Assembly (NCBI GenBank): GCA_000004985.1
Contig: GG739303.1
Direction: 5' to 3' (one strand)
DNA length: 1,921 nucleotides
Source: Naegleria gruberi
Lineage: Eukaryota
In this document: positions 1-1,921 of the stretch, piece by piece
Layout of the letters: every line of letters starts with the position of its first letter
Position numbering within the stretch: position 1 is the first letter of the stretch
Position numbers and translations under genes: made by a program
The notes under the pieces: generated by a model
Databases searched by the model: none
Seen by the model: the letters and a program-made list of their open reading frames with translations, nothing else
What the model was told of the DNA's origin: nothing

Positions 1-14
1 TTTTCTTTTGATTA

Positions 15-30
15 CTTAAACTTCAAAACG
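15..30 (+). repeat. Copy 1 of an imperfect 16-nt direct repeat, CTTAAACTTCAAAACG.
   Basis: Matches 121-136 (CTTAAACTTTGAAACG) at 14 of 16 positions, 106 bp away, same orientation. Confidence 0.5.
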
Positions 31-120
31 CATTGTTCTTTAGAATTATCAAATGTTTCATTTCCTTTAAATAATTGAGTAATAGTGATTTTTTGAAAAG
101 AATGTGGCATGGTTATTAAA

Positions 121-140
121 CTTAAACTTTGAAACGAAAC
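121..140 (+). repeat. Copy 2 of the 16-nt direct repeat (121-136), extended by a tandem GAAAC GAAAC (131-140). Candidate cis-regulatory element upstream of the GTPase gene.
   Basis: Direct reading of the sequence. It lies about 350 bp upstream of the GTPase ATG. Its function is pure inference. Confidence 0.35.
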
Positions 141-480
141 CACAAAAAAATGCGCAAGGGGAATAACAACAAGATGATTGCCAATAATGAAAATAATTCT
201 TTTGTCAAACTACCCTACGAAATACATTGTCACTTATTATCATATTGGCGACATTTAAATATTATATTAAATTTTCAATCAATTTGTAAAAAAATTAATG
301 TATTCCAAGTATTGTCATGAAGAAAAGGATTTTTTCAATGAATTTTATTGGAATTTATTTGAAAATTATTTACCAATTAATTATAAATTAAGGAACGAAT
401 TTAATGTGTATAAAAATGAATTGATCAAACAAGGAAAATTAAAAAGAATTGTATTATTAACTTTATATGCTAAATATAAT

Positions 481-538
481 ATGCATAAATTACATGATAA
501 AGAATATAGTATTAAATGTTCTATAATGGGTGGAGTTG
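481..538 (+). CDS. Ras-family small GTPase, exon 1: MHKLHDKEYSIKCSIMGGV + first base of the next Gly codon. ATG at 481-483 sits 7 codons upstream of the Ras-like N-terminal 'KEY'. The exon ends in a GTATGT donor at 539-544.
   Basis: Aligns to the Ras/Rap N-terminus + P-loop 'TEYKLVVVGAGGVGKS'. The reading continues across the intron as GGVG|KTSIVFQ. There is an A at -3 of the ATG. The in-frame ORF upstream (298-480) is K/N/Y/F-rich and looks like junk. Confidence 0.7.
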
Positions 539-578
539 GTATGTTGTACCAAATTTAAATTATTAAATTACAAATTAG
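539..578 (+). other. Spliceosomal intron 1 (40 nt, phase 1), GTATGT...TAG.
   Basis: A canonical GTATGT donor follows the Gly codon. An AG lies at 577-578. Removing it joins g538+gt579-580 = GGT (Gly) and continues 'KTSIVFQ', which matches Ras 'KSALTIQ'. Inference from in-frame homology across the junction. Confidence 0.75.
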
Positions 579-704
579 GTAAAACATCAATTGTGTTTCA
601 ATTTTTTAGAAATATGTTATGCTATGATCTATCATGTGTAGATGATTATGCGAAATATATACTAGTTGATGAAAATACATTTAGAATAGAAATATTTGAT
701 ACAG
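579..704 (+). CDS. Ras-family GTPase, exon 2 (126 nt): (G)KTSIVFQFFRNMLCYDLSCVDDYAKYILVDENTFRIEIFDT + g.
   Basis: Matches Ras '[44 protein letters not shown]'. Switch I is 'YDLSCVDDY' (Ser in the Thr35 position) and the G3 motif begins with 'DT'. The exon ends at a GTTAGT donor (705-710). Reading through the donor hits TAG/TGA stops. Confidence 0.8.
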
Positions 705-760
705 GTTAGTATTTAAATAGTTTACAATTTTTTATTAATTATATTAAATATTGAAAATAG
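705..760 (+). other. Spliceosomal intron 2 (56 nt, phase 1), GTTAGT...AATAG. A second in-frame AG lies 9 nt downstream (768-769).
   Basis: Needed to join 'IFDT' to the '..AEEYSTLR' switch II segment. An in-frame TAG (709-711 in the exon frame) means read-through is not possible. Confidence 0.7.
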
Positions 761-790
761 ATGCGGCAGAGGAATATTCAACATTGAGAG
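761..790 (+). CDS. Ras-family GTPase, exon 3: a 30-nt micro-exon that encodes switch II, (D)AAEEYSTLR + g.
   Basis: With g704 the protein reads 'DT D A A E E Y S T L R', against Ras 'DT A G Q E E Y S A M R'. It is flanked by an AG at 759-760 and a GTAAGT donor at 791-796. Confidence 0.7.
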
Positions 791-832
791 GTAAGTCAAT
801 ATATTTTATTATTATATATCTAATATACATAG
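791..832 (+). other. Spliceosomal intron 3 (42 nt, phase 1), GTAAGT...CATAG, with a CTAAT branch-like motif about 11 nt upstream of the AG.
   Basis: Consensus donor GTAAGT. Removing it joins aga g|at caa = 'R D Q C', against Ras 'MRDQYMR'. The intron is a multiple of 3 long and open, which is why the six-frame track shows one ORF running through it. Confidence 0.8.
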
Positions 833-1047
833 ATCAATGTATTCGATCCAGTAAATGTTTTATACTTGTTTGTGATGTATTTGATTTCAAGTCAATTAAC
901 AGTTTAAAATTTATGATCGAACAAATATTAAATATTAAAGAATCAAATGACATTCCAATTGTATTTACATTAAATAAGATTGATTTAATTAATAATAATA
1001 ATTTGGAGGAAATGGTTGAAAAATTAAAAATGAAATTAATATTAATT
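833..1047 (+). CDS. Ras-family GTPase, exon 4: (D)QCIRSSKCFILVCDVFDFKSINSLKFMIEQILNIKESNDIPIVFTLNKIDLINNNNLEEMVEKLKMKLILI. In this frame it stops at TAA 1048-1050. The true 3' end of the exon is unresolved (see findings).
   Basis: Matches Ras '[53 protein letters not shown]'. The G4 NKxD motif is 'NKID'. A poly-Asn insertion follows. Confidence 0.7.
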
Positions 1048-1265
1048 TAATTGAATATTATCAATTAATAAATACTAAAATAGTAACATCATGTGCTATA
1101 AAAGGAGATGGTGTTGAAAATATATTTGAGGAAGGAATCAGGTTAACAAGATTTGAAAACCAAACTGATTTAAAATTGCTATTTAAAGAAATTATTCAAA
1201 AAGATGTAAAATATTTAAAATCCACAACAACAAATATTAGAGAACATAAATGTTTGACCATGTGA
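1020..1265 (+). CDS. Ras-family GTPase, terminal coding segment in frame 0: KIKNEININLIEYYQLINTKIVTSCAIKGDGVENIFEEGIRLTRFENQTDLKLLFKEIIQKDVKYLKSTTTNIREHKCLTM*. It carries the G5 motif and the CaaX box. The stop is TGA 1263-1265. The real 5' boundary of this segment is unknown and overlaps the frame-1 exon.
   Basis: 'YYQLINTKIVTSCAIKGDGVENIF' matches Ras '[21 protein letters not shown]'. The C-terminus 'CLTM' is a CaaX prenylation box immediately followed by a stop. This frame is open back to TGA 1017-1019. Confidence 0.7.
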   Translation, partial: KIKNEININLIEYYQLINTKIVTSCAIKGDGVENIFEEGIRLTRFENQTDLKLLFKEIIQKDVKYLKSTTTNIREHKCLTM

Positions 1266-1315
1266 AATATTAAATTCACTAATATTAATAATTGGTAAAC
1301 GTCAAAGAGCAATAG

Positions 1316-1334
1316 CTCTTTTATTTTCTTACAG
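1316..1334 (+). promoter_or_regulatory. Polypyrimidine tract + CAG (CTCTTTTATTTTCTTACAG), a candidate 3' splice acceptor 50 nt upstream of the kinase ATG.
   Basis: A pyrimidine-rich run ending in CAG, in otherwise A-rich sequence. Frame 2 is open from 1316 into the kinase ORF. Possible 5'UTR intron acceptor, trans-splice acceptor, or acceptor for an upstream coding exon. Confidence 0.3.
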
Positions 1335-1371
1335 TTTCATTCAAACGAAGGAAATCCATAGGATTCTCAGC

Positions 1372-1377
1372 AATAAA
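1372..1377 (+). promoter_or_regulatory. AATAAA hexamer, a candidate poly(A) signal for the GTPase gene. It ends 7 nt before the kinase ATG.
   Basis: Canonical hexamer 107 nt after the GTPase stop codon. In an AT-rich genome such hexamers arise by chance, so support is weak. Confidence 0.25.
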
Positions 1378-1384
1378 AAAAACA

Positions 1385-1921
1385 ATGAAACGAACTTTGG
1401 ATTCAGTGCTGGACATGGTTGAGTGTAATGAAGATACTCAACAACACCAGCATTCCGAATGTTTGGGAAACATAAACAAGAAGAAACTGCAAGAAGTAAC
1501 AATTCGCAACTTTCCTACTGTTGCAAATATTTACAATATCACATACAAAGTAATGGATTACAACGTGTTTTATGAATCGAGAGGTAAAACTCTTCTATCA
1601 TGCACAATTAATAATGTGGTCTGCATTGTCAAAAGAGTGAAGCAACATGAAGGAGTAAAATCAATTTTGAGTTTATATTTACCTAGTGATAATCCAGATT
1701 ATTGCTTCACACTGAAAGGAACATGTTTGGGAACAATGTTTAGGAATGGGCAAGTTGACCAAATTGACATTTTTCAATTTGTGAAAGATTTACTTGGCAC
1801 ACTTGTATTATTGGAAAGAGGAAATATTACACACAATGATATCAAACCAGATAATATTGTCCTATATGATGGACATTGGTTTCTTATAGATTATGAACTG
1901 TCAAAGTCATTCAAACTGAAA
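1385..1921 (+). CDS. Protein-kinase-like domain protein, 5'-partial (179 codons, open to the window end): MKRTLDSVLDMVECNEDTQQHQHSECLGNINKKKLQEVTIRNFPTVANIYNITYKVMDYNVFYESRGKTLLSCTINNVVCIVKRVKQHEGVKSILSLYLPSDNPDYCFTLKGTCLGTMFRNGQVDQIDIFQFVKDLLGTLVLLERGNITHNDIKPDNIVLYDGHWFLIDYELSKSFKLK...
   Basis: The ORF is open from ATG 1385 to the last base, and 1385-1921 is exactly 179 codons. The catalytic loop 'HNDIKPDNIVL' matches the ePK 'HRDLKPxNILL'. 'LIDYELS' is where DFG would be, 17 residues later, which is correct ePK spacing. The first in-frame stop upstream is TAG 1313-1315, and there is no ATG between it and 1385. Not in the supplied ORF track because it has no stop within the window. Confidence 0.8.
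   Translation, partial: MKRTLDSVLDMVECNEDTQQHQHSECLGNINKKKLQEVTIRNFPTVANIYNITYKVMDYNVFYESRGKTLLSCTINNVVCIVKRVKQHEGVKSILSLYLPSDNPDYCFTLKGTCLGTMFRNGQVDQIDIFQFVKDLLGTLVLLERGNITHNDIKPDNIVLYDGHWFLIDYELSKSFKLK

Follow-up and report, generated by a model that had tools for sequence, protein, structure and literature searches.

A Ras-family paralog of Naegleria gruberi interrupted at two A-runs, a candidate recent pseudogene

The window analysed here is an entire orphan scaffold of Naegleria gruberi NEG-M, 1,921 bp long, and the Ras-like gene that it carries is, judged by alignment with its relatives, best described as a 325-codon frame interrupted at two A-runs. The same comparison places the locus as a lineage-specific N. 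gruberi paralog in a heterolobosean (Naegleria and Willaertia) Ras-family clade. On balance, we read the assembled sequence as probably a recently formed pseudogene, a disabled copy produced by birth-and-death turnover of an expanded family.

The gene is NAEGRDRAFT_76969 (XP_002668120.1/EFC35376.1), deposited as a 'predicted protein'. When 1.84 billion representative proteins were searched exhaustively with HMMER, the 143-aa XP_002668120.1 was recovered at 98% identity to the query. The deposited model begins at ATG 481, uses three introns and the first of two possible acceptors for its third exon, and ends in ...KLKMKLILI at a premature TAA (1048–1050), so that neither the G5 motif nor a CaaX box is included. 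Herman et al. 2021 (PMC8296547; Supplementary Material 4 and Table S8) list XP_002668120.1 under 'Ras' with a manually altered model, with no pseudogene flag and no extra domain. The locus is therefore already catalogued, having been deposited since 2010 and curated in 2021; a literature search found its name in the main text of no paper.

Gene structure and breaks in the reading frame

The Ras-like coding region lies on the plus strand at 481–1265, where it matches Pfam PF00071 (71.9 bits, E = 5.8e-20), and its best solved-structure matches are human K-, H- and N-Ras (E about 1e-19). The gene thus has both the profile match and the fold expected of the Ras family, and the Ras-superfamily assignment made in a preliminary description of this DNA was correct. 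The span given there is accurate for the GTPase part, but the gene itself starts at ATG 150; the sequence upstream of 481 is homologous to the N-termini of paralogs.

All of the segments described below are on the plus strand. The first coding segment (150–294) runs in frame 3 from ATG 150, reads MRKGNNN...LPYEIHCHLLSY...ICKK, with LPYEIHCHLLSY at 210–245, and aligns, as an F-box-like N-terminus, with the N-termini of paralogs of about 330 aa; left in its own frame, it meets a TGA at 318–320 after 56 codons. The second segment (295–538) is in frame 1 and encodes a linker, FNEFYWNLF (334–360), the stretch KRIVLLTLY (442–468), the annotated ATG at 481, strand β1 and, from 523, the first half of the P-loop. 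Intron 1 (539–578; 40 nt, GTATGT..TTAG, phase 1) falls within the codon for Gly15 of the P-loop, and its removal restores GGVGKT; its position is common to a paralog contig (L001), which reads ..ATAAG|GCAAATCA there. Exon 2 (579–704) supplies the rest of the P-loop (GKT), helix α1, switch I (YDLSCVDDY, 623–649), strands β2 and β3, D57–T58 and the first base of codon 59. It is followed by intron 2 (705–760; 56 nt, GTTAGT..ATAG, 10.7% G+C), also at a position common to L001, and by a 30-nt micro-exon (exon 3, 761–790) that encodes the switch II sequence (D)AAEEYSTLR. The micro-exon of the paralog is of equal size and encodes (Y)GQEEYSAMR. Intron 3 (791–832; 42 nt, GTAAGT..ATAG) occupies a position homologous to that in L001, and all three introns have canonical GT..AG sites.

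Exon 4 is divided between two frames. Its first part (833–1030, frame 1) reads DQCIRSS..., includes the G4 motif NKID (973–984) and continues to ...EEMVEKLK, after which frame 1 closes at TAA 1048–1050. Its second part (1031–1265, frame 3) encodes the G5 motif SCAIK (1089–1103), a family-specific C-terminal helix and the CaaX box CLTM (1251–1262), and ends at TGA 1263–1265.

The exons consequently do not form one open reading frame: G1–G4 are in frame 1, and G5 and the CaaX box, both present, belong to frame 3, which is free of stops only from 1020 onwards. The two frames cannot be connected by an intron, because the only AG in 1020–1100 (1082–1083) is in the wrong phase; any phase-1 donor, moreover, would delete NKID. 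Upstream, frame 3 from ATG 150 reaches frame 1 only across a run of seven A (288–294). With one A fewer in this run the two frames join as ...ICKKLMYSKY..., and the closest paralog, XP_002673837.1, is continuous across the same site (CKKLMYDDD...YFNEFYF). At the second site, a run of five A (1026–1030), the window is one base short of the family frame, with AAATT-AAAAATGAAATT against AAATTGAAAAATGAAATT in the paralog; the repaired reading, KLKNEININ, matches KLKNEIINI of XP_002673837.1. Two single-base changes in A-runs thus break up the frame of 325 codons expected from the family and, relative to the intact relatives, create premature stops at 318–320 and 1048–1050. Both shifts lie in homopolymer runs on a tiny orphan scaffold of low Sanger coverage, a setting in which base-calling errors are plausible.

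To score the gene models, we used a family HMM built without the window sequence. It aligns the repaired reading through the first site and gives the frameshift-repaired 325-aa protein 258 bits, compared with 133 bits for the RefSeq model and 181 bits for the manual model of 2021. The latter removes a 28-nt 'intron' at 300–327 (ICKKIN|DFFNEF) and, with it, residues that have aligned counterparts in the paralog (LMY...C..). The family profile thus contradicts both public models, the RefSeq product of 143 aa and the manual one.

The acceptor of exon 3 was assessed in the same way. A second AG at 768–769 would yield DTEEY, but this model scores 9.5 bits below the first-acceptor model and deletes three residues present in every relative; by this measure, the first acceptor, which yields DAA, is the homologous one. 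Neither an alternative junction nor a micro-exon that would restore DTAGQ is present in the sequence, as the 56 nt of intron 2 hold no such coding potential, and the DAA reading of the preliminary description stands.

The remainder of the scaffold is of different composition. G+C is about 20% until roughly position 1300 and then rises to about 33%, with 23% in the Ras gene compared with 33% in its neighbour, the 5′ part of a protein-kinase-like ORF (1385–1921, plus strand) that has an HNDIKPDN catalytic loop and runs off the scaffold end. This ORF matches Pfam Pkinase with E = 2e-5 and 24.6 bits, under the 31.7-bit cut-off; it lies outside the finding on the Ras gene, and we found no synteny between it and the kinases beside the closest paralog. 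Scans for Rfam families, tRNAs and repeats returned only A+T-rich chance repeats from the window. A word-indexed protein search returned nothing for the single sequence and little for a profile, an exact-string scan of metagenome contigs gave no match, and neither did exact-product look-ups for the window ORFs, P0001 (that is, XP_002668120.1) and P0153. A giant-virus or phage origin was rejected, there being no match in phage records or IMG/VR. A ciliate-type reassignment of stop codons, prompted by the A+T-richness and the terminal TGA, was likewise rejected: frame 1 yields no Ras-like sequence when TAA and TAG are taken as sense codons, the G5 motif is found in frame 3, and the source is Naegleria.

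Relatives and G motifs

Beyond the deposited product itself, the next-best matches are proteins of 310–366 aa from N. gruberi, N. lovaniensis and Willaertia magna, together with environmental contigs. They align to the repaired window protein from about residue 18 to the C-terminus and share an N-terminal LPxEIxxxILSY motif, an FNxFWW linker, a KR..LL helix, the Ras domain, an extra C-terminal helix and a KKCxxM box. After frame repair, the window protein aligns end to end at the 258 bits given above and carries all five elements that surround the Ras domain (LPxEI..ILSY, the FNxFWW linker, the KR..LL helix, the C-terminal helix and CxxM). No further relative among the 1.84 billion representative proteins exceeds 51% identity, and Table S8 of Herman et al. 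2021 (PMC8296547) lists no one-to-one partner in N. fowleri. The same study flags several members of the clade as putative pseudogenes and describes birth-and-death turnover in the GTPase expansions of Naegleria.

The N-terminal module of the clade resembles an F-box and may bind Skp1. Of the 17 family N-termini, six match PF12937 (F-box-like in Pfam) at E ≤ 0.01, the best of them at 2.1e-6, and every family matched is an F-box family; taken alone, the N-terminus of the window copy has no Pfam match. A profile of the family N-terminus, searched against the PDB, placed F-box proteins in all of the top seven positions, with weak scores (E 0.065–0.84).

The closest paralog is N. gruberi XP_002673837.1, for which Table S8 of Herman et al. 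2021 (PMC8296547) gives a corrected model. An environmental strain near-identical to it is represented by a genomic contig (L001/L002), and together they share 49–51% amino acid identity and 66–70% DNA identity with the window. The paralog and the window gene have in common the F-box-like N-terminus, the FNEFY linker, the Ras domain, the C-terminal helix and the CaaX box, as well as three intron positions, T35S and a very low G+C content, the last three being also common to L001. They differ in that XP_002673837.1 is one continuous frame with a P-loop reading GDGGVGKS, DT-YGQ-EEY in G3 (G60 and Q61 kept) and SAK in G5, whereas in the window copy the frame shifts twice, the P-loop is short or altered, and the two other motifs read DAA and SCAIK. 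The micro-exon of L001/L002 likewise encodes DT-YGQ-EEYSAMR.

In an ungapped alignment to H-Ras, the window copy reads IMGGVGKT for GAGGVGKS, YDLSCVDDY for YDPTIEDSY (T35S) and DTDAAEEY for DTAGQEEY (A59D, G60A, Q61A), followed by NKID, SCAIK and CLTM before the terminal TGA. The motifs named in the preliminary description (GVGKT, Ser at the Thr35 position, DT, NKID and SCAIK) are therefore all present as claimed, and so is the loss of Gly60 and Gln61 to alanine with the first acceptor. The Ser of switch I retains the hydroxyl and is identical in the intact closest paralog. G4 conforms to NKxD, which is almost universal among the relatives.

The P-loop sets the window copy apart from its relatives. 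The window copy reads S-I-M-G-G-V-G-K-T and does not satisfy the Walker A pattern GxxxxGK[ST], which is present in 22 of 22 relatives. The changes had been described as G10I and A11M, which is so in the ungapped alignment, but the family HMM prefers a two-residue deletion with G10 kept (IKCSIMG--GVGKT); restoring two residues in silico raised the score by 12.8 bits, compared with 7.3 bits for replacing Ile by Gly. Walker A is unsatisfied under either alignment, with Ile at the first Gly or with a loop two residues short. All 22 relatives have Gly at position 10 with normal spacing, so that the broken Walker A is a lesion that, of 23 family members, the window copy alone carries. The disrupted spacing makes canonical nucleotide binding by this copy doubtful.

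G3 tells a different story from that of the P-loop. The window copy reads D-T-D-A-A and lacks both DxxG and Gln61, and no alternative splice restores the motif. However, Q61 is kept in just 4 of 22 relatives, its commonest replacement being Pro, as in the intact paralog XP_002673033.1, and G60 is absent from about 8 of the 22. Since the loss of G60 and Q61 is common in the clade, DAA is one more variant of a loosely constrained G3 and is not peculiar to the window gene. Whether relatives share these substitutions therefore has a divided answer: the G3 losses are frequent in the clade, but the P-loop change is found in the window copy only.

Decay and rival readings

Five exon segments free of stops, of 48, 81, 41, 65 and 78 codons, were found where the random stop probability is 0.106 per codon, and the 325 repaired codons contain no internal stop apart from those caused by the two shifts. 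The absence of internal stops caps neutral drift at about 42–55 substitutions, roughly 5%, so any decay would be recent, at about 5% or less. Consistent with a short period of drift, the repaired protein ranks 10th of 23 by leave-one-out HMM score and departs from the family at only 3 of 24 conserved columns. Low G+C was considered as a sign of decay and set aside, because the intact paralog has an equivalent, very low G+C content (GC3 0.17 against 0.14). Codons 59–61 differ from those of the paralog at five of nine bases, more than so brief a phase of neutral change would allow, from which we infer that DAA is probably older than any inactivation.

Three discrete lesions can be counted, one in-frame P-loop deletion and two single-nucleotide homopolymer shifts. 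Each of them tends towards loss of function, a pattern in keeping with a young pseudogene whose family undergoes birth-and-death turnover. In the sequence of events that we propose, the G3 changes would date from a time when selection still acted on the gene, since loss of G60 and Q61 is tolerated across the clade, and the P-loop lesion and the two frameshifts would be recent disabling events. The intact members of the clade are probably farnesylated Ras-like modules that hydrolyse GTP slowly or not at all; a CaaX box with Met as X directs farnesylation. Through the F-box-like domain they would probably be tied to SCF-type ubiquitin ligases, by analogy with the coupling to SCF-type ubiquitination put forward for other F-box-GTPases of Naegleria by Herman et al. 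2021 (PMC8296547). The window copy would no longer act in this way, as the full protein cannot be encoded from the assembled sequence.

The preliminary description had preferred a maintained, nucleotide-binding but hydrolysis-deficient GTPase, and had argued from an intact CaaX box and open exons that the gene is no junk. CLTM is indeed present and the segments are open beyond chance, but the CaaX box, G5 and the N-terminus are out of frame with G1–G4, and the argument fails as it was put. Its alternative, a decaying paralog, is the one that the two frame breaks and the P-loop lesion favour.

A distinctly possible reading, to which we give about one chance in three, is that the gene is intact in the organism and that both frameshifts are assembly or base-calling errors. 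The locus would then encode a 325-aa protein with an F-box-like domain, a Ras domain and a CaaX box, with a short P-loop and without G60 and Q61. Such a clade member would be farnesylated and pseudoGTPase-like, either nucleotide-free or locked, and would probably serve as an adaptor anchored to the membrane. In essence, this is the reading preferred in the preliminary description, extended to full length. Apart from the shifts, no internal stop interrupts the 325 codons, the family score is mid-ranking and the splice sites are canonical; both shifts are in homopolymer runs on a small Sanger scaffold, and XP_002668120.1 carries no pseudogene flag in Herman et al. 2021 (PMC8296547). Against these points, two independent errors would be needed in 978 coding bases, the Walker A lesion is not a simple base-call error and is unique among the 23 family members, and a second sequence of the locus was not found in any collection searched. 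A functional pseudoGTPase would require both frameshifts to be assembly errors. Were they so, the locus might, though we think it less likely still, encode a natural Ras-family pseudoGTPase of 325 aa, farnesylated and F-box-like, with a P-loop two residues short and without G60 and Q61, that serves as a nucleotide-independent, membrane-anchored SCF adaptor; it would stand at one end of the range of a clade whose usual residue at position 61 is Pro.

It is very improbable that the annotated 143-aa product (ATG 481 to TAA 1050, G1–G4 only) is itself a real functional protein. This product is the GenBank/RefSeq model and uses the three homology-supported introns, but it lacks strand β6, helix α5, the G5 guanine-contact loop and the lipid anchor found in all relatives, reaches 133 bits where the repaired reading reaches 258, and leaves unexplained both the conserved frame-3 continuation and the frame-3 N-terminus. 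Programmed recoding, by ribosomal frameshifting or transcriptional slippage, would account for both shifts lying within A-runs, but we consider it the most far-fetched of the readings, because one shift is +1 and the other, in the opposite direction, −1, the runs consist of just seven and five A, the canonical X XXY YYZ slippery heptamer is absent, the intact paralog is read through these sites without any recoding and no such mechanism is known to be established in Naegleria.

Comparison with known GTPases

The locus itself, probably a dead copy, is of very little importance. The interest lies in the intact paralogs: a Naegleria and Willaertia clade of proteins of the Ras family proper that join an F-box-like N-terminus and a CaaX box to a habitual loss of the catalytic Gln, mostly as Q61P, and that offer a reasonable starting point for work on GTPase-linked ubiquitination in amoeboflagellates.

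Compared with human H-, K- and N-Ras (and with M-Ras by fold), the window gene is longer by an N-terminal extension of about 115 residues and by an additional C-terminal helix; its Walker A spacing is broken, it carries the substitutions T35S, A59D, G60A and Q61A, and its frame is interrupted. In Ras, loss of the catalytic Gln and of the switch II Gly abolishes hydrolysis and switch II movement, and both residues are gone from the window gene, as they are in Ras G60A and Q61 mutants, Rnd and RhoH, and the pseudoGTPase domains of p190RhoGAP. The best PDB sequence match, a KRas chain, has DTAGAEEY here, with Ala for Gln61. These GTPase-deficient or pseudoGTPase relatives are, however, intact and expressed, and the P-loop is functional in most of them, whereas in the window gene the P-loop is damaged and the ORF is broken.

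An F-box-type module joined to a Ras-superfamily G domain is also found in the Naegleria F-box-GTPase fusions, which are Rab-like, Rho, Ran and G-alpha (Herman et al. 2021, PMC8296547), and in trypanosome TbFRP, a FYVE-F-box-GTPase (PMC3593210). By analogy, this arrangement suggests a link from the GTPase to ubiquitination, or rapid turnover, in the clade described here. The supplement of Herman et al. 2021 (PMC8296547) lists no F-box for its Ras-family entries, and we found no Naegleria ortholog of TbFRP. The clade differs from these fusions in that its G domain belongs to the Ras family proper and is followed by a CaaX box, whereas TbFRP combines a FYVE domain with a Rab18-like G domain (PMC3593210).

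Gene models and a tandem intron in a paralog's environmental relative

Under the same accession as the window gene, the manually corrected model of Herman et al. (2021, Table S8) treats 28 nt (300–327) as an intron, splicing away a stretch that codes for residues kept in the paralog, and reads intron 3 (791–832) as coding (GKSIYFIIIYLIYI). Scored against the family HMM, a profile of the clade built without the window copy, this model falls 77 bits below our frameshift-repaired reading.

Two environmental contigs, L001 and L002, carry a near-identical relative of the closest N. gruberi paralog, XP_002673837.1, in which two introns in tandem (L001:256–338, with an identical arrangement in L002) take the place of intron 3 of the window. 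The two introns, of 41 nt and 40 nt, each open with GTAAGTTG, and only 'GG' lies between them. Because the reading frame (…EEYSAMRDQYMR…) is maintained only when both are spliced out, and their removal in one step would shift it, the sequence implies that splicing is recursive or that a 2-nt micro-exon is present. In the JGI model of XP_002673837.1 itself, the entire 30-nt micro-exon is left out.

A kinase-like ORF downstream

Downstream of the Ras gene, a protein-kinase-like ORF on the + strand (1385–1921) starts at the ATG at 1385 and stays open to the scaffold end, which cuts off its 3′ part. Its catalytic loop reads HNDIKPDN, D-Y-E occupies the site expected to hold DFG, and Pfam Pkinase matches with an E value of 2e-5, under the curated cut-off. 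The G+C content of this ORF is 33%, versus 23% for the Ras gene.

Codons 59–61 and the F-box-like Ras clade

At residues 59–61, the window reads GAT GCG GCA (761–769 region) and L001 exon 3 reads TAT GGA CAA, so that five of the nine bases are unlike, whereas the EEY codons immediately following are nearly identical. A compensated frameshift, that is, an insertion/deletion pair, could be another source of this pattern.

An F-box-like N-terminal module is present on Naegleria Ras-family proper proteins (window 150–360 and the family N-termini, set A2), and Pfam PF12937 matches 6 of the 17 family N-termini at E ≤ 0.01. We compared Gln61 and G60 across this Naegleria/Willaertia clade in the family alignment, in which window residues 170–177 form the corresponding stretch. 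Pro is usual at the catalytic Gln61 position (DTAGPEE[FY]), and G60 is missing from around one-third of members, including apparently intact ones. The CaaX box, by contrast, is conserved in the clade, as are NKxD and the P-loop.

Follow-up and report, generated by a model that had tools for sequence, protein, structure and literature searches.

The window, by which we mean the whole stretch of DNA analysed, is an entire orphan scaffold of 1,921 nt from the Sanger draft assembly of Naegleria gruberi NEG-M. It ranks among the smallest scaffolds of that assembly, to judge from the accession numbers of the protein family described below, which increase with scaffold size. It carries a Ras-like gene of 25% GC, followed by the 5' part of a neighbouring gene (Table 1). 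Comparison of the neighbouring ORF with Pfam gave a Pkinase match with an E-value of 2e-5, which is under the Pfam cut-off. Upstream of the Ras-like gene, the first 78 positions of the scaffold hold an open plus-strand frame that ends with a stop at 76–78 (FSFDYLNFKTHCSLELSNVSFPLNN*), perhaps the 3' end of another gene. A search of the window against Rfam returned nothing at E ≤ 1.

Table 1. Features of the Ras-like gene and of its neighbour in the 1,921-nt window.
Feature	Position	Strand	Description
Exon 1	150..538	+	Start ATG 150 (MRKGNNNK...); N-terminal F-box-like LPYEIHCHLLSY motif; holds the second frame break
A7 run, second frame break (frame 0 to frame 1)	288..294	+	One A surplus
Intron 1	539..578	+	40 nt, GTATGT...TAG, phase 1; divides the P-loop GGVG/KTS
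Exon 2	579..704	+	P-loop KTS, switch I YDLSCVDDY, up to DT
Intron 2	705..760	+	56 nt, GTTAGT...TAG, phase 1
Exon 3	761..790	+	30 nt; switch II, DAAEEYSTLR
Intron 3	791..832	+	42 nt, GTAAGT...TAG, phase 1
Exon 4, single last exon	833..1265	+	DQCIRSS, NKID, frame break, G5, CaaX, stop
NKID (G4)	973-984	+	Frame 1
Upstream TGA closing frame 0	1017..1019	+	Left limit of the possible shift zone
A5 run, alternative missing-base site	1019..1023	+	Repair gives EKIKNEIN
A5 run, most likely missing-base site	1026..1030	+	Expected A6: TTA AAA AAT GAA ATT = LKNEI
Premature TAA	1048..1050	+	Terminates the as-is frame and the annotated 143-aa model
G5 TSCAIK	1086-1103	+	Frame 0
CaaX CLTM	1251-1262	+	Frame 0; then stop TGA 1263-1265
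Neighbouring gene, outside the feature under study	1385..1921	+	5' part of a protein kinase ORF, cut off by the scaffold end

The three introns of the Ras-like gene connect its exons in phase. Exon 1 ends one base into the codon for the last Gly of the P-loop GGVG, and the spliced product reads GGVGKTS, YDLSCVDDY, DTDAAEEYSTLRDQ, and NKID. Apart from discrepancies of one base in two A runs, the gene is intact in its start codon, its 3 canonical phase-1 introns, and its CaaX box and stop; the 325 codons of the gene repaired at both runs contain no in-frame stop. The annotated protein, EFC35376.1/XP_002668120.1 (P0001; “predicted protein”, NAEGRDRAFT_76969, 143 aa), was found as a near-identical match of the repaired protein in a profile search and is exactly the spliced translation of the sequence as it stands, MHKLHD...NKIDLINNNNLEEMVEKLKMKLILI. 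It starts at the Met of MHKLHD, downstream of the break in exon 1, and ends at the premature TAA in exon 4. The frame break is already embedded in this truncated public gene model.

In exon 4, NKID on the one side and G5 with the CaaX box on the other have a common reading frame only after the addition of one base. The frame at positions mod 3 = 1 reads ...NKIDLINNNNLEEMVEKLKMKLILI (in longer form, ...IPIVFTLNKIDLINNNNLEEMVEKLKMKLILI) and ends at the TAA. The frame at positions mod 3 = 0 is open after the upstream TGA for 81 codons (KIKNEININLIEYYQLINTKIVTSCAIKGDG...CLTM; KIKNEININLIEYYQLINTKIVTSCAIKGDGVENIFEEG...REHKCLTM) until the TGA behind the CaaX box. Both limiting stop codons and the two A5 runs, as given in an initial annotation of this DNA, were confirmed by direct reading. 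An open stretch of 81 codons has a chance of ~3.5e-4 at the local base composition, and the other two frames across 1020–1262 contain 11 and 13 stops. Therefore, the frame-0 stretch is coding, and the break is real in the sequence. Around the break, GT dinucleotides occur only at 1015, 1083, and 1093, GC only at 1095, and AG only at 1007, 1082, 1103, and 1106. Our re-scan thus bears out the earlier observation that GT is absent from 1017–1082, and a −1/+2 shift within about 1020–1047 is needed that a canonical intron cannot supply, there being no donor.

The closest paralogue of the window gene is a 310-aa “ras family small GTPase” of N. gruberi, XP_002673837.1 (P0153). A comparison with orthologous loci had been proposed as a check. 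This paralogue is continuous across the break: its sequence ...NKMDLITDNNEIDKLKNEIINIINEYQLTNTNIVICSAKTGEGIENAF... corresponds in the window to EKLK in frame 1 and then NEININLIEY...TSCAIKGDGVENIF in frame 0. At the point at which the window switches frame, both P0153 and P0003 read DKLKNEIINIINEY, and the conserved block KLKNEI.I..EY straddles the break. Over a longer stretch, P0153 reads ...IPIIFALNKMDLITDNNEIDKLKNEIINIINEYQLTNTNIVICSAKTGEGIENAFLEGVKLIRFGNQTNL...KKCILN, and its counterparts in the window are NKIDLINNNNLEEMVEKLK in frame 1 and NEININLIEYYQLINTKIVTSCAIKGDGVENIFEEGIRLTRFENQTDL...HKCLTM in frame 0. The addition of a single A brings the window gene into colinearity with the paralogues.

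The comparison was also made with the DNA of the paralogue gene on a metagenome contig (L001, ERR1078381). This DNA begins at the same place in L001 and in a second ENA contig (L002), and the comparison covers the gene downstream of exon 1. Introns 2 and 3 occupy the same positions in the paralogue locus and in the window gene, and intron 2 also has the same donor hexamer. In L001, a single ORF (339–751) runs unbroken from DQYMRTGD to the stop; therefore, the “G4 exon” and “G5/CaaX exon” into which the initial annotation had divided this region are one exon, in the window (833–1265) as in the closest paralogue. The alignment of the exon DNA contains gaps of 9, 2, and 9 nt. The sole gap that is not divisible by three lies within about 1027–1038 of the window, at about 1036–1037 and next to the A run, and an equivalent placement is a one-base gap inside TTA-AAAAA-TG versus TTG-AAAAA-TG. 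The differences from the paralogue 3' of the break, counted by frame-0 codon position, number 22, 21, and 34. This excess at the third position indicates that the region downstream of the break evolved as frame-0 coding sequence.

Every possible −1 or +2 junction was scored against the family HMM and against P0153. Any junction within 1020–1047 gave a stop-free protein. The family HMM was nearly flat across the junctions (233–237 bits) and left the exact position unfixed. Against P0153, the −1 repair scored 633 in the run 1026–1030 and 631 in the run 1019–1023, and a +2 junction at 1017 scored 632. These values support the A runs as the likely site, as had been supposed, with a preference for 1026–1030 over the neighbouring sites by a small margin. 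Together, the alignments place the shift at about 1020–1038; the missing A most likely belongs to the run 1026–1030. Further downstream, an AU-only inverted repeat (TTAATTGA...TCAATTAA) spans 1047–1068, and a second hairpin spans 1084–1116.

A second break of the same kind, which the initial annotation did not mention, lies in the A7 run of exon 1. The N-terminal part (ATG 150, MRKGNNNKMIANNENNSFVKLPYEIHCHLLSYWRHLNIILNFQSICKK) is in frame 0, which stops at TGA 318–320, and its continuation (LMYSKYCHEEKDFFNEFYWNLFENYLPIN...) is in frame 1. Exon 1 is colinear with P0153 from the Met1 of the paralogue (MRSFNNENTFVNLPLEIH...). At the break P0153 reads NFQTSCKKLMYDDD / NFQTSCKKLMYDDDQCDYFNEFYF, and the residues CKK-LMY pin the break to the A7 run, for which an A6 run would be expected (TGT AAA AAA TTA ATG TAT = CKKLMY). 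Against P0153, the highest score (633) came from dropping one base, no matter where in 288–294; the family HMM was flat at this site, with 235.2 for the repair in the A7 run against a maximum of 235.6. With both repairs, the gene encodes a 325-aa protein that aligns with P0153 from Met1 to the CaaX box with 148 identities. Its score against the family HMM is 235 bits with the N-terminal part and 213 bits without it, a cost of 22 bits. The two breaks are 740 nt apart and opposite in sign: one A too many in exon 1 and one A too few in exon 4.

The repaired protein matches the Pfam Ras family (PF00071) over residues 127–282 with an E-value of 6.5e-20 and 71.8 bits (cut-off 21.6). The alignment crosses the junction in exon 4, which upholds the initial view that the two pieces form one Ras-like protein. 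The best PDB matches are H-, N-, and K-Ras, with E-values of about 4e-19. The similarity to human H-, K-, and N-Ras (PDB 8elv_A, 9glw_A) extends from the P-loop to NKxD and includes RDQ..R and DIP.V...NK.DL. The window protein differs from human Ras in (i) an N-terminal extension of ~120 aa, (ii) degenerate catalytic residues in switch I and switch II, and (iii) a longer linker between G4 and G5. The initial annotation had described both G1 and G3 as degenerate. This holds for G3, where DxxG is lost (DTDAAEEY versus DTAGQEEY, with Gly60 replaced by Ala and Gln61 by Ala). It appears not to hold for G1, which reads GGVGKTS once intron 1 is removed; in the spliced sequence SIMGGVGKTS, GGVGKT is present, and an Ile stands at the first Gly of GxxxxGK[ST]. 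In G2, Thr35 is replaced by Cys (YDLSCVDDY versus YDPTIEDSY). The window protein belongs to the Ras family by fold and sequence, and it may not be a working GTPase.

Naegleria and Willaertia contain a family of proteins annotated “ras family small GTPase”, which are 310–366 aa in length and have a common N-terminal extension and a CaaX end. In addition to P0153, its members include P0002/P0151, P0155, and P0013, P0004 and P0009 of N. lovaniensis, and P0017 of Willaertia magna; in the profile search with the repaired protein, P0002, P0004, and P0009 aligned over query residues 7–275. The window copy and P0153 share MR..NNEN.FV.LP.EIH, NFQ..CKKLMY, FNEFY, KRIVLLTLY, the P-loop GGVGK[ST], NK.DLI, KLKNEI.I..EY, an SAK-like G5, FEEG..L.RF.NQT.L, and the CaaX box. 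The window copy differs from P0153 in (i) its two one-base frame breaks, (ii) Cys for the switch I Thr, DTDA for DTxG, and SCAIK for SAK, and (iii) a 3-residue insertion after NKIDLINNN. By its colinear match to several full-length members, N-terminal region included, the window gene is a member of this heterolobosean, N-terminally extended Ras family (LPxEI ... FNEFWW ... Ras ... CaaX). The N-terminal motif LPxEI(x)2(I/L)LS...FQS..KK...FNEFWW is common to positions 150–290 of the window and to P0004, P0017, P0021, P0105, and P0143. A Pfam search of the window protein for an F-box (PF00646/PF12937) gave no match at E ≤ 1, and 5 of 10 paralogues gave F-box-like matches, all below the cut-off (E-values of 7e-5 to 7e-3). 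The N-terminal region may thus be a diverged F-box fused to Ras. The combination of F-box and Ras has so far been described for the euglenozoan TbFRP, and the study describing it did not find a Naegleria orthologue of TbFRP (PMC3593210).

The kinase ORF connects the window with a larger part of the assembly. From MDYNVF (1553) on, 118 of its 123 residues are identical to the N. gruberi protein P0157, a 249-aa “predicted protein” that is encoded on a 363,092-nt scaffold and whose model begins exactly at the internal Met of MDYNVF. This identity shows that the window is an unmerged, partly redundant piece: it corresponds to part of a large scaffold as an allele, as a duplicate, or as a copy that was left unmerged. 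No Ras copy matching the window gene is annotated on the scaffold that carries P0157. A similar pair within NEG-M is formed by P0002, which is encoded on a 9.6-kb scaffold, and P0151, which is encoded on a 337-kb scaffold (326 of 333 residues identical). P0152, an ORF from an independent metagenome, matches the small-scaffold version P0002 in 143 of 143 residues. Therefore, some small scaffolds of the assembly are real diverged haplotypes or recent duplicates.

The break in exon 4 is very probably a plain one-base indel, of whichever origin, and not an intron or a recoding site. Of the four causes put forward in the initial annotation, a homopolymer error in the assembly and a frameshift in a young pseudogene remain, and a non-canonical intron and programmed frameshifting or slippage fall away. 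A one-base frame break of this sort is well known and ordinary.

We lean slightly towards reading the missing A and the extra A as errors of the draft sequence. Both breaks would then be miscalls of homopolymer length in a low-coverage, AT-rich, unplaced draft scaffold, and the real gene would be intact, with four exons encoding a 325-aa protein. We infer this because (i) both lesions are changes of ±1 in homopolymers on a 1.9-kb AT-rich leftover scaffold, (ii) the gene is otherwise without decay in its start, splice sites, CaaX box, and absence of stops, and (iii) the scaffold is an unmerged, partly redundant piece of sequence present on the 363-kb scaffold. It is in such a setting that leftover contigs of low coverage or low quality are usually found. 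On the other side, good-quality Sanger sequence shows no particular tendency to miscounts of A5–A7 runs, and two miscounts 740 nt apart would require poor or single-pass reads.

Comparable cases appear in a 2026 preprint on the Naegleria kinetochore (bioRxiv 10.64898/2026.08.18.745565), which also supplies a NEG-M transcriptome (FigShare 10.6084/m9.figshare.33274116): by read mapping, frameshifts of a single A in the A runs of assemblies from other Heterolobosea were identified there as errors. As in the window, a single-A difference splits the gene into two frames in these cases, and continuous homologues revealed the cause. These cases differ from the window in that they come from Trinity, HiFi, or other assemblies and concern runs of 10 A's, whereas the window is Sanger sequence with runs of 5–7.

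Several searches were made for an independent copy of the locus. Exact-product look-ups with the window ORFs, P0001, P0153, and P0157 gave nothing. The complete repaired protein, used as the query in a word-index protein search, also gave nothing, although P0001 is in the collection, so that this search is evidently insensitive; the same search with the repaired exon 4 returned P0001 only. A scan of viral-contig DNA for the locus gave no match, and a metagenome scan found none by protein and none by a DNA pattern with a variable A run. No independent copy that would bear out an intact version of the gene was found, which counts against the error reading.

It is possible, if short of probable, that both one-base indels are genuine. 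The gene copy in the window would then be a young pseudogene or an allele inactivated not long ago, would lie on a fragment of a diverged duplicate or haplotype, and would belong to a large family with fast turnover. Natural slippage indels also concentrate in homopolymers, A runs included, and Sanger sequencing at normal coverage seldom miscounts short A runs. In agreement with such an origin, the scaffold is a diverged copy of the 363-kb region, differing from it at 5 of 123 kinase residues, and the identity of P0002 and P0152 attests that a small scaffold of NEG-M can be a real variant. The family is also large, and some of its members have an odd or broken exon structure. The catalytic motifs of the window protein are degenerate (T to C in switch I, DTDA in G3, SCAIK in G5), but the earlier use of this degeneracy as an argument for a pseudogene is weak, since the motifs are degenerate in the intact members P0013 and P0009 as well. 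In a gene of 25% GC, by our own estimate, ~6% of random substitutions would introduce a stop codon. Two frameshifts that are accompanied by no stop and no splice damage, with the CaaX box and the stop intact, fit only a very recent event. Moreover, errors are most frequent in the smallest scaffolds of the assembly, to which this one belongs.

Recoding, by which the full-length protein would be made from the sequence as it is, is very improbable. It would involve slippage of the P-site tRNA-Lys or of RNA polymerase, by +1 at the A7 run 288–294 and by −1 at the A5 run 1026–1030. Both breaks do fall on AAA codons in A runs, where tRNA-Lys could re-pair after the shift, and a −1 shift after AAA 1027–1029 gives exactly the conserved EKLK-NEIN. 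The zero frame at 1018–1032 (GAA AAA TTA AAA ATG), however, is without an X_XXY_YYZ heptamer. The 90 nt downstream (1031–1120) fold better than shuffles (z = −3.4), which may reflect no more than repetitive coding sequence, but the first hairpin starts at ~1047, ~16 nt past the run compared with a usual spacing of 5–9 nt, and is AU-only. Transcriptional slippage, as it is known, takes place on runs much longer than A5. Shifts of opposite sign would be needed at both sites, so that their low efficiencies would multiply, and the closest paralogue and all other aligned members that were checked encode the stretch in one frame. A doubly recoded nuclear Naegleria gene, perhaps one in which recoding holds a degenerate Ras-like protein at a very low level, is more improbable still, and a literature search combining Naegleria gruberi with frameshift returned no report of such recoding.

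The obligatory frameshifts of Euplotes are mostly +1 shifts at AAA-TAA or AAA-TAG. They resemble the situation in the window in that an AT-rich protist gene has to change frame near a stop codon. The window differs from them in that (i) the stop is preceded by ATT and a −1/+2 shift is needed and (ii) the conserved residues put the shift ~20 nt before the stop and the paralogues need no shift at all. A ciliate or Euplotes genetic code was also considered for the window and rejected; reading TAA as Gln opens frame 1 only into sequence unlike the family. The TGA follows directly after the CaaX box and therefore functions as a stop here.

A non-canonical intron of 3n+2 nt joining the frames between 1020 and 1083 is hardly conceivable: the lack of a canonical solution and the unusual intron architecture elsewhere in the gene at the paralogue locus would speak for it, but 1017–1082 holds no GT or GC donor, the only AG (1082–1083) needs a donor at a position mod 3 = 2 where no GT, GC, or AT stands, and every codon of the paralogue has its counterpart in the window, so that nothing is spare and a removal would delete conserved residues. 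A canonical intron from GT 1015 to AG 1083 was rejected; its 69 nt leave the frame unchanged, and the product runs into the TAA.

If the two A-run discrepancies are errors, XP_002668120.1 (143 aa) is a truncated model and should be a 325-aa N-terminally extended Ras member of Naegleria. If they are real, the window adds another young pseudogene to a large, fast-turning gene family. The case matters little outside curation. Either way, it shows that a frame break on one of the smallest scaffolds in the 2010 draft of N. gruberi should not be taken for unusual biology before the reads have been inspected.

The paralogue locus has an irregularity of its own in the switch II region. On L001 (in the stretch 171–338), the switch II exon of the paralogue (228–255) measures 28 nt and does not keep the reading frame. 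Only by retaining the dinucleotide GG at 297–298, which sits between an AG (295–296) and a second GTAAGT (299–304), can the frame be recovered together with a perfect DTYGQEEYSAMRDQYMR. By its sequence context, this GG would be a 2-nt micro-exon, or else two introns would abut here. In the JGI model of P0153, the NEG-M paralogue, the switch II exon is left out entirely (DILDT/YQYMR).

What the first reader, a model, noticed from the sequence alone, without database searches (positions are those of the whole stretch)
1385..1921. Atypical protein-kinase-like gene: HND catalytic loop, DYE instead of DFG, no glycine-rich loop, compressed N-lobe
The catalytic loop 'HNDIKPDNIVL' keeps the ePK Ser/Thr signature (D..KPxN) but has Asn in place of the HRD Arg. 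The metal-binding motif 17 residues later is 'IDYELS', not DFG. That resembles 'IDFEY' of choline/aminoglycoside-kinase-like enzymes and 'IDYTLS' of haspin-type kinases more than canonical ePKs. Upstream of the catalytic loop there are only about 150 residues from the Met, with no GxGxxG. Candidates for the beta3 Lys (ITYKV or CIVKRVK) and alphaC Glu are ambiguous. That pattern fits either a non-canonical but active kinase or a pseudokinase. It sits beside a probably GTPase-defective Ras-like gene, so the pair looks like non-catalytic or rewired signalling components.
Basis: partly seen in the sequence, partly recalled or inferred. Interest (0 to 1): 0.6.

Follow-up and report, generated by a model that had tools for sequence, protein, structure and literature searches.

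The report
Divergent Naegleria protein kinase gene
This is the first half of a gene from the amoeba Naegleria for an unusual protein kinase whose catalytic half is normal but whose ATP-binding half is unrecognisable; it belongs to a small, undescribed family found only in Naegleria and its relatives, which is a modest curiosity rather than a new kind of enzyme.

Summary
Window 1385-1921 is an open frame of 179 codons cut by the window end. It has HNDIKPDN (aa 150-157), IDYELS (aa 168-173, Asp 17 residues after the catalytic Asp) and no GxGxxG.

A 99%-identical full-length copy (P0002, 333 aa, single exon, Logan contig L001) shows the rest. It has a complete canonical kinase C-lobe (GYRPPE, SPRSDIYSLG, KRPT) and scores 66.8 bits on Pfam Pkinase (cut-off 31.7). 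APH, choline-kinase and haspin models do not match.

The gene belongs to a small family found only in Heterolobosea (Naegleria gruberi, N. fowleri, N. lovaniensis, Willaertia magna). Members keep H-N-D-x-K-P-x-N and the DFG Asp invariant, usually read D[FY]E, and lack a Gly-rich loop. Their N-lobes match neither Pfam nor a canonical N-lobe profile. AlphaFold2 models the C-lobe confidently (pLDDT 85-98) but not the N-lobe, and predicts no αC helix.

Most likely it is a non-RD Ser/Thr kinase with an atypical, shortened nucleotide-binding lobe. A pseudokinase is the serious rival. The neighbouring Ras-like gene looks degraded or unannotated, and nothing links the two functionally. This is a lineage-specific variant of a known superfamily, of modest interest.

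The parts
1385..1921 (+). 5' 54% (179 of about 326 codons) of a single-exon gene for a divergent ePK-fold protein. It is cut by the window end, right after the DYE motif.
   Evidence: Translation. It is 99% identical to aa 10-186 of P0002 (333 aa; L001 165-1166). It is 96% identical to N. gruberi XP_002674459 / NAEGRDRAFT_70450.
1358..1360 (+). ATA codon where the L001 allele has an in-frame ATG. The window allele therefore starts 9 codons later, at 1385.
   Evidence: Pairwise DNA alignment; L001 sequence.
1487..1549 (+). aa 35-55, LQEVTIRNFPTVANIYNITYK. This is the alternative, weakly supported position for a degenerate Gly-loop (RNFPTV) and beta3 Lys (K55, nt 1547-1549).
   Evidence: MAFFT and hhalign against canonical kinases place ITYKV on VAIK, but at zero confidence. 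K55 is not consistently conserved in paralogs.
1568..1648 (+). aa 62-88, FYESRGKTLLSCTINNVVCIVKRVKQH. This is the predicted beta-hairpin of the N-lobe, with the best-supported beta3 Lys candidate K83 (nt 1631-1633) in a VAIK-like CIVK.
   Evidence: The AF2 model with 45 sequences predicts strands at P0002 69-82 and 85-95, pLDDT about 50-60. Five of six paralogs have hydrophobic-hydrophobic-K in this column: YFVK, VYVK, AFCK, SIAK.
1634..1666 (+). aa 84-94, RVKQHEGVKSI. This is the truncated alphaC region: 11 residues between K83 and beta4 (LSLY), against 13-19 in paralogs and 24-33 in canonical kinases.
   Evidence: Family alignments. No helix is predicted here in either AF2 model, and pLDDT is below 50.
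1700..1825 (+). aa 106-147: beta5 and hinge (YCFTLKG), alphaD and alphaE (IFQFVKDLLGTLVLLERGN). The confidently modelled, Pfam-matching part of the domain starts here.
   Evidence: The Pfam Pkinase match begins at profile position about 85-88. AF2 pLDDT is 85-92 from P0002 residue about 120 onward.
1832..1855 (+). Catalytic loop HNDIKPDN (aa 150-157): catalytic base D152, Ser/Thr-type K154, metal ligand N157, and Asn in place of the HRD Arg (a non-RD kinase).
   Evidence: Sequence. H, N, D, K, P and N are invariant across the Heterolobosean family.
1889..1897 (+). DYE (aa 169-171) in the DFG position. The Mg-binding Asp is kept and the Gly is replaced by Glu.
   Evidence: Sequence. The Asp is invariant. 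Family members read DYE or DFE, and two N. gruberi paralogs read DYG.
1266..1384 (+). 119-nt spacer between the stop codon of the upstream Ras-like gene and the kinase ATG; presumed promoter and 5' UTR. It contains a 45-nt patch that differs from L001 and a polypyrimidine-CAG at 1318-1334.
   Evidence: No exon-sized open frame lies here.

Best explanation
The ORF is the N-terminal 54% of a single-exon Naegleria gene. The gene encodes a divergent eukaryotic-type protein kinase domain of a small family restricted to Heterolobosea. Shown: the C-lobe is a complete, canonical ePK C-lobe. The catalytic loop HNDIKPDN and the Mg-binding Asp of DYE lie in the window. PPE(APE), DIYSLG and the subdomain XI Arg lie in the 99%-identical full-length copy. 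These are exactly the residues that stay invariant across paralogs that are only 25-35% identical. Inferred: the protein is still a Ser/Thr phosphotransferase. D152 acts as catalytic base and K154 contacts the gamma-phosphate. N157 and D169 hold Mg-ATP. As a non-RD kinase (Asn for Arg) it would not need activation-loop phosphorylation. ATP would be held by an atypical, shortened N-lobe with no Gly-rich loop. That lobe has a beta-hairpin carrying a VAIK-like Lys (most likely K83 in CIVK) and a vestigial alphaC. The DFG Gly-to-Glu change would stiffen the DFG turn, consistent with a constitutively 'DFG-in' enzyme, as in haspin, which has DYT and is active. The confidence of 0.5 is for the whole statement including catalytic activity; that it is an ePK-fold gene of this Heterolobosean family is about 0.95.
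Against: No Gly-rich loop exists in any family member. A profile of canonical N-lobes scores the window's N-terminal 121 aa at 1.4 bits, against 38.3 bits for the positive control P0079. The hhalign N-lobe columns have zero confidence. Both AF2 models leave residues 1-76 and 94-108 below pLDDT 50 and predict no alphaC helix. Under the K83 mapping only 11 residues separate the Lys from beta4, too few for a normal alphaC with a Lys-Glu salt bridge. No Lys column is strictly invariant in the family N-lobe. Residue 79 in the hairpin is polymorphic (V in the window, D in L001 and NEG-M), and 3 of the 5 differences from NEG-M fall in this hairpin. No expression or biochemical data exist.
Confidence: 0.5

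Rival explanations
1. Pseudokinase or scaffold. The canonical C-lobe is kept as a docking or allosteric module, but the degenerate N-lobe (no Gly-rich loop, vestigial alphaC) no longer binds or positions ATP, so the protein signals without phosphotransfer.
For: The N-lobe is undetectable by Pfam, by a canonical N-lobe profile and by hhalign. AF2 finds no alphaC and gives low confidence. The alphaC region is progressively shortened among paralogs and is shortest in this gene. The DFG Gly is lost. The N-terminal region varies between alleles: a start-codon shift, a 6-nt indel and V79D.
Against: Pseudokinases normally lose catalytic-loop or DFG residues. Here D, K, N and the DFG Asp are invariant across paralogs of 25-35% identity, which is hard to explain without catalysis or at least nucleotide and metal binding. 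A VAIK-like Lys is present in most members. The low AF2 confidence may only reflect the shallow alignment (10-45 sequences).
Confidence: 0.33
2. Small-molecule kinase of the APH/choline-kinase type, or a haspin-type atypical kinase, as suggested by HND...IDxE resembling choline kinase HND...IDFEY and haspin IDYTLS.
For: There is motif-level resemblance only. APH gave a weak hit on the fragment (E=0.17, 12.1 bits, cut-off 23.2).
Against: With the full-length copy no APH, Choline_kinase or Haspin_kinase hit appears even at E<=10. The catalytic loop has the ePK Ser/Thr signature D-x-K-P-x-N. The downstream part has APE(PPE), alphaF DxxSxG and the subdomain XI Arg, which APH and choline kinases lack. 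All structural neighbours are ePKs.
Confidence: 0.03
3. One Ras-kinase fusion gene (ROCO-like). An intron would remove the Ras-like gene's stop codon and join it to the kinase frame.
For: A hypothetical GT..AG intron at 1252-1334 would join the two frames in phase, and a polypyrimidine-CAG at 1318-1334 is partly conserved in L001. The upstream gene passes the Pfam Roc cut-off (31.1 against 27), though Ras scores far higher at 71.9 bits. Introns of 40-56 nt occur in the upstream gene.
Against: The in-phase join has a 1-in-3 chance by accident. The donor GTTTGA is unlike the three real donors here (GTATGT, GTTAGT, GTAAGT). There is no COR domain. The upstream ORF ends in a normal stop. Gene callers on L001 and NEG-M start the kinase independently. 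The Ras-like gene itself has frame breaks.
Confidence: 0.03
4. A non-functional, decaying gene copy (a pseudogene of a paralog).
For: The neighbouring gene looks degraded. The reference model NAEGRDRAFT_70450 is chimeric and truncated. The upstream ATG is lost in the window allele.
Against: The frame is open over all 179 codons here and all 333 codons in L001. Only 2 substitutions and one in-frame 6-nt indel occur in 531 nt between the two copies, although a 45-nt intergenic patch has diverged beyond recognition. All core motifs are intact.
Confidence: 0.08

Closest known systems
Canonical eukaryotic protein kinases (Pfam PF00069 Pkinase), 'Other' group non-RD Ser/Thr kinases
   Different: Asn replaces the HRD Arg and DYE replaces DFG. 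There is no Gly-rich loop. The N-lobe is not detectable by sequence and not confidently foldable, and the alphaC segment is very short.
TTK/Mps1 (best-scoring solved relative of the family profile)
   Same: It is the top PDB hit (59 bits, E=4e-15). It shares a non-RD loop (HSD against HND), LIDFGIA against LIDYELS, PPE, and an almost identical ISPKSD[VI][WY]SLG. It also appeared among the hits for the window fragment alone.
   Different: The margin over PknB (55 bits) and PAKs (53 bits) is small, so orthology is not established. TTK has a normal Gly-rich loop, VAIK Lys553 and alphaC Glu571 (PMC3513839), and a longer insert between PPE and SPKSD.
Haspin
   Same: D-Y-x replaces DFG (haspin DYT), and haspin is a constitutively active kinase that needs no activation-loop phosphorylation (PMC3513839).
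   Different: Haspin keeps HRD and lacks a canonical APE/alphaG arrangement. The Pfam Haspin_kinase model does not match here.
Lineage-specific divergent ePK families of protists and fungi, such as the apicomplexan FIKK kinases (apicomplexan restriction and demonstrated activity: PMC4576209, PMC3227725; atypical N-terminal lobe: my own recollection, not confirmed in the papers read) and fungal FunK1 / Pfam Pkinase_fungal
   Same: These are small clade-restricted expansions with an ordinary catalytic C-lobe and an idiosyncratic N-terminal part. FIKK members are demonstrably active (PMC4576209).
   Different: There is no sequence membership. Pkinase_fungal scores only 12.6 bits against a 24.1 cut-off, and there is no FIKK motif.
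P0079, a canonical HND kinase labelled 'Bacteroidales bacterium' MAG (MCT4640173)
   Same: It is 36% identical over the C-lobe. It has the same HNDIKPDN and shares the activation-loop motif FDCN..K.RC.
   Different: P0079 has a normal Gly-rich loop (EGGFGRIY), VAVK, an alphaC Glu and DFG. Its N-lobe scores 38 bits on the canonical N-lobe profile against 1.4 bits for the window.

Membership tests
Eukaryotic protein kinase superfamily (Pfam PF00069) | Score above the Pfam gathering threshold (31.7 bits) | tested here: met
   The window fragment alone scores 24.6 bits, below the cut-off, because the ORF is truncated. The 99%-identical full-length copy P0002 scores 66.8 bits, E=2.5e-18.
Eukaryotic protein kinase superfamily (Pfam PF00069) | Catalytic loop [HY]-x-D-x-K-x-x-N with catalytic Asp and Asn | tested here: met
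   HNDIKPDN at aa 150-157; invariant in the family.
Eukaryotic protein kinase superfamily (Pfam PF00069) | DFG motif (Mg-binding Asp plus Gly) | tested here: inconclusive
   Asp169 is present and invariant. Phe to Tyr is a conservative change. Gly is replaced by Glu (DYE). Two paralogs keep DYG.
Eukaryotic protein kinase superfamily (Pfam PF00069) | Gly-rich loop GxGxxG in subdomain I | tested here: not met
   There is no GxGxxG in aa 1-149 or in any family member. The canonical N-lobe profile scores 1.4 bits.
Eukaryotic protein kinase superfamily (Pfam PF00069) | beta3 Lys (VAIK) paired with an alphaC Glu | tested here: inconclusive
   There are two Lys candidates. K83 (CIVK) is favoured by the AF2 hairpin and paralog conservation. 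K55 (ITYKV) is favoured by low-confidence alignment to canonical kinases. No alphaC helix is predicted. E89 or E64 are possible Glu partners only.
Eukaryotic protein kinase superfamily (Pfam PF00069) | APE motif, alphaF Asp (DxWSxG) and subdomain XI Arg | tested here: met
   These lie outside the window. In P0002/L001 they read GYRPPE, SPRSDIYSLG and KRPT.
Eukaryotic protein kinase superfamily (Pfam PF00069) | Bilobal kinase fold | tested here: inconclusive
APH / choline-kinase-like small-molecule kinases (PF01636, PF01633) | Match to the family models; Brenner motif HxDxxxxN plus IDxE without the ePK APE and alphaF-alphaI motifs | tested here: not met
   APH scores 12.1 bits on the fragment (cut-off 23.2). 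Neither APH nor Choline_kinase is listed for the full-length copy at E<=10. The ePK-specific downstream motifs are present.
Haspin kinases (PF12330) | Match to the Haspin_kinase model; the haspin-specific activation segment | tested here: not met
   No hit at E<=10. Haspin is not among the 50-60 structural neighbours listed. Only the D-Y-x tripeptide is shared.
TTK/Mps1 kinases | Clear best reciprocal similarity and a canonical Mps1 N-lobe | tested here: inconclusive
   It is the best PDB hit, but only about 4 bits above PknB. The N-lobe is not alignable. A reciprocal search in a Naegleria proteome is not possible with these tools.
Pseudokinases (operational definition: loss of the VAIK Lys, HRD Asp or DFG Asp) | At least one of the three catalytic residues missing | tested here: inconclusive
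   The HRD Asp (D152) and the DFG Asp (D169) are present. The Lys is ambiguous.
ROCO proteins (Roc-COR-kinase) | Roc GTPase, COR and kinase in one polypeptide | tested here: not met
   A stop codon at 1263-1265 and a 119-nt spacer separate the two ORFs. No COR hit was found. RNA evidence is not available.

The most novel reading that the evidence does not exclude
The family could be a catalytically active ePK lineage that works with a minimal N-lobe, having no Gly-rich loop and essentially no alphaC helix. ATP would then be positioned without the universal Lys-Glu-alphaC switch. The missing function might be supplied by the N-terminal extension, or in the 670-790-aa paralogs by the conserved upstream domain. 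That would make it a natural 'alphaC-less' protein kinase.
Probability: 0.12. Interest if true: 0.65.

Novelty: new variant of a known kind. Interest (0 to 1): 0.3.

Why it matters
If the family is active, it would show how far the nucleotide-binding lobe of a eukaryotic protein kinase can be pared down (no Gly-rich loop, a vestigial alphaC, DFG Gly replaced by Glu) while the catalytic C-lobe stays under strict constraint. That bears on how kinases and pseudokinases are told apart from sequence. The family is restricted to Naegleria and Willaertia, and N. fowleri carries several copies, so it is also a possible lineage-specific marker or drug target. In practice the finding corrects a reference annotation: NAEGRDRAFT_70450 is a truncated, chimeric kinase-PKD gene model. 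Beyond that, it is one more divergent protist kinase family rather than a new principle.

Tried and rejected
1. The word-indexed protein search with the 179-aa fragment found only the N. gruberi model P0001. The exhaustive HMMER search was needed to find the full-length copy and the paralogs. About 85% of its listed top 150 hits matched only the PKD-domain tail of P0001, which I had included in the query profile.

2. Exact-sequence contig look-ups for P0001 and P0150 found nothing. Naegleria reference scaffolds therefore could not be read, and synteny in NEG-M and the origin of the PKD fusion remain unchecked.

3. dN/dS between the window and L001 is uninformative: only 1 synonymous and 1 non-synonymous change in 177 codons.

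4. I tried three ways to place the beta3 Lys, alphaC Glu and Gly-loop: MAFFT with canonical kinases, hhalign, and a family-only alignment. They gave three different mappings. None is significant in the N-lobe.

5. A second AF2 run with 31 canonical kinases added raised C-lobe confidence but did not rescue the N-lobe.

6. Literature searches for the locus tag and for Naegleria kinome or pseudokinase papers found nothing on this family.

7. I recalled that FIKK kinases lack the Gly triad, but the papers I could read did not confirm this. It is used only as a loose analogy.

8. The search for an ortholog of the Ras-like neighbour used a strict cut-off (1e-10) and returned nothing. This excludes a close annotated ortholog but not distant Ras relatives.

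9. Activation-loop cysteines looked like a family signature, but they number 0-3 across members and are not conserved.

10. The F-box-like LPYEIHCHLLSYW at the start of the upstream gene has no Pfam support at E<=0.1.

Full report
**What is in the window.** The window is AT-rich eukaryotic DNA: 16-27% GC up to about position 1300 and 31-36% after it. It holds two same-strand genes.

The finding concerns the second gene. From the ATG at 1385 the frame stays open for 179 codons to the window end. An in-frame stop lies 25 codons upstream of the ATG. The stop codon of the upstream gene (1263-1265) is only 119 nt away.
- HNDIKPDN at aa 150-157 (nt 1832-1855).
- IDYELS at aa 168-173, with D169 17 residues after D152.
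- No GxGxxG anywhere upstream.

**Is it more than chance?** The fragment alone gives Pfam Pkinase E=2e-5. At 24.6 bits it is below the 31.7 cut-off, because only about 65 residues of the domain's C-lobe fall inside the window. A search of solved structures returned only protein kinases among the 60 hits listed.

**Origin and the missing half.**
- The word-indexed protein search found one relative, N. gruberi 'predicted protein' XP_002674459 / NAEGRDRAFT_70450 (P0001). It is 96% identical over aa 57-179.
- That model starts at Met57 of the ORF. After GYRPP it continues into a K319L-like PKD domain. The PKD part resembles another N. gruberi protein, P0003. The model looks chimeric.
- The exhaustive HMMER search found P0002, 333 aa, on the 2,570-nt Logan contig L001 from run ERR1078381. 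Window 1209-1921 aligns to L001 23-722.
- Within the coding part there are only two substitutions (one synonymous, plus V79D) and one in-frame 6-nt indel.
- L001 has an additional in-frame ATG 27 nt upstream, where the window reads ATA.
- In L001 the gene is a single exon, 165-1166. It continues past the window end as ...KRGKYFDCNNGKLRCERFSRGYRPPERINSLIISPRSDIYSLGLVILELL...KSNKRPTP....
- This is a complete ePK C-lobe, with APE (as PPE), the alphaF DxxSxG motif and the subdomain XI Arg.
- P0002 scores 66.8 bits on Pkinase (E=2.5e-18) and 36 bits on PK_Tyr_Ser-Thr. Even at E<=10 the APH, Choline_kinase and Haspin_kinase models are not listed.

**The family.** The exhaustive search and cluster look-ups show a small family found only in Heterolobosea:
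- N. gruberi: NAEGRDRAFT_70450, _62546 (715 aa), _61572 (684 aa), _74296 and a 666-aa protein (P0150).
- N. fowleri: FDP41_006018, _005955, _010563 and _009855.
- N. lovaniensis: C9374_012923 and C9374_000392 (792 aa).
- Willaertia magna: ABK040_014959.

Members are 25-35% identical to the window protein. All have HND[IVL]KPxN, and the Asp sits exactly 17 residues after the catalytic Asp. Most read DFE or DYE; two N. gruberi paralogs read DYG, so DxE is a derived form of DFG. Most also have GY[RL]APE and SPKSDxYSLG.

The invariant columns are D142, L150, H157, N158, D159, K161, P162, N164, I175, D176, S219, D223, S226, G228 and R293 in P0002 numbering. This is the catalytic and structural core expected of an active ePK.

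In every full-length member Pfam matches only profile positions about 82-259, which is the C-lobe. The long paralogs carry a further conserved N-terminal region with no Pfam match.

**The N-lobe.** This is the unusual part.
- A profile built from the N-lobes of 31 canonical kinases scores the window's first 121 residues at 1.4 bits. Other family members score 0 bits or less. The positive control P0079, a canonical HND kinase, scores 38.3 bits.
- hhalign of the family against canonical kinases gives probability 99.9 overall but zero confidence in the N-lobe columns.
- Different aligners give different mappings. With canonical kinases included, ITYKV (K55) falls on VAIK and RNFPTV on the Gly-loop.
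- Family-only alignments instead share a column with CIVK, YFVK, VYVK, AFCK and SIAK in 5 of 6 members. That column corresponds to K83.
- AlphaFold2 with 10 family sequences gave a confident C-lobe and an N-terminal 118 residues below pLDDT 50, all beta.
- With 45 sequences the C-lobe rose to pLDDT 85-98. Only one N-lobe hairpin emerged, at pLDDT about 50-60. It spans P0002 69-82 and 85-95, equal to window 62-75 and 78-88 (FYESRGKTLLSCT and NNV[V/D]CIVKRVK). Strand beta5 was also modelled. No alphaC helix was predicted.
- That hairpin puts K83 on the second strand, agreeing with the family alignment.
- Under this mapping the segment between the Lys and beta4 (LSLY) is 11 residues here. It is 13-19 residues in paralogs and 24-33 in canonical kinases. 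P0203 has the longest, with a plausible helix EISLEIEKTITICKKM.

The family profile's best solved relative is TTK/Mps1 (59 bits, E=4e-15). It shares a non-RD loop (HSD), PPE and an almost identical ISPKSDVWSLG. However, PknB (55 bits) and PAKs (53 bits) are close behind, so an Mps1 origin is only a lead.

**How it most likely works.**
- Shown: an intact, constrained ePK catalytic C-lobe, and a family-wide loss of the Gly-rich loop and of detectable N-lobe similarity.
- Inferred: the strict invariance of the catalytic base, the Ser/Thr-type Lys, the metal-binding Asn and the DFG Asp across 25-35%-identical paralogs argues for retained phosphotransfer or at least nucleotide and metal binding. 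By the usual Lys/Asp/Asp rule it is not a predicted pseudokinase.
- Asn for the HRD Arg makes it a non-RD kinase, a class that generally does not need activation-loop phosphorylation. The mitotic kinases Bub1 (HGD) and Mps1 (HSD) are examples. Haspin shows that a D-Y-x motif is compatible with constitutive activity (PMC3513839).
- I therefore favour an active, constitutively configured Ser/Thr kinase with an atypical ATP-binding lobe (about 0.5).
- The serious rival is a pseudokinase or scaffold (about 0.33). It is supported by the vestigial alphaC, the unmodellable N-lobe and allelic variability in the N-terminal part.
- A small-molecule or haspin-type kinase, a Ras-kinase fusion and a decaying pseudogene are each unlikely, for the reasons given under rivals.

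**Surroundings.** The upstream gene (about 150-1265, + strand) is a Ras-family GTPase: Pfam Ras 71.9 bits and Roc 31.1 bits. It has three short GT-AG introns at 539-578, 705-760 and 791-832. Its P-loop is intact (GGVGKTS) and it has NKID, but switch II reads DTDAAEEY.

It needs two one-base frame corrections at A-runs, near 290 and near 1028, to read through. Its GC content is 16-23%. No protein in the 5.8-billion-sequence database matched it at E<=1e-10. It is therefore either an unannotated, fast-evolving gene affected by homopolymer sequencing errors, or a decaying gene.

Nothing links it functionally to the kinase. A hypothetical intron at 1252-1334 would join the two frames in phase, but that has a 1-in-3 chance by accident and no supporting evidence.

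**Comparison with the known, and novelty.** The protein is a member of the ePK superfamily by Pfam score, C-lobe motifs and fold. It fails or leaves open the N-lobe criteria (Gly-rich loop not met; Lys-Glu pair and bilobal fold inconclusive). It is not a member of the APH/choline-kinase or haspin families.

No paper in the searchable library mentions the locus or describes this family. Databases label members only as 'predicted protein' or 'protein kinase domain-containing protein'. I rate it a new variant of a known kind: a Heterolobosea-specific, non-RD, D[FY]E kinase-like family with a cryptic N-lobe.

Clade-specific divergent kinases are common in protists, so interest is modest (0.3). The one reading that would be surprising is an active kinase that works without an alphaC helix or Gly-rich loop. 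I give that about 12%.

Noticed in passing
window 150-1265 (+): The upstream gene is a Ras-family GTPase (Pfam Ras 71.9 bits, Roc 31.1 bits). It has three short GT-AG introns (539-578, 705-760, 791-832), an intact P-loop and NKID, but DTDAAEEY in place of DTAGQEEY in switch II.
   Followed up: partly
window ~285-297 and ~1026-1031: The Ras-like reading frame breaks by one base at two A-runs (A7 and A5). These are either homopolymer sequencing errors or real frameshifts in a decaying gene. This gene is only 16-23% GC, and no protein matched it at E<=1e-10 in the 5.8-billion-protein database.
   Followed up: partly
window 210-250: The N-terminus of the upstream gene reads LPYEIHCHLLSYW, which looks like an F-box. 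No Pfam F-box hit appeared at E<=0.1.
   Followed up: partly
N. gruberi protein P0001 (XP_002674459, NAEGRDRAFT_70450): The reference gene model starts at Met57 of the ORF. After GYRPP it jumps into a K319L-like PKD domain similar to NAEGRDRAFT_48114. It is probably a chimeric or mis-spliced model.
   Followed up: partly
window 1358-1360, 1412-1417 and 1619-1621 versus L001: Three allelic differences from L001: ATA here against ATG there (an alternative start 9 codons upstream), a 6-nt indel (Asp-Met, codons 10-11), and V79 here against Asp in both L001 and NEG-M.
   Followed up: yes
window 1266-1310 versus L001 80-122: A patch of about 45 nt just after the Ras stop codon cannot be aligned between the two copies, while the flanking sequence is about 99% identical.
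   Followed up: no
window 1252-1334: A polypyrimidine-CAG at 1318-1334 is partly conserved in L001. A hypothetical GT..AG intron at 1252-1334 would join the Ras-like frame in phase to the kinase frame. There is no evidence that it is used.
   Followed up: partly
L001 1-22: The Logan contig begins with Illumina adapter sequence (CTACACGACGCTCTTCCGATCT), which is an assembly artefact. An unspliced intron-like segment at about 2291-2341 suggests the run is genomic DNA.
   Followed up: no
L001 1262-1828 (-) and 2099-2570 (+): Downstream of the kinase gene lie a 188-aa minus-strand ORF with no Pfam hit on record and another plus-strand gene. Neither was analysed.
   Followed up: no
protein P0079 (MCT4640173, 'Bacteroidales bacterium' MAG; JGI/Logan contigs): This canonical kinase has the same HNDIKPDN and the same activation-loop motif FDCN..K.RC as the window family (36% identity over the C-lobe). 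The link to a bacterial-labelled sequence is unexplained; contamination, transfer or convergence are all possible.
   Followed up: partly
proteins P0200, P0203, P0071, P0150 (long paralogs): The 670-790-aa paralogs share a conserved N-terminal region (for example IIREDK...H..DF...MRLALS.AIR.L...D.ES.H...LG.TTD) with no Pfam match. Its function is unknown.
   Followed up: no
protein P0135 (metagenome; JGI/ENA): An unrelated-looking metagenomic kinase-like protein also has a non-RD loop (HSDIKPDN) and IDWELS. The D-x-E replacement of DFG therefore occurs outside this family.
   Followed up: no
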